Assembly: GCA_965235115.1 (NCBI GenBank)
Contig: OZ249439.1
Coordinates: 8,122,001 to 8,186,000, forward strand
From: Laetmonice hystrix
Taxonomy: Eukaryota
Reading direction: 5' to 3'
DNA: 64,000 nucleotides
Part shown: one piece after another, positions 1 through 64,000 of the stretch
Position numbering within the stretch: the first letter of the stretch is position 1
How the letters are laid out: each line of letters begins with the position of its first letter
Position numbers and translations under genes: made by a program
The notes under the pieces: model-generated
Seen by the model: the letters and a program-made list of their open reading frames with translations, nothing else
Told to the model about the DNA's origin: nothing
The model's database searches: none

Positions 1-1065
1 AAACAATGCCACAGTTACCGTAAGTTAAGGTCGGCTATAGCTTTTGGTATTTGCCATTGAAGAATATTATGGGCCTTAGCCGTACTAGAACCTTTCATTG
101 ATGTGTTTTTGAGTCACTGAATACCACCTCTACATCTTGGTAATCACTTGCGACTTGGCTGATTCGGTCTTTTACGGTTGCTCTTTTCTTTCTGGGCATG
201 CCTTGTGAAAGCCATTACTGGTACATCGGGGCTGTTCCATGCCTTTGTCCTGGCCACAGTGCCTGCCCTGCTCTACGTCTCAAAGTTAGTGTAAGTGTTA
301 AAGGTGTCGATGATTGCTCTGAATTCTGTGATCAGAAGTCGAAGCACATGGGGCCTGGCTCCATATGACCATGGCCGGACGGGTGTAAAGGTCGGCGATG
401 ATAGCGCCGCCTGGTGAGGGGCCTTGTCAGGGCGGTCGGCCAGGGAGGCGGCCTGGGGGCCGGCAGATTGCCCTTATTAGCGCCCAATCTCTGGCTGGCT
501 GCCGGCGGTGGGTGTGCTCATTTGGGTGGTTGTGGTCGGCAAGGATGCCATCAGGGAGCCCTGCCCCACTCAGATCGATGGAGTCAGGTGGTCACGACCA
601 CGAATGGCTTCACCAGCTTCTATAGCCATCGACTGAAGAGTACCACTGCGAACTTTTCCTGCAATTTGGCCCAACTTGATATCAATATAATGGTGCGATA
701 TAGAAGCGTGCATTATTCTCGCGTGATGTATGCCTCATTTGAAACACTGAATATGATTGACGTCAGTCTGTGTGTGTTTAGGACCTATTCTACCACGGTC
801 GAGGAGACATCCCATAATGGAGGACGTTCATACTCGTTACAGCCCTATTCATGATCTATTCCTGATACTCTACAACTCGGGGACGGATCATGTAGCCTCT
901 ACTTCTGCACAGTTTATGGGGGAAACCGAAGTCGTGCGTCTTCTACCGAAGTCTGGAGCGAAAGTTTCTTCAGTGCTCGCAACACAGCCGCGATCACTTA
1001 TTGAGTTTTTGCGTTCATGCAGCGCGAGTAATTCAAATTACGCGGATCATAATAACAGTCGCCGA

Positions 1066-2147
1066 TGTAATATGGGACACTGTTAATTATCACTGTAATA
1101 TGGGACAGTAACCTTAACTATGACGTGTGGGACATTGATAAATATCACTGTAATATGGGACAGTAACCTTAACTATGACGTGTGGGACACTGTTAATTAT
1201 CACTGTAATATGGGACAGTAACCTTAACTATGACGTGTGGGACATTGATAAATATCACTGTAATATGGGACAGTAACCTTAACTATGACGTGTGGGACAT
1301 TGATAAATATCACTGTAATATGGGACAGTAACCTTAACTATGACGTGTGGGACATTGATAAATATCACTGTAATATGGGACAGTAACCTTAACTATGACG
1401 TGTGGGACATTGATAAATATCACTGTAATATGGGACAGTAACCTTAACTATGACGTGTGGGACATTGATAAATATCACTGTAATATGGGACAGTAACCTT
1501 AACTATGACGTGTGGGACATTGATAAATATCACTGTAATATGGGACAGTAACCTTAACTATGACGTGTGGGACATTGATAAATATCACTGTAATATGGGA
1601 CAGTAACCTTAACTATGACGTGTGGGACATTGATAAATATCACTGTAATATGGGACAGTAACCTTAACTATGACGTGTGGGACATTGATAAATATCACTG
1701 TAATATGGGACAGTAACCTTAACTATGACGTGTGGGACATTGATAAATATCACTGTAATATGGGACAGTAACCTTAACTATGACGTGTGGGACATTGATA
1801 AATATCACTGTAATATGGGACAGTAACCTTAACTATGACGTGTGGGACATTGATAAATATCACTGTAATATGGGACAGTAACCTTAACTATGACGTGTGG
1901 GACATTGATAAATATCACTGTAATATGGGACAGTAACCTTAACTATGACGTGTGGGACATTGATAAATATCACTGTAATATGGGACAGTAACCTTAACTA
2001 TGACGTGTGGGACATTGATAAATATCACTGTAATATGGGACAGTAACCTTAACTATGACGTGTGGGACATTGATAAATATCACTGTAATATGGGACAGTA
2101 ACCTTAACTATGACGTGTGGGACATTGATAAATATCACTGTAATATG
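1066..2147. repeat. 55-bp tandem satellite array, left part (about 19-20 copies), interrupted by the LTR element
   Basis: Unit cactgtaatatgggacagtaaccttaactatgacgtgtgggacattgataaatat recurs with period 55 (taata at 1261 and 1316); copies are near-identical. Confidence 0.97.
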
Positions 2148-2603
2148 TGTTAACATTTCTTTTGGTAGTTGGGAGAATAACTCAGTAGAGTCGTCGCTTG
2201 AGTTTTGAAGCTTTAATTCCTGAGGTACACGGTTGTCTTCTTCGACCAATATGCACCACGCGGTCAGTATATATATTCGTTATCTTCGTCAGTCTCTATC
2301 TCTCCTTCTCTTCTTCAGCATGTCTCCCCTCCTTTAAGGGGGTTTCCGTCATAGTCTAATGGACGGACACCGATCATTGGCCGGTGACCTACGACCAATT
2401 AGCTGGTCGCCCCCTGACTGACTCCTTTGATTGACAGCTACCGCCCTGATGGCTGTCATAGGTATGACGGGCTTGTTCAGTGGTGCATAACGGTCGAAGC
2501 TGAGACAACAATACAGTGCCATACAATGAATGGTATACCACGAGAAAACACACGCTAGGACTACTCTACAACAGGTTACATGGATACAAATGATATCTTA
2601 TCA
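2148..2603 (-). repeat. 3' LTR (456 bp)
   Basis: Plus strand tgttaac...cttatca; no difference from 13504-13959 found by eye; imperfect terminal inverted repeat TGATAA/TTAACA; ATTAAA on the minus strand at 2212-2217 is a candidate poly(A) signal. Confidence 0.98.
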
Positions 2604-2612
2604 TCCTCCCCT
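2604..2612 (-). promoter_or_regulatory. Polypurine tract (PPT)
   Basis: Minus-strand AGGGGAGGA directly abuts the 3' LTR. Confidence 0.85.
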
Positions 2613-3631
2613 GCTTTAATTTACAAACCATCCACTGGTTGTCTTTATAAAATAAGGTATTAGATAACATATATATTATGAAATATCATACAGAAATATA
2701 TATATCGCTTGACAGCTTGCAGTTATTGTTCTCCACCAGGTTATCTTTTCCAAGGTAAAATAACCAAAACCTTTGTTAGTTTCTCTCGTTAAAATAAAAC
2801 TGGGTTATGCAACTCCTTATAAAAGCTCGTATATAAAACTATGGAATCAAATATAATTATCATACCGATACCATAACACAGGGTTCAAACATCATGCGGG
2901 ACGCACCCACTAATTGCGACTTTACGCAAGTAATATTACACATCTACACTATTCAAACTATTTCAAATTTGAACAAAGAACTAAATCCATTACGTCCACT
3001 GAAAGTATGAGCTGGTTCCTCAACCTATATTACAATTAAAATGTTCAGAAATTTGTACCACCTATAATACTCTAGGCTTCTCCAAATCAGAGACGGAAAT
3101 AATCTCGTTTCAACTTTATAACATACACCGCTCATAGTTAATAAACATAGTACATAAAAACGTTCACTTTAAACACAATTTCCTGGAATCACGTGATTAC
3201 ATTTAACTCGTAATGTTATAAATCTGATCCCTAAGTAGTTTCCACCACCCTATATGACATAAAGCATAAACAATATAACGACTACCTTTCTTGAAACTAC
3301 ATTTTTGCGACTATAGTGTTGAGATCATCTGTCCAAACAAACGGGAAACATAACGTCGAAAAAGGTGCATCAACAAATGTCTATGACGTCAGTCTGGGAG
3401 ACGTAAGGACCGCGCTCAGGGGTCCGGTAACGGGTATCCTCCTTAGTCTCGTAGGCGTCGGTGGTGTTCGGGAAAGTCCACGCCAAGTACCTGTCCAAGT
3501 GAACAAAACATGCAGCCACTCAAAGGACAAGGAGCAACACAGCCTAGATTTCCCTATTTTTATGAGACAAGTGGATCTGTGGTTGACGTAGCGACAAAAA
3601 AAATATCTAAGCCTTTCGTTTCCCACCTCCC

Positions 3632-3633
<2 letters not shown>

Positions 3634-3671
<38 letters not shown>
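3634..3671 (-). other. Templated A38 tract (minus strand), 10 nt after the env stop codon
   Basis: Run of 38 T on the plus strand; the minus strand reads CCA TAA AC GTAAGT TC A38 GTGGGAGGTGGGAAA. Confidence 0.9.
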
Positions 3672-3672
<1 letters not shown>

Positions 3673-3681
3673 AACTTACGT

Positions 3682-6258
3682 TTATGGGGTTTCCTCCTGC
3701 AACAATGGATACAATCCTTCCTGATGTTCAGGGACTACTTTCTCATTTTCTCCATCGGTTTGTTTGTCCTTGATGCTGCGCAGGCAGGTTATTGCCCTAT
3801 TCCTCTTTACGACGATTTCCTGACCAAAGGTAGCATTTTTACTTTTTTTCAACAGCAAATCTAGCTGTCGTCCATACCAGCGGGACACGTGGATAGATAT
3901 TTCCATTTTTGTTTCCGTCTCCTCACCGTGGACCACTAGCCTGACGCTGTCATCGGCTCTAATATTGATATAGCTTGACAGCCACTTATGTTCTGCCCAA
4001 ATTTCAAAATTGGACGGGACGAAAATATAGTCAACGTCCTTTTGGAGATGATACAGCTTCATCAGGGGAAAAACCATAACTTTGTCGGGAGTTCCCAATC
4101 TGATGAAAAGTTCGGTCTGGTTCTTTAATTCGTCTGGTACATGCCAGTGTGTGTCAAGGTCCGCAAAGGGTATTGCCACTTTTCTCGCAATGAAATTGAC
4201 AAGTCTTTTAACACAAAGAAACAAACGTTTTAGTGACAGGATGACCAACAATGTCACAACACAAACCAAAAGTATTTCGATCAGTGTGAAAGAATATACT
4301 TTCTCAACGGGCGACGCTGCGGTACTAACGATCGCCTGCTTGGGGAAAGATTTGAGCAAGATTGGCTCAGGTTCCGACATCGCCTCAGCAGTTTGGTACA
4401 TTGATACTAAAATAAGGATTTGCCTGTATTTATAAAAGGCAAATATTCCTGGCAAACACATAATAAAGCCAATAATGACTAAAATGACGGTGGCAGTGCT
4501 TACCGCAGGAAGATTCGACCAATGGCCTATCTGCGACTTCTTAGGCTCATATTCGCGGATCATAGACGCCAAATTATTTAGCGATAATCCGACATGTCCG
4601 ATTTCTTTAATGTAATGGTGGTTTGTATAAGAAGAGTTATCAGTCAAGATTTTGAACTTTTGAGTCAAGAGTGAAGTGTTGTCAAAATCAACACTTATGT
4701 TAAATGTTTTCAACACGGGAATGTTTATTACATTCGTCGGCTCAACCATAGTTACCATGCACTCTGTCGACATGCCTCTTAGAAGGCGTCCCCTCAGCGA
4801 GGCCTGACAATGACAGGGAAGAGTCAAAAGACAGAGTGAGCACGACCTATAAGTTTGAGACCTGCCATCTCCACATAACACAGACATTTGTTGCTCTGGA
4901 GAGGAGACTAAATATCGGGAGTTTCCTAATCCTATAACAACGTCTGGAATCAATTGAGTGGGATGTGCAATAAAATGGCACAACTTCAGTGTTTCATCAA
5001 TTTTGTTTTGATAAAGTGCCCATTCGCAAGTTGAATACTTATTAAAATATCTCAGGAGAGGATTCTTACATGTGACTAAGATGTTTCTGGTACATGTAGA
5101 CATGTCTTCCTCCCGTAGCAGGACATAATGTGTCCCTCTGACGGATACTCCTATGTATCTGTTATTAATAGATATTACGGAATAACCTTTGCCATTATTT
5201 TGGTCCAGTGGCACGGGAAAGGTGCCGATTTGAAACAAATTGAAGTGAGAATCAGCCTGGACCAATGGTACTCGCAGATGTACATATAAACGTCGATGTG
5301 TGTACTGGAAATACGCCAGGTGATTGTTATAAAAAAAACTAAGGTCACCTGTTGCCAAGTCATAACCCTTGTCTAACTGTTCTTTTACTGTAAGTAAAAT
5401 GTCCTTTAAATCAGAAGGTTGTACTATGTCAGAAGTCAATATGCCGACCCGCAGCTGTTCGAACCCCCTCACAAAATCCACAACCTTTTGGTTATATTCA
5501 TTAATTAACAAAATCCTTGCCTGTATAATGGTCACATATGAGGTTAAATAAACTTGCCAGAGTCGAGCCATTGAGTCGTTTTTGTTACGCCGATTCAAAT
5601 CTAATAACATTTTTTCCGTCAAATGTCTGAATTTGGTATTGACCACATCCTGAGTTAGAAATCTTCCTTGAATGAGCGACAAGGCGTGTGCTGTGTCGTT
5701 TATAAAAACCAACGTTTGGTTTTCTAGGAAGGATACTTTCTGCTGAGTCTCTGCCATGACGTCCGCAAGAGCATTCAAATTTTGCTCTATGGGCCGAATG
5801 TCCGTTACCAAGGCTACTCCAAAAAGATTCCTCTGGAGGGAACCTACAAAGCCAAATGGTACCATTCGTCTTTTCCTGGCTTCGGTCTCGGAAACAGGAA
5901 ATTGAAACAGGTCATTTAAAACGTTGTGTGATTTCTGGACCCGTTGGAGTGAATTATAATAAGTCTGATTTAGCTTGTTAAGATATCCCTGGACACCTTG
6001 ACACAATTCAGGGAAGTACGGAGTGGGTGCCAGTTTTGATAGACGGACCCCACACGGTGATATAGGCATTCGTTTAGTCAGGTTCTGTACCTTTGGTCTG
6101 GAAATAGTCAAGACTAACTCCCTGAACTCCGAAGTTTCAACATAAACTTCTGGGAGTTTTTGGAATGTAACGCCATAATGTTCTCTTGAGAGAATACGGG
6201 CGTCGGCATTGTACACCACAAGAGTCAGCAGTATGCCTATCCACCGAAAACAAGCTCT
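3682..6258 (-). CDS. env: Envelope/fusion glycoprotein of the baculovirus-F/errantivirus-Env type, main exon (858 aa) with a C-terminal extension
   Basis: Signal-peptide h-region RACFRWIGILLTLVVYNADA; furin site RKRR (5866-5877) followed by fusion-peptide-like MVPFGFVGSLQRNLFGVA; heptad-like helices; Cys pattern CTRNILVTC..CEW..LCHF..CSLC..PCHC; N-glycosylation sequons; TM1 about 4432-4494, TM2 about 4231-4290. Confidence 0.92.
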   Translation of the reverse strand, partial: RACFRWIGILLTLVVYNADARILSREHYGVTFQKLPEVYVETSEFRELVLTISRPKVQNLTKRMPISPCGVRLSKLAPTPYFPELCQGVQGYLNKLNQTYYNSLQRVQKSHNVLNDLFQFPVSETEARKRRMVPFGFVGSLQRNLFGVALVTDIRPIEQNLNALADVMAETQQKVSFLENQTLVFINDTAHALSLIQGRFLTQDVVNTKFRHLTEKMLLDLNRRNKNDSMARLWQVYLTSYVTIIQARILLINEYNQKVVDFVRGFEQLRVGILTSDIVQPSDLKDILLTVKEQLDKGYDLATGDLSFFYNNHLAYFQYTHRRLYVHLRVPLVQADSHFNLFQIGTFPVPLDQNNGKGYSVISINNRYIGVSVRGTHYVLLREEDMSTCTRNILVTCKNPLLRYFNKYSTCEWALYQNKIDETLKLCHFIAHPTQLIPDVVIGLGNSRYLVSSPEQQMSVLCGDGRSQTYRSCSLCLLTLPCHCQASLRGRLLRGMSTECMVTMVEPTNVINIPVLKTFNISVDFDNTSLLTQKFKILTDNSSYTNHHYIKEIGHVGLSLNNLASMIREYEPKKSQIGHWSNLPAVSTATVILVIIGFIMCLPGIFAFYKYRQILILVSMYQTAEAMSEPEPILLKSFPKQAIVSTAASPVEKVYSFTLIEILLVCVVTLLVILSLKRLFLCVKRLVNFIARKVAIPFADLDTHWHVPDELKNQTELFIRLGTPDKVMVFPLMKLYHLQKDVDYIFVPSNFEIWAEHKWLSSYINIRADDSVRLVVHGEETETKMEISIHVSRWYGRQLDLLLKKSKNATFGQEIVVKRNRAITCLRSIKDKQTDGENEKVVPEHQEGLYPLLQEETP

Positions 6259-6421
6259 CTGCAAACATAAAGAAGTGACAATATGCCGTAAACCTATAAT
6301 ACGTGAAGATTCATGGTCCTTTTGGAGCCACCTAAGAACAACATCAGTTGTTCAAATTCCAAGAGTGTTACTGAATATACTTGTAATTTTTAAAATGTAA
6401 CTGTGCGATTTAACAACTTAC
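6259..6421 (-). other. Predicted 163-nt spliceosomal intron in env
   Basis: Minus strand gccATG|GTAAGT ... tcacttctttatgtttgcAG|AGA GCT TGT. Splicing is phase 0 and places ATG in front of the signal peptide, which otherwise has no in-frame ATG. Confidence 0.8.
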
Positions 6422-6460
6422 CATGGCTGTTGCTTTCTTCCAATCGCTATTAGCTTCCAT
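6422..6460 (-). CDS. env: Predicted env initiation exon (MEANSDWKKATAM, or only the last ATG)
   Basis: Two in-frame ATGs (6460 and 6424) in good Kozak context (agcATGG, gccATGG), the second ending exactly at the GTAAGT donor. Confidence 0.7.
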
Positions 6461-7139
6461 GCTATCAAAACCAAAGTAGATCTATGGACCACGCTGCACA
6501 GCCGTGTATCCTGATCTCATGTGGAATCCTTATAGGACTCTTTCACATACATGTGTATAACTCTCTGAGGTGAGGGGTCTACTGAGTATCCGGAGACCTG
6601 GGACCGGTTCACCAAGATCTCCAACTCAAACTTTTGACTCCACCCACCCAGAAGATACTAATGAATATTCATGAATAGCATGTTACCAACGCCTACTTTG
6701 CAGGGCTATCACGTGTCTGACTCTGCCTAGAGTCCAAAGTGGACTCTAAATATACAATGAATACCAGATATAATTAAACACCTGTTGCGGCCTCCGTCCC
6801 TCTTATGTTGAAGGCGGTCCGACAGGAACAAATAACAGGGTTACCCTATAATTGGCACCCCTTGATACAGACCATACTACGAGTCTGGTGGCATTTCACA
6901 CCCAGGTATACAACTGTAGTACCTGCCGTCTTTGTCGAACAGTAAAGCAACATCATTCTATTGCAGTCATGTAACCATCTTGTCTCTCTAACTAGCAGAC
7001 AAAGGTGGGTGATACAACAAAGGTTCAATTACGGGCTGCGGTCAAGCGGCTTATTTCCGACCACCCCTTTGTTGACCGGCCGTAAAGTCGCGGTGGTAAT
7101 GCAACCATGTGTTGTTTCTGCTATCAGCCGCTGTAGCGA

Positions 7140-7376
7140 CTATCCATTCACACCATATGTAAAGTAACATGTGGGAATGACTAAGCTTTGAAGTTTATGT
7201 GGCTTTACTTCAAGTGAATGTTTATCGCCGTGTAATCCCTCAATATAAATGCGGGAATAGACATGGTGGTTTGTGTAATGGTTAGTACCCCTTTGGCCGG
7301 AATCTAAAAACAATCCCAACGGTGGCAATTTCCTAGGTTTATTGCTATTCACACGAATCATCTGAGGGGTTTCCAT
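7140..7376 (-). CDS. Possible 78-aa accessory ORF between pol and env
   Basis: ATG in gtaATGG context about 45 nt downstream of a strong acceptor (tttcttcctgcttttcccCAG, AG at 7419-7420); no recognisable motif. Confidence 0.3.
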   Translation of the reverse strand: METPQMIRVNSNKPRKLPPLGLFLDSGQRGTNHYTNHHVYSRIYIEGLHGDKHSLEVKPHKLQSLVIPTCYFTYGVNG

Positions 7377-7531
7377 TACCACTAGGACATTACTCGAGGC
7401 AAACTCTTAACTGAAATACTGGGGAAAAGCAGGAAGAAATGATTTCGTTATATTACTTCCCACGGGTTAAAAATTGAAATCAAAAAGAGCTAAAGTTTAG
7501 AAAAATAAATCTACCCCTTATATGGTTAACT

Positions 7532-10500
7532 TTAATCGAGTTTTCTCAAATTTCTATTGCGTAGGTTATACCTTAGCTCTGGTACATCTAAATCTCCGTC
7601 AATATATTTGCACCTTGCCTCTTTATTTAGGAATGATTCTGGGACCCAGACATTATCACCGTCTTGATAACTCACTAGGACGATAAGTTCGCCATTCCTC
7701 TTGTTGAGTTTATCAATCGCCTTTATTGGGAAAAAAGGACCTGTGCCGGCTTTCTTTGCTTTGGGTACCTTCTGGTCATCAGAATCTATTGCCTCATCTT
7801 CACTCAGTGCATCTGACTCCTCAGCTTCAATTTCGCCGTCAGAATAAACTGACTCTGCATCATCATCAATTTCATCTTCTTGAACCGGATCTGAGATAAA
7901 ACTATCGTCAGGGAAATCGCATTCCTCGAGCTCAGCAGGATCCTCATATTCCACCTCGAACTCGGGCCACCTTTCCTGTAGTTCTTCTCGATTTAGGCTC
8001 TTCTTTAGTCTATGAGTTGTGACAGGTTTGGTCATGAATTTTCCGGTCGTGGTGTGTTTCAACCACACCGTACTGTCGGTATGAAACGCTACTATAACGT
8101 AGGGACCATGGAAAATTTTAGCCAACTTCAGTTTTGTTGTCTGATCATTTAGTCTGGGCCAAAACAACCACACCCTATCGCCTTCACTTAGTTTGGGGTC
8201 ATGAACGTGTTTGTCATACCGAAGCTTCATGTTCTTTTGAGTTTCCTTAAAGGTCACTCGAGACTTTTCATGAGCATTTTTCTGGGTTTGGAGTACTTCA
8301 GCAAACCGGTCCTGAACCGTGCCATCTCCGCCCAGATCAAGCTTCACATTGGTTTCTATGGGGTTTAGTGGGTCGTATCCGTGGCAAAGTAGAAAAGGTG
8401 TTACCCCCAACGAGTACGCCTCCGTGGTGTTCAGAGCAAACAGTACCTCTGGAATACTTTCGTCCCAGTTATTCTGTTTTTCATTCACAAAAGTTCTTAA
8501 CACGTTTAATACTGACCTGTTTGCCCTTTCTACTAAACCACTAGTTTGCGGATGAGCAACTGTTGAAAAAGACTGAGTGATATTATACCGTTCACACATT
8601 ATCTTAAATTCCTCTCCCACAAAGCATTTTCCATTATCGCTTATAATTCTCCGTACCCCTCCGACTCTACAAATGACATTGGCAAAGAATCTCTCTGCCA
8701 CTGACTTAGCCGTGAGGTTAGGCAACGGAAAGGCAATGGTATATCTCGAGTAGTAGTCCACAACTACTATCAGGTGTCTGTTACCTTTCCTTGATCGTGG
8801 GAGCCTTTCTAACGCATCAATGTTAACGATATGCCAAGGCCTAGGACTAGGATCCCTCAGTGTGAGCGGCGGCCGAATAGGATGAGTCATCCGTTTGGTT
8901 TGAGCGCACACATCACATGAGTTACAATATCTGTGAATATCTTGACACATGCCAAACCAGAAATACTTTGTCCTCATAGCGCTAAGCATCTTTTGGGAAC
9001 TCAGATGAGCGCCAATCAGTGAGTCGTGATGCACCTCCAAGATCACTTTCCTTAGATTCCTTGGGATAACCAACCTCGCATGTGTCTCTGCTTTAGGACC
9101 CAATGTCGTATGGATGTTATACAGAATATCATCACTGATTATGAAATTCTCCTCCAAGATCGTCACCCTTTTTGCTCTGGCCTCATCCTCGGGGAGTTCT
9201 TTGTCCTTTAAGAATTTGATTAAATCTGAGCTAAATTCATCCCTCACCTGTGCATCTCTAACACACTGTGCTGATAAACCTAGTCCTTCAAATGTTAATC
9301 TATACTGAGTTTGCAAAATATCAGAATATTTCAGTCGCTTACGGTTGTTTGGGGACTTTTTGTTTGATCTCTGGGATGAACTGACCTCGTCTGCCTTGAC
9401 TTGACCCAGACTGTTTATGGGCAGTTCCTCGACTTTCGGCAAATCTAGCTCTTTGGGATCCTGGTACAGATCGTTGATGACGCCCATTATTTGGGTTCTG
9501 TCTGCAATTGCGCTTGCATCTGTGATCTGACTTAACTCAAGGCATCTTTCAATGAACTCCTCAACTCCCGGTGAGATGACCTCTACTTTATCTTGCTCTT
9601 CTGGTCTTGAAAGCGCATCGGCGACAACATTGCTCTTACCTTTTATATGTTCAATCTCGAACTGGAATTGATTTAGGAAAGCTCGCCATTTGCTTTGCCT
9701 CAAGGTGAACTTGCCAGAATCTCCCAAGATATATTTCAGAGCTGAATGGTCAGTCCTTATTTTGAATTTCCTGCCAGTTAAATACACTTTCCAGTACTCG
9801 ACTGAGTAACATATTCCCAGTAGTTCCTTGTCAAGTGTACTGTACCTGTTTTGACTTTCCCCAAACTTTTTACTTAGGAAAGCTACTGGGCGTTCCCTAT
9901 TGTCCTGATCGAGCTGACTAAGGCAGCCACCGATTCCAACTCCAGACCCGTCAGTGGTCAAAATGAATTCCTTTTGGAAATCGGGATACATCAAAACAGT
10001 ATCTGACGTCAAGGTATCTCGAAGTGTCTCAAAAGCCTTCTGATGTGTTTCTGTCCATTCCCATTTACTTTCACCTTTTGTTAGACCATACAAAGGATTA
10101 GCAAGTTTGCCATACTTTGGAATAAAGCGGCGATAAAATCCGGTGATTCCCAAAAATCGCCTCAACCCTTTGACATTTGTAGGGGGCTGTAAACCTTGAA
10201 TCACCTCAATCTTCTGTGGGTTAGGTTTAATGCCAAACTCTCCGATAACATGGCCTAGGAATAGAGCTTCTTGACACGCTATCTTAGTCTTGCTGGGCTT
10301 CAGTTTAAGCCCTGCGCCAATCAACCTTTGCAGCACCTCTTCCACACCTGCCAAATGTTCTTCCCATGTTCTGGATGGAATAATTATATCGTCAACATAA
10401 ATTAGGATGCTTTCAAAGGGTATACCCCTCATGATCATATCGATCAACATTTGGCAAGATCGTGGGGCATTTTTCATACCCATTGGGAGAACCTTATACC

Positions 10501-10816
10501 TGTACTTACCCATTGGTGTTATGAAGGCGGTTTTGTCTCTATCAGACTCTTTAATGGGGATTTGGTGAAATGCGCTTTGAAGATCGCACACGGTTATGAA
10601 CTTTGGTTTGATTGTACCCACAGCGTCAATAGTATCCTCCACGCGTGGGACGTTGAGGAATTGATCTATTGTTTCCCTATTCAAGCCGCGATAATCACAA
10701 ACCAACCTATCGCCCCCATCGCTCTTTTTGACCAAGAACGCGGGACTTGCCCATGGTCCACTGTTCGTTTCCTCAATTATCCCTAATTCTAATTGATCTT
10801 CGACACACCTTTCCAT
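7532..10816 (-). CDS. pol: Pol C-terminal part: reverse transcriptase, RNase H, integrase, acidic linker, chromo-like domain
   Basis: RT motifs PWASPAFLVKK, DLQSAFHQIP, YVDDII; RNase H TDGSGVGIG, ELLGI, TDHSAL, ADALSR; integrase HHCC (H..H..CDVC), D-D-E (IDAL, SDNG, GLVER) and GPY; C-terminal DNVWVPESFL. Confidence 0.97.
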   Translation of the reverse strand: MERCVEDQLELGIIEETNSGPWASPAFLVKKSDGGDRLVCDYRGLNRETIDQFLNVPRVEDTIDAVGTIKPKFITVCDLQSAFHQIPIKESDRDKTAFITPMGKYRYKVLPMGMKNAPRSCQMLIDMIMRGIPFESILIYVDDIIIPSRTWEEHLAGVEEVLQRLIGAGLKLKPSKTKIACQEALFLGHVIGEFGIKPNPQKIEVIQGLQPPTNVKGLRRFLGITGFYRRFIPKYGKLANPLYGLTKGESKWEWTETHQKAFETLRDTLTSDTVLMYPDFQKEFILTTDGSGVGIGGCLSQLDQDNRERPVAFLSKKFGESQNRYSTLDKELLGICYSVEYWKVYLTGRKFKIRTDHSALKYILGDSGKFTLRQSKWRAFLNQFQFEIEHIKGKSNVVADALSRPEEQDKVEVISPGVEEFIERCLELSQITDASAIADRTQIMGVINDLYQDPKELDLPKVEELPINSLGQVKADEVSSSQRSNKKSPNNRKRLKYSDILQTQYRLTFEGLGLSAQCVRDAQVRDEFSSDLIKFLKDKELPEDEARAKRVTILEENFIISDDILYNIHTTLGPKAETHARLVIPRNLRKVILEVHHDSLIGAHLSSQKMLSAMRTKYFWFGMCQDIHRYCNSCDVCAQTKRMTHPIRPPLTLRDPSPRPWHIVNIDALERLPRSRKGNRHLIVVVDYYSRYTIAFPLPNLTAKSVAERFFANVICRVGGVRRIISDNGKCFVGEEFKIMCERYNITQSFSTVAHPQTSGLVERANRSVLNVLRTFVNEKQNNWDESIPEVLFALNTTEAYSLGVTPFLLCHGYDPLNPIETNVKLDLGGDGTVQDRFAEVLQTQKNAHEKSRVTFKETQKNMKLRYDKHVHDPKLSEGDRVWLFWPRLNDQTTKLKLAKIFHGPYVIVAFHTDSTVWLKHTTTGKFMTKPVTTHRLKKSLNREELQERWPEFEVEYEDPAELEECDFPDDSFISDPVQEDEIDDDAESVYSDGEIEAEESDALSEDEAIDSDDQKVPKAKKAGTGPFFPIKAIDKLNKRNGELIVLVSYQDGDNVWVPESFLNKEARCKYIDGDLDVPELRYNLRNRNLRKLD

Positions 10817-11960
10817 TCTCTTTTTGCTTCTGGTGCCATCCTGTATGGTAATTTCTGAGTATTCTTTGGATGCGCCACCAGCTGTATTTCGTGTTCATAC
10901 AAATGTGTTAAGCCTAATTTCCCGTCAGGGCCCACAAATGCTTGGTTGTTTCTTTTTAATACTTCATTCATCTGTTGCTTTTGATCCTCAGTGATATTTG
11001 CCCCAGAGAAATCTACATTTGGGAGGAAATCTTCTCCCGATTCTACCTTGGGTTTGCTAGTGGCTGAGAATACCGTAGGCTTTTCCCTACCAATCCTTTG
11101 TGTATGCAGGTTGCCAGGCTCATTTGCTCTAACTACATTTATACAGGGTGTTAACTCCATCTCTGCCAAATAACCTAAATTAGACCCTGCCGTCAACGTT
11201 CGAGCATATGGGTTCGTATTCAGCAGTCTGAGATAAACGGTATTATCCTTAACTCTGACCAGTCCTTTCATGGCCAAGATTTTAAGTCTTTTCATGCTTC
11301 CTGAGGTAGTTACTACTCCTTCCCAGCCCTCTAGGTTTTGATCTGAGACCAACTCACCCTTTGTCCAGATCTCACTGTGGGGTGGCATCACTATTGTACG
11401 TGTCAGTTTGATATCAGGGGGTCCATGGATTTTGGGTCTTTTTCTGTTAAAATTTATTGTCATTCCATGATCTCTAAGGAAATCGTTACCCAGGATGACC
11501 TCCGTGGTCAAATATGGCAATACTAGGAAATTTTGCGTGTACTCGGATTCCTTTAGTCGTACCTTTAGGGTTAATTCGCTATCTGCAGAGACAGTTTCGC
11601 CTCCTGCAAACGTGCAATGCATGGTTGTCGGGAGTAGGGTGTGGGGAATATTTCTTTCAACAACCTCATTAAAAATGTCTCTACTAACCACAGATCTTGT
11701 AGCCCCTGTGTCAATTAAGGCTGTGTAACCCCCACCACCAATGAATAGCTGAACGCAGTTGTCCTCAGACAAGATACAATTATGTGGACTTTCCTTACCT
11801 GACCAGTGTTGCTGATGCCCAGTCTTTTGCGGTGAATTCAGGATGCTGTTGTCATTGATCTTGTCTGGACTTGTCTGCACTTGGGGTTTATCGTCAGCAT
11901 TTTGTTTTGGATTTTGTGGAACATTCCACTCCCCCGCAGGAATGTTCCGGTCTAGTTTTC
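10789..11960 (-). CDS. pol: Pol N-terminal part: aspartic protease plus degenerate dUTPase-like domain
   Basis: LIDTGATRSVV (DTG at 11704-11712) and VILGNDFL. The frame is open from the gag slippery site (GKLDRNIPAGEW...QVQTSP). It ends in RT-entry sequence HEIQL..PYRMAPEAKRE and is one base out of frame with the RT ORF. Confidence 0.95.
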
Positions 11961-11961
11961 C
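11918..11961 (-). promoter_or_regulatory. -1 ribosomal frameshift signal at the gag-pol junction
   Basis: G GAA AAC directly before the gag TAG, 6-nt spacer, then a perfect 10-bp stem GGAACATTCC/GGAATGTTCC with an 11-nt loop; the -1 frame is the protease frame. Confidence 0.85.
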
Positions 11962-13445
11962 TGAAACTTAACCAAGAGTGACTTCATCTGCTCCATCATG
12001 GTCTTCATTTCTCCAATCTCTGAAGATGTTGTGTTGGCCAGTGGTTCTGGTGGTGTTACCGTGTTACCAGGAATGGCCTGCATGCTATTTTGAGCGGACT
12101 GTCCGGCAAACTGGTCTCTCCCTTGCATTCTTGTGGTTCTCTGGTATGGGCGTTGATTCCCTTCCGCAAAGTAGCAGTCCTTCTTTTCGTGATTGTTTCT
12201 GCCACATATATCGCACTTTTGGACTTTTCTTTGGGCCCACTCCTTCTGTTGTCCCCAAGATTTAGCTGACGGCTTTCCCTGAGAATTTTGGCCTACCGCG
12301 TTGGGGTGTCTTCCGTTTCTGGTGCGATCCTGATTGAAGTGACTGTGTTGGTAGTGAACTGCACCTTTTGCACCTTGGTTTGAGGACTTCTCCTCCCTAT
12401 TCTTCTCTTTCCTTTGATGTTCTTCTTCCCACTTTGATCTTTTTTCAAGATCAGCGACAGTATGTTTCACCAGGTCAATGCTTGGGAGGGTTTCCCTGAC
12501 CTTTTCTGTTGCCATCTCATACGTCTCGATATCATTATTATGTATGGCGTTCCTGTATTCAGGCAAGACATTGAGTTTAAAAATTATGAACTTCTGTTCA
12601 TTGGACAGCCTAAGGCGTTTTGCCATGCATTCGAACCGACAGATGAATTCTTCCTGTGTTTCTGTCCGTTTCATGTCATTGAGGATCTCTGTGCGCCACT
12701 CCTCACTATTAACGCCAGTGAAACGTTTTAGGAAACGGCGCCTGAAGTCGTCATACCCCTTGAATTCGTGGTCAACATTCGTGTACCACACCAATGCCTG
12801 CTCGTCCAAAAATGACCACATCGTGTTCATCACTTGCCCCTTCCAGTCACTGCCAGACGCATCATACAGATATGTGTGATACGCCTCCATCTTGGAGATC
12901 CAAGTTAGAGGGTCTTCTTTATCTGTTCCCCTAAACGGTTTCGGCGCCTTGACATCAGGACTGATGTTTGGCCTTTTCTCGACGTTTCTCATCTCGTTAT
13001 GTCGAACCATGAATTCCAGCATCTGCTCTTGCTGCCTTTCAGTTTGCTGAACCTGCATACGCATGAATTGTTCCGTTTGCTCCTGCCATATACGCAACAG
13101 CGAACTCACCTGCTGACTGGTTGTATCTTTTGCCGCTGTTTGAGGGTTTTCTTTCTCTCTATTTTGTTGGGGAATTTCTGGCCCTTGGTTTCGTTGTACC
13201 AACACAACCTCAGCGTCTTCCCCTGGCGGATCCATTGTGCGTGATACTAAGGAATGTCTGGTATCTACCTTTACTGTTGTTTTGCCTTCCAGCTGATACA
13301 GGTCGGGCTGGTGTCTCCGTAAGCTGCGCGCTGGTCCAGTTGGCTTGATACTCTTTTCCGCCGAATTTGCGCCTCTTACGGTGGTAAAACTGTCCGATTC
13401 GTCCTCGGATGAGTCAGCAAGTCTGATTCCTCGATGACTTGACAT
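11952..13445 (-). CDS. gag: Gag (497 aa) with capsid region and one CCHC zinc knuckle
   Basis: PKPFRGTDKEDPLTWISKME capsid-start motif; CDICGRNNHEKKDC (12174-12215); Q-rich helical N-terminal region; position immediately after the PBS. Confidence 0.95.
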   Translation of the reverse strand: MSSHRGIRLADSSEDESDSFTTVRGANSAEKSIKPTGPARSLRRHQPDLYQLEGKTTVKVDTRHSLVSRTMDPPGEDAEVVLVQRNQGPEIPQQNREKENPQTAAKDTTSQQVSSLLRIWQEQTEQFMRMQVQQTERQQEQMLEFMVRHNEMRNVEKRPNISPDVKAPKPFRGTDKEDPLTWISKMEAYHTYLYDASGSDWKGQVMNTMWSFLDEQALVWYTNVDHEFKGYDDFRRRFLKRFTGVNSEEWRTEILNDMKRTETQEEFICRFECMAKRLRLSNEQKFIIFKLNVLPEYRNAIHNNDIETYEMATEKVRETLPSIDLVKHTVADLEKRSKWEEEHQRKEKNREEKSSNQGAKGAVHYQHSHFNQDRTRNGRHPNAVGQNSQGKPSAKSWGQQKEWAQRKVQKCDICGRNNHEKKDCYFAEGNQRPYQRTTRMQGRDQFAGQSAQNSMQAIPGNTVTPPEPLANTTSSEIGEMKTMMEQMKSLLVKFQEN

Positions 13446-13483
13446 GTAAGGTTACTAACTCTGCCGCATGATGAGCTGATCGA

Positions 13484-13498
13484 CCGGGTTCTCCTCCA
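13484..13498 (-). promoter_or_regulatory. Primer-binding-site candidate
   Basis: Minus-strand TGGAGGAGAACCCGG begins 5 nt after the 5' LTR; TGG is complementary to tRNA CCA. The primer tRNA is not established. Confidence 0.6.
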
Positions 13499-13503
13499 CT
13501 TTA

Positions 13504-13959
13504 TGTTAACATTTCTTTTGGTAGTTGGGAGAATAACTCAGTAGAGTCGTCGCTTGAGTTTTGAAGCTTTAATTCCTGAGGTACACGGTTGTCTTCTTCG
13601 ACCAATATGCACCACGCGGTCAGTATATATATTCGTTATCTTCGTCAGTCTCTATCTCTCCTTCTCTTCTTCAGCATGTCTCCCCTCCTTTAAGGGGGTT
13701 TCCGTCATAGTCTAATGGACGGACACCGATCATTGGCCGGTGACCTACGACCAATTAGCTGGTCGCCCCCTGACTGACTCCTTTGATTGACAGCTACCGC
13801 CCTGATGGCTGTCATAGGTATGACGGGCTTGTTCAGTGGTGCATAACGGTCGAAGCTGAGACAACAATACAGTGCCATACAATGAATGGTATACCACGAG
13901 AAAACACACGCTAGGACTACTCTACAACAGGTTACATGGATACAAATGATATCTTATCA
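13504..13959 (-). repeat. 5' LTR (456 bp) with TATA-like box
   Basis: Copy of 2148-2603; TATATATA-type run at 13624-13632, upstream (in minus orientation) of ATTAAA at 13568-13573. Confidence 0.98.
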
Positions 13960-14240
13960 TATGGGACAGTAACCTTAACTATGACGTGTGGGACATTGAT
14001 AAATTTCACTGTAATATGGGACAGTAACCTTAACTATGACGTGTGGGACATTGATAAATATCACTGTAATATCTTAGCTATATAACGGTCACTGTAATAT
14101 GGGACAGTAGCTTTGGTGAAAGTAACGTTTACTAATAACAATATGGGACTGCAGCTAGTGATTCTGACGTTTACTGATAACAATCGATGTAGTATGGGAC
14201 AGTAACGCTGTAATGTGGGACACTGTAATGACGTTAACTA
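13960..14240. repeat. 55-bp satellite, right part (about 2 intact units, then degenerate)
   Basis: Resumes in register (tatgggacagtaacc...) exactly after the LTR end and decays after about 14071. Confidence 0.9.
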
Positions 14241-14519
14241 TTGACGTGTTCCACTGTATCCTGTGGCGCCGCCTACCGGAAGATGATGAATGTCCATGAT
14301 TAATCTTCATTATCCGGCTCGCGGTAAGCAGCGGGATGAGGTGGAATGTGTGTGTGTGATTTGAACTGTGGGCCACAACCCCATCCTCATTGTAGCCACC
14401 GATGAAACACACGCCATGAACATCACTAAGCACGCGTCCCTTTCCGAGCGACTATAAAATCCGTCTTTTTTTGGCTCTGATGAAGATGGCATCCTGAGAA
14501 GACAATTAAGCGGAACTTG

Positions 14520-15356
14520 CAGTAAGGAGATTGGAGACTGTATGTGGACCTGTACGTATGGCGACAGCCGCAGGTACAGGGAACTCTCAGTAAGGAGATT
14601 GGAGACTGTATGTAGACCTGTACGTATGGCGACAGCCGCAGGTACAGGAAACTCTCAGTAAGGAGATTGGAGACTGTATGTAGACCTGTACGTATGGCGA
14701 CAGCCGCAGGTACAGGGAACTCTCAGTAAGGAGATTGGAGACTGTATGTAGACCTGTACGTATGGCGACAGCCGCAGGTACAGGAAACTCTCAGTAAGGA
14801 GACTGGAGACGGTATGTAGACCTGTACGTATGGCGACAGCCGCAGGTACAGGGAACTCTCAGTAAGGAGACTGGAGACTGTATGTAGACATGTACGTATA
14901 GCGACAGCCGCAGGTACAGGGAACTCTCAGTAAGGAGATTGGAGACTGTATGTAGACCTGTACGTATGGCGACAGCCGCAGGTACAGGGAACTCTCAGTA
15001 AGGAGATTGGAGACTGTATGTAGACCTGTACGTATGGCGACAGCCGCAGGTACAGGGAACTCTCAGTAAGGAGACTGGAGACTGTACCTGTAGTACGTAT
15101 GGCGACAGCCGCAGGAATTGTTAATGTACAGGGAACTCTCAGTAAGGAGACTGGAGACTGTATGTAGACCTGTACGTATGGCGACAGCCGCAGGTACAGG
15201 GAACTCTCAGTAAGGAGACTGGAGACTGTATGTGGACCTGTACGTATGGCGACAGCCGCAGGAATTGTTAATGTACAGGGAATTCTCAGTAAGGAGACGA
15301 GAGACTGTATGTAGACCTGTACGTATGGCGACAGCCGCAGGAATTGTTAATGTACA
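14520..15356. repeat. 68-bp minisatellite (about 12 copies)
   Basis: cagtaaggagattggagactgtatgtagacctgtacgtatggcgacagccgcaggtacagggaactct; unit starts at 14520 and 14588. Confidence 0.95.
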
Positions 15357-15932
15357 TTAATGATAAAGCCCTATTGAGAAAGGGACGAGAATATCCCCTA
15401 AGGTAGCACTGAATGATCTAACGACCAACCTATTGACAAATAAGGACCCTGGATTTAGTAGAAGTGCCAGGAAAATCCCATCCCCTCCCGTCCGGTTACT
15501 TCATCCATCTCTCTTACCAGACAACTTCTGAGCACTTTCACTCGCGAGTTTCCTCGCAGCATCAACTTCGGTACTCACGTGGGTCGTTCAGAATGTTTTG
15601 ACAGCACAGCGTCGTAATTCATAACATAATGTCCACTCGATTGAAAGGCACGGGGAAAAATTGCTGAAGCTTTTAGCCAAGCTGGCCTAATGAGTAGCGT
15701 TCCGAAGGAGATGGCTGTGGCATTAACCCCGCTGGCCCACACTTTGATGAGGAATTACTGCACACAAAGAAATGTCAGTAAATCAGGGGCCCTCAAGAAA
15801 CTGGCGGACAGAGCCAACTCCCAACGTTTTACCTTCCACCCGTCTCGGACAGGACGCCTGCGTCCCACGTCACGCGGTGAATTATGGGAGCGGACCAGGA
15901 CGCACCAATCAGCGAGGAGGGTTTGTAACAAA

Positions 15933-16779
15933 CGACTTGCCCGGAATATGCTGGTGGGGCTCTGTATGCAGCGATTAGATGACTCGCTGGGAATCTGTTG
16001 GTGGGGCTCTGTATGTAGCGATTAGACAACTCGCCCGGAGCCTGTTGGTTGGGCTCTGTATGCAGCGATTAGATGACTCGCCCGGAATCTGTTGGTGGGG
16101 CTCTGTATGCAGCGATTAGACGACTCGCCTGGAATCTGTTGGTGGGGCTCTGTATGCAGCGATTAGACGACTCGCCTGGAGTCTGTTGGTGGGGCTCTGT
16201 ATGCAGCGATTAGACGACTCGCCTGGAGTCTGTTGGTGGGGCTCTGTATGCAGCGATTAGACGACTCGCTGGGAATCTGTTGGCGGGGCTCTGTATGCAG
16301 CGATTAGACGACTCGCCCGGAATCTATTGGTGGGACTCTGTATGCAGCGATTAGACGACTCGCCCGGAGTCTGTTGGCGGGGCTCTGTATGCAGCGATTA
16401 GACGACTCGCCTGGAGTCTGTTGGTGGGGCTCTGTATGCAGCGATTAGATGACTCGCCCGGAATCTGTTGGTGAGGCTCTGTATGCAGCAATTAGACGAC
16501 TCGCCCGGAATCTGTTGGTGGGGCTCTGTATGCAGCGATTAGATGACTCGCCCGGAATCTGTTGGTGGGGCTCTGTATGCAGCGATTAGACGACTCGCTG
16601 GGAATCTGTTGGTGGGGCTCTGTATGCAGCAATTAGACGACTCGCCTGGAGTCTGTTGGTGGGGCTCTGTATGCAGCGATTAGACGACTAGCCCGGAATC
16701 TGTTGGTTGGGCTCTCTATGCAGCGATTAGACGACTCGCCTGGAGTCTGTTGGTGGGGCTCTGTATGCAGCGATTAGAC
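15933..16779. repeat. 47-bp minisatellite (about 18 copies)
   Basis: gactcgcccggaatctgttggtggggctctgtatgcagcgattagac repeated in tandem. Confidence 0.95.
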
Positions 16780-17081
16780 ACGACTAACAGGTCTCTTGTA
16801 ACTTACCACAACCACGAAGGCTGGGGGGGGGGGGGGGCAGCCGGGCGAATACCCCCAACCCAGGCGTCGACGATCGGAAGGGGTAACACAATCAGTACAA
16901 CCCACTGCCGTAATATTGACTCGCTTCTTAACAAGGCCCCCCTTGCTTAAATACCCCTATCATAAACCAAATTCTGATGTGACATATGCGGAAGAGTACA
17001 GTAAAATTTGTATCCTCTAAAAGCAATGTAATGTTCATGTGGATAATCCCCAAAACATGAAAAACGTTCTCTACTGCGGCG

Positions 17082-18943
17082 CTATTGACCTGAGCACTAC
17101 GTCCTGTAGATCCTATTGACCTGAGCACTACGTCCTGTAGATCCTATTGACCTGAGCACTACGTCCTGTAGATCCTATTGACCTGAGCACTACGTCCTGT
17201 AGATCCTATTGACCTGAGCACTACGTCCTGTAGATCCCATTGACCTGAGCACTACGTCCTGTAGATCCCATTGACCTGAGCACTACGTCCTGTAGATCCT
17301 ATTGACCTGAGCACTACGTCCTGTAGATCCTATTGACCTAAACACTACGTCCTGTAGATCCTATTGACCTGAGCACTACGTCCTGTAGATCCTATTGACC
17401 TGAGCACTACGTCCTGTAGATCCTATTGACCTGAGCACTACGTCCTGTAGACCCTATTGACCTGAGCACTACGTCCTGTAGACCCTATTGACCTGAGCAC
17501 TACGTCCTGTAGATCCTATTGACCTGAGCCCTACGTCCTGTAGATCCTATTGACCTGAGCACTACGTCCTGTAGATCCTATTGACCTTAGCACTACGTCC
17601 TGTAGATCCTATTGACCTGAGCACTACGTCCTGTAGATCCTATTGACCTGAGCACTACGTCCTGTAGATCCTATTGACCTAAGCACTACGTCCTGTAGAT
17701 CCTATTGACCTGAGCACTACGTCCTGTAGATCCTATTGACCTGAGCACTACGTCCTGTAGATCCCATTGACCTGAGCACTACGTCCTGTAGATCCTATTG
17801 ACCTGAGCACTACGTCCTGTAGATCCTATTGACCTGAGCACTACGTCCTGTAGATCCTATTGACCTGAGCACTACGTCCTGTAGATCCTATTGACCTGAG
17901 CACTACGTCCTGTAGATCCTATTGACCTTAGCACTACGTCCTGTAGATCCTATTGACCTTAGCGCTACGTCCTGTAGATCCTATTGACCTTAGCACTACG
18001 TCCTGTAGATCCTATTGACCTTAGCGCTACGTCCTGTAGATCCTATTGACCTGAGCACTACGTCCTGTAGATCCTATTGACCTGAGTACTACGTCCTGTA
18101 GATCCTATTGACCTGAGCCCTACGTCCTGTAGATCCTATTGTCCTGAGCACTACGTCCTGTAGATCCTATTGACCTGAGCACTACGTCCTGTAGATCCTA
18201 TTGACCTGAGCACTACGTCCTGTAGATCCTATTGACCTGAGCACTACGTCCTGTAGATCCTATTGACCTGAGCACTACGTCCTGTAGATCCTATTGACCT
18301 GAGCACTACGTCCTGTAGATCCTATTGACCTGAGCACTACGTCCTGTAGATCCTATTGACCTGAGCACTACGTCCTGTAGATCCTATTGACCTGAGCACT
18401 ACGTCCTGTAGATCCTATTGACCTGAGCACTACGTCCTGTAGATCCTATTGACCTGAGCACTACGTCCTGTAGATCCTATTGACCTGAGCACTACGTCCC
18501 GTAGATCCTATTGACCTGAGCACTACGTCCCGTAGATCCTATTGACCTGAGCACTACGTCCCGTAGATCCTATTGACCTGAGCACTACGTCCCGTAGATC
18601 CTATTGACCTGAGCACTACGTCCCGTAGATCCTATTGACCTGAGCACTACGTCCTGTAGATCCTATTGACCTGAGCACTACGTCCTGTAGATCCTATTGA
18701 CCTGAGCACTACGTCCTGTAGATCCTATTGACCTGAGCACTACGTCCTGTAGATCCTATTGACCTGAGCCCTACGTCCTGTAGATCCTATTGACCTGAGC
18801 ACTACGTCCTGTAGATCCTATTGACCTTAGCACTACGTCCTGTAGATCCTATTGACCTGAGCACTACGTCCTGTAGATCCTATTGACCTGAACACTACGT
18901 CCTGTAGATCCTATTGACCTGAGCACTACGTCCTGTAGATCCT
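17082..18943. repeat. 31-bp minisatellite (about 60 copies)
   Basis: ctattgacctgagcactacgtcctgtagatc, head-to-tail with no spacers. Confidence 0.97.
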
Positions 18944-21900
18944 CAAACACACAACGTACGATGTTAAGGTCCAAGATCCCGGTTCCTCCCCTCTTTGTAC
19001 ATTTATTTAACACAGTCACCACTCCACACGCTGACTGTGCGTGGGTGGGTCTAATCTCTGAGTGCAGGCGGGTCTAATCTCTGTGTGCGGGTAGAGGGTG
19101 GGAGAGGCAAGGACCACACAACAGCTGGGCAGCCGCTGTGATCCTGGGCTGGATTCTCTCCCATAGTTTACTGTTGGCACCTGGATCCACCAATCGACAG
19201 GGTTGGGTGACCCCTGTACGTACGCGGATCACCCCACACTGACGGTGGGGACGGGGTGTTCAGTCGGCCGGGAGATACGAGAGAGGGTGAGGAAGGGCAG
19301 GACTCGAGGAGACAGTGAGGGTCAGTAGGGGAGAGGGGGTGCTAATTCAGGTAGGGGGTGGCGACCTGGGAGGTTGAGGAGGTGTTGTACTGTGTCGATA
19401 GAACGTAATGCCATAGGGTTCGGTAAGGGGGTGTAGGAGGAGCTAAGACGTTGTATAGGAACCAATGTCAACCGATGGGGGTTTGTCCTGGTCAGAGGAC
19501 TTCCAGAGACTGTTGCCACAGGGCAGTCTGGCAGCCAAAGCCACTCTAGGATTATTATCAGACCTGGATCGTCATGGAACGGACAAAGAAGTGCCCTCCC
19601 CCCCCCCCAGATGTGGCTGGGCTTTCTTTTAAATAGCAACCGAAAATAAAAAGGTCTCAGCTCATTACAGCAATTATTGTAAAAGGTAATCAGTCCCACT
19701 TTGAACATGTAGGAATCCAATTCTCCGTAAAACAATCCTGTGAATTAATTGAAATCTGTGAAGCAAGTTTCACCCTGGCTTCTATTCTCGGTCAAAAGGC
19801 CTCTCTATATGAGCGCTGCTCATAAAAAAGAATGCTTTCCCCAATCCCGGAGGAGCCCATCAATAAAACTCCATCAGGCTGTCCGACCAGGCAATCAAAT
19901 TTCTACAAGTACATTAGACTGAGAGTTAGGATTCAGGATGTGCCTGACTGGTGAATCGTCGACCACCAGTTCTGTCTATCTAACACACCCGGCCACCACC
20001 CTCTGTCTGCAGCAGCCACTGATGCAGTGCCAAGTATATCGATAAATCTGGCCACAATAATCAGCAAAATGGCCCGTGCCTAAAGGTCAGAACTATTGCT
20101 GCCGCCCGCTACCCGTCCGCTGGACGGGGAATGGACAGCGGTCCCGGGCAGGGGGCCGACTGTCCAGGACTCGGGGCCGTACTCCGGCCTTGTCTGGCCA
20201 ATAGAGGGACCTCACGGGGTCGTGGAAAGCCCTTACCTAGGCGCCCTTAAGGTTTTCCTATAGCACACTTCATTGACATGCTGGGGGCTGTCCGACTAAT
20301 AAGACACATGGCTGGCCTGCGGGCCTCCCTCAGCCTTCAGACGCTCATCCGTCTGGAGGGACTGAGCCTTCCGTAATCATAGCCTTAATAGCTTCCTTGG
20401 CCAGATCAAACAAACCAGCCAGGCCTTATGGCACCATTCGGAACGCTTCCACCGTCACCTCTAGGGGTTAACATTGAGTACCTGGAGCAGGAGTCCGACA
20501 TGCGAGGACTAACCTAGCAGGAGGAATCCGTTCTCTCACTCCTCCCTAGTCTTCCAGTCCTCCGCCCACGCATACTCTTATCGTATCCTGGCCGGACAAC
20601 GCATGCCCTCCTGCCACTCCTTTTATCGAGGTTTTTCTATTCACAAAGGGACACACATGATTAGATTCTGAAAATGGCAGCCACGCTGCCTGCGTGTCAC
20701 TCGGGCCGTTCCCTGAAACCAAGGCAGTTACCATCTCAGGTTCGGTAGAAAATGGGGCAGATTCAACTTTACGGTTTTCTTCTCCCATCAGGATCCAGCC
20801 AGTGAGTGATCCTCCCATTAGGTCTAAGACCTAGATCTAGCCTCGATTTTTCTAAAAAGGTCCTGCTTGGATACCGGTAGTTAGGTCTTGAACTGTAATT
20901 AAAGCCATGAAAACCGAAAAACAGGCCAAATCGTAGCACTTGAGTCGTATTTTATCTTCGATATTGCTGGATGATGATTTAATAAATTATATCTGAGCCC
21001 ATTTCCGTCATGTCTCGCCCTTTTAAATAACTGGTCAATAAAGCAATTATTCTAGCATTCCACGCACTGGTAATTTTGCGACAAACCCTTTCAGCCTTTC
21101 TATTTCGTCTGGAAGTATTTCACAACAGCCTGTGCTGATATCTGATGGAAGATTCCAGAAGCAGCACCTATCTGTTAACGTCGCAGACTCTGCACGTTTC
21201 CCTGTCTTGAGTAGGCTGTCATCTGTTTCCACGAGACAGTCTCCGACAATGTTGCTCTGAGTAAACACGGGGTTGGAGATTTATTTACACAAGTTCTCCA
21301 ATGACAAACTCACTAAATTGTTATCCACCCCGCCCACAGCAATAATACTGCTCATTAAAACAACTGCTGAAAACTTCAATATTACGGTTTCAAGAATAGC
21401 AATTCAGCATGTATTGTTACACGGCCGTTTTACCGGATTGAAATTCCCTCAATTATCAGCGGGCATTGCTTGCCAGAACTATGATCTGATAAAATGAGTA
21501 ATATAGCATCAGAATATATCATTTTCAACAAGACCTTTATTTTTAGCAACTAATAATCTTCCTTTGACTCATGACATCTGCGTATGATAGGCTTGCCTGT
21601 TTATAATAGTTCAGTGCAATGTTTGTTAGCCAATTCTCCCCTCCGAATGACAGATCAGTATTGGGCATTGAAACCATTATTATATTTCTATATAGGTAAT
21701 TGTGGTTATAGAACAATATCAATTGATACAGGACTACATAGTTCACTTTGATCATATCCGACAGTTCGGACATCACGGTGCTGACAGCACTGAATTAGTA
21801 ATAACCTCACAGGTTTCTATGGCCACAGTGAGAGGTGTTGGACGTCCACAGATCGATGTCCATAGAGACTGAGGCCTGTCGAGACCGTTAGCGGCGTGCA

Positions 21901-22301
21901 GATCTCCTAACATTGCCTGTCACCGATCATATGTAGTTACCGTCAGTGTTACACAGTTAGTGTCCCATTCAAACTGTGGACACAACAGTTAAACACGTCT
22001 ACACAATGACCAGGCCATCTATGACGTGATTGAGTGATCACTCATATCGACCTGAGTGACCGCTACAAATCCATTTGTATCGTTCCGGTGGTGCCTGCTG
22101 ATTGGCGCGGGAGAGGGTCCGACAGCGCCCTCTGCCAATCTTAGCACACACTAACTGTAGGCGATCGGTATAATGGACAGGCAGCATTGTCCGCTACCTC
22201 ACCAACCCTGACTATAATCCACCCCAACCACGACACCCCAGCCCGGCCGACATTATAGACTGACAGCAAGCATATCCAACACCCCCTGTAAAAATCCGCG
22301 T

Positions 22302-22990
22302 CCCTGCTCGCCAACACCTCATCCCTAGGACAGTGCCAGTCGACCCCCACCCCTGCTCGCCAACACCATCTTCCCTAGGACAGTGCCAGTCGACCCCCAC
22401 CCCTGCCCGCCAACACCATCTTCTCTAGGACAGTGCCAGTCGACCCCCACCCCTGCTCGCCAACACCATCTTCTCTAGGACAGTGCCAGTCGACCCCCAC
22501 CCCTGCTCGCCAACACCATCTTCCCTAGGACAGTGCCAGTCGACCCCCACCCCTGCCCGCCAACACCATCTTCTCTAGGACAGTGCCAGTCGACCCCCAC
22601 CCCTGCCCGCCAACACCATCTTCCCTAGGACAGTGCCAGTCGACCCCCACCCCTGCCCGCCAACACCATCTTCCCTAGGACAGTGCCAGTCGACCACCAC
22701 CCCTGCCCGCCAACATCTTCTCTAGGACAGTGCCAGTCGACCCCCACCCCTGCCCGCCAACACCATCTTCTCTAGGACAGTGCCAGTCGACCCCCACCCC
22801 TGCCCGCCAACACCATCTTCCCTAGGACAGTGCCAGTCGACCCCCACCCCTGCCCGCCAACACCATCTTCCCTAGGACAGTGCCAGTCGACCCCCACCCC
22901 TGCCCGCCAACATCTTCTCTAGGACAGTGCCAGTCGACCCCCACCCCTGCTCGCCAACAACATCTTCTCTAGGACAGTGCCAGTCGACCC
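22302..22990. repeat. 50-bp minisatellite (about 14 copies)
   Basis: ccctgcycgccaacaccatcttcyctaggacagtgccagtcgacccccac; period 50. Confidence 0.95.
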
Positions 22991-23463
22991 CCCCCCCCCC
23001 GTCTTGTTCACCCGGCCGACCTACTGAGTCAATATTGGCTGAGACAGCAGAGGGACCATTAGCTCTCCTGTGGATAAAAAGTCACAGGCTTGGCTTTCCC
23101 CTCCTCCTGATGTTATGCCGTTTTGTGCTCACATTGTTGTGTTTCCCGCCCCTCTAATGTTAATGCTTTCTGCTATTGTTGTGGTATTCTGTGCCTAGAC
23201 TATTATGTTTTCTGGTACTATCCCGTTTGTGTTTTCTGCTCCTATTGTTGCCGCCATTACTCCTGCTAACTACAAGTTTTCGTGTTGCTCCTGCCCCAAC
23301 TCCTGCTGCTCTGTCGACATTGTAAACACTGCTGCAGTTATTGACCCTTGGCAGCATTCACAGGGCACCCAGGATCTCTCCTTACATCATTAGTCCCACT
23401 TTCTCGATGGCGTGTGAAGGTCGATTGTTTTGATCAGACGGAGCCGTTCCAGTGGTAAAACTT

Positions 23464-24292
23464 CGTCCAGCCAGACCTGGGCAGGCCCGACCACCGTCCA
23501 GCCAGACCTGGGCAGGCCCGACCACCGTCCAGCCAGACCTGGGCAGGCCCGACCACCGTCCAGCCAGACCTGGGCAGGCCCGACCACCGTCCAGCCAGAC
23601 CTGGGCAGGCCCGACCACCGTCCAGCCAGGCCTGGGCAGGCCCGACCACCGTCCAGCCAGGCCTAGGCAGGCCCCACCACCGTCCAGCCAGGCCTAGGCA
23701 GGCCCGACCACCGTCCAGCCAGACCTGGGCAGGCCCGACCACCGTCCAGCCAGACCTAGGCAGGCCCGACCACCGTCCAGCCAGACCTGGGCAGGCCCGA
23801 CCACCGTCCAGCCAGGCCTAGGCAGGCCCGACCACCGTCCAGCCAGACCTGGGCAGGCCCGACCACCGTCCAGCCAGACCTGGCCAGGCCCGACCACCGT
23901 CCAGCCAGACCTGGGCAGGCCCCACCACCGTCCAGCCAGACCTGGCCAGGCCCGACCACCGTCCAGCCAGACCTGGGCAGGCCCGACCACCGTCCAGCCA
24001 GACCTGGGCAGGCCCGACCACCGTCCAGCCAGACCTGGGCAGGCCCCACCACCGTCCAGCCAGGCCTGGGTAGGCCCCACCACCGTCCAGCCAGGCCTGG
24101 GCAGGCCCGACCACCGTCCAGCCCGACCAGGACAGGCCCGAGCCACCCGACCACCGTCCAGCCCGACCAGGACAGGCCCGAGCCACCCGACCACCGTCCT
24201 ACCAGGCCGAGACTGACCCCACCACCGTCTTGCCCGACCAGGGCAGGCCCGAGCCACCCGACCACCGTCAAGCCAGGACCGACCCGAGCCAC
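23464..24292. repeat. 31-bp GC-rich minisatellite, degenerating rightwards
   Basis: cgtccagccagacctgggcaggcccgaccac; period 31. Confidence 0.95.
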
Positions 24293-24331
24293 ACATGTCT
24301 GGTCAGGTGTGATGCTCAGTCTATGATTCCA

Positions 24332-24483
24332 TCATCTGTCTTCAGGAATGCCGTATAAACCCGACGCTGGATCAATCAGAATGAAGTGCAAACAACATCG
24401 TTGATTCCATGTTGACAGAAGGCTTTCGCCCAAATAAATGAAGCCGCATTTTTCCGCGACTGTGTCTACAGCAGGGTGGGAAC
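24332..24483 (-). CDS. Candidate exon of an unidentified host gene
   Basis: Strong acceptor cctgtcatgtttctggcttccAG followed by open frame SHPAVDTVAEKCGFIYLGESLL...YGIPEDR*. Confidence 0.25.
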
Positions 24484-24844
24484 CTGGAAGCCAGAAACAT
24501 GACAGGCGCTTAACTCCCAATGATTTGGCCTTGGCCTTCCTCATTTTCTAACCAGCCAATTCCACTCACACTCAGCCCTTTAAGCCTAACCCCATATTGA
24601 TGATAGGCACTTTGAATATTAACAAGGCGCAAGCGGTGTCAGCCCACAGGGACAGAGGGCCTCCGATGGGGTTCTAGGATCCTTGAAGGAGGCTGTGCCC
24701 CTTTAACTGTTAATTCTTGCAGTGGGAGGGGTTGTGTTGACATGAATCTCACGCTGCATGCATAGTAATGTCGGGCCTCTCTCCAGTCAGACATGAGCTG
24801 GATACACGTGGGCACCAAGGCCACACAAACTAAATGGTACGGTT

Positions 24845-25088
24845 TCTTGGAAGGAGGTTATATTTTTATCTCGGTCTGTCTGTTCGCCAGATATCTCAAA
24901 AACCAATGGACGGATTTTCATGAAACTTTCACTTATGATCGGTCTCGTGCCAGGGAACAATCCATTCAATTTTGGGGAAGATCCGTTTGTTTTCGTGGAT
25001 TCAGGATCATTTGCCATTTTCTTCACCATTGGAGGACTACTCCGCTTGATGGAGGTCGGCTAAGCGCTCTTCTGAGCGCCCTCTAGTT
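24845..25088 (+). mobile_element. Non-autonomous Helentron/Helitron (HINE/DINE-like) element
   Basis: ggaggttatatttt near the 5' end, tctgtctgt motif, ctcaaaaa..gacggattttcatgaaacttt body typical of this family, 3' hairpin gcgctc-ttct-gagcgc (25064-25079) followed by CTAGT/T terminus. Left boundary approximate. Confidence 0.65.
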
Positions 25089-25360
25089 ATCACTCTTTAC
25101 TTCAAAGGAATTTCGGGTAATTTTGAATATTTTTTTTATTAGAGTTAGATCTGCTTTGAAGCTAAAGTAAAAAGTTAAATACGTCCCAGAGCGTTTTTTA
25201 ACTTGTCTTTGTCCTGGTAGCGCACAAAGAACAGGATCAATGTCAATGAATTCTTTTAAAAGGGCTGAGAACAATTTAAACTGATTGTAGCCGTTTTTTC
25301 ATAGTGTGTACTTAACATTGACATGCTTTGGTTGGTAAAACGATGTGCATATAGACATAC

Positions 25361-25467
25361 AGTAAGCCGTGATTCTGAGCAAAATCGGATTCACAGTACA
25401 TTTGTGAGAGAACTATTCTTGGTTCTTTGTAATCTTTTGGATTAATTGAAGATGCTAAGATATCAGT
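25361..25467 (-). CDS. Candidate internal exon of host gene (107 nt)
   Basis: cgcAG acceptor, GTATGT donor, only one open frame: TDILASSINPKDYKEPRIVLSQMYCESDFAQNHGL. Confidence 0.3.
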
Positions 25468-25547
25468 CTGCGGTGTTCTTGATTGCGTATCACGTCTATA
25501 GAACACTTCACACCCCCGGACTGGAGAGTTCCTGATCCCCAACTTAC

Positions 25548-25591
25548 AAAATCTCCAACTAACTTCTGAACGTTTCTGCAGACCAATATAT
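25548..25591 (-). CDS. Candidate internal exon of host gene (44 nt)
   Basis: Pyrimidine-rich acceptor ending cacAG and consensus GTAAGT donor; the DILVCRNVQKLVGDF frame joins 25361-25467 in phase across an 80-nt intron. Confidence 0.3.
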
Positions 25592-25869
25592 CTGTGATCG
25601 CGTAAGGACGTAAAGAGAGGCCAAAGGCTAGGAGATATTTCACTTTATGGGCCCTCATACTCCGACTTGCCAGTGATTTGCTGCCCTGGTAGATGGGCCT
25701 GTGTTCTCTCTAGGTTCCCCCTGGACAAGGTCGCCATTTGTCAGTGGACACAATGATTACGATGGCAAGTGTAACCATACAAGAGCATTATTTTGTCACG
25801 AGTGGTGTGTAGTGAGGAGCCATGAAGCAGCCCAGATGGGGACTCAGTCATTGCCATGATAACTTTATT

Positions 25870-26210
25870 GATTGGGGCACGGCCGGCTGGTGATGCAGGA
25901 CTAGCAGGCTTTTGATGAAGAGTGAGCAGGATTTTGATGAAGAGCTAGCAGGATGATGGTGCAGAGTTAGTGTTAGTGATGCAGAGCTGACTGGCTAGTG
26001 ATACAGAGCTGGCAGGCTAGTGATGCAGAGCCGACTGGCAAGGGATGTAGAGCTGACTGACTCCTGGAGCTAGCAGGCTGGTGGTACAGAACTACAAGGC
26101 TCATGATGCAGAGCTAGCCGGATCGTGATGCAGAATTAGGAGGCTGGTGATGCAGAGCCAGCAGGTCGGTGACGCAGACCAAGCAGGCTGGTGATCAGGA
26201 GTTTGCGGGC
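25870..26210. repeat. Degenerate tandem repeat (gctggcaggct(a/g)gtgatgcaga-like)
   Basis: Repeated imperfect tgatgcagagc and gcaggctgg motifs. Confidence 0.6.
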
Positions 26211-26559
26211 TCTTGGTCCATGTTAACTGGTGGTGGCTCCACATGTTAAGAGACTTAGGCTTGCCACAAAAGGGATGACCTCCTGAATTCACCCTACTTA
26301 CTAAAGCTCCTCTGCACTCTTCCTGATGCCATCACTACTGATGCCATTGCGGCTGTTCCTCTGGCTAATGCTACCTTTCCTGTCACTGGTGCTAATGGTG
26401 CTATTGGGCACACTGCTACTCTTGGAGCTACCCACGCTCCCTAACGCTACTACGCTATTGTCTGAGCATCATCAGGACATATGAACACGGCCACGGGCGA
26501 CGACAGGCACGGCCAAATTCTAGCTGACATGGAGAATCAGCACAGCACGGTATAAGTTG

Positions 26560-27450
26560 GTTAACTTTGCTAAATTGTCACTTTTAGAAACCATCCCAGA
26601 TAGAGCAGGCGCAAACTCAGACAAGGCGCTACTTAAATGCATTAGGTTGAGCTTCCTTAAAGGAAATTCCATGAGAGTCTTCTAAGTGCTGGCAGGTTGC
26701 CTTGAGGCGCTGAGGGGCGGTGGCTGTTAAAGCTGCACACTGCCGTACCGGTTTTTGTGACGGCCAGTGCTCCATAACTACTGGACGCCTCATGGAAAGA
26801 AAGTCAATTGTATCCATTCACTGGTCCAACAGCGGCTTCTACTTCCAACCATGTTGTAATACAGATTGACAAGCCTTTCTGAGACGTGCCCCCTGTTAGC
26901 CTTCAACAGATCGCCATTACACTTCGGAATTAACATATAGAACCGTTCCGAGTCCTTGACCGCCCTGTGGACTACCGTTTACAAGGACATTCTTGGGAAA
27001 ATGTCAAAAAGATAAGACCAGTGAAAATAGCCAACTAATCCAGGCTTTTTGATAATCGGCTGTCATGATTATTGGGGTGGGGGCGGTCCCCCACTTGAAG
27101 GTACCATTAGCTTTGGATGGGATCTGTGTATTGTACGGTGGCATGCTAAGGCGAACCAAGGCTAGGCAGTTTTACTCGATGCAAATCATGAAGATCAAAG
27201 TAAAGCAATGCCTGCCATTCTCATGAGGGGACTTGCTCTACCTACTGGACCCACCATTAGTCACAACGTGGAGCCCCGAGTAGTGTACCATCCCTACCAT
27301 CAAGAAAACTCCGGTTGAGGGCCCGCCTTTCACTAGAATATAAGACTTGTACACAACTCTCCAGCTGTGCAATCAACAACTGCCTGTGTGCACTCAAGGG
27401 AAGAAAACAAACAATTATTGTTTGTGAACATTTGACGAGGCAGTAATGAG
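26560..27450 (-). pseudogene. Possible highly decayed non-LTR (LINE) reverse-transcriptase relic
   Basis: Stop-interrupted frames contain TADYQKAW (like D..KAFD), NGSPQGGQGLGTVLYV (like G.PQG..LGP.LF) and VCACSIWDG (like YA..VWDP). Matches are loose. Confidence 0.3.
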
Positions 27451-30400
27451 GTTTGCGGCTGTCACGCAATGCAAGCCGATCTTAACGCCCCATCTGTCGC
27501 CGACGATAAAACCCGAGAGCCATCGCGGCGCCGGGCCGTCCTCCCAACCAGCCAATCGTCTGGGCTGTTATTGGACCCTGCCAGCCAATCAGACACTTCA
27601 AATCAAAGTCGGGCTAGGTTTACTAGAGGAAGCCACAGCAGCACTGACTGTAACATCACAAAGCCAACTCGCCATCAGTGACGTTATTAGAGGGTGAGGA
27701 ACGACGCGCCTAGCGAGCCCGTCTATAGGCCCGTGTTGATAACATCGGAAAGCCACGTGTCTTAGGCTGGATTCACACAGGATAAACCACAGAGCGGATC
27801 GAAACTTTGGCGAGCCGACAGATCGGGGGTGTTCACACTGAAGCAAATTCTGCCTTATGTGGTAGACAGCCTGTGAATCCCATCGCCCGTGTTCGCGAGG
27901 CGAGGCACACCTTCCTGTGTGAAAGCAGCATTATAAAGTCGGACGAAAAAACGGGAACAGGGGGATTAAATCGGGACTGCGAGCCGACAAGAGGCAGGGA
28001 GTGGGAAGGGATGAATGGTGACGGGAGAGGGAGGGGGGGGGGGTGATCCCAAAGATAGAGAGAGAGGGAACAGAGAGATACAGAGAAGGAGCCCTGAGGA
28101 GTCAGCTCAAAAGGAAACATATTGCCCGTTGGTTACAGCACTATCCCGATGTTCGGGCCGAGGATCCCATCTGTAACGCAGGTTGCTCTAACTCAATCTT
28201 GTCTGACGCCAAATCTTTCATTCTGTTACCTCAGGCTCTGAGAGTCATTACATTCTAAGCTAAATCATTTCGCCGGGAGTATCTCATCAAACTGCTCACT
28301 CCTACACTGTTCCACACTCACACGTGCACACGTTCACACCATATAGCTCCACTTTAATCACATTTCCAGACAACATTGTCCTTGTGCGCATGTGACGTTT
28401 CTCGCATCCACGTCATTTGGTTGAGTAAAACTTTGACGATGGCTCGTCCTATCAGCTTCCTTATGAGTGAGTAAGACAGTGAGTATCTATTTTGATTTGT
28501 GTCTGCGTATCTTGTACCGTTTTCATGTTTTATACTAATAAACTATACGCAAGGGGTCACTGGAACATGGACAATACTGTTACACCATATCGCCACCTTG
28601 TGGATTTTATTGGCGCATGGTTTGGACGGACCAGTCGGTCAGATTTAGTTACTGTTTTTCGTCCGATTGCACTTTCATATATCGGTCCGATTTCTTATCT
28701 CATGTTGGATCTCAGGTATTAGGCAACTCGTGCTGCGGCTTGAGTTTATCCCTATAAGAGTTGGCGTTGTGTTTCACCAAGAGACACAGACCGTTTGCCA
28801 TCATTCGAAGTCACCAAGTAGCTATCTATAAGGAGGTGACGGATCCACATCTGTGCTCCCTTACCCCTACCACAGGCCTGCTGGTGATCATGATAGTGTC
28901 GGAATCTGATAGTCATTCACAGCCGTGTCAGTGTCTGCATATATCAGCAGCAGGGCCTGGTGTGCTGGTTGTACGTCCTATCAGCAACTGTTGGTCATCT
29001 TCAGGATAAAGTCAAAACTGCAATCTCGGAGTCATCGTAACATGTGCTCAATCTGGCGATGAGGAAAACACTACATTATCAACCGTTAGCGTTTATAGGT
29101 AGTAATAAAAGACGCCTTCATAAAGACGAGTTGGCTGATAAAAATTAATGTCAGACCGCAATTCTGCTGAAAGGACAATGTAAGATAAAATGACAAATGG
29201 ATCATTATATCTATTAACACATCATAATGACATGTAACCATTTTGACAAAGAATCTAAGCACACCAACTCGGATAAAAAAAACTCTCGTTGAACGACAAA
29301 GAGATTATATTCCGTTGGGAAATGCTGAGCCACGATTACCGTAATCTAGCATAGCCACGGCGATTTTCATTCCTTAGCATCGTTATCGGCATTTCAGCTT
29401 TCCTGACCTTCGTAAAACTACAAAGGTTGGGTCGTGGCGGTGGTGAGTAGAAAAGTGGCCAGACAGGAGCTTGTGCCGTCTGGCTGGGCTGGCCGGCTGG
29501 GGCCCCAGACTGTTGTAGAGACATTTGCTATTCTTCACTGCCTTCTTTGTTATCCTACAACACGGGGTAGCGGCCATCAATTAGTGGCTCTGGGACCAAT
29601 GCGGCCTTCAGTGGAACCGTGCCCTGTTTCACACCAGTGCCTGCCATGCACCCGACCCAAACAATACCAAGGGGGGGGGGGGGTACGGTGGGGACGCACG
29701 TACTATATGTACTTATCAATGCGACCCAAACAATACAACAGGGAGGTCGACACTGCCTGTCAACCCGAACTGAACAATACCATGAGAAGGTCTTTCTGAA
29801 CGAACTGAACCCTTGCATGACGAACCAGGGAAGACCAAGCCGCGCAACTAACGGACTTTACTGACGCTGATTCAAAACAAGAGTTTTCCTTTTTACTAAT
29901 TTAAGATAGACTATAATGGGGTTTCGGGCTTGCAGTGGAATGGCTGAATGTTCAGAGATACCCGGCCACTCCCACCCGGCAGTGGTGTGACAGGAGGGGT
30001 TGACTACGCTCTCAGCTATGGTGCGGCCACAGACTATAAGCCAACATTTACTTTGGCTTCTGTTCGTTCAGACACAAGGTAAAGACCATCAAGAAAACAA
30101 AATATTGGCATTTGTTTTCTGCCTGAACACGTTGTGTCTTGGATCCTGCTTGGACCCAGGTTTTAATGACTGAGGGAGAGACTAGAGTGCAGTCTAAACA
30201 AGGCCGCTAAATGCACCGGCCAATATTGGTGGCAATTTCCATAGGACGTTGTTTTACATAACGTGCATCGAGTTTCTGACGTGTTCTTGCAGAGTTGTCA
30301 CCTGACCAGCCAATCGAAAACTGTGGGCATGGCAACTGCTATCTCTTTCCGATGAATCGGGAACTGTAATTATCATGCCAAAAAGTGAATTATTCTTTGG

Positions 30401-31202
30401 AATAGTGTTCCGTTAAAGGATATGTTCCCATATGGTCACACCACGCGAACTTTATTATAGGCGCACGCTGGGAGCAGTCAGTTTACTGAGTGGATATACC
30501 AGGTTTATTGATACCGGGGGTATGACTAAAGTCACCTCCCCGCACAGCGTCTACGTGAGAGGGTCGGTATCATGTTCTATCCCATAATTACAACATAATC
30601 CCTCGGCCCCCAGTCTCTGCCCATCGGGTATCAATCGGACCTGACAACGGTTACACACACCAGGGGGCGTACCAGTCGACGGACGCCGTCATATCCTCCC
30701 TCCATGAATTACGCTCTCACTAATTCATCCTCATGGCCACTATCTATTTGGTCGACAATCTAATTAACTCTTCGCTTGGCATTGAAACTGTTATCCCGAC
30801 GATAGACGATAAAAGCTGTGGGTTGTTCAATAGGCATGAAACATGCAATCGGAATGGAGCCGTTCAATGACAGGTCTCAGTGTGGGTTGAATGGCCTTAC
30901 TCTAGACGGAAACCAAGAATCAGACGGCAATGTGTACACGCTGGCATGCACGATCAGCATTTAATATGGCTGAAACGGGTCTGAAAATGATACAGCGATC
31001 GTAGTCCCCAGGCCAATATAAATTATAGAAGTTCATTAAAATTTCACACGGGGATAAACAGTACAGTTTGTTTACATTATTCTACATCTCGACAATCGTT
31101 TCCCATCCATATCTGTACCTTACTGAAAGGTTTCTAAATGTATGTAGTGTAGCAGTTTTGGGGGTGATTTCATTCATAGATTTCCCAAAACCTTGTTTTA
31201 AC

Positions 31203-32030
31203 GTGGCACCAGCAGCAGTGGACTCCGGGTGGTGTTCCACTGGACACGTTGGGAACCCGTCAGTGTGAGCACTGGTCGAGCTGTTAACCTGACCGTGGCA
31301 CCAGCAGCAGTGGACTCCGTGTGGTGTTCCACTGGACACGTTGGGAACCCGTCAGTGTGAGCACTGGTCGAGCTGTTAACCTGACCGTGGCACCAGCAGC
31401 AGTGGATTCCGGGTGGTGTTCCACTGGACACGTTGGGAACCCGTCAGTGTGAGACTGGTCGAGCTGTTAACCTGACCGTGACACCAGCAGCAGTGGATTC
31501 CGGGTGGTGTTCCACTGGACACGTTGGGAACCCGTCGGTGTGAGCACTGGTCGAGCTGTTAACCTGACCGTGGCACCAGCAGCAGTGGACTCCGTGTGGT
31601 GTTCCACTGGACACGTTTAGAACCCCGTCAGTGTGAGCACTGGTCGAGCTGTTAACCTGACCGTGGCACCAGAAGCAGTCGACTCCGCGTGGTGTTCCAC
31701 TGGACACGTTGGGAACCCCGTCAGTGTGAGCACTGGTCGAGCTGTTAACCTGACCGTGGCACCAGCAGCAGTGGACTCCGTGTGGTGTTCCACTGGACAC
31801 GTTGGGAACCCCGTCAGTGTGAGACTGGTCGAGCTGTTAACCTGACCGTGGCACCAGCAGCAGTCGACTCCGCGTGGTGTTCCACTGGACACGTTGGGAA
31901 CCCCGTCAGTGTGAGCACTGGTCGAGCTGTTAACCTGACCGTGGCACCAGCAGCAGTGGACTCCGTGTGGTGTTCCACTGGACACGTTGGGAACCCCGTC
32001 GGTGTGAGCACTGGTCGAGCTGTTAACCTG
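31203..32030. repeat. 92-bp minisatellite (9 copies) with an internal hairpin
   Basis: Period 92 (gtggcacc at 31203 and 31295); most units contain cagtgga-N13-tccactg (some have cagtcga). Confidence 0.95.
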
Positions 32031-35000
32031 ATTAACCGTCTTTCGTATGTCAGTTCTTCAATTAACCAGGGGGAATCACTCTCCTAATATATGGAGTAGA
32101 AGAGAAGTAATTGGATTTTTAATTAAGTGGAAGGTGTTGACATTGCGCAGGCTGTATCGGTAATCAGGAGGTGTAGGTAACGCGTCAATAGGGGCCGCTG
32201 GTGGAGCATTTCTCCCTTCGACACGTCGTCAATGTAACACAACCCAGCACGCCTTGGCTGGGGTGGAGGTGGGCGGGGGGCACTCACCGCACACAGCCAT
32301 ACACCTACCTGACTTCAAGCCGAAAGTGCACTCACCAAGGCACCCACTGGCTTTCCTCACAGCAAGATCGTTCCCAACACGTCCAAGTTTTCTTCCAATC
32401 CAACATTTCATTACAAACAGATTTCGCGCACGTCTTTGAATGTCCTTCGTTTAGTATTTTATTTATGTATTTACATATCTTTCTTCTGAGCTCAAAACCC
32501 CAGATACCGTATATTCCCTCCTAGTAATTGTACCATCTTTAGGGCCTCCCCGGTAACGCTTAAAGGGGCAGGGGGGTATAAAAAGGACGGAACAGCCATA
32601 AACTCAGCAGGGGTGCTAATGATTCCGCTGCAATTTCGTAAAATATCTCCAATAGCCAAGAGACAAGTAACTCAATCTCCCACATTTCGCATCTCTCTTG
32701 TGCAAAAGCAATCAAAGAATCATTTGTGTGAAAATGGAAGCAAAAACTCCCATTCTAGTAACTGCTACCGGAATGTTTTTTCATAACTTTCTTCAGTTAG
32801 ATTTGAATGTTTTAGCTGGTCCGGCTCGCCCCATGCACCCCACCCTGGTAGGGTTACGTGGCCTGGAAGTGGTGACCACACCGCACCCTTGAAAACTATC
32901 TTAAGTGGCTCTGCACATAACGAATCCTGCCTCTTTAACTGTTTAAACCAACAGGCTGATATTGTCCAAATCGAAACATGAATTCCAATACGCGACTTTT
33001 ATAAGAGCTGCGAATTTAATGAGAAAATTTACGGCTGCTCTGGTAGCCTGGAACACATTCAGTAGGCAGACAACACTACAACCTATTGATTTGAACCATT
33101 ATCATCTCCTAATTGCCAACTTCGCCGCTGAACAAGCAAAAATGTTGGCAAGTTGAACAAACCAGTTTGGCGTGTGGGAAATGTCATAACTGGGGCCTGT
33201 ACTTGGCGTGTAGAACATGTCTCTGGCAGATAAACTTTCCATCGAACGTGATTTGTCCATGACGACCAAGACCCTGACATTTGTTTGCGGGAGTACCGGT
33301 CGTCGCATGTCGTCAGTGATGGATTGAGTACAGGCAGGTTGGGAGGTTTCTATTTGATGTATGTTCCTGCTACAGGCGTCGTGTGGTAACCGTCGTGTGG
33401 TAACCGTCTGCAGGTGCCTCCCATACACCAGGTATTAGGATCTTATCATTCGTACTGCCTGTACAGTTTACTAAAAAATTACATTGTCATAGGATAATAT
33501 TTATTGACACTCATTATCCAAGCCACTGCAAAACTGGAAAGCTTACTTTCGTATCGAGCAAGTCACAGTAAATCCATCCTTTCTTGCCCAGTCTTGTAGG
33601 ATATTCAAAGTTTTTCGGGCGGCTCCCTGACCAAAAACTGATTTTTCAATGAGTACACATTAGTACACACCCCCCCACCCACACACACCCCTACACACAC
33701 CCCCACACACATTAGTACACATTCTGTGCCCACTCCTGAATGCTGGTCTGGTTGTTATGTACACAGAGATTCCAGCTGAAAGTCACCTAGATCGACCAGT
33801 ATCATGAAATAAAAACCATGAGTCTCTCTCCACCTGATTGGAAACGACAATACATTCCTTATTATTATTTCATAGACGATCACTGTATTGGAAACAAGCC
33901 GGGCCCCACAGACCCTCCCCCAATACTTCCCACACGCCTGGGTGGTGAATATCTCGGACTGACCTCCTCGACCACCCTAACAGACAGTTGTACGTATTGA
34001 CAGGGGCAGTGAAGGTAGGAACTGATAACGGACAGTGAAATAATTCCTGTCTATGTCAATAAGACAAAGCCAAACGGCCCCGCCACCAGCGGACCCTGAC
34101 AATCACCCACCCAATCCCACATAACAATGCCTCAAGTCGACCTCAAGCCGTGTCGAAGTTCAATAATATTATATTGATGACTATCGAACCCTGAAAGGCA
34201 ATTACATGTTATCAAATGATGCTTTGATAGGGGTGGGAATTCTGGTCGACTTGCTATAAACCTACTGATCTACCGTGTACAAAAATCAACATCAATACCA
34301 CATAATCTCTTGATCACATATATTTACCCTACACCAACTCAAGGGTTTTTTTTTCTCCTATCACAGAGATATGTTATTTCTGCTACACTGGGTTTGACTG
34401 GGATAGCGCAGTAAAAACGATGAGTGATTCAACACTGCAAGTCCTTTTTATACGCAACATGATTCATCATAGAATATTCTAGGTAGAACGCCGGTAGGAA
34501 GTGTACGATGCAAGGGAAGATAGTCCCATTATAAAAACGCATGAAAAAGACCCTTACAATGCACTTAGTGACCTTCAGGTAATCCTTCACAGCCTAGTTC
34601 TATAAATAACCCATAAATCCCTCAACGTCAGCTATTTTTTCACAATGCTGACTGCCTATCGAAAGGCTCCACGACCTTACATTATATTTGAATAACTTTC
34701 GCCGCAAACTTTCCTTCTGCAAGTTCTATCAATGGATTTTCCGAATCGGAGATGAAGTTTTCCCGAACACTTAATCGATACAAGCCAATATCGAAATCAA
34801 TGCTGGATTCTCAATGAGCGAACGCTGCTTGAGGTTAGAAACTTATCTGAGAACCCATTCAACTGTTCTCTTGCACTCCTCTGATAGCACGAGACAAGAG
34901 GGAGCTACAAAAACTATTCCGACTACTGCTTTCTCCCACCGACTGGCGGCAAAGATTACAAGGGAAGAAACACGAGCATCAGCAACCCTCAGGGACGGGA

Positions 35001-36199
35001 TTTGTTTTATAGGATCTCCCACCGTCCCTGTTTGGGAAAATATTCTCTCAAATTATTGTTGAGAATTAAATCGCCTGGTATAGCGGGCACAACTTAATCT
35101 CTGGGTACGTCAAGCATACATGACATAGTTTCTTTTCTAGAGGTGCTGTCTTATTGCAGAAAATCAAGAATGAACATCTTTTGTCCAAAACTTTCCATGA
35201 GAAAATATTAAGGATGTTAAGTAATTACTAAAGTTTTAGAAGATTTCTGAATTCTGAAAGGTTAAAACGAGCCTGAGAGGATGACCTTGACCCTGGCTGG
35301 CATGTCTCGGTATCTAGTGATCACGTGATCTGACACAACCATATCGACATTCATATAAAAGCCACTCCTTGCAGTCAGCTGTAATAGATTTATTGACAAT
35401 GCAGCATATATATTTCACATACATCAGATGACTCCCTGAATCCCCAGACAAGGAGAACATTGGCCGAGTTCTGTGGGTACTGTGACTGGAGATCTGCTTC
35501 TATTCTCCACAGGAAGCCGTGGGGAATCCACCGCCAACCCTCTACATACACTGCAATCTCACCAAAACCCCTACTACACAATACAGGTCCAGTCCTTATC
35601 GCCGTCCATTGTGTCTGCCCACTGCTGCCCGCTTTGAGACGCTCCCTCGTTCCGATTTACGCCACCAGTTCTCCATGGCGAGGACACCCCAACACAGAGT
35701 CTGTTCAAATGGCAACACCATCTGTCTTCATCTTGGCTGCCGGCCTCACGGCTTCCTGAGCCGGGAGAGGGATGGACGTCCGGCCTCCGTCCTCCAGCTC
35801 CCGCCCCCTCACCGGCTCTTCTCACGCTCAGCAACCACTCTTCAACAGCCTATTCATTATCATTCATTACGCTCGCTTATTAAAACAGCATCGTACAATA
35901 TTGGTCGGGATTAACTATAGTAGGTGGGAATAACACTTGCAGGGCCTTAAATCAAGGCCGGGCTTCGCCGCGCCAAGAACATCAAGTGTGCTAGGATGAG
36001 TTATCGGCCCTGCCTTCTGGACTGAATCCACGGCTGTCCGCCTTCTCCATGGGCCTGGAGGAGTCTTCAAGATACCGTGGTCATCCAACGTTACGTTCAT
36101 GTACTGGTGGTCAAACAAAGAGTGAACCTCACTGCACCATTAACTGTGGACCCACTACCTGCCCTTGTCTTCAACCTACCGTGAAATATCCGCTCCCTT

Positions 36200-36576
36200 C
36201 TACTACCTACCAGCGTAATAAAATACCGTAAACCCGACAGAAAAATCTACTACCTACCAGCGTAATAAAATACCGTAAACCCGACAGAAAATCTACCACC
36301 TGCCAGCGTAATATATAATACGGTAAACCCGACAGAAAAATCTACTACCTGCCAGCGTAATATAATACGGTAAACCCGACAGAAAAATCTACTACCTGCC
36401 AGCGTAATATAATACCGTAAACCCGACAGAAAAATCTACTACCTGCCAGCGTAATATAATACCGTAAACCCGACAGAAAAATCTACTACCTGCCAGCGTA
36501 ATATAATACCGTAAACCCGACAGAAAAATCTACTACCTACCAGCGTAATATAATACGGTAAACCCGACAGAAAATC
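36200..36576. repeat. 47-bp minisatellite (about 8 copies)
   Basis: ctacctgccagcgtaatataataccgtaaacccgacagaaaaatcta. Confidence 0.95.
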
Positions 36577-37009
36577 CACATATCATTCGCTAGACTTCTA
36601 CTAATCCGCTGATTGATCGTTCACAATAACTATAAAAACGTACAAATCATAGCGGCCGGGGAAAAATGTTCAGCATGATTACATACATAAATCTGCATCA
36701 CGAGACTGATTAGATTCTGATGGCAAGAAGCTCTAAGCATTTTTATCGCCGCCAATATCAGAAATCTATGGTTTCGTGTTGTTTTTGTTGGCAACTTCGA
36801 CCTCCTCTTGAAGTTTCTTATGTGTCCCTAGGCTGGGTGTAATAAATCAATGGTTTTTACTTGTAAATGAACCACCACCACCCCCTCCACTGGGTGTGGA
36901 GCCCTGTGTGTCCCTATATAAGTACATCCAGAGTACAGCAAGCGACGTCTAACAGATGTCTAACGTGGCAGCCAACGCCCAGTGAATCAATCCTTGTCAT
37001 CTGTGATTC

Positions 37010-37345
37010 TTCTCCAGTAAGACGCCCCTTCTCCAGTAAGAAACACCTCCAGTAAGAAACACCCCCAGTAAGAAGCTCCTTCTCCAGAAAGAAGCCCCTT
37101 CTCCAGTAAGAAGCCCCTTCTCCAGGAAGAAGCCCCTTCTCCAGGAAGAAGCTCCTCCAGGAAGAACCCTTTCTCCAGTAAGAAACCCCTTCTCCAGTAA
37201 GAAGCCCCTTCTCCAGTTGTGTAAGAACTCCATCTCCAGTAAGAAGCCCCTTCTCCAGTTGTGTAAGAACTCCATCTCCAGTAAGAAACCCCTTCTCCAG
37301 TAAGAAACCACTTCTCCAGTAAGAAGCCCCTTCTCCATTAAGAAC
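37010..37345. repeat. About 20-bp degenerate minisatellite
   Basis: ctccagtaagaagccccttct variants. Confidence 0.85.
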
Positions 37346-37743
37346 TCCCGTTTCCTGACATTAAAACGGGTCTCTTCAATCTTCATTAAAACCGGATTAA
37401 AATTACTTGAAACCACCGGAGGCATAGTAGACCACTCCATGCTGGCAGCCATTGTCCAATAATTACAGCAGTTAAAAAAAATCCAGTCGATTCCTAATAC
37501 CTGTGAGATCAGTAGCAATCGATTGCATCTCTGGTTCTGGCAGAGATCTTTAAAACCTTCTGAGACGTGAATTTAATCCGTGAAGGACTTTCTGCGAGTA
37601 GGAACAGGGATATGTATGCAAGCCCCTCTGATGTGGTCACGTGGGCAAGTGAGAAACTAGGTATCGACTGTAGCGCCCCTTGACTGAGCGCGGCGGAAAC
37701 GTGCTAAAGTAACGCTTGTCGTCCTTGGAAATGGGGGGAGCGG

Positions 37744-37960
37744 GACGCCAGTAGTCTATTGGGGTGTTGGTCAGAAAAAGTCAGTCGTCCTTGGCAGTGG
37801 TGGAAGAGAAACGCAAGTAGTCGCTGTGGGTGGTGGGGAGGAAACGCCAGTAGTCCTTGGGGGTGGTGGAACAGAAACGCCAGTAGTCCTTGGGGATGGT
37901 AGGAGAGAAACGCCAGTAGTCCTTGGGGATGGTGGGACAGAAACGCCAGTAGTCCTTGGG
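37744..37960. repeat. About 32-bp degenerate minisatellite
   Basis: gaaacgccagtagtccttggggatggtgg variants. Confidence 0.8.
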
Positions 37961-38028
37961 GTTACGGAGGATGCTGCAGAGTCAGGCCATCATTGACGTC
38001 TCACCTTCCATCTCCATATATTAGCTTA

Positions 38029-39750
38029 CCCCCTCCCCACCTCCCACCCCACACAGACAGCCTCAGCCTGGACGTCATGGCCACCCCGCCTCTCCACCCC
38101 ACACAGACAGCCTCAGTCTGTACGTCATGGCCTCCCCGCTCCGCACCCCACACAGACAGCCTCAGTCTGTACGTCATGGCCTCCCCGCTTCCCACCCCAC
38201 ACAGACAGCCTCAGTCTGTACGTCATGGCCACCCCGCCTCTCCACCCCACACAGACAGCCTCAGTCTGTACGTCATGGCCTCCCCGCTCCGCACCCCACA
38301 CAGACAGCCTCAGTCTGTACGTCATGGTCTCCCCACCTCCCCACCCCACACAGACAGCCTCAGTCTGTACGTCATGGCCTCCCCGCCTCCCCACCCCACA
38401 CAGACAGCCTCAGTCTGTACATCATGGTCTCCCCGCCTCCCCACCCCACACAGACAGCCTCAGTCTGTACGTCATGGCCTCCCCGCTTCCCACCCCACAC
38501 AGACAGCCTCAGTCTGTACGTCATGGCCACCCCGCTTCCCACCCCACACAGACAGCCTCAGCCTGTACGTCATGACCTCCCCACCCCACACAGACAGCCT
38601 CAGCCTGTACGTCATGACCTCCCCACCCCACACAGACAGCCTCAGCCTGTACGTCATGACCTCCCCACCCCACACAGACAGCCTCAGCCTGGACGTCATG
38701 GCCTCCCCGCTTCCCACCCCACACAGACAGCCTCAGTCTGTACGTCATGGCCACCCCGCTTCCCACCCCACACAGACAGCCTCAGTCTGTACGTCATGAC
38801 CTCCCCGCCCCACACAGACAGCCTCAGTCTGTACGTCATGGCTTACCCGCCCCACGCAGACAGCCTCAGTCTGTACGTCATGGCCTCCCCGCCGCCCCAC
38901 CCCACACATACAGCCTCAGTCTGTACGTCATGGCCACCCCGCCTCCCCACCCCACACAGACAGCCTCAGTCTGTACGTCATGGCTTACCCGCCCCACGCA
39001 GACAGCCTCAGTCTGTACGTCATGGCCTCCCCGCCGCCCCACCCCACACATACAGCCTCAGTCTGTACGTCATGGCCTCCCCGCTCCCCACCCCACACAT
39101 ACAGCCTCAGTCTGTACGTCATGGCCACCCCGCCGCCCCACCCCACACAGACAGCCTCAGCCTGGACGTCATGGCCTCCCCACCTCCCCACCCCACGCAG
39201 ACAACCTCAGTCTGTACGTCATGGCCACCCCGCCTCCGCACCCCACACATACAGCCTCAGTCTGTACGTCATGGCCACCCCGCCGCCCCACCCCACACAG
39301 ACAGCCTCAGCCTGGACGTCATGGCCTCCCCACCTCCCCACCCCACACAGACAGCCTCAGTCTGTACGTCATGGCCACCCCGCCGCCCCACCCCACACAG
39401 ACAGCCTCAGTCTGTACGCCATGGCCTTCCCACCTCCCCACCCCACACAGACAGCCTCAGCCTGTACGTCATGGCCTCCCCACCTCCCCACCCCACACAG
39501 ACAGCCTCAGTCTGTACGTCATGGCCTCCCCACCTCCCCACCCCACACAGACAGCCTCAGCCTGGACATCATGACCTCCCCGCTTCCCATCCCACACAGA
39601 CAGCCTCAGTCTGTACGTCATGGTCTCCCCACCTCCCCACCCCACACAGACAGCCTCAGTCTGTACGTCATGGCCTCCCCACCTCCCCACCCCACACAGA
39701 CAGCCTCAGTCTGTACGTCATGGCCTCCCCACCTCCCACCCCACATAGAC
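38029..39750. repeat. 50-bp C-rich minisatellite with 39-bp deletion variants
   Basis: ccccacacagacagcctcagtctgtacgtcatggcctccccacctcccca. Confidence 0.95.
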
Positions 39751-39924
39751 GGTAGGATGGCGACACTGTCGGCAGGATGGCGACACTGTCGGCAGGATGG
39801 CGACACTGTCGGCAGGATGGTGACACTGTCGGCAGGATGGTGACACTGTCGGCAGGATGGCGACACTGTCGGCAGATGGCGACACTGTCGGCAGATGGCG
39901 ACACTGTCGGCAGGATGGCGACAC
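39751..39924. repeat. 20-bp minisatellite directly abutting the 50-bp array
   Basis: ggcaggatggcgacactgtc, about 8-9 copies. Confidence 0.92.
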
Positions 39925-40004
39925 AGTGAATCAATACCTGCGTCATTTCATCTGTTTCACTGTATAACTGCCTCCACCGCAACAGATCCTTCTGTTTAGT
40001 GGAA

Positions 40005-40200
40005 AACACATATTCTGATCCTTAACATTTCTCCCTGTATTGGTGAAATACCTAATCTGATCCTTAACATTTCTCCCTGTACTGGTTAAATACCTAATCT
40101 GATCCTTAACATTTCTCCCTGTACTGGTGAAATACCAAATCTGATCCTTAACATTTCTCCGTGTACTGGTGAAATACCTAATCTTATCCTACATTTCTCC
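40005..40200. repeat. 42-bp minisatellite (about 4.5 copies)
   Basis: aaatacctaatctgatccttaacatttctccctgtactggtg. Confidence 0.9.
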
Positions 40201-40234
40201 GAGTATTGTTGCAGTGCCCTGGGTGATGCCTTAC

Positions 40235-40460
40235 ATGTCCAAGCTGTCCCCACGCCCAGCGCTGTGACAGCACAGCAGGACAGACGTGTATCAGTAGAAC
40301 GGCCTTGGTGTTCGTTGATTGGCTGAGACATGTCGTGGTCTGAAACCTCCTGATCAATATCTGTGTACTTAGTGCCGTGTGCCAACTGTCGTATGAACAC
40401 CTCTTGGAATACGTGCATGGGTGAGCCTCATACTTCACCAGTGATCTCCTTGCAAAGGTA
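40235..40460 (-). CDS. Candidate internal exon of host gene (226 nt)
   Basis: GTAAGG donor; only one frame is open across the whole exon (TFARRSLVKYEAHP...WGQLGH) and it is phase-compatible with the upstream candidates; acceptor is weak. Confidence 0.25.
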
Positions 40461-40923
40461 CTGATGTACGACAGTCTCTGTCAGCGCACCTGTTGGTTTT
40501 CCTTTAACAAACCTGCTAACTGGGAAATACAATCTACCTGTTTTGTTTTTTGGCTGTTGAAATGCCTACTTTTTAACGCCCGTTTTGTAATGTTTCCATA
40601 TATGAATATTAATAAGTCTCATTTTAGATACAGATCAAATGTATATTTTTTGTGTTTGCTTGCATAATTCAAGGATGATGTTAGCAACGTAACAAAATAG
40701 AGAGCCCCCCTCCCTCCCCACCCACCCCCCTAAGCAACAACTCGACGATTCACAGGGCTGCTGCTTTAATAGCATTCAATTTCCGCATTTGTATTCTGGA
40801 TCACTGGGGAGAACCTTTCGTTTGTAAATTTACAGGCACAAGTATTCACGCCGTAAAAAGTGTCTCTTCTCCTATTTTTCTCAGGTGACGTTTTAGCATG
40901 ACGGGTGTTAGCTTCTAGATTAC

Positions 40924-41145
40924 CTTGCCATGACACAATGGTGTGCGCGTTCAGTGACGCCACCTTTAGGTGTGAGACAGGAAGACGCCAGAGTTCTCCC
41001 GTCATCCATCACTCCATGGCGGACCCTCACGACACCAACTTCCTTCCTCCAGGGCGGAGGACGCCGGCGGTCACCACCAACCCTGGAGGACGCCGTGATG
41101 TTGCCGGAACCCCCTGACACCGCCCCTCCTGTGTCCGTGCCAATC
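40924..41145 (-). CDS. Candidate internal exon of host gene (222 nt)
   Basis: AAG|GTAATC donor; single open frame IGTDTGG...HHCVMA, phase 2 at both ends, matching the donor at 43336. Confidence 0.3.
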
Positions 41146-43336
41146 CTGCCCAATGCGGTCAGATTATCAGATTAAGACGCCCTCTGCCGGCTGACCCTGG
41201 AATAACAACCACCCAGCTCCAGCGGCTGCTAGGTGCTAATGGCACGACACGAGGAGGCTGTTATTGCTCTTCTCCCCCCCCCTTATTTTTTCTCTTCAGC
41301 CCCCCCCCCTTATTTTTTCTCTTCTCCTCACCGTTTCTCTTTTCTGGCGTCCAGAATATAGAAAACGATGGTGGTGCGTAGGTCGACCTGCCCCTTCATC
41401 CGTCAAACTTGGCCTTCATAAACTCTTTCATCTGGTATTGTTAGCAACTGGTTGGCATTAACCGCCATCTCACAGAAAGTAGTTTGACATAAGAAAACAC
41501 CTCCTTCTCCTGTGATCACCCAGGTATGCCAGCCAAGCTGCACACGCTCTCTGTGGTGTAAAGCTTCACCTTTATCTTTTTAACGATTTTGAATAATTCA
41601 CATAATTCAAGGATGCTGAGAAGATTTGTAGAACAAATAGTCCCTACTTTTTCGGGCGGGAATTAAGGCAATGTATAGGCTGTTAAAACTCTCACAATTG
41701 CAAATTTGTGAAATATTAAGAGAGGTGGTAGCATTTCGACATGTTTACGGTAAGCACCCGACGGTACGGCCACATGCAGTGTACAGTCAGTCGGTGTGTT
41801 CGGGCGGGAGGAAGGCAGGTATGCTAACCTTAGATTACCGGGGGAAACAGCCTCAAAATGTTGGAAACATGACAAAATATAATACTCAAGGTGAAGGTTT
41901 GTACTGTGAGCTGGTGAAGACTTATGATAAAAACTCACAGTTACCAGTAGCATCTGATAATTCTACTCCCCTTCCGACATGTTAAATCAACCTTACTCTA
42001 TGTCTATATTTATGGAGGGATCGGCCATAGTCCAATCAGTTTTTGTTAGACACTGTCAGATACCGACACCGGTCCAACAACAGACCTGGCCGGCATCCAT
42101 GGACCGAGCCCCGGGGAGGATGAGTGCTTCCCTGACGGTCTATACTCCCATACCGTGAGAACGCCTCATTGTGTTAAACACACTCAGGTAAACGGTTCTA
42201 TCCGTACACAAAGACGGAGGAAGCACCGTGTGAAAACCCTCTCAATGCCAGGAGAACAATGACAGCCTTCTCAACCGACTAATGGTTGTTAAAATACAAA
42301 GGGACATGTTGGTGGCTGTTTTAGAAACGTGATGAATCAATGTGTACTAAAACAGTCAAGTCTCCAGTGTATCCAAGGATCTTGGTACAGAGCATGGCTC
42401 CAGAGTCTCACAATATGGAAATATCAAAAACCTGTAGCAATGTTGTTATATAGATGAGCCCCATAAAATAGAAAATAATATGAAGTAAGCTTTATCTAGA
42501 AAATGTACTCTCAGATTGTGCGATTGTTGGCATTACCTCGCTGTGTGAACCAACCGCAGCGAGTTGATGTATTCTCCCATGACAAAACCTTAAAGGGCAT
42601 GGTAAAGTCTTCCTCAGAATGAATGATTTATGGACGCTAATTTGTTGGACCGTAATGCTGAATGTATAAACCGCCTCCATGTATAAGGCGCTAATAAATT
42701 TCAGCGCTAAATCCTATTTTGAGGTTGGTACTGATCCAATGCAGAACAAGGGCCACATCCGCAGCCTACCACTTTGGAACCTTAGCCCATGTTGAGGATG
42801 CCGCAGCCCACCGCCCCTGTCAAAGTTACAGCAGCTGAGCTAGCAAATCTTGCCAACTTACCACGCCTACGCTCTATTTTAGTAAAACAATCTATTCTGG
42901 TCCGTGTAAAATAATGAAGGTGATGGACATTCAGCCAACTGGCCATGAAACATGATTCTGGCTTATTGCCGTATATAAAGTGACTAGATTTGCGGAGTTT
43001 CCTAACAAAGAGTGACGGTTAATACACAATTAAGGGGTATTTCTGAATACTTCTGACCACCTCCAGGATGGAAACATTGTCCGTTCGAGACACAATGACC
43101 CAGGAAAGGTACACAAGGTTTCTTGCAGCCATTTGGGGGGGGGGGGGCGCCAGAAAGCGATTACTCCCTCAAAAAAGTTCCGTAAAAGCCTACCCTAAGG
43201 CACCCCCCCCCCCCCCTCTCGTTCTCAAGAAAAAGGTGACATCTTACAAGAAACCCTGGTAAAGGTCTCAAAACGACACTATTACTGTAGACTGCACCAA
43301 TAAAGACACCACAGTTGTAACACCAAGGACACATAC

Positions 43337-44417
43337 CTGAATGGGTGTGAATGTGAACATTTCGCCACGGTCTCGAAGACTTTCAAGTAGATGGTTGGAT
43401 CTGCGCATGGTGATAGAGGTGACAACATATACGGCATGGCCCGGTCCGCCGCCAGCCTGGGGGCGTTGTCTAACAGGGGGCCTCCCAAACCACCCGTCCA
43501 GGGAGAGCTAGAGGAGGGGGCTGGACCGTGGGGCCAGTGGCTGCCCCAGCTGACCTCTGATCTCTGGGTGTCTAGAGTCTCCAGTCCCGACTCGTCATGG
43601 GCCGGGAGGCGTGTGGAAAGTTTGCCAGGATTTGTCTGGTAAGGTTTGTCCGGCGAGTCCAGCGCCATGTTGGTGTGGATTAAACACTGGGATGGGGAGT
43701 CCTGGGATGGTGTGGGGGACGAGGGGGAATCCGCTGGGGCCCTACCTGTACCAGCGGTGGTAGTTGTGGTAGGGGTGGGTGTTGGAGTGTAGAAGGCTGG
43801 ACCACACGTGGTAGGGGAGGGCCAGACGTGGTGCCATGGCAGGACGTTCTCAACCTCCTCCTGCTCCTGTTCCCCAGGTGGGGACGGGTCGGGAGGGCGG
43901 GGGGTCGGTGGGGTGGACGGCCGGGACGGTGCCCCGCTCCGGCTGTGACACTGGTTAACCTGTCTGTTCCATATGGTTACAGGTGAGGTGGGAGATAGGA
44001 GGTCACTGAAGGGCAGGTTTCTGTTTGGGTCCTCCATCACTGAGCCGCGCTTGTGTTGATGTTGGTCGGCCTGGATCACCTGGCTGTGTTGACAGTTGGT
44101 GAGGACACGTGCCATGCCCGAGAGTGACGCCCAGGTGTAGGGAGTAGCGGGAGATTTCTCACTCCGACTCCGCACGTGGTCCCGAGTCCAGCGGCCACTG
44201 CCATCCGTGTCTGTGAGTCCGCCGAGGATACTGAGATCAGCTGAGGTGTTCCCGCCTATAATGCTACCACTCCCGGTCCTGTGACTGGCCCGGCCTGGTC
44301 CTCCTCCACCTCCCGGCGGGTGGTGATAGTGACCGCCGGCGCTGTCCGATCCAGGCCCCATGACGAGCCCAGTGACAGCCAACCACCCAGCCCGCCCACC
44401 GTCAGCTGTGGGTGGGT
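43337..44417 (-). CDS. Large exon of an unidentified host gene (about 360 aa, P/S/T-rich, ending DPTIYLKVFETVAKCSHSHPF)
   Basis: Longest non-repeat, non-retroelement open frame in the window; donor TTCAG|GTATGT at 43336; candidate acceptor ctcatactgacAG at 44418-44419. Protein not recognised. Confidence 0.6.
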
Positions 44418-44939
44418 CTGTCAGTATGAGATAGTCTCACTAGTCCTGTGCCATGACGCCTGACAGCCAGGTACACGCGCCACCAACACGACAGCCACCA
44501 GCGTTCTGCGACTGGCTGCCCGGCGCTGCCTACATGCCACCCTCCCCGCCAGAGGTACTAACCGTACAAGTGGCGCCACCAGCGGTAGTCGCTGGCACCA
44601 AACACCAGCCCCTCTCCATCTCCCAACTGGCTTGTCAACATCAAGGAACAACAGCGTCTCCCTGAAACTCCCCAACCCCCAGCCACCTTCCTCTAGGTCT
44701 CCCCCAGCTGAATCTACAAACCACAGAGGGCAGCAAACACAGCTCCCACATCGAACCAATACTTGGCTCCCACACTCCCGCCACGAGAAGCCTCCCCGAC
44801 TTTGGATCCACGTCAACGGCCTGTCCTCGCCAGATGTGCTGACCCAGCGCCCATACTGGCCGTTAATTGCTGTTTGCATCTTGTCACGTGCGCCGCGTGT
44901 CTTCAAAAGTCGCAGCCTCATCCACACACTATTGCTGTC

Positions 44940-46830
44940 TGTATACTGGCCCCAGACGACGTGACACAGCCATATAGGTGACATGATCGCGGTGGGGTAT
45001 ACTGGCCCCAGACGGCGTGACACAGCCATATAGGTGACATGATCGTGGTGGGGTATACTGGCCCCAGACGACGTGACACAGCCATATAGGTGACATGATC
45101 GTGGTGGGGTATACTGGCCCCAGACGACGTGACACATGATCGTGGTGGGGTATACTGGCCCCAGACGACGTGACACAGCCATATAGGTGACATGATCGTG
45201 GTGGGGTATACTGGCCCCAGACGACGTGACACAGCCATATAGGTGACATGATCGTGGTGGGGTATACTGGCCCCAGACGGCGTGACACATGATCGTGGTG
45301 GGGTATACTGGCCCCAGACGACGTGACACAGCCATATAGGTGACATGATCGTGGTGGGGTATACTGGCCCCAGACGACGTGACACAGCCATATAGGTGAC
45401 ATGATCGTGGTGGGGTATACTGGCCCCAGACGACGTGACACAGCCATATAGGTGACATGATCGCGGTGGGGTATACTGGCCCCAGACGACGTGACACAGC
45501 CATATAGGTGACATGATCGTGGTGGGGTATACTGGCCCCAGACGACGTGACACAGCCATATAGGTGACATGATCGTGGTGGGGTATACTGGCCCCAGACG
45601 ACGTGACACAGCCATATAGGTGACATGATCGTGGTGGGGTATACTGGCCCCAGACGACGTGACACAGCCATATAGGTGACATGATCGTGGTATACTGGCC
45701 CCAGACGACGTGACACAGCCATATAGGTGACATGATCGTGGTATACTGGCCCCAGACGGCGTGACACAGCCATATAGGTGACATGATCGTGGTGGGGTAT
45801 ACTGGCCCCAGACGACGTGACACAGCCATATAGGTGACATGATCGTGGTATACTGGCCCCAGACGACGTGACACAGCCATATAGGTGACATGATCGCGGT
45901 GGGGTATACTGGCCCCAGACGACGTGACACAGCCATATAGGTGACATGATCGTGGTATACTGGCCCCAGACGGCGTGACACAGCCATATAGGTGACATGA
46001 TCGTGGTGGGGTATACTGGCCCCAGACGACGTGACACAGCCATATAGGTGACATGATCGTGGTATACTGGCCCCAGACGACGTGACACAGCCATATAGGT
46101 GACATGATCGCGGTGGGGTATACTGGCCCCAGACGACGTGACACAGCCATATAGGTGACATGATCGTGGTGGGGTATACTGGCCCCAGACGACGTGACAC
46201 AGCCATATAGGTGACATGATCGTGGTGGGGTATACTGGCCCCAGACGACGTGACACAGCCATATAGGTGACATGATCGTGGTGGGGTATACTGGCCCCAG
46301 ACGACGTGACACAGCCATATAGGTGACATGATCGTGGTGGGGTATACTGGCCCCAGACGGCGTGACACAGCCATATAGGTGACATGATCGTGGTGGGGTA
46401 TACTGGCCCCAGACGACGTGACACAGCCATATAGGTGACATGATCGTGGTGGGGTATACTGGCCCCAGACGACGTGACACAGCCATATAGGTGACATGAT
46501 CGCGGTGGGGTATACTGGCCCCAGACGACGTGACACAGCCATATAGGTGACATGATCGTGGTGGGGTATACTGGCCCCAGACGACGTGACACAGCCATAT
46601 AGGTGACATGATCGTGGTGGGGTATACTGGCCCCAGACGGCGTGACACAGCCATATAGGTGACATGATCGTGGTGGGGTATACTGGCCCCAGACGACGTG
46701 ACACAGCCATATAGGTGACATGATCGTGGTGGGGTATACTGGCCCCAGACGGCGTGACACATGATCGTGGTGGGGTATACTGGCCACAGACGGCGTGACA
46801 CAGCCATATAGGTGACATGATCGTGGTGGG
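44940..46830. repeat. 56-bp minisatellite (about 34 copies, with deletion variants)
   Basis: gtatactggccccagacgacgtgacacagccatataggtgacatgatcgtggtggg; unit starts at 44941 and 44997. Confidence 0.97.
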
Positions 46831-48530
46831 ATCCACTCCACGTCACGCCCGGGTCCAGTTCGTCTCCGTCCATCACAGCACGTCCCACCAAACTCTGGAC
46901 CGGTGTGAGAGGAATCCAAGTCCCCCCGCAGGTCCGACGGATCTGCATTCCTAGGACTTGAAGTCCGTGATCTTGTATTATTTAAATATTTCTTCATAAT
47001 CCTATCCCTAATCCCAACCTTAACCCTAATCCATTTGTATTTTCTTTATTAGGCCTAGGCTATATTGTCTTATACCACGAAGTTGGTGACCAAGAAATCC
47101 AGGTCCGGTGGACCTCCATTCCGGAGGACTTGCATTTCGTTTCACGACCTGTCGTTAGCTTGTCATATCGTTAACACCAATGTATTTTCAATGGGGATTT
47201 TAACGCACGACAGAATAACATTGGTTGTGAACCGCACCCCTGGGTGACACGTGGCACCGTGACACGTGGTCATGGTGTGACATATGGTCTCATCACCGAC
47301 AGACCTGTCACAGAGAACTCCACGTCACCCAACCGGTCACCGACATTGTGACCACAATCAGTGGTCGTAGACTTGACCTTCACCTTGGCTGGCAACCAAC
47401 CAATCAGAAGCGTTTAGTCCAAGTTTTTATGTTTCGATATACTAAGCCCGGATGTAATTTTCCCCAGTATTCTCGTTGTCAGACGTCCCAGAGAAAACCT
47501 GGCTGGATCTCTGCAAACCCTGAGAGACAAATTCACGTACTTATCACAAACTGCGTTTGCCTCTGCTGTGCGGACTTCTGGTCTGGCTTTAACCGGTTGT
47601 TATCGACTTCAGCATGCCACTCACAGAAGGAGGATCGAATGTCTACGTAAGAAACGAGTCAGTTCTTAAACTGTTGACTGGGAGAGTTTTGTGTTTTAAA
47701 AATAACCTCACCTCACATGATCCGCTGTCTCAGACACGATTTCCATCTCATTTCGGTATCCTGGCCTTCCCCATTCTAACTAAAATAAAATCTCTCTAAG
47801 GGCTGTTCTGTATCTCTGTACTGACACTGTGAAACTTAAGCTTCCATTCTTGTCTTTCCTTCTCATATTTACTTTATTTATTTTCTTTAAAGATTTGTTG
47901 GCTCAAAGAGTTTTGTGTTCGCACTTTATTGTTACACTGACACCGAATTTAGACTAAGGACAACGGCATTCGTTTTCTGTCTGACATGATCTCTCCACAA
48001 CAAATACACCGACCAGCGTTGACCATAACTGGAGATCACCGCGCTATTATGGCAGTCTGGCCTTCAAAACTACTTCAAAACTACGATGTCCCATTGGGCC
48101 ATGTCTATGCAGTCGCCACTCCAGCTGTCAAACAGCCAATGACAACGCTCCACATGCCCACTGTGTCCTTCACAGACAATGTTCTCATGAGGGCTACAGA
48201 GGACCACCGCCAGCTGGGGAGGAGCACCTGTCAGAACAGATAGGAAAAGCCACCGTCCGATCTCAAATTGATCCATATCGGCAAGTCCCAGGGGCAGGAC
48301 ACCAAGAGAAGATGAGATTTAAAACTGAGTTAGAATGAATTAAATATTAATGTCACTGGGCAAGATGGGAAATAGAATTACACTGCCTTGTTATGCACTT
48401 CGCCTATAAATGCTTTCTTCCTACGCTTGTGAAGGAGTAGTCATTGCTCGCCTTGGGCGGTAATAATATCTGGCAGCAGGCGTTCGTTTTTAATTACAGC
48501 CAAGGCAGGTCTCTGTCACTTGAATCGCTG

Positions 48531-48716
48531 CGGGACGAGGTGCGACCAATGGCCGGGAGGAGACAGGAGACGTCCCCGGAAGGAGCTAACACTGCACGGA
48601 GAGTGACACAAGACAAGCCGTGTCGGGACGAGGTGCGACCAATGACCGGGAGGAGACAGGAGACGTCCCCGGAAGGAGCTAACACTGCACGGAGGGTGAC
48701 ACAAGACAAGTCGTGT
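48531..48716. repeat. 93-bp tandem duplication (2 copies)
   Basis: cgggacgaggtgcgaccaat... begins at 48531 and 48624. Confidence 0.92.
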
Positions 48717-48996
48717 CGGCAGAGTGTATGTTCAGGGACGCTCGCTGGGGGGAGATAGCACGTCTCAACAAAAAGCCTTTGTCAGATGTTCTGAAAGTCT
48801 ATAAATAAACAGAGGGTCGAAGCGTATACAAGGACCCCGAGTGGGGGTGAGGTGGTGAGGGTGGGGTGGTGGTGGAGGGGTTCTTTATACCTGTACCAGT
48901 ATGGAAGTATTTTATGATCAGACGAGTGGCACTGAGTGCCCGCACCTTGTGTCAGCAATCCTTTCACATATCTATCCTCATATCTCGAGCCAACAC

Positions 48997-49518
48997 GTAC
49001 AGGTAGACCGGCGTATACAGGAGGTCGATCAGTACAAGTATACCATGACGGCATGAGGCAGGCACGACTCGAGCAACAACTACACGTACAGGTAGACCGG
49101 CGTATACAGGAGGTCGATCAGTACAAGTATACCATGACGGCATGAGGCAGGCACGACTCGAGCAACAACTACACGTACAGGTACACCGGCGTATACAGGA
49201 GGTCGATCAGTACAAGTATACCATGACGGCATGAGGCAGGCACGACTCGAGCAACAACTACACGTACAGGTACACCGGCGTATACAGGAGGTCGATCAGT
49301 ACAAGTATACCATGACGGCATGAGGCAGGCACGACTCGAGCAACAACTACACGTACAGGTAGACCGGCGTATACAGGAGGTCGATCAGTACAAGTATACC
49401 ATGATGAGGCAGGCACGACTCGAGCAACAACTACACGTACAGGTACACCGGCGTATACAGGAGGTCGATCAGTACAAGTATACCAGCATGAGGCAGGCAC
49501 GACTCGAGCAACAACTAC
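48997..49518. repeat. 89-bp minisatellite (about 6 copies)
   Basis: gtacaggtagaccgg begins at 48997 and 49086. Confidence 0.95.
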
Positions 49519-50702
49519 GGCACCAACTTCGTCAGCGTCTCGTTTCTCATTTCATGACGCTAGTTAACAATTACCTGACAATTAAAACACAATCAGCACA
49601 CATGTGCGGAGAGATTAAATTAAATGTAGAACTCTACGCTGAAAGTTTCTTGAAGACATAGGATTATTTCTTCATCACAGGCAGTTCGATGTCCTGTGTC
49701 TGGTGTTTGTAGCTGACACTACAATAGAGATCTATAGATACTTCCATATAATATGATTTTTAATATCATGCATAGAATATGACTTCCTAAAGAATTCTCT
49801 CACTGTCTGAAGTTCCTTCTTCATTATAACAGTGGCGGATCGGCGGGGGGGGGGGGGGGTATCATACGAAGTATCTTTTTCTTATCTTCTGTTTGAAAGG
49901 TTCAAACATACACCCCACCCCACCCCTTGACACCCCCTTTGGCTCCAACCTGGATCACAAATGAGGTGCCTTGGTATGGGCGGAGACTTGGACCATCCAG
50001 TCTTATTTCTCCGCAACGGCTTACAAGACGAGGCGGCAGTTTACCCTCACATTACAGTTTGTACATACTATTATATATCGGGTAGTAAACATGTTTTCAT
50101 TTCTGATTGATAGTTGTGTCACACGTGAAATGCACAGTAACTTTACTTAATATAATGTAAAATAGCAGTGAGTGGTCCTGCGACCCAGTGTCCCGTAAAC
50201 ATGAAGGGGACCCGGAAGATGTTCTTGATGTTAAAAACTAATGAATATAGTGGATTATGTAAATTGCCTGCCTGGACGTGTCAACTGTTGGACGTGGAAG
50301 TACGGCTATCTGTCCCCAGGGGGCGTGCTTAGACACTGCGTGTGTCGGCAGTGGACGTTCAGCTTACCCCATCACCGTCACCTTGACAACACCCTGTCAG
50401 TATGTGGTCACCTTGGGGACCGCCCCTACGTCTACATTTATATTCACATTACCCTGCTTACAACATCTAACCTCTCGTTTTCTAATCCCACAGACAGGCG
50501 GTATTAAAGTTAACCTATACTGTTAGAATAATATCATCTTGTAACCGCACTATCTGACAGGAGGGAATTAATACATGTTGGTTTGTTTCTTGTTAAAACC
50601 TTTCAGTTTTCTGACATCATGATTAACTCCCTTTCTCCGTGTTTTTCTCCAGCACGTGTCTGGGGAAATCAGTGAGTGGTCAGGTCAAATTGACGGTGCG
50701 CA

Positions 50703-50716
50703 ACGCCATCTGGTGG
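50703..50716 (-). promoter_or_regulatory. CTCF-like binding motif
   Basis: Minus-strand CCACCAGATGGCGT closely matches the bilaterian CTCF core; motif evidence only. Confidence 0.35.
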
Positions 50717-50928
50717 GACGCGTCCCCGCCCCATTCCTGATGAACGCGGTTTGGTTTGGTGGAACATGGGTGTGAGAAAAACCATCACCTCATGCCTTCC
50801 TCACCCCTACCCCGAGCCACGGGAGGTTGGGGCAGGGCACCCACTTTGCGGGGAGTAGAGAAAAGCCGGAGAACCTATTTCTTCTGGTACCCTATAGAGT
50901 CAATGCCATATGAGGGAGGTTTTCAAAG

Positions 50929-53077
50929 ATCTCTCCCCTGGATCTGGTCGTAGTCTCTCATGGGTGAGTTTTTATCTCTCCCCTGGATCTGGTAGTAGTC
51001 TCTGGGTGAGTTTTTATCTCTCCCCTGGATCTGGTAGTAGTCTCTGGGTCAGTTTTTATCTCTCCCCGGGATCTGGTAGTAGTCTCTGGGTGAGTTTTTA
51101 TCTCTCCCCGGGATCTGGTAGTAGTCTCTGGGTGAGTTTTTATCTCTCCCCGGGATCTGGTAGTAGTCTCTGGGTGAGTTTTTATCTCTCCCCGGGATCT
51201 GGTAGTAGTCTCTGGGTGAGTTTTTATCTCTCCCCGGGATCTGGTAGTAGTCTCTGGGTGAGTTTTTATCTCTCCCCGGGATCTGGTAGTAGTCTCTGGG
51301 TGAGTTTTTATCTCTCCCCGGGATCTGGTAGTAGTCTCTGGGTCAGTTTTTATCTCTCCCCGGGATCTGGTAGTAGTCTCTGGGTCAGTTTTTATCTCTC
51401 CCCTAGATCTGGTAGTAGTCTCTGGGTGAGTTTTTATCTCTCCCCGGGATCTGGTAGTAGTCTCTGGGTCAGTTTTTATCTCTCCCCTAGATCTGGTAGT
51501 AGTCTCTGGGTCAGTTTATACCGAGAAACTAGCCTAACCATCGCACTTGTACTCCGCTATGTAGAGAGACATTAGCGTTTGGAAGTTTGTATTTGTAGTC
51601 AGCATTACCTAAATTTTTATCTCTCCCCGGGATCTGGTAGTAGTCTCTGGGTCAGTTTTTATCTCTCCCCGGGATCTGGTAGTAGTCTCTGGGTCAGTTT
51701 TTATCTCTCCCCGGGATCTGGTAGTAGTCTCTGGGTGAGTTTTTATCTCTCCCCTAGATCTGGTAGTAGTCTCTGGGTCAGTTTTTATCTCTCCCCGGGA
51801 TCTGGTAGTAGTCTCTGGGTCAGTTTTTATCTCTCCCCGGGATCTGGTAGTGTCTGGGTCAGTTTTTATCTCTCCCGGGATCTTGTAGTAGTCTCTGGGT
51901 GAGTTTTTATATCTCCCCGGGATCTGGTAGTAGTCTATGGGTGAGTTTTTATCTCTCCCCGGGATCTGGTAGTAGTCTCTGGGTGAGTTTTTATCTCTCC
52001 CCTAGATCTGGTAGTAGTCTCTGGGTGAGTTTTTATCTCTCCCCGGGATCTGGTAGTAGTCTCTGGGTGAGTTTTTATCTCTCCCCGGGATCTGGTAGTA
52101 GTCTCTGGGTGAGTTTATATCTCTCCCCGGGATCTGGTAGTAGTCTCTGGGTGAGTTTTTATCTCTCCCCGGAATCTGGTAGTAGTCTCTGGGTCAGTTT
52201 TTATCTCTCCCCGGGATCTGGTAGTAGTCTCTGGGTGAGTTTTTATCTCTCCCCGGGATCTGGTAGTAGTCTTTGGGTCAGGTTTTATCTCTCCCCTGGA
52301 TCTGGTAGTAGTCTCTGGGTCCGTTTTTATCTCTCCCGGGATCTGGTAGTAGTCTCTGGGTGAGTTTCTATCTCTCCCCGGGATCTGGTAGTAGTCTCTG
52401 GGTGAGTTTTTGTCTCTCCCCTGGATCTGGTAGTAGTCTTTGGGTCAGTTTTTATCTCTCCCCGGGATCTGGTAGTAGTCTCTGGGTCAGTTTTTATCTC
52501 TCCCGGGATCTGGTAGTAGTCTTTGGGTCAGGTTTTATCTCTCCCCGGGATCTGGTAGTAGTCTCTGGGTGAGTTTTTATCTCTCCCCGGGATCTGGTAG
52601 TAGTCTCTGGGTGAGTTTTTATCTCTCCCCTGGATCTGGTAGTAGTCTCTGGGTGAGTTTTTATCTCTCCCCGGGATCTGGTAGTAGTCTCTGGGTGAGT
52701 TTTTATCTCTCCCCGGGATCTGGTAGTAGTCTCTGGGTGAGTTTTTATCTCTCCCCGGGATCTGGTAGTAGTCTCTGGGTGAGTTTTTATCTCTCCCCGG
52801 GATCTGGTAGTAGTCTCTGGGTGAGTTTTTATCTCTCCCCGGGATCTGGTAGTAGTCTCTGGGTCAGTTTTTATCTCTCCCCGGGATCTGGTAGTAGTCT
52901 CTGGGTGAGTTTTTATCTCTCCCCGGGATCTGGTAGTAGTCTCTGGGTGAGTTTTTATCTCTCCCCTAGATCTGGTAGTAGTCTCTGGGTGAGTTTTTAT
53001 CTCTCCCCGGGATCTGGTAGTAGTCTCTGGGTCAGTTTTTATCTCTCCCCTAGATCTGGTAGTAGTCTCTGGGTCAG
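50929..53077. repeat. 42-bp minisatellite interrupted by a duplicated 100-bp flank segment
   Basis: tttttatctctccccgggatctggtagtagtctctgggtgag; the unique segment at 51516-51616 recurs at 53078-53178. Confidence 0.97.
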
Positions 53078-56000
53078 TTTATACCGAGAAACTAGCCTAA
53101 CCATCGCACTTGTACTCCGCTATGTAGAGAGACATTAGCGTTTGGAAGTTTGTATTTGTAGTCAGCATTACCTAAATTAATTCACGCGCATGACTTTCGT
53201 GTACGTGGTGGAAAGATCAAGTTTGTAATGCCGACAAAGTTCTGCGTTGCACCAGCTAAGGCAGCACGCGCAGTTCACGACAGGCGAGACAGCACGTGCG
53301 TGGCAGAGACGCCAGGTACTGATTGCTGCATCCGGTTCCGTCCCCGTGAGGTTCAATTTAAAGGTTTTCTGAGGTCACAGACTGTACAACAGACAGGCGT
53401 TGCCATACCTGTCCTCCCCTCCTCCTCCCTCCGGTCTAACTTTATTTGACAGCCACAGACGTGTCACGTTAGCGGAGGGGCAGACGATTAAAGGCATGCA
53501 GAGGATGCCAATACACTAGATTTATCACCGCTTCTATTCCTATAATAGCCACCCATTCCTGCTGCATTCTATATTCTATCTAACATTTCCCTCTGCACTC
53601 CATCCATGCAAGCAGTGTATGGGCGAACATGAGATTATACAAACCGTGGAAAGAATAGACTACATGTGGCAATAAATGTACCAAGAATATTATTCGTGGT
53701 CAAAGATGGGAGCGATGGGACAATTTCCATAGTGAATGGTCTCCTCCGCTCGGGCGTATTCCTCGCCATTTATTTACGACTGTGAGTTAAAGGATTAAAT
53801 GAAGTCACTCAGATGTGTTTGCTATCCCCTCCCCGTTCTAAACGTCGAGTCCATCCTTTCAATTCAAAATCTCAATCAAATGAAGCAGTGATATTTAAAT
53901 CGCTAAGAAATCGCCAGAAAAGTCCTCCTATTGGGACCGAGCGTTAACAGCACGACTGAAGGCACAATAACCGTGCTGAGTGCAATGGCTTCTCTGAATG
54001 CCACAGTAATACTGAAGGAAATGGCTACAAATCTAAAGTTAAGTCCATATTGAGTTTACACGGGCAATGGATCCATCAAGGCAGTACTCCTCTACCTCAT
54101 GCACGCAATCTGTTCAACAACTGTATCATTGCTGACTGCGTGCGTCTGGTACACCGACCCCTCTTCATGTGGATTGGGTACACTTCAAAGGCTCTTCCTA
54201 TTCAAAGGGGGCGGAGGTTCTATTCTGTTAAAGCTTATCGGTGCTGAAGAAAGGACAAGGGAAGGGTGGGGGTTCCTCCTGGTGGCGTCTGGTTGTGGGG
54301 GGTCCTCCAGAGCAGTGGTGATACCGCAGGTCTTCTCCAGTACGTCGCCATTGATCACCGACACTTGCAAGCAAGGCCCTCCTGGCGAGTCATTGATTTC
54401 ATGGTACAGCCTCTACAAGGTGATCCTCGTCTCTGCCCCCCCCCCCCACAATACAACCTCCTCCAGGGCGGAGATCCTCCAGTGCGCACACCACCGAACC
54501 AATCTTTACTCCCAGTTTCCCCTCCAGCTCCTGAGGTGCCTGCTCCATCGCCGTCAGTGTCTACGGTGTCCGACAGGTGGCCTCGGGTCAAATCTGGCGC
54601 ACTCACAACTTTTACAACAATAACCTACCAAATATACCCTCTCTATGCCCTCAGTCGGGTTCTAGAGGTTCACATACAGGCATTTCATACTCCCCAGGCA
54701 GTCATTTAGGGCACTACTTTATTGCCACATACTAATATTTCGTATGACAAAGAGTCTCAAACAAAGTGATTGTAAGAATGATCGTCTGGTCTAGGTGTCG
54801 TTTAGGAAGAGTTCCCCAGCGCTTTGTGGAGGCACCCATTCTTCAAGCAGACGTGGGTCTGTGAAGGCTTTCCCGGCAGTACTGGCCCCGGTTTCGGAAA
54901 GGCTCTAATCAGTTGCCACCGTTGCCCTGCTTAGCTTCAAGCTTACTGCATAGAGCCTTAGAGTGCGCGACCGGTGGTTTTACGCCTCGTCAGCATTTCG
55001 TGGCCATTTTTAGTTAACTGTGTTCGTCGTATTGAACAATATTTGTGATATCAATTGAGATCATCAGCCAATACACATATCTGACAAGTCGTGTGTTTCT
55101 ACTAAAGTGGTTGCTCTCGGCGGGGAGACACAGTTTGACAGCACACCAATGTTAGGCGACCAAAACCTCAATATCGGAGAGATCAAACGACCACACGTTG
55201 CAAGTTCTAAGCAGAGAAAATCAGTGAAGATGACGACGGAATGAGCTATATGAACACGTACTGATAACGGATAGGGACATCTTGATAAACGTCGCCAGTG
55301 TTTGTCCATTACCTCGGGAATGTTTGAGATATATTTGTTCGGTGGCAGATGTTGGGTGGTCGGACGCAGGTGTACAAACAGAGGTGTTTTTCTTACACTC
55401 AGGGCCTACTCAGTGCCTCCGGCGCTGAAGTCGGGTGGCAGTTCCCGCTAGAATTTCACGCGGTCCACTTCAGCCAGTCACAGTACTGAGACTAGAGAGC
55501 GTCAGTTTCAAACACTTACATAGAGACGCATAGATAACAGATTGGTTTCTCAAAACAGGTAATTCGTCCTGTTTCTGGACGGTCGGTCTCCGACTGTCGG
55601 TCTCCAGCCCTCAAAGGTTGCTTACACTCATGTTGGTTCACACTTTGAGATCTAGCACAAAGAAAGTCATACACTTTCTCCAAATGTCTTAACCTAATCT
55701 TCTTCTACTCGTATCAACCCGCCTGTTACTACTGATCATCCACTCCAACTATTGCCTTTTTTTTATTCCAACCGAAAGCAGAAAGCGGCCAAGGTTGATC
55801 ATTGGCACCACCATGAAAAGGTGGTGGCCACACCGGTCACGGTACTTGACTTTCGATGGCCGATCGGGGCCACTCGGACGAGTCCAAGATACAAATATAT
55901 TCAACTGGACCGACGAACCCAGCGTCATTTAGGGGTGTTCGCCGTTCATTTCTCAAACTGCCAACCTGATGACTAAGTGAGATAGACCACGGCCACCCCT

Positions 56001-57935
56001 CATGTCTTCATGCTCGGCGTATAACCTGCATTAAGGCATTCGTTGGCCGTGGTCTATCCCTGACATAGTAACATAAAACATCTCAAATTATCGATTGTTT
56101 TCATATTCAGTCTACCGAAATGACAATTTTCTGACACATCTCTGTTGATTCCACCAGATTCCATTTTTTAAGAACCAACTGTATCTTCATCCGTCACACT
56201 GTGGTTCACCCGTCACACTGAGTGCAGTATGTGTACTGGAACCGACTACTACGATACTGTACGAGGAGTTAGGTATACAAAAAATAGTTGTGCTTTCAGT
56301 CCATCACTTCACCATGATATTACGACAGATTTCTAAGTAAAGGCTTCCGCTTGGTATGAGTAATAACCCTGCCGTTGTCGTAATTAATCAATACATAATT
56401 CACCGTGTTTCTCTAGGTTCGATCATCTAAACATATTTTAAGGTTCTCAGTCGCATGAGTTTGAGTTCAGAATCTAGAAATCTTTAGGACATATCAAGTG
56501 AGCCTTGATGTATACGAGGTGCAGATGTCACGGGGTGCATGCAGTATGGTATAGTGAGGCCGTCGACCACTGATTCCGTGACGCGGTTGGTAGGACGACA
56601 CACACTTGGCTGGTGATTAGATGTTGTCAATTACTACCTGTACATTACCAGTAATTAGCCATGATTGGAGTGGCGCTTACAAGGCGGGCTGGCGTCGGTC
56701 CAGCCCTCTGCCGCCGGTTACAATGACACATACAGGCCGTGAGGTGATCCACGGAACCAATACAGTGATGACACAACCTTGATGTTTTATTCACCATAGC
56801 AACTAATAGATTTATTGTTATAATCATCTGTATCCGTAAAAATAACAAACATGCACGGAAGACTTCCCCCTTAGGAGATTCAAATGTTGTTTTTTGTTTA
56901 TTCCATTCCTCATTTTTCTTTTTCTGAGAAGACCACGTCGACTTTAACTTGATAGGAATAAATATAAAATGTAGCATTCTTGTAAATAATGCACGCTTCT
57001 ACGATGTTCCTCAGAGCCCCATACCATCGCACCAGGACATCAACTCGATTTTAGTCAAATGAAATAAGACACTGATTGTGCTAATCGATAAAGAATTAAG
57101 TCATTTAACTCAAATGGGAATAGACTTAACTAAATTGGTGCTCTGGTATGCCATGTCCATATGCATCTATTTGGTAACGTTCGCAAATGAAATTTAGAGA
57201 TTATAGTAATCAGATACTCACATTACAACGTCAGTTGGTAGAATATAACACTTCACTAATGACAATTTAAAGATTTTGTAATAATCTAGTTCCATTTAAA
57301 TCTGTGACGATTACCGCTACTTCTTATGTTGCCTACCGTTATAAATGAATTTTAACTGCGATGACACCATATCTCTTCATTACAATAAAATACGGGATTA
57401 TCGTATTATCGTTAAATGTAAACCCGTAAATCGTAATCCTGGGGAAGGTGACAGAGATACAGGGGGCCCGTGCCCCCTTTAGCGTCCCAACAGTATGTAG
57501 TTACAGAAGTCCTACATATAGCAAAAGAGCTTTAGTAATGCAAACAGTCATGGATTGTTTTCCTGTGCCCCCCCCCCCCCTTAGTGAAATCCTGGATCCA
57601 CCATGGCAGATATACAGAATCACCCCTTGCGGACGAGGAGGTCATGGCTCCGAGCTCACACAGCTTTGATCTAAATGACCCAAGACCAAACTCAGTCATG
57701 GCTGTTGCTTTTCATGAACGTTTCTCTATGTAGAGTGGTAGCTAACGTTAGACCTGTCTCCATCATGGCCATCATGAAATATAATTACACTCAGACTGGC
57801 CAGCATTAATCAAATGTAACAAAATGAAATTAAAGGCGTAATTCAATTGTACCATGGTTGTTTTTTTCAAACTTGGATCAATTTACTAGCCGGAATCGTC
57901 AACAATAATGAAAGTCAAGGTTGATTATAATATCA

Positions 57936-58860
57936 GAAAAGTCATGGTATGCTTATAATACATGCATAAGGAACGTCATGGTATGTTTATAATAGAAGGA
58001 ATGTCATGGTATGCTATATAAGGAAAGTAATGGTATGCTTATGTGTTAGGAAAGTTATGGTATGTTTATAATATAAAGCCGGCCACACACCAAGGAAACT
58101 GGGTCAGTCGCAGAGACTGACCAGTCGGGACCAGTTTTATGGCGCTAAGACTAGGTGTGTGCCCCCCGCACACACCGAGCCGACTCCCGACTGACAGTCG
58201 TTGATGCGATGGATGCGCCCCACCCGGAAATTTTCCATACTAAGCATGCAACTACAGCGCGACATGTGGAACTTTGCTCAAACCACCAAAGTTCAAGTAG
58301 GTCGTACAGGATCGAAAATTGATCAAATCCATCCAGGTGAAATGAATGGCACTTGAACAAATCATGCTATCCTGCCATGATACTGCCCCGGCTGTTGAGT
58401 TAAAATAGTCCTTCAATAATATAATTTAGTTTATAATTATGGAAAATGGACCCGAAATTTGTTGGTGGTTTGAGTCTGATGCGCATGTGCTTGCCATCAA
58501 GTGCTCCAACACAATGAGGAAAATGATTGGCTTTTGCCTCTCAGCCGACTAAAGACTGCCGACTGTCAACACACACCGAGTCGGGAGTCGGGAGTCGCAG
58601 TCTTTCATATTCAACATGTTTAATCTGAAAAACTGGCCGTCGCCGACTGGCAAAGACCGTCTCGTCGGGTCGTAGGCGCGCACACACCAAGGAAACTGTC
58701 CAGTCCGGTCGGGTCGGATGACCCAGTTTCTCTGGTGTGTGGCCGGCTTTAGGAAGGTTATGGTATGTTTATATTATAAGGAAAGTAATGGTATGCTTAT
58801 AATATAAGGAAAGTAATGGTATCTACTTATAATATAAGGACGGTCATGGTATGCTTATGA
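57936..58860. repeat. About 28-bp degenerate minisatellite split by a MITE
   Basis: aggaaagtaatggtatgcttataatata variants on both sides of 58077-58748. Confidence 0.8.
58077..58748. mobile_element. Non-autonomous TIR element (MITE), PIF/Harbinger-like
   Basis: 30-bp terminal inverted repeats (58077-58106 and 58719-58748, 28/30 matching), flanked by TAA and TTA; no transposase ORF. Confidence 0.8.
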
Positions 58861-59606
58861 ACATACTGCTACTACATACTACCGGGTAACAGTGTCTGGC
58901 TGAGGTTCGATATGTAAGTAATGAAAAATGCATGCGACACCTGCAATATATGGTCTAGACCACCACCGTTAGAAATTGCATGTTCTTCAATATATCAAAA
59001 CTGAAACCTGCAAAGCTGATATGCAACCTGCCCTGTGATCTCTCTATAAATCCTACTTAAATACTGTAAACCATCCGATGCAAAAGCTCTGTCGTCAATG
59101 CTCCTACAAACATCAGAAAATGAAGATTAACTGTTCTAACGCCCCCGGGGCGGCACCACCAGGAAACAAAGTTAAAAAGTTATGTGATATATGTTCCAAA
59201 AAGTCTCTCCCAGGGCCTAATGAAAAGCAGGCCATGTCAGTTGGCACTTTGAGCCCCGTTATTATATCTGGGATCTACTGTGTGATTTCCCAATGGACGT
59301 GGAGCTATAATGGCCAAAGTTACTCAGTATAACGGGGCGGCTAGCCTCAAGTCTTACCCTTAAATAAAGTATGCATAATACAGTGAAAGTACAAGCCATC
59401 ACTTAACCATACAAGTTACATGATTGAGTGGTAGGGCTACAGCTACTATTGTCATCCCTCAATTCTGGGGCCAGTAGCAAGTGAAAAACAGTCCACGGCG
59501 ACACCTGAATTAATCTGTAACAAAACTAATCATCTTTTGGTTACACCTGGGGGAGAATAAATGGATGAACTCGAGAAGGCCAGAGCTATAAATCAACGCT
59601 AGTTTT

Positions 59607-60751
59607 GTCAGGGACTGTGTGCTGCTTGCAGCCGGTCAGGGTGGGAGTCACGCCAGTCAAGGACTCTGTGCTGCTTGTAGCCGGTCAGGGTGGGAGTCAC
59701 GCCAGTCAGGGACTGTGTGCTGCTTGCAGCCGGTCAGGGTGGGAGTCACGCCAGTCAGGGACTGTGTGCTGCTTGCAGCCGGTCAGGGTGGGAGTCACGC
59801 CAGTCAGGGACTGTGTGCGGCTTGTAGCCGGTCAGGGTGGGAGTCACGCCAGTCAAGGACTCTGTGCTGCTTGCAGCCGGTCAGGGTGGGAGTCACGCCA
59901 GTCAAGGACTCTGTGCTGCTTGCAGCCGGTCAGGGTGGGAGTCACGCCAGTCAGGGACTGTGTGCGGCTTGTAGCCGGTCAGGGTGGAAGTCACGCCAGT
60001 CAGGGACTCTGTGCTGCTTGCAGCCGGTCAGGGTGGGAGTCACGCCAGTCAGGGACTGTGTGCGGCTTGTAGCCGGTCAGGGTGGGAGTCACGCCAGTCA
60101 GGGACTGTGTGCTGCTTGCAGCCGGTCAGGGTGGGAGTCACGCCAGTCAGGGACTGTGTGCTGCTTGCAGCCGGTCAGGGTGGGAGTCACGCCAGTCAGG
60201 GACTGTGTGCTGCTTGCAGCCGGTCAGGGTGGGAGTCACACCAGTCAGGGACTCTGTGCTGCTTACAGACGGTGAGGGTGGGAGTCACGCCAGTCAGGGA
60301 CTGTGTGCTGCTTGTAGCCGGTCAGGGTGGGAGTCACGCCAGTCAGGGACTGTGTGCTGCTTGCAGCCGGTCAGGGTGGGAGTCACGCCAGTCAGGGACT
60401 GTGTGCTGCTTGCAGCCGGTCAGGGTGGGAGTCACGCCAGTCAGGGACTGTGTGCTGCTTGCAGCCGGTCAGGGTGGGAGTCACGCCAGTCAGGGACTGT
60501 GTGCTGCTTGCAGCCGGTCAGGGTGGGAGTCACGCCAGTCAAGGACTCTGTGCTGCTTGTAGCCGGTCAGGGTGGGAGTCACGCCAGTCAGGGACTGTGT
60601 GCTGCTTGTAGCCGGTCAGGGTGGGAGTCACGCCAGTCAGGGACTGTGTGCTGCTTGCAGCCGGTCAGGGTGGGAGTCACGCCAGTCAGGGACTCTGTGC
60701 TGCTTGCAGCCGGTCAGGGTGGAAGTCACGCCAGTCAGGGACTGTGTGCTG
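59607..60751. repeat. 49-bp minisatellite (about 23 copies)
   Basis: gtcagggactgtgtgctgcttgcagccggtcagggtgggagtcacgcca. Confidence 0.97.
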
Positions 60752-61841
60752 GGGTGACAGAAAGCCTACCCTCGCCCCTTCCCATCACCCCTTGGTGAAT
60801 TATCCATAGCAAAGATCAAAGGGTCCTTCCTCCTGATGACAGAGCCGAACGGGAGGTAAAACTGATCAGACGCCTTGTTCTTGCCTCAACCGGTCTCTCT
60901 TACATTATTGACCAACAAGCTGCTCGCAGACCACCTCCACTATGACGGCTCACTGAACTCGGCCTAACAAACACGTTTTGTCCCTGATCGTTACTGTCGT
61001 AATGAAGAAATATGCAACATTTAATGCGCTGTTGTCAACCCTTGTTACCAGATGATTTATCATGGCCTTTGCTTCAATCTCTATTAATTCTCATTCTTGC
61101 CTTTATTAAATTCTTCTTTTATAAATATGTTCTCTGAACGATCCGAAACGCAACACAAGGTCATTGATCCGGTATGCATAGACGATAAGTTTCAAAGGTT
61201 TGATCTAGGCCTACAAGGTGATTGTTCCAATGAATCTAATAAATGAGCAATTGAAACTCTTCCCTTAACTGTCCTTCAAACAGTCTCCCACTGTTTGGTT
61301 GTCTTACAGTTTCCTTTCTACATGTAATCCAATCACTGAGACACACACACACACAGGGCTGCCTGCCTCTAAAACGGCGCACGGGATGAACAGAAATACC
61401 CAACCTTTTGGCTCCCGCGGCCATCGTCAGGCACGCACGCAGTCTGAGTAACCGGCACTAGGGGGCGCCACAAACAAATAACACCGCTGCCCCTAGCGGT
61501 TACAAGCAACACTACCTATACAATGCACCACGAAGAGAGTGTTTTTAAAACACCCGAGTACTGTAGCACTTATGCTGCCATTAATCAGGATTTGAAGTAG
61601 AAAACTACTCACCTTTTTGGCTTCTTTTTCTTTTCCTTAATGGAACTGTTTTTCGCTCTGAAAAGAAAAACCGACACATTATCAACGGGCCAGATCCTGT
61701 TTATGTCTGAATGCGCCTGCTGTTTTTGTCCAAACAAGTCACATAACAGTCAGTTTAAAATCTTGACAATACAGCGATAGAGAAAAACCAGCAACAAAAA
61801 CTGCATTCATGAATCCGAACAGTCTGATTTCCAGGAGAATA

Positions 61842-63452
61842 ATAGCCCTGCCCATGTCATTCCGTGCCGGAACGATAGCCCTGCCCATGTCATTTAGTCC
61901 CGGAACGATAGCCCTGCCCATGTCATTTAGTCCCGGAACGATAGCCCTGCCCATGTCATTTAGTCCCGGAACGATAGCCCTGCCCATGTCATTCCGTCCC
62001 GGAAAGATAGCCTGCCCATGTCATTTAGTCCCGGGACGATAGCCCTGCCCATGTCATTTAGTCCCGGAAACATAGCCCTGCCTATGTCATTCAGTCCCGG
62101 AACGATAGCCCTGCCCATGTCATTTAGTCCCGGAACGATAGCCCTGCCCATGTCATTTAGTCCCGGAACGATAGCCCTGCCCATGTCATTTAGTCCCGGG
62201 ACGATAGCCCTGCCCATGTCATTTAGTCCCGGAACGATAGCCCTGCCCATGTCATTTAGTCCCGGAACGATAGCCCTGCCCATGTCATTCCGTCCCGGAA
62301 GGATAGCCCTGCCCATGTCATTCCGTCCCGGAACGATAGCCCTGCCCATGTCATTTAGTCCCGGGACGATAGCCCTGCCCATGTCATTTAGTCCCGGAAA
62401 GATAGCCTGCCCATGTCATTTAGTCCCGGAACGATAGCCCTGCCCATGTCATTTAGTCCCGGAACGATAGCCCTGCCCATGTCATTCATTCCCGGAACGA
62501 TAGCCCTGCCCATGTCATTTAAATTAGTCCCGGAACGATAGCCCTGCCCATGTCATTCCGTCCCGGAATAATAGCCCTGCCCATGTCATTTAGTCCCGGG
62601 ACGGTAGCCCTGCCCATGTCATTTAGTCCCGGGACGATAGCCCTGCCCGTGTCATTTAGTCCCGGAACGATAGCCCTGCCCATGTCATTTAGTCCCGGAA
62701 CGATAGCCCTGCCCATGTCATTTAGTCCCGGAATAATAGCCCTGCCCATGTCATTCCGTCCCGGAACGATAGCCCTGCCCATGTCATTCCGTCCCGGAAC
62801 GATAGCCCTGCCCATGTCATTTAGTCCCGGGACGATAGCCCTGCCCATGTCATTTAGTCCCGGGACGATAGCCCTGCCCATGTCATTTAGTCCCGGGACG
62901 ATAGCCCTGCCCATGTCATTTAGTCCCGGAAAGATAGCCTGCCCATGTCATTTAGTCCCGGAACGATAGCCCTGCCCATGTCATTTAGTCCCGGAACGAT
63001 AGCCCTGCCCATGTCATTTAGTCCCGGAACGATAGCCCTGCCCATGTCATTTAGTCCCGGAACGATAGCCCTGCCCATGTCATTCCGTCCCGGAACGATA
63101 GCCCTGCCCATGTCATTTAGTCCCGGAACGATAGCCCTGCCCATGTCATTCCGTCCCGGAACGATAGCCCTGCCCATGTCATTCCGTCCCGGAACGATAG
63201 CCCTGCCCATGTCATTTAGTCCCGGGACGATAGCCCTGCCCATGTCATTCCGTCCCGGAACGATAGCCCTGCCCATGTCATTTAGTCCCGGAACGATAGC
63301 CCTGCCCATGTCATTTAGTCCCGGGACGATAGCCCTGCCCATGTCATTTAGTCCCGGAACGATAGCCCTGCCCATGTCATTTAGTCCCGGAACGATAGCC
63401 CTGCCCATGTCATTTAGTCCCGGAACGATAGCCCTGCCCATGTCATTCCGTC
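61842..63452. repeat. 33-bp minisatellite (about 49 copies)
   Basis: atagccctgcccatgtcatttagtcccggaacg. Confidence 0.97.
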
Positions 63453-64000
63453 GATCACTCTAACTCCAAGCTCCAAATCTTTTTGGTGCTAGCAATCCTA
63501 ACATCAGGACATCCGGCGGTTTTTTTTACACTGTTAATAAACTCCATCTTTTATGGTCGTTCCGTAAGTGGTAAAGAGCTTTTAAAGTAGGTTATAAATC
63601 AGGAAATGACAAAAGCAGAGTTTTCTGCCTAGTATTGGTATTTCTGTAACCTCCCTTCCAAAGGCCATCGCCGGGGTGAGAGATAAGGTACTGATAGAAG
63701 TTGTGAAGATCACAGGGCACCGCATACCGTACGTCGGTTTGATCCACACAATATGATGGCGTGCATCTTGTGACTGGCAATGAATCAAGTGCCACTGCTC
63801 CGAGTGATTGCCTCCACCGTCAAGTGTGACGGGGTATTGTCCGGCCGGCCTGATACAAATCGCCAATTCCATATACTACTCAGCTGTAGTCTTGCCGGCG
63901 TCACAATTCAGCAATCCCAGGCGTAGCCATCACAATGCCGGGCTCAGCCGTATCGTCATCCCTCCACAGACAGTCTATGAATTATGCCATCTCGATTTAA

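What the first reader, a model, noticed from the sequence alone, without database searches (positions are those of the whole stretch)
2148..13959. Complete, very young env-bearing Gypsy element: a candidate invertebrate endogenous retrovirus
Seen: apparently identical 456-bp LTRs, an intact TATG target duplication, gag, pol, and an uninterrupted env ORF with signal peptide, RKRR site and a G..G.L...LFG fusion peptide. Established: this env pattern is that of baculovirus F and errantivirus Env, and 4-bp YRYR-type duplications are typical of errantiviruses. Inference: the family is currently or recently active and may make infectious particles. I do not know an element that combines an intron-split env, a two-TM env extension, a pseudo-dUTPase and a chromo-like integrase tail.
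Basis: partly seen in the sequence, partly recalled or inferred. Interest (0 to 1): 0.9.

Follow-up and report, generated by a model that had tools for sequence, protein, structure and literature searches.

The report
Young env-carrying gypsy-type endogenous retrovirus
This is a freshly inserted, full-length retrovirus-like mobile element with a paramyxovirus/baculovirus-type fusion envelope gene; it belongs to a kind recently shown to be common in invertebrates, so it is a good specimen with some undescribed details, not a new kind of thing.

Summary
Window 2148-13959 (minus strand, 11,812 bp) is one LTR element with two 456-bp LTRs identical at every base and TG..CA ends. It has a TATG duplication, and the empty site can be read from the 55-bp satellite it sits in. 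It encodes gag (CCHC), pol (PR, a dUTPase-fold domain, RT, RNase H, IN, an acidic tract and a conserved tail) and an 860-codon env. Env reaches Pfam Baculo_F, and its AlphaFold model matches pneumo/paramyxovirus F (probability 1.0).

Two corrections:
- Pol is read in two frames. Three relatives read it in one, and no recoding signal is present, so this copy has one probable frameshift or an assembly indel.
- Env has no in-frame ATG. Its start codon sits on a mini-exon (ATG|GTAAGT), 163 nt upstream of a conserved acceptor. Two relatives share this arrangement.

New details:
- A conserved gag/pol -1 frameshift cassette.
- A family-wide second hydrophobic segment in Env, plus a confidently folded C-terminal domain with no PDB match.

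Novelty is limited. F-type env Ty3/gypsy elements, some with chromodomains, were surveyed across Metazoa (eLife 2026). dUTPase plus F-like env is known in rotifer TelKA. Verdict: a new member of a known kind. Recent integration is supported; infectivity is untested.

The parts
2148..13959 (-). whole LTR element, 11,812 bp
   Evidence: LTR pair, target duplication, gag-pol-env order
13504..13959 (-). 5' LTR, 456 bp, TG..CA
   Evidence: identical to the 3' LTR at every base; TATA-like and ATTAAA motifs seen by eye (inference)
2148..2603 (-). 3' LTR, 456 bp
2144..2147 (.). target-site duplication TATG, left copy
   Evidence: the satellite unit gives the empty site
13960..13963 (.). target-site duplication TATG, right copy
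13482..13498 (-). primer-binding-site-like stretch starting TGG, 5 nt after the LTR
   Evidence: about 30 nt conserved with L004; primer tRNA not identified
11952..13445 (-). gag, 497 codons, CCHC knuckle at 12174-12215
   Evidence: Ty3_capsid 4e-5, below the Pfam cut-off; knuckle
11918..11961 (-). gag/pol -1 frameshift cassette: heptamer GGAAAAC, stop codon, then hairpin 11918-11948
   Evidence: same layout in L004, L001 and L002; hairpin -17.1 kcal/mol, z -2.6
7532..11967 (-). pol, given as one part: PR 11425-11724, dUTPase-fold domain 11101-11430, RT (Pfam match) 10244-10732, RNase H 9665-10057, IN zinc finger 8894-9067, IN core 8549-8842, acidic tract 7757-7936, conserved tail 7535-7759. 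One frame change beyond the gag/pol shift.
6425..7531 (-). pol-env spacer, 1.1 kb, no long ORF; acceptor-like site with exon start at 7418
   Evidence: relatives have spacers of 0.7-1.4 kb with no sequence similarity; acceptor scan
6422..6460 (-). env mini-exon ending in ATG (6422-6424), with a second in-frame ATG 12 codons upstream
   Evidence: ATGGTAAGT occurs once in the 64 kb window; phase-0 donor scan; shared with L085, and similar in L004
6259..6421 (-). predicted env intron, 163 nt, GTAAGT ... pyrimidine tract + CAG
   Evidence: acceptor aligns in the window, L085 and L004
3682..6258 (-). env main exon: furin-type site 5866-5877, fusion-peptide-like stretch 5797-5865, hydrophobic segment 1 at 4435-4491, segment 2 at 4231-4287, C-terminal beta domain 3775-4134
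   Evidence: Baculo_F 2.6e-13; model pLDDT 77.8; F matches; conservation counts; C-terminal model
3634..3671 (-). A38 run 10 nt after the env stop
   Evidence: absent in relatives
2604..2617 (-). polypurine tract abutting the 3' LTR
   Evidence: read from the sequence; L004 has a similar GGGGAG-containing tract
1073..2147 (.). host 55-bp satellite array, the insertion target; it continues at 13960-14072

Best explanation
A recently integrated, full-length copy of a Ty3/gypsy (Metaviridae) endogenous retrovirus that carries an F-type class I fusion envelope gene. It is of the kind called 'ancient errantiviruses'.

Proposed working:
- The 5' LTR drives a full-length RNA.
- gag is translated to its stop. 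A conserved -1 slip at an A-AAC site, stimulated by a hairpin just after the stop, gives Gag-Pol.
- Pol supplies protease, an apparently non-catalytic dUTPase-fold domain, RT, RNase H and integrase. The integrase carries an acidic tract and a conserved C-terminal module.
- env is expressed from a spliced RNA. Its start codon lies on a mini-exon and is joined in phase to the signal peptide through a 163-nt intron.
- Env would be cut at RKRR to expose a fusion peptide, and would act as a trimeric class I fusogen.
- Integration makes a 4-bp duplication.

Shown: anatomy, homology, fold, and conservation of the signals.
Inferred: frameshifting, splicing, cleavage and fusion.

This copy needs one extra frame change in pol. 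It is therefore probably defective on its own, or mis-assembled at one base.
For: - LTR identity, duplication and empty site.
- Domains and catalytic motifs.
- Env: Baculo_F above the Pfam cut-off. There are 1114 relatives, mostly 800-950 aa. The basic P1 residue is kept in 76 of 76 and 12 Cys are conserved. Foldseek gives RSV, hMPV and PIV3 F at E 3e-9, probability 1.0, with 241 PDB matches at E<=0.001. Baculovirus F and chu-related glycoproteins are hit in BFVD.
- Related full elements with the same gag, pol, spacer, env layout: L002, L004, L085. 4-bp duplications in L004 and L001.
- Frameshift cassette in four elements.
- Env splice signals shared by the window, L085 and L004.
- Literature: PMC13524379, PMC5408684, PMC4276936.
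Against: - There are no expression data, so splicing and frameshifting are predictions.
- pol needs a frame change that relatives lack and that has no recoding signal.
- No other copy lies in the window, and no near-identical protein is in the databases. Family copy number and activity are therefore unknown.
- The host is unidentified.
- The primer tRNA was not found.
- The distant relatives L002 and L003 have an ordinary env ATG.
Confidence: 0.85

Rival explanations
1. The copy is dead on arrival or non-autonomous. The extra frame change in pol is a real mutation made in the last replication cycle or carried by a lineage that is copied in trans by intact siblings.
For: PR and RT are in one frame in L001, L002 and L004 but in two in the window. 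There is no canonical slippery heptamer, no long homopolymer and only a weak following fold (-3.7 against a background of -7.4, sd 3.4 kcal/mol).
Against: All catalytic motifs and all other frames are intact, and the LTRs are identical. A single-base assembly error would look the same.
Confidence: 0.45
2. The pol frame change is a sequencing or assembly indel, and the real copy is fully open.
For: It is a single frame change with homology running on across it. The window is satellite-rich, which suggests a long-read assembly.
Against: There is no homopolymer of 6 or more in the overlap of the two frames. Nothing else in the element looks like an indel error.
Confidence: 0.3
3. The second frame change is a programmed -1 frameshift, as in gag-pro-pol retroviruses.
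For: It has the same direction (-1) as the gag/pol shift, and the frames overlap by 106 nt.
Against: It falls inside conserved RT sequence instead of at a domain border. It is absent in three relatives. No slippery heptamer or stimulatory structure is present.
Confidence: 0.1
4. env is no longer expressed. The lack of an in-frame ATG is a defect, and the upstream ATG|GTAAGT is a coincidence.
For: L002, L003 and L004 have in-frame ATGs at the signal peptide. No tool here predicts splice sites.
Against: ATGGTAAGT occurs once in 128 kb of searched strand and lies 163 nt upstream, in phase. L085 has ATG|GTGAGT 372 nt upstream of the same acceptor and also lacks an in-frame ATG. L004 has a four-codon ATG exon ending |GTAAGA. 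The acceptor aligns in all three, although the spacers otherwise do not align. The 860-codon frame has no stop.
Confidence: 0.15
5. The identical LTRs reflect gene conversion or assembly collapse, not a recent insertion.
For: Zero differences in 456 bp only bounds divergence at about 0.0066 per site or less (95%). Without a host mutation rate, that could still mean up to a few million years.
Against: The duplication is intact, every ORF but one junction is open, and relatives L004 and L001 also have identical LTRs, as expected for active families.
Confidence: 0.05

Closest known systems
'Ancient errantiviruses': F-type env-carrying Ty3/gypsy elements of non-insect Metazoa (Chary & Hayashi, eLife 2026, PMC13524379), especially the chromodomain-bearing clade of Cnidaria, Mollusca and Annelida
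   Same: gag-pol-env order. F-type ENV with a furin site, a fusion peptide and a structured ectodomain resembling paramyxo/pneumovirus F. Identical LTRs are taken as a sign of recent expansion. There is an extra module after integrase.
   Different: Placement in their POL tree could not be tested, because no reference sequences were at hand. The tail does not reach the Pfam Chromo model. That paper's main text has no occurrence of 'splic' or 'dUTPase' and mentions introns only in its reference list, and it analysed only the ectodomain. The pol-env gap here (1.1 kb) exceeds the 1000 nt their first filter allowed.
TelKA (with Juno and Vesta) LTR retrotransposons of bdelloid rotifers (Rodriguez, Kenefick & Arkhipova 2017, PMC5408684)
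   Same: A dUTPase domain between PR and RT. TelKA has a paramyxovirus-F-like env with RXXR, a fusion peptide, conserved cysteines and a TM anchor. It also has a gag CCHC knuckle and near-identical LTRs.
   Different: The authors found no chromodomain in those lineages. Here the dUTPase-fold domain is much more divergent and seems to lack the catalytic Asp. No sequence comparison with TelKA was possible.
Drosophila gypsy and ZAM (genus Errantivirus)
   Same: A -1 gag/pol frameshift, env from a spliced RNA, Env related to baculovirus F, and a 4-bp target duplication (PMC4276936; the duplication size is from my own knowledge).
   Different: Env here is about 860 residues and has a second hydrophobic segment and a folded C-terminal domain. 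There is a dUTPase-fold domain and a 1.1-kb pol-env spacer. The nearest Pol relatives are unnamed, and no Drosophila element is among the best hits.
Baculovirus F (Ld130 family) and pneumo/paramyxovirus F
   Same: Pfam Baculo_F over residues 88-604. Foldseek probability 1.0 to baculovirus F and to RSV, hMPV and PIV F. Furin site followed by a fusion peptide.
   Different: 10-17% identity. The best BFVD matches are instead glycoproteins of chu-related viruses and an uncharacterised Abalone herpesvirus protein. The C-terminal 270 residues have no counterpart in the Pfam model.

Membership tests
Ty3/gypsy (Metaviridae) LTR retrotransposon | LTRs with TG..CA ends flanked by a short target duplication | tested here: met
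   456-bp identical LTRs, TATG duplication
Ty3/gypsy (Metaviridae) LTR retrotransposon | pol domain order PR-RT-RNase H-IN, with the Ty3/gypsy-type RNase H and H2C2 integrase models | tested here: met
   RVP, RVT_1, RT_RNaseH_2 6.8e-34, Integrase_H2C2 6.9e-18 and rve, in that order
Ty3/gypsy (Metaviridae) LTR retrotransposon | RT/IN phylogenetic placement among reference Ty3/gypsy clades | not tested
   No named reference sequences were available. The best hits are unnamed Ty3/gypsy-type Pol proteins at 45% identity over the full length.
Errantivirus, in the operational sense of env-carrying Ty3/gypsy | third ORF after pol encoding a viral-type fusion glycoprotein | tested here: met
   Baculo_F 2.6e-13 (cut-off 24.1 bits, score 49.9); F-protein fold matches
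Errantivirus, in the operational sense of env-carrying Ty3/gypsy | env expressed from a spliced RNA | tested here: inconclusive
   Donor and acceptor signals are conserved in three elements. No transcript data.
Errantivirus, ICTV genus (insect gypsy group) | membership of the insect gypsy RT clade; duplicated 'pseudo' RNase H in the bridge region (PMC13524379) | not tested
Chromodomain-bearing errantivirus clade / chromoviruses | chromodomain C-terminal to integrase | tested here: inconclusive
   No Pfam Chromo hit at E<=1; Chromo_shadow 0.2. The PDB profile gives cpSRP43 chromodomain 0.34 and PHF19 Tudor about 1. hhalign against P0092 falls inside its Pfam Chromo domain at E 0.12. The module is conserved in the window, L004, L001 and L003.
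Class I F-type fusogen (baculovirus F / paramyxovirus F) | multibasic cleavage site directly followed by a hydrophobic fusion peptide | tested here: met
   RKRR at 130-133. P1 is basic in 76 of 76 relatives and P4 in 70 of 76. The following stretch is 70% apolar or Gly.
Class I F-type fusogen (baculovirus F / paramyxovirus F) | F-like ectodomain fold | tested here: met
   Model pLDDT above 90 over residues 230-500. RSV, hMPV and PIV3 F at probability 1.0, but TM-scores of only 0.2-0.44.
Class I F-type fusogen (baculovirus F / paramyxovirus F) | membrane fusion activity, trimer formation | not testable with these tools
   Needs experiment.
dUTPase (trimeric dUTPase / dCTP deaminase superfamily) | detectable similarity to the beta-barrel fold | tested here: inconclusive
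   A 4-sequence profile hits 30 PDB sequences, all dUTPase or dCTP deaminase, best E 0.01, with about 80 residues in register. One relative hits Herpes_ORF11 dUTPase at 0.0075. The window sequence alone has no Pfam hit.
dUTPase (trimeric dUTPase / dCTP deaminase superfamily) | catalytic motifs, notably the motif-3 Asp | tested here: not met
   In the HMMER alignments the Asp-bearing motif of the enzymes faces non-Asp positions of the profile. This supports a 'pseudo' enzyme, although the alignment is weak.

The most novel reading that the evidence does not exclude
This sub-lineage of env-bearing Ty3/gypsy elements runs env as an intron-containing unit. The start codon sits on its own mini-exon. 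A further donor-like site sits at the env stop. Long, unconserved spacers on both sides may hold an internal promoter. Its Env carries an undescribed C-terminal module (a second membrane segment plus a folded beta domain). That module may be shared with glycoproteins of chu-related viruses and a mollusc herpesvirus, which would link retroelement Env to those virus groups instead of to baculoviruses.
Probability: 0.3. Interest if true: 0.55.

Novelty: new member of a known kind. Interest (0 to 1): 0.4.

Why it matters
It is a clean, dated example of a non-insect env-bearing retroelement, with the empty site visible. It adds testable details to a recently described class: how env gets its start codon, how gag-pol recoding is signalled, and an Env tail domain of unknown fold. 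The insertion lies in a satellite array and the integrase carries an extra tail, which fits, but does not prove, targeting to repeat-rich chromatin.

Tried and rejected
- Word-indexed protein searches with Env, alone and as an alignment, found nothing. The exhaustive search was needed.
- No names or hosts could be obtained for Env relatives or from sample accessions in the literature.
- Scans of JGI metagenomes and IMG/VR gave no close relative: Env none, Pol at most 40%. The Env alignment was too divergent for pattern scanning.
- The host could not be identified. The rest of the window is minisatellites, with no Pfam-supported host gene, no Rfam hit and no credible tRNA.
- The C-terminal Env domain has no PDB fold match at E<=0.001; the best is an intein Hint domain at 0.011. 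Iterated profile searches found it only in L004 and one fragment.
- A first alignment with the C-terminal fragment was smeared and was discarded.
- The pol-env spacers and the 3' regions share no sequence or ORF among four elements.
- A donor in the 5' leader is not conserved with L004.
- A strict scan found no acceptor downstream of env.
- RNAalifold on the MAFFT alignment of the frameshift region was uninformative, because the hairpins differ in sequence. Single-sequence folds were used instead.
- The paper's supplementary tables are not held.

Full report
OBSERVATION

The element occupies window 2148-13959 and is transcribed on the minus strand. The two LTRs (13504-13959 and 2148-2603) are 456 bp long, identical at every base, and start TG and end CA. 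TATG flanks both ends.

The element sits in a 55-bp satellite. There are 19.5 units on one side, and the array continues for 2.1 units on the other. The satellite unit contains TATG once, in exactly the flanking context, so the unoccupied site can be read off directly.

Zero differences in 456 sites put the 95% upper bound on LTR divergence at about 0.0066 per site. 'Very young' is therefore fair, but without a host mutation rate the bound in years is loose. No other copy or solo LTR is in the window.

GENES

- gag (13445-11952) has 497 codons, one CCHC knuckle, and a Ty3_capsid match below the Pfam cut-off.
- pol (11967-7532) holds a DTG protease, a YVDD reverse transcriptase, Ty3/gypsy-type RNase H, an H2C2 zinc finger and a D,D35E integrase core. 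After these come an acidic tract (37% Asp+Glu) and a conserved tail.
- env has an 889-codon open frame.
- A polypurine tract abuts the 3' LTR.
- A TGG-initiated stretch 5 nt after the 5' LTR is conserved with relative L004 over about 30 nt. I could not identify the primer tRNA.

RELATIVES

Nothing near-identical is in the 5.8-billion-protein collection.
- The best full-length Pol is 45% identical. Fragments reach 64-72%.
- Env has 1114 relatives in the exhaustive search, mostly 800-950 residues, the best at 27% identity. All come from unannotated ENA or Logan assemblies.

I fetched five related loci:
- L004: a 13,357-bp element with identical 470-bp LTRs and duplication ATAT. RT is 72%, IN 61% and Env 41% identical.
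- L085: IN 65%, Env 43%, with env in three pieces.
- L002 and L003: Pol 36-41%, Env 26%.
- L001: Pol 45%, no env, identical 1158-bp LTRs, duplication AATA.

The gag, pol, long spacer, env, long 3' region layout recurs. The 4-bp duplication is a family trait.

GAG/POL RECODING

In all four elements that have gag, pol is in the -1 frame. In all four, gag ends with A-AAC followed directly by the stop codon. The heptamers are GGAAAAC in the window and L004, AAAAAAC in L001 and CCCAAAC in L002.

A hairpin of -15 to -20 kcal/mol starts within 0-3 nt of the stop. In the window it is -17.1 kcal/mol with z -2.6, against -7.4 (sd 3.4) for 50-nt windows across pol. The stems differ in sequence between elements. 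I read this as a conserved programmed -1 frameshift cassette. That reading is inferred, not shown.

A FRAME CHANGE IN POL

Beyond that junction, pol in the window needs one more -1 frame change. It lies within conserved RT sequence. L001, L002 and L004 read PR through RT in a single frame.

The overlap of the two frames holds no canonical slippery heptamer and no homopolymer of six or more. The best fold after any relaxed slip site is -3.7 kcal/mol.

I count this as one frameshift-type break in pol. It is either real (a defective copy) or a one-base assembly error. A second programmed shift is unlikely. There are no stops inside any frame.

ENV IS AN F-TYPE FUSOGEN

- Pfam Baculo_F matches residues 88-604 at 2.6e-13, above the gathering score.
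- Across 76 aligned relatives, the P1 residue of the RKRR site is basic in 76 and P4 in 70.
- The next 23 positions are 59% apolar or Gly on average, and 70% here.
- Twelve cysteines are kept in 52-76 sequences each.
- An AlphaFold2 model (76-sequence alignment, mean pLDDT 77.8, above 90 over residues 230-500) has the long helices and beta-rich head of F.
- Foldseek against the PDB returns RSV, hMPV and PIV3 F in pre- and post-fusion forms. The best E is 2.7e-9, probability is 1.0, and 241 matches have E<=0.001. TM-scores are low (0.2-0.44), as expected between conformers.
- Against predicted viral structures, the best matches are glycoproteins of chu-related viruses (5e-28) and an uncharacterised Abalone herpesvirus protein (3e-22). 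Baculovirus F (about 1e-16) and paramyxovirus F (about 1e-7) rank lower. Under the rules I could not fetch those viral proteins to see which domains align.

ENV START AND INTRON

The env frame has no ATG before its signal peptide. The first in-frame ATG is 94 codons into the open frame.
- 163 nt upstream lies ATG directly followed by GTAAGT. This is the only ATGGTAAGT on either strand of the 64-kb window, where 0.62 were expected.
- A pyrimidine tract plus CAG abuts the first signal-peptide codon, in phase 0.
- L002 and L003 have an ordinary ATG.
- L085 lacks an in-frame ATG. It has ATG|GTGAGT 372 nt upstream of the same kind of acceptor.
- L004 has a four-codon ATG exon ending |GTAAGA, 433 nt upstream of that acceptor, besides in-frame ATGs after it.
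- The acceptor aligns in all three elements, although the spacers give no BLAST match at all.

The intron is thus shared by relatives. I did not write out a joined product.

Where the env transcript begins is open. No leader donor is conserved with L004. A strong acceptor-like site lies early in the spacer, with its exon starting at 7418. An internal promoter in the spacer is an equally possible reading.

ENV C-TERMINAL EXTENSION

After the hydrophobic segment that matches the end of the Baculo_F model (592-610), there is a second one (660-678) followed by a basic stretch, and then about 180 residues. Two such segments about 70 residues apart, plus a tail of 180-220 residues, occur in about 25 of 30 relatives examined. 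This is a family trait, not a peculiarity of this element.

Residues of about 711-830 fold as a beta-rich domain with pLDDT above 90 in two independent models. It has no PDB match at E<=0.001. Its sequence is recognisable only in L004 (46 of 141 residues identical) and one fragment.

Its topology is unresolved. If both segments span the membrane, the domain is external. However, the basic cluster after the second segment argues for a cytoplasmic side.

THE OTHER TWO CLAIMS

The 110 residues between PR and RT are conserved in L004, L001 and L002.
- A four-sequence profile retrieves 30 PDB sequences, every one a dUTPase or dCTP deaminase. The best E is 0.01, with about 80 residues in register.
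- The enzymes' Asp-bearing motif faces non-Asp positions.
- One relative touches Pfam Herpes_ORF11 dUTPase.
- 'Pseudo-dUTPase' is therefore plausible but weakly supported.

The pol tail is a conserved module of about 60 residues in the window, L004, L001 and L003.
- It does not reach Pfam Chromo.
- It gives only weak Royal-family hints: Chromo_shadow 0.2, a cpSRP43 chromodomain 0.34 and a PHF19 Tudor about 1. An hhalign match inside the Pfam Chromo domain of P0092 has E 0.12.

COMPARISON WITH WHAT IS KNOWN

- Chary and Hayashi (PMC13524379) catalogued 1512 env-carrying Ty3/gypsy elements across Metazoa. These have F-type or gB-type ENV, furin sites and fusion peptides, and mostly occur in multiple near-identical copies. 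One clade, from Cnidaria, Mollusca and Annelida, carries chromodomains.
- Rodriguez et al. (PMC5408684) described rotifer elements with a dUTPase between PR and RT, and TelKA with a paramyxovirus-F-like env.
- Drosophila gypsy uses a frameshift and a spliced env RNA (PMC4276936).

I did not find either of those described in the papers read.

VERDICT

This is a new member of a known kind. Recent integration is well supported. Autonomy of this copy is doubtful, and infectivity is untested.

1. While looking at the primer-binding site, I recalled some tRNA 3' ends from memory in my thinking.
2. Before I recognised that the second frame change in pol is probably a break, one search printed the bounds of the two pol frames and notebook entry 1 recorded them. 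In my thinking I also narrowed down where the change lies.
3. Alignment tools printed consensus lines on their own. I used none.

Noticed in passing
window 1-64000 outside 2148-13959: The rest of the window is a mosaic of unrelated minisatellite arrays: a 55-bp unit at 1073-2147, a 68-bp unit at 14512-15341, and repeat-derived ORFs near 23.7-24.3, 38.0-39.8, 44.4-47.0, 50.9-53.1, 59.6-60.8 and 61.9-63.5 kb. No host gene or Rfam hit was recognised. This is repeat-rich chromatin as an insertion site.
   Followed up: partly
window 3634-3671: A run of 38 A (element strand) lies 10 nt after the env stop codon. It is absent from four relatives, and its origin is unexplained.
   Followed up: partly
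window about 3672-3681; L085 5524-5532; L004 just before 18450: A donor-like GTRAGT sits at the env stop in three related elements. In the window and L085 it lies two nt after TAA. In L004 it lies 24 nt before the stop. No strong acceptor was found downstream.
   Followed up: partly
window 6425-7531 and 2604-3681; matching parts of L002, L003, L004, L085: Long AT-rich non-coding stretches lie between pol and env (0.7-1.4 kb) and between env and the 3' LTR (0.7-2.2 kb). They recur in every relative but share no sequence.
   Followed up: yes
L001 7324-17605: An env-less relative (Pol 45% identical) with identical 1158-bp LTRs and a 4-bp duplication comes from the same assembly (ERZ25767047) as the env-bearing L004. 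It keeps the frameshift cassette and the integrase tail module.
   Followed up: partly
Env model m7bc1da307328: In BFVD the closest predicted structures are glycoproteins of chu-related viruses and an uncharacterised Abalone herpesvirus protein, ahead of baculovirus F. PMC13524379 describes Chuviridae-like glycoproteins as gB-like, so these long chu-related proteins may be a different, F-like set.
   Followed up: no
window 24121-24210: ARAGORN calls a 90-nt tRNA-Pro inside a GC-rich repeat array. Rfam finds no tRNA there, so it is probably a false call.
   Followed up: partly
window 7418; L085 2734: Strong acceptor-like sites (a long pyrimidine tract plus CAG) lie early in the pol-env spacer. 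They are candidates for a long-range splice that would bring the ATG mini-exon into an env RNA.
   Followed up: no

What the first reader, a model, noticed from the sequence alone, without database searches (positions are those of the whole stretch)
3685..4431. Env continues 250 aa past its anchor: possible second membrane protein ending in an ALIX-type LYPxL late domain
Seen: after TM1 come KYRQ, a short hydrophobic stretch ending A-E-A (ILILVSMYQTAEA), about 30 residues, a second strong TM (FTLIEILLVCVVTLLVILSL), a roughly 180-aa globular-looking domain, and LYPLL (3700-3714) near the C-terminus. Gag lacks Gly2 for myristoylation, and I found no PTAP/PSAP, PPxY or YPxL motif in it. Established: A-x-A is a signal-peptidase site; LYPxL recruits ALIX/ESCRT in retroviral budding; typical F/Env tails are short. 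Inference: env is a polyprotein releasing a matrix-like budding protein, moving membrane targeting and ESCRT recruitment from Gag to env.
Basis: partly seen in the sequence, partly recalled or inferred. Interest (0 to 1): 0.85.

Follow-up and report, generated by a model that had tools for sequence, protein, structure and literature searches.

The report
Fusion-protein gene with extra membrane module
The envelope gene of a young, intact retrovirus-like element continues 249 codons past its membrane anchor into a conserved second membrane-spanning module of unknown fold, which may be cut off as a separate assembly protein, though neither the cut nor the proposed budding motif could be confirmed.

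Summary
Window 2148-13959 (minus strand) is an intact Ty3/gypsy-type LTR element with identical LTRs, gag, pro, pol and a baculovirus-F-type env of 860 codons. After the F anchor (TM1, residues 587-611) the same frame runs on through KYRQ, a short hydrophobic stretch ending A-E-A, a 30-residue stub, a second strong TM, about 180 residues and LYPLL six residues from the end. An open frame this long has a chance probability of about 2e-7.

The extension is not private to this copy. The only relatives among 1.84 billion representative proteins are three env fragments from one ENA assembly. One of them aligns with env 506-755 at 37% identity with a single one-residue gap, in one frame across TM1.

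Charge distribution, cysteine pattern and the conserved signal-peptide-like segment favour a cytosolic C-terminal domain and make signal-peptidase cleavage plausible. Cleavage is inferred, not shown.

The C-terminal 105 residues, including LYPLL, have no detectable relative, so conservation of the motif is untested. Such a motif somewhere in the element's proteins is expected by chance in 47% of shuffles. It also fits a tyrosine sorting signal. Two structure predictions failed (pLDDT 38).

Verdict: a real, undescribed variant; the mechanism is only partly supported.

The parts
2148..13959 (-). Whole LTR element (11,812 bp), a Ty3/gypsy type carrying env
   Evidence: 456-bp LTRs, 100% identical, with TG..CA ends and a 4-bp target duplication; gag, pro, pol and env ORFs with Pfam domains
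13504..13959 (-). 5' LTR
2148..2603 (-). 3' LTR, preceded in element orientation by a purine tract at 2604-2617
11952..13445 (-). gag (497 aa; starts M-S-S; Ty3_capsid-like)
10789..11880 (-). Protease ORF, in the -1 frame relative to gag
7532..10816 (-). pol (RT, RNase H, integrase), in the -1 frame relative to pro
3682..6264 (-). env open reading frame: 860 codons plus stop, with no ATG ahead of the signal peptide
6259..6424 (-). Candidate env start codon (6422-6424, in a gcc-ATG-g context) followed directly by GTAAGT; candidate 163-nt phase-0 intron at 6259-6421 ending in a pyrimidine tract and CAG. Seen by eye, not tool-predicted.
6199..6258 (-). N-terminal signal peptide of env (h-region WIGILLTLVV, c-region ending A-D-A)
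4453..6003 (-). Baculo_F (PF12259) match, residues 88-604; includes the RKRR furin-type site at 5866-5877, followed by a hydrophobic fusion-peptide-like stretch
   Evidence: PDB 'fusion protein' chains of 623-631 residues matched
4432..4506 (-). TM1, the anchor of the F-type protein (residues 587-611)
4381..4431 (-). Signal-peptide-like segment: n-region KYRQ, h-region ILILVSM(Y), c-region ending A-E-A (residues 612-628); the putative signal-peptidase site follows A628
4291..4380 (-). 30-residue stub (629-658) with the conserved LLK..FP motif, inferred to be lumenal
4231..4290 (-). TM2 (659-678), carrying LIEILL, which is invariant in all four sequences and includes a Glu; 55-60% identical to relatives
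3685..4230 (-). C-terminal domain (679-860): a basic juxtamembrane helix with a conserved Cys, then a part conserved up to about residue 755, then about 105 residues with no known relative
3700..3714 (-). LYPLL, six residues from the C-terminus

Best explanation
The env gene of this F-type, env-carrying Ty3/gypsy element encodes two membrane modules in one reading frame. The signal peptide sends the F ectodomain into the ER and TM1 stops transfer. After a four-residue basic turn (KYRQ), a short hydrophobic segment re-inserts into the membrane with its A-x-A end on the lumenal side. A 30-residue stub then lies in the lumen, TM2 crosses back, and the last 182 residues are cytosolic. The most likely processing is a cut by host signal peptidase after A628. 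That would give a normal-sized F glycoprotein with a hairpin or short-tailed anchor, and a 232-residue type I membrane protein made of a tiny ectodomain, a Glu-containing TM and a cytosolic domain. This cytosolic domain probably acts in trafficking and assembly, linking the non-myristoylated capsid protein to the membrane that carries F. Its terminal YPLL would serve as a cytosolic short linear motif, either a sorting signal or a late domain. Shown: the ORF, its conservation and colinearity, and the motif pattern. Inferred: the topology, the cleavage and the function.
For: The frame is open over 249 codons past TM1 (P about 2e-7). The element is young and apparently intact, with identical LTRs. 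An exhaustive profile-free search found relatives only as env fragments of related elements. P0001 lies directly after a 497-aa Baculo_F gene call in a gag-PR-RT-IN context. P0001 aligns with env 506-755 at 37% identity with one single-residue gap, reading through TM1, the signal-like segment, TM2 and the domain in one frame. Identity by segment: ectodomain stub 41%, TM1 40%, TM2 55-60%, domain 701-755 42-45%. The n/h/c pattern is kept although its sequence has diverged: KYRQ, then ILILVSM, then ..AEA here, against RTRK, then VILMLSTI, then ..AAAA in P0001. Its c-region resembles that of env's own N-terminal signal peptide, which ends A-D-A. Net charge is +4 in the 15 residues after TM2 and 0 in the 15 before it. 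One juxtamembrane Cys is conserved, with no conserved Cys pairs, whereas the ectodomain has 12 Cys. The NQT sequon is not conserved in relatives. Precedents exist: an internal signal peptide cut by signal peptidase and a matrix-like glycoprotein tail in phleboviruses (PMC4974537), and Env-dependent budding of a non-myristoylated Gag in foamy viruses (PMC7828637).
Against: There is no experimental or transcript evidence. No SignalP or DeepTMHMM run was possible, so topology and cleavage rest on rule-based reading. The h-region has only 7-8 residues, the lower limit for a signal peptide, and sits four residues after TM1. In the third fragment (P0003) the equivalent c-region is T-rich rather than A-x-A. 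The last 105 residues, including LYPLL, have no detectable relative. Both AlphaFold2 models were unusable, at pLDDT 37.9 and 37.6, and Pfam and PDB gave nothing for the extension. No similarity to any matrix protein was found.
Confidence: 0.45

Rival explanations
1. There is no cleavage. The F-type Env is one polypeptide with a long, multi-pass tail made of TM1, a short re-entrant segment, TM2 and a cytosolic domain. The tail regulates trafficking, fusion or incorporation, and YPLL acts as a tyrosine-based YxxPhi sorting or endocytosis signal rather than an ALIX site.
For: The same ORF, conservation and charge data fit this reading. YPLL matches YxxPhi. Tyrosine and di-leucine motifs in F-protein tails control surface expression and budding in Newcastle disease virus (PMC8694109 and PMC9909845, listed). 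Long Env tails exist: lentiviral Env has about 150 aa (abstract of 10.1101/2021.02.08.430194). The h-region is very short for an efficient signal peptide.
Against: The small -3/-1 residues after a basic-then-hydrophobic segment are kept in two lineages even though the sequence differs. TM2 is more conserved than TM1 and carries an invariant Glu, which is unusual for a mere tail segment.
Confidence: 0.3
2. The topology has two spans. The short hydrophobic stretch does not cross the membrane, TM2 runs from cytosol to lumen, and the 182-residue domain is lumenal or external, forming a second small ectodomain. LYPLL would then be outside the cytosol and irrelevant to ESCRT.
For: ILILVSMY is too short for a classical TM helix. 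Two N-x-S/T sequons lie in the domain.
Against: The charge bias is +4 after TM2 against 0 before it. There are no conserved Cys pairs, and the NQT sequon is lost in all three relatives.
Confidence: 0.1
3. The second module is made on its own, either by internal initiation at Met629 or from an alternatively spliced mRNA, rather than by proteolysis of a fusion protein.
For: A Met directly follows A-E-A. env appears to depend on splicing for its own start codon. Donor- and acceptor-like sites occur near TM1 (by eye).
Against: The Met is not conserved at that position in P0001. Without a preceding signal the type I orientation of TM2 would be harder to obtain. In P0001 the frame also runs uninterrupted through TM1.
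Confidence: 0.08
4. The extension is an accident of this copy: a lost stop codon, or a recently captured host cDNA, as the A-run just after the stop might suggest.
For: A 38-nt A-run begins 13 nt after the env stop. The extension has no Pfam or PDB relatives.
Against: The extension is shared, in frame and colinear, with an element only 37% identical. No cellular homologue was found among 1.84 billion representatives. Its GC and GC3 lie within the range of the element's other genes.
Confidence: 0.03

Closest known systems
F-type env of env-carrying Ty3/gypsy elements ('errantiviruses', including the 'ancient' metazoan groups; Chary & Hayashi, eLife 2026, PMC13524379) and baculovirus F (Pfam PF12259)
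   Same: LTR element with gag-pro-pol-env order. The env has a signal peptide, a furin-type site followed by a hydrophobic fusion peptide, a Baculo_F match (E 2.6e-13) and a TM anchor.
   Different: The Pfam model and the solved 'fusion protein' chains (623-631 residues) end shortly after the anchor, whereas this env has 249 more residues with a second TM. The paper analysed ectodomains only. Full-text searches for 'tail', 'cytoplasmic tail', 'late domain' and 'ESCRT' returned no occurrences.
Phlebovirus Gn/Gc glycoprotein precursor (PMC4974537)
   Same: A TM anchor is followed by an internal signal peptide cut by host signal peptidase. The signal can stay attached as a second span. A glycoprotein cytoplasmic tail does the job of a matrix protein.
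   Different: There is no sequence relationship. In phleboviruses the downstream product is the fusion protein with a large ectodomain. Here the downstream product would have a 30-residue ectodomain and a large cytosolic domain, and the cytosolic loop before the signal is 4 residues rather than tens.
Foamy virus Env (Elp/LP-SU-TM) and Env-dependent budding (PMC7828637)
   Same: Gag has no myristoylation or membrane-targeting signal. Budding depends on Env. The Env precursor yields an extra membrane-anchored subunit with a cytoplasmic domain that stays in the particle.
   Different: In foamy viruses the extra subunit is N-terminal, has type II topology and is released by furin-type cleavage. 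Here it would be C-terminal, type I and released by signal peptidase. There is no sequence similarity.
ALIX-binding LYPxnL late domains of retroviral Gag
   Same: The five-residue pattern is present near the C-terminus of a putatively cytosolic, hydrophilic tail.
   Different: It lies in an env-encoded protein, not in Gag. Its conservation is unknown and its statistical weight is low. It also fits YxxPhi.
Long cytoplasmic tail of lentiviral Env
   Same: An Env with a cytosolic region well over 100 residues, with trafficking motifs and a role in assembly (abstract listed).
   Different: That Env is from a different fusion-protein family, with no second strong TM or internal A-x-A site. No homology was detected.

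Membership tests
Baculo_F / F-type class I fusion glycoprotein (PF12259) | Profile match above the curated threshold | tested here: met
   49.9 bits against a cut-off of 24.1, E 2.6e-13, residues 88-604 on profile positions 86-580 of 609; PDB 'fusion protein' chains matched at E about 9e-6
Baculo_F / F-type class I fusion glycoprotein (PF12259) | N-terminal signal peptide, a furin-type site followed by a hydrophobic fusion peptide, and a C-terminal TM anchor | tested here: met
   Read directly from the translation: the h-region plus A-D-A; RKRR at 130-133 followed by a hydrophobic stretch; TM1 at 587-611
Baculo_F / F-type class I fusion glycoprotein (PF12259) | Protein ends shortly after the anchor (about 30 profile positions remain) | tested here: not met
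   256 residues follow the end of the profile match
Env-carrying Ty3/gypsy LTR element (errantivirus-like) | LTRs with TG..CA ends, a short target duplication, a purine tract, gag-PR-RT-RNaseH-IN order and env downstream of pol | tested here: met
Env-carrying Ty3/gypsy LTR element (errantivirus-like) | Placement in a pol phylogeny among described errantivirus clades | not tested
   No reference pol sequences were available in the tools
Signal-peptidase-processed viral glycoprotein precursor | A stop-transfer TM followed by a segment with n, h and c regions and small uncharged residues at -3 and -1 | tested here: met
   KYRQ / ILILVSM / ..A-E-A here and RTRK / VILMLSTI / ..A-A-A in P0001. This is rule-based only; no SignalP run was possible.
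Signal-peptidase-processed viral glycoprotein precursor | Two separate polypeptides are actually produced | not testable with these tools
   Needs protein data from the host
ALIX-type LYPxnL late domain | Motif present in a cytosolic, accessible part of a structural protein | tested here: inconclusive
   The motif is at 851-855. Cytosolic location is inferred from charges. The models are too poor to judge disorder.
ALIX-type LYPxnL late domain | Motif conserved among relatives | tested here: inconclusive
   No relative covers residues 756-860. The DNA of the related loci was not retrievable.
ALIX-type LYPxnL late domain | Binds the ALIX V domain | not testable with these tools
   -
Retroviral or paramyxoviral matrix protein | Sequence or fold similarity to a known matrix protein | tested here: not met
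   No Pfam family at E<0.1, no PDB chain at E<=10 with either the single sequence or the profile, and no usable model for fold search

The most novel reading that the evidence does not exclude
One lineage of ancient, F-type env-carrying Ty3/gypsy elements turned env into a two-product glycoprotein precursor. Host signal peptidase would release a previously unknown type I membrane protein with a 30-residue ectodomain, a Glu-bearing and highly conserved TM, and a cytosolic domain of about 180 residues with no known fold. This protein would act as the element's membrane-bound matrix or budding factor, possibly also as a channel-like small membrane protein, and would recruit ESCRT through a C-terminal LYPxL. 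Membrane targeting and late-domain function would then sit in env rather than gag.
Probability: 0.12. Interest if true: 0.8.

Novelty: new variant of a known kind. Interest (0 to 1): 0.5.

Why it matters
Env-carrying Ty3/gypsy elements were recently shown to be ancient and widespread in animals, but only their ectodomains have been analysed. How their capsids, whose Gag has no membrane-binding signal, meet the envelope is unknown. A conserved env-encoded membrane protein with a cytosolic domain would be a concrete candidate for that link. It would also be a second, independent case, after foamy viruses, of envelopment being delegated to env. If the extension is instead an uncleaved tail, it is still the first long, multi-span tail described for an F-type fusion protein. 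It also marks a sub-lineage that can be searched for in invertebrate genomes.

Tried and rejected
- Whole-env search of the 5.8-billion-protein set: no hit.
- Profile search with the four-sequence alignment: only the same two clusters.
- Search with the last 116 residues: no candidate.
- Exact look-ups of gag, pol and three env-derived proteins read from internal Met codons: not in the collection.
- DNA of the three related loci: not retrievable, because the sample file is too large. One look-up failed for lack of a free slot.
- Scans of JGI metagenome contigs and IMG/VR, each with the alignment and with the whole env: no relatives.
- Pfam on the extension: only sub-threshold noise, E >= 0.1.
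- PDB by sequence and by profile: nothing.
- AlphaFold2 on the four-sequence alignment and on the domain alone: pLDDT 37.9 and 37.6. I therefore did not run fold search, which would give meaningless matches.
- Internal homology of the extension to gag, pro, pol or the ectodomain, or to anything elsewhere in the window: none.
- Rfam on the whole window: nothing.
- Pfam on the pol C-terminus, for a chromodomain suspected by eye: no hit.
- Supplementary files of the eLife paper are not held.
- The first repeat search was swamped by a 31-bp satellite and was replaced by a self-BLAST.
- Recent host-cDNA capture, suggested by the A-run, was rejected because the extension is shared with a 37%-identical element.
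- GTAAGT just after the stop codon was rejected as evidence. The element's sense strand has three occurrences, and about three are expected by chance.
Full report
**What is there**

The finding lies in the last gene of an LTR element on the minus strand. A self-comparison shows two 456-bp direct repeats, 2148-2603 and 13504-13959, that are 100% identical. They have TG..CA ends and are flanked by a 4-bp duplication, TATG. A purine tract abuts the 3' LTR. The element interrupts a 55-bp minisatellite, which continues in register on both sides.

Between the LTRs lie four genes:
- gag, 497 aa, with a weak Ty3_capsid match.
- A protease ORF.
- pol, with RVT_1, RNase H and integrase domains.
- An 860-codon ORF at 3682-6264 that matches Pfam Baculo_F (49.9 bits, cut-off 24.1, E 2.6e-13).

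The element is therefore an env-carrying Ty3/gypsy element of the F type. This class was recently described across invertebrate phyla (PMC13524379). All four ORFs are uninterrupted and the LTRs are identical, so the copy is young.

**Checking the observation**

The translation and the coordinate mapping confirm each item:
- TM1 at 587-611, KYRQ at 612-615, ILILVSMYQTAEA at 616-628.
- 30 residues at 629-658.
- TM2 at 659-678.
- 182 further residues, with LYPLL at 851-855, six residues from the end.

TM1 and TM2 are the only two strong hydropathy peaks in the protein. The Baculo_F profile match stops inside TM1, at profile position 580 of 609. Solved 'fusion protein' chains that match env are 623-631 residues long. 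The extra 250 residues are thus truly outside the family's normal architecture.

A stop-free run of 249 codons at this base composition has a probability of about 2e-7. Gag begins M-S-S. Gag, pro and pol contain no P[TS]AP, PPxY or YPxL.

**Is the extension a feature of the family or an accident of this copy?**

An exhaustive phmmer search with residues 612-860 against 1.84 billion representatives gave only two hits. With one further cluster member these make three fragments, all from one ENA assembly.

P0001 (260 aa) lies immediately after a 497-aa Baculo_F gene call, in a gag / protease / RT-RNase H / integrase context, and is followed by a further 88-aa call. The env region there is split into three consecutive gene calls, so it has at least two breaks. 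Together the three calls span about 2.5 kb, close to the 2.58 kb of env here.

P0001 aligns with env 506-755 at 37% identity with a single one-residue gap. It reads in one frame from the end of the ectodomain through TM1, the short hydrophobic segment, the stub and TM2, and 77 residues into the domain. Identity by segment is as follows:
- Ectodomain stub: 41%.
- TM1: 40%.
- Signal-like segment and stub: 23-24%.
- TM2: 55-60%.
- Residues 701-755: 42-45%.

The extension is therefore ancestral to at least two well-diverged lineages. It is fused to F in both and is as constrained as the ectodomain. This rules out a lost stop codon or a recent capture.

The evidence has limits:
- All three relatives are degraded fragments from one sample.
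- Their DNA could not be fetched.
- Nothing matches residues 756-860.
- Four scans of metagenome and viral contig collections found no other relative.

**Topology and processing (inference)**

The ectodomain must be lumenal. It has a signal peptide, a furin-type site, 8 sequons and 12 cysteines. KYRQ therefore lies on the cytosolic side of TM1.

The 15 residues after TM2 carry four K/R and no acidic residue. The 15 residues before TM2 are neutral. By the positive-inside rule, the C-terminal side of TM2 is cytosolic too.

Both conditions hold only if the chain crosses the membrane once more between TM1 and TM2. The only candidate is the short hydrophobic segment. That segment has the three-part form of a signal peptide: a basic n-region, a 7-8-residue h-region with Kyte-Doolittle mean 2.6-3.1, and a c-region with Ala at -3 and -1. 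The same form is kept in P0001 with a different sequence: RTRK, then VILMLSTI, then a run of Ala. Its c-region also resembles that of env's own N-terminal signal peptide, which ends A-D-A.

Further points are consistent with a cytosolic C-terminal domain:
- One juxtamembrane Cys is invariant, making it a palmitoylation-type position.
- There are no conserved Cys pairs.
- The NQT sequon is lost in all relatives.

Signal-peptidase cleavage at an internal signal following a stop-transfer anchor is established for phlebovirus Gn/Gc. There the signal can remain as a second span of the upstream protein (PMC4974537). From established knowledge, flavivirus and hepacivirus envelope proteins behave similarly.

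I therefore consider cleavage after A628 the single most likely outcome, with confidence of about 0.45. It would give a 628-residue F precursor and a 232-residue type I protein. No predictor for signal peptides or topology was available, the h-region is at the lower length limit, and one degraded relative has a T-rich c-region. An uncleaved multi-span tail is therefore a serious rival (0.3).

**The C-terminal domain and LYPLL**

No family, solved structure or internal paralogue matches the domain. Two AlphaFold2 runs gave pLDDT 37.9 and 37.6, so no fold search was justified. 'Matrix-like' is thus a functional guess without structural support.

There is precedent for the idea. Phlebovirus Gn tails act as matrix surrogates. 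Foamy virus Gag, which lacks myristoylation and membrane-targeting signals, depends strictly on Env, whose precursor yields an extra membrane subunit with a cytoplasmic domain (PMC7828637).

The LYPLL motif is the only late-domain-type motif in the element, but its statistical weight is small:
- YPxL occurs in 4.7% of shuffles of the extension.
- One of the three motif classes occurs in 47% of shuffles of the element's proteome.
- The low figure for 'within the last 20 residues' (0.3%) is post hoc.

The same four residues match the generic YxxPhi sorting signal. Tyrosine and di-leucine motifs in F-protein tails are known to regulate surface expression and budding (PMC8694109, PMC9909845).

**Comparison with what is known, and novelty**

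The element and its F-type env belong to a known kind. The extension is not covered by the Pfam model. It is also not mentioned in the one systematic study, which cut out ectodomains between the signal peptide and the first TM. Full-text searches of that paper for 'tail', 'cytoplasmic tail', 'late domain' and 'ESCRT' returned no occurrences.

I file it as a new variant of a known kind. The conserved second membrane module is solid. Its processing and function are hypotheses.

**Other things seen**

- env has no ATG before its signal peptide. The frame is open up to 6351 without one. An ATG in a strong context at 6422-6424 is followed at once by GTAAGT, and a pyrimidine tract plus CAG ends at 6259, in phase with the ORF. 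This splice model was seen by eye and no tool predicts it.
- A pure 38-nt A-run lies 13 nt after the env stop. It remains unexplained.
- pro and pol are each in the -1 frame relative to the gene before, with short overlaps.

The breaks in the related env are given as a count only.

Noticed in passing
window 6259-6424 (-): The env ORF has no ATG ahead of its signal peptide. An ATG in a gcc-ATG-g context at 6422-6424 is followed directly by GTAAGT. A pyrimidine tract plus CAG ends at 6259, in phase with the ORF, so a 163-nt intron would supply the start codon. Unspliced, that ATG meets a stop after four codons.
   Followed up: partly
window 3634-3671 (-): A pure 38-nt A-run begins 13 nt after the env stop codon, inside the element and about 1 kb upstream of the 3' LTR. 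Its origin is unexplained; it could be a relic of a polyadenylated env RNA or a microsatellite. The 1.03 kb between it and the LTR is AT-rich and has no convincing ORF.
   Followed up: partly
window 1073-2147 and 13960-14072: The element is inserted into a 55-bp minisatellite, with 19.5 units on one side and about 2 on the other. The array continues in register across the insertion, with the target duplication TATG.
   Followed up: yes
window 10789-11967 (-): gag, pro and pol lie in three frames, each -1 relative to the one before. The overlaps are about 13 nt (gag/pro) and about 100 nt (pro/pol), which suggests two successive -1 ribosomal frameshifts. Slippery sites were not looked for.
   Followed up: partly
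window 4231-4290 (-): TM2 carries a Glu inside the motif LIEILL, which is invariant in all four available sequences. TM2 is more conserved (55-60%) than the F anchor TM1 (40%). This points to a specific intramembrane interaction or channel-like role rather than simple anchoring.
   Followed up: partly
window 7535-7834 (-): The pol C-terminus has an acidic, Ser/Asp/Glu-rich stretch followed by a segment that looks chromodomain-like by eye. Pfam gives no hit even at E<=10.
   Followed up: yes
window 14500-63500: The rest of the window is packed with more than 20 minisatellite arrays, with units of 19-144 bp and up to 60 copies. Several are very GC-rich, for example 22302-24282 and 38032-39924. 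Most long ORFs there are repeat artefacts.
   Followed up: no
window 24121-24210 (-): ARAGORN calls a 90-nt tRNA-Pro(CGG) inside a GC-rich tandem array. Rfam finds no tRNA there, so it is probably a false positive.
   Followed up: partly
window 6265-7531 (-): A spacer of about 1.27 kb without a long ORF lies between the pol stop and the env ORF.
   Followed up: no

Follow-up and report, generated by a model that had tools for sequence, protein, structure and literature searches.

How is the envelope (env) frame of a retrotransposon translated when no ATG precedes its signal peptide? The question is raised by an 11.8-kb Ty3/gypsy LTR retrotransposon on the minus strand of the window, that is, the whole stretch of 64,000 nucleotides of Laetmonice hystrix DNA which was analysed here. 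The original prediction, which put the env start codon on a mini-exon behind an intron of its own, falls inside this element, and the parts of the latter are as follows:

13504..13959, minus strand: 5' LTR, 456 bp, TG...CA, 100% identical to the 3' LTR
13487..13498, minus strand: PBS-like site, a TGG-led motif 5 nt past the LTR
11952..13445, minus strand: gag ORF (Ty3_capsid E 4e-5, below the curated cut-off)
7532..11967, minus strand: pol, with a protease frame (11967-10789) and an RT-RNaseH-integrase frame (10894-7532)
6259..7531, minus strand: pol-env gap, 1273 nt, candidate internal promoter region
3682..6258, minus strand: main env exon, 858 aa (Pfam Baculo_F E 2.9e-13, above the cut-off)
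2604..2617, minus strand: polypurine tract
2148..2603, minus strand: 3' LTR, 100% identical to the 5' LTR

The LTRs, the PBS-like site, the polypurine tract, the 4-bp target duplication CATA at the flanks, the order of the Pfam matches (gag, then PR-RT-RNaseH-INT, then env) and the F-type env are those of an env-carrying Ty3/gypsy element, a young one with identical LTRs. Two gag ATGs are in frame, the first at 13445 in a weak context and the second at 13235 in a strong one, and the gag and pol frames overlap by 16 nt. In some of the relatives considered below (L046, L054, L075, L076, L079 and L009), gag and pol share one frame with one stop between them, a readthrough-like arrangement. Despite the identical LTRs, pol of this copy bears a frameshift early in RT (about 10790-10890, minus strand); in the relatives it is one continuous PR-RT-RH-INT protein. 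The close Pol relatives of the element are mostly unnamed. The 'ancient' and 'insect' errantivirus groups were defined by the place in the Pol tree and by a 'mini' domain after RNase H (PMC13524379), and our element resembles the 'ancient errantiviruses' of that account: a Ty3/gypsy arrangement of gag, pol and env, near-identical LTRs and an env of the F type are common to both (PMC13524379). It is embedded in a 55-bp minisatellite (window positions 1073-2147 and 13959-14072), and the rest of the window is rich in tandem arrays. Other large ORFs of the window were discarded as tandem-repeat artefacts, and an ARAGORN call of tRNA-Pro at 24121-24210 (minus strand), inside a G+C-rich tandem array, is probably spurious.

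The env frame is intact over its 858 codons. It carries a short hydrophobic signal segment (residues 7-15), a furin-type site (128-131), a fusion peptide and two hydrophobic segments, near residues 590 and 658, of the kind expected for a transmembrane segment; the predicted product is an F-type fusion protein. It had been claimed that this frame lacks an ATG before the signal peptide, and we confirmed it: the first methionine is residue 66, counted from TTG 6264. In none of the three registers upstream of position 6259 does an ATG read through, unspliced, into the signal segment. The idea that an upstream ATG was lost through a local indel in this copy was rejected, as all three registers end at a stop without an ATG. 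Beyond the other end of the frame, GTAAGT occurs two bases past the env stop (3679-3634, minus strand), followed by a 38-nt A run and an acceptor at 3491, which could be an intron of the 3' UTR; a general intron of this kind was rejected, since only 3 of 11 relatives have a donor of at least 3.5 there.

Sites were scored by a weight matrix that was not trained on the host, applied to all AG and GT sites of the element. By this measure the acceptor at 6259, directly ahead of the env frame, ranks first among 867 AG sites. Relatives were gathered from metagenome and genome collections with a degenerate furin-site and fusion-peptide pattern; of the 51 loci that matched, 48 carry an F-type env. An earlier DNA pattern had given 22 loci, with a single F-like one, which lacked pol in its stretch, had an RNA-virus-like neighbour and was excluded. 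Env as the query, whether by itself or in a pair, gave no loci; a search with pol returned 10, two of them with env, and one of these (L009) was used, while the other, the insect-type L002, lay outside the splice-site analysis. From the resulting 49 relatives we removed 12 with cut or broken N-termini and one near-duplicate (L063, of L081), leaving 36. Those represented by DNA are distant, at 20-24% identity in env and 27-37% in pol. Four env-bearing retrotransposon contigs (L081-L084) come from Sedimenticola MAG records and are likely to be host DNA in bacterial bins.

An acceptor scoring at least 3.5 lies ahead of the signal peptide in 26 of these 36 relatives, as against 13 of 108 control windows taken from the ectodomain (one of the 26, that of L057, was set by eye, as were the PBS positions). 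Its phase is 1 in 19 of the 26 (L033-L084), and in three (L046, L074 and L076) no in-frame ATG occurs within 120 nt past it. The closest env relatives, available as proteins only, form one cluster of 12 at 43% identity and read V-H-F-Q-I-M before the signal segment, which is consistent with a phase-0 acceptor followed by a methionine of their own. A search for env relatives with shorter N-termini found none. These comparisons of sequence give good support to the view that env requires a splice at 6259. As an acceptor precedes the signal peptide in so many relatives, Env N-termini called from open frames alone would often be wrong.

The opposite view would be that nothing is spliced at 6259, and that env is either started from a near-cognate codon on an unspliced RNA made by an internal promoter, or left untranslated in this copy. 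Two such codons, TTG 6264 and ATT 6282, do lie in the env frame, and the env RNAs of Tor3b and Tor4b are unspliced (PMC4402516). On the other hand, several out-of-frame ATGs lie upstream of env, the long frame has remained open, and this view would leave both the best acceptor of the element and its frequency among relatives without a role. The Tor type of env expression, an unspliced env RNA with an ATG in the env frame, is not what we find here, as no ATG reads through to the signal segment. We therefore regard the absence of splicing as very improbable.

Acceptance of the 6259 site leaves the matter of its partner. It had been proposed that this is a donor abutting an ATG, in the motif ATG/GTAAGT at 6424-6416. 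The geometry of the proposal proved right, the intron being 163 nt long, GT-AG and of phase 0, with the ATG in phase with env, and all motifs quoted with it are where they had been placed on the minus strand (ATG at 6424-6422, GT at 6421, AG at 6260-6259, TATAAG at 6534-6529 and AG at 6463-6462). The in-phase ATG at the donor stood as well, and only the notion of an exon with a single codon had to be given up, as an earlier in-frame ATG at 6460 extends it to 13 codons:

6422..6460, minus strand: predicted coding mini-exon, 13 codons (39 nt), with in-frame ATGs at 6460 and 6424
6259..6421, minus strand: predicted intron, 163 nt, GT-AG, phase 0, 34% G+C vs 43-45% in its flanks

Both ATGs have A at -3 and G at +4, a good Kozak context, and they are the only ATGs between 6505 and the donor. 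The mini-exon is purine-rich and carries the sole GAAGAA of the pol-env gap. The 6421 donor ranks fifth among 701 GT sites, and no other donor outside coding frames scores above 4.1. When the 1273-nt gap was shuffled with its dinucleotides preserved, a donor as strong as this appeared in 380 of 3000 shuffles; in 78 of the 3000 such a donor had an ATG in phase no more than 60 nt away, and in 31 an ATG abutted it. In shuffles of the last 420 nt, a donor with an in-phase ATG at up to this distance was found in 44 of 3000. With the cut-off loosened to 5.1, the rates for the gap rise to about 40% (donor), 10% (in-phase ATG) and 2.5% (abutting ATG). The abutting pair of ATG and donor is rare by chance. 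The best change point of G+C content within 7300-6259 is at 6420, one base from the donor; a change of this size was reached in 66 of 500 shuffles, and a change point at 6485 fits nearly as well.

Sister sequences, about 99.6% identical to the element, are present in contigs from three runs of one sample in one study. Across 9,783 nt, one of them (X1) has 34 substitutions and 10 gap letters relative to the element, and between copies as close as these selection on the donor would not be visible. The pol-env gap varies between sister contigs by substitutions and indels; in 6259-6460, the sole change in X1 is a one-base indel at 6290, which falls in the predicted intron and leaves the ATGs and splice sites intact. 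The original prediction looked to sister copies precisely lacking 6259-6421 as a check of the intron; among the DNA contigs, which drop rare variants, we found none, and no joint of gag to env either. Conservation of the ATG/GTAAGT motif was not seen at the distances available, exact ATG/GTRAG being present in 0 of 23 distant relatives with at least 300 nt of upstream DNA.

A quite different partner for the 6259 acceptor is offered by gag. The original prediction had pointed to a gag donor at 13379, which is indeed in phase with 6259; with a score of 0.03 it was rejected as the main gag donor, and a much stronger in-phase site had been overlooked:

13104..13112, minus strand: strongest donor of the element, CAG/GTGAGT, GT at 13109, rank 1 of 701 GT sites, score 8.2
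13374..13382, minus strand: gag donor ACC/GTAAGA, GT at 13379, phase 0, score 0.03

The 13109 donor is of phase 0, lies 336 nt past the gag ATG and is in phase with 6259. When the 500 nt at the start of gag were shuffled, a phase-0 donor of at least 8.1 arose in 5 of 3000 cases, and one of at least 6.6 in 64 of 3000. An in-frame donor early in gag is what characterizes the Idefix type of env splicing, at 340-394 nt in the Drosophila elements, and judged from the sequence our element has one. Env could be made by one ordinary splice from 13109 to 6259, with ATG/GTAAGT at 6424 being a chance motif in a long intron, and the closeness of the Drosophila precedent (340 nt in Idefix; PMC12992720) speaks for such a mechanism. 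Translation of Env would then begin in gag, at one of its ATGs, which would place 42 or 112 residues of Gag ahead of the signal segment. This is the cost of the gag donor, as the 9-residue hydrophobic core would come to lie 48-118 residues from the N-terminus. A hydrophobic core so far inside a protein serves less well as a signal peptide than one at the N-terminal end. A splice from gag would also leave unexplained the local ATG and donor, a motif expected by chance at 1-3%, and the strength of the 13109 site is tempered by three further donors of at least 6.6 in the pol coding sequence, which have no evident role and indicate that strong donors arise in coding DNA. Splicing from gag accounts for the sequence nearly as well as a local exon does, and we hold it to be the less probable of the two; were it used instead of a local exon, the element would be an ordinary one.

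Relatives speak to both donors, if weakly, as those with DNA are distant. Among 23 loci with at least 300 nt of upstream DNA, six have a local donor (within 400 nt of the acceptor) of at least 3.5 with an in-phase ATG, as compared with a mean of 1.4 in shuffles, none of 300 of which reached six. Controls in the wrong phases gave 7 hits over two phases (3.5 each) vs the 6 in phase, and at cut-offs of 5 and 6 a local in-phase ATG and donor are retained in 1 of the 23. Three of the six local hits fall in the pol tail, on Gly-Lys/Arg codons of a chromodomain-like tail, and such hits may be by-products of the codons. Of the six full-length relatives, four (L009, L046, L076 and L079) have their highest-scoring donor with an in-phase ATG locally, at 3.0-7.3, with nothing in the 5' region exceeding 0.9; the absence of a matching 5' donor in these four argues against the route from gag. 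Two of the relatives with a local donor, L046 and L076, have no env ATG of their own, and L009 reproduces the layout of our element in its non-coding gap, with an ATG, an in-phase donor and a 187-nt intron. The gag route fits better in L081, where an in-phase gag donor lies 34 codons past the ATG. L054 needs no upstream ATG; it has a TATA box (TATATAAG) at -295 and a donor at -219.

A separate observation concerns donors near the 3' end of pol, within its final 200 nt. All six of those found there (in L046, L047, L079 and L081, among 9 loci) are in the phase of the env acceptor, phase 1, and the density of donors in this tail is 3.3 per kb vs 0.9 in the pol body, the 200-nt limit having been picked after the data were seen. 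The sites coincide with Gly-Lys/Arg codons, and no weight was placed on them in choosing between the routes. The best pol-tail donor of our element, at 7675, scores 3.0 and is of phase 0, like its acceptor. Pol-tail donors could belong to local first exons inside pol or serve a spliced fusion of Pol to Env, or else they could simply follow from the codons.

If the mini-exon is used, the question arises of how its transcript begins, and three features ahead of it bear on the answer:

6462..6463, minus strand: modest acceptor ahead of the mini-exon, score 2.6, rank 25 of 867
6529..6534, minus strand: TATAAG, possible TATA box, chance-level, one of two occurrences in the gap
7419..7438, minus strand: second-strongest acceptor, rank 2 of 867, 113 nt past the pol stop

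Two routes had been proposed, an internal promoter marked by TATAAG and double splicing through the acceptor at 6462-6463. TATAAG is present at the position given; it carries little weight as evidence, being at the level of chance with its two occurrences in the gap, and the case for a promoter leans on the precedent of Oikopleura Tor3b and Tor4b. In these, an LTR-independent internal env promoter, Penv, lies in the 3' end of pol or in the pol-env gap (PMC4402516). A promoter in the gap derived from an LTR was rejected, the best match between LTR and gap being 11 nt long (E 0.2).

In double splicing, a 5' donor of an LTR transcript would first be joined to 6461 (or 7418); removal of the 163-nt intron would follow, and the mini-exon would thus be internal. 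The env RNAs of foamy viruses can be doubly spliced and have small upstream exons (PMC7828637), the 40-nt exon so defined is purine-rich, and the AG one base before the 6460 ATG gives the AG/CATG layout seen at the env acceptors of L054 and L066. However, the 6462 acceptor is modest, and the leader, from 13620 to the gag ATG, has no donor above -1.4, which leaves room for a weak or non-canonical one. Nor was a start-bearing exon with its donor found in the leader, so that a route of the ZAM or gypsy type is not evident, there being no usable leader donor. We prefer the promoter because of this want of a leader donor, because a splice from a phase-0 gag donor into the 40-nt exon would lose the env frame, and because entry at 7418 would place 19 ATGs ahead of 6460. 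Of the two routes proposed, double splicing is thus the weaker, and we judge it unlikely. An ATG-started ORF of 78 aa (7376-7140, minus strand) follows the 7419 acceptor; it has no Pfam or Atlas match and could be a possible accessory message.

Our best explanation, on which our confidence is evenly balanced, is therefore a short local first exon, likely to be transcribed from an internal promoter and spliced over the 163-nt intron to 6259. The RNA would start near 6505, from a promoter in the pol-env gap, and this would make 6460 the first ATG; translation would begin there or at ATG 6424. Removal of the predicted intron would then join the 6421 donor to the 6259 acceptor. Genomic RNA driven by the LTR would have to escape this splice, because the copies keep the intron. 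The proposed partnership of 6421 with 6259 is in our estimate more likely than not, in competition with the in-phase 13109 gag donor and its Idefix precedent. Both donors may be in use, the one in gag giving a second env isoform alongside that from the local exon.

Comparison with known systems shows what would be new in such an arrangement. In Drosophila iERVs, env-F takes its start from a peptide exon, from an AU dinucleotide (the gypsy/springer group) or from the 5' part of gag (PMC12992720). The first env exon is a 29-44-nt exon before gag in ZAM, gypsy5, tirant and HMS-Beagle2, and consists of the first 340, 355 and 394 nt of gag in Idefix, quasimodo and rover, respectively (PMC12992720). 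Our element shares with these a main env exon without a start, which would be supplied by a small upstream exon (PMC12992720); the 39-nt coding length of the mini-exon is of the ZAM and gypsy5 size, and the place of the 13109 donor is that of Idefix (PMC12992720). In contrast to the candidate 163-nt intron, which lies before env and behind pol, the Drosophila exons are located in the leader or gag, and one long intron removes pol. Tor3b and Tor4b differ from the present case in making their env RNAs without splicing, whereas a first exon and an intron are predicted here (PMC4402516).

Foamy-virus env RNAs are singly or doubly spliced, with small upstream non-coding exons and a start in the env exon (PMC7828637). 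They are unlike the arrangement predicted here in that their small exons do not code and their internal promoter serves tas/bet, not env. BARE1, of the copia type, has a 104-nt facultative intron which is spliced in translated RNA and kept in genomic copies by means of separate RNA pools (PMC3735527); a short intron kept in genomic copies is common to both elements, but that of BARE1 lies at the gag-pol border and yields Gag, with no env (PMC3735527). A 2025 review states that env is singly spliced from full-length RNA without exception (PMC12789967), and the original prediction took single splicing from the leader or gag region as the norm. This was worded slightly too firmly in view of the published Tor promoter, doubly spliced foamy env RNAs and retained intron of BARE1. 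More than 1,500 env-carrying gypsy elements have been catalogued across animals (PMC13524379), and the main text of that catalogue contains neither 'splic' nor 'internal promoter' nor 'subgenomic', env expression not being described there. Our literature search, which covered few subscription papers, yielded no description of a retrotransposon env directly preceded by an ATG-bearing mini-exon and a short intron. All the ingredients are known from other systems; their combination did not turn up in the literature covered. Should the local exon be real, the novelty would lie in this combination of a start-bearing mini-exon, a short intron and an internal promoter before env, which would be an uncommon route to an envelope.

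With a real local exon, env could be run as a small independent gene and be controlled separately by tissue. A strong short intron would then have to persist in packaged RNA, although introns are usually lost when RNA is reverse-transcribed. Whether the same applies beyond this element is a more tentative matter, and we consider it somewhat doubtful that many non-insect errantiviruses, this one included, carry a self-contained env gene, with its own promoter in the pol tail or gap, a start-bearing first exon and an intron of 100-400 nt that is kept in genomic RNA. If this reading of the clade is true, the output of envelope would be uncoupled both from LTR transcription and from the splicing of genomic RNA, and such elements would represent a third mode of env expression, beside splicing from the leader or gag and the unspliced transcripts of the Tor promoter.
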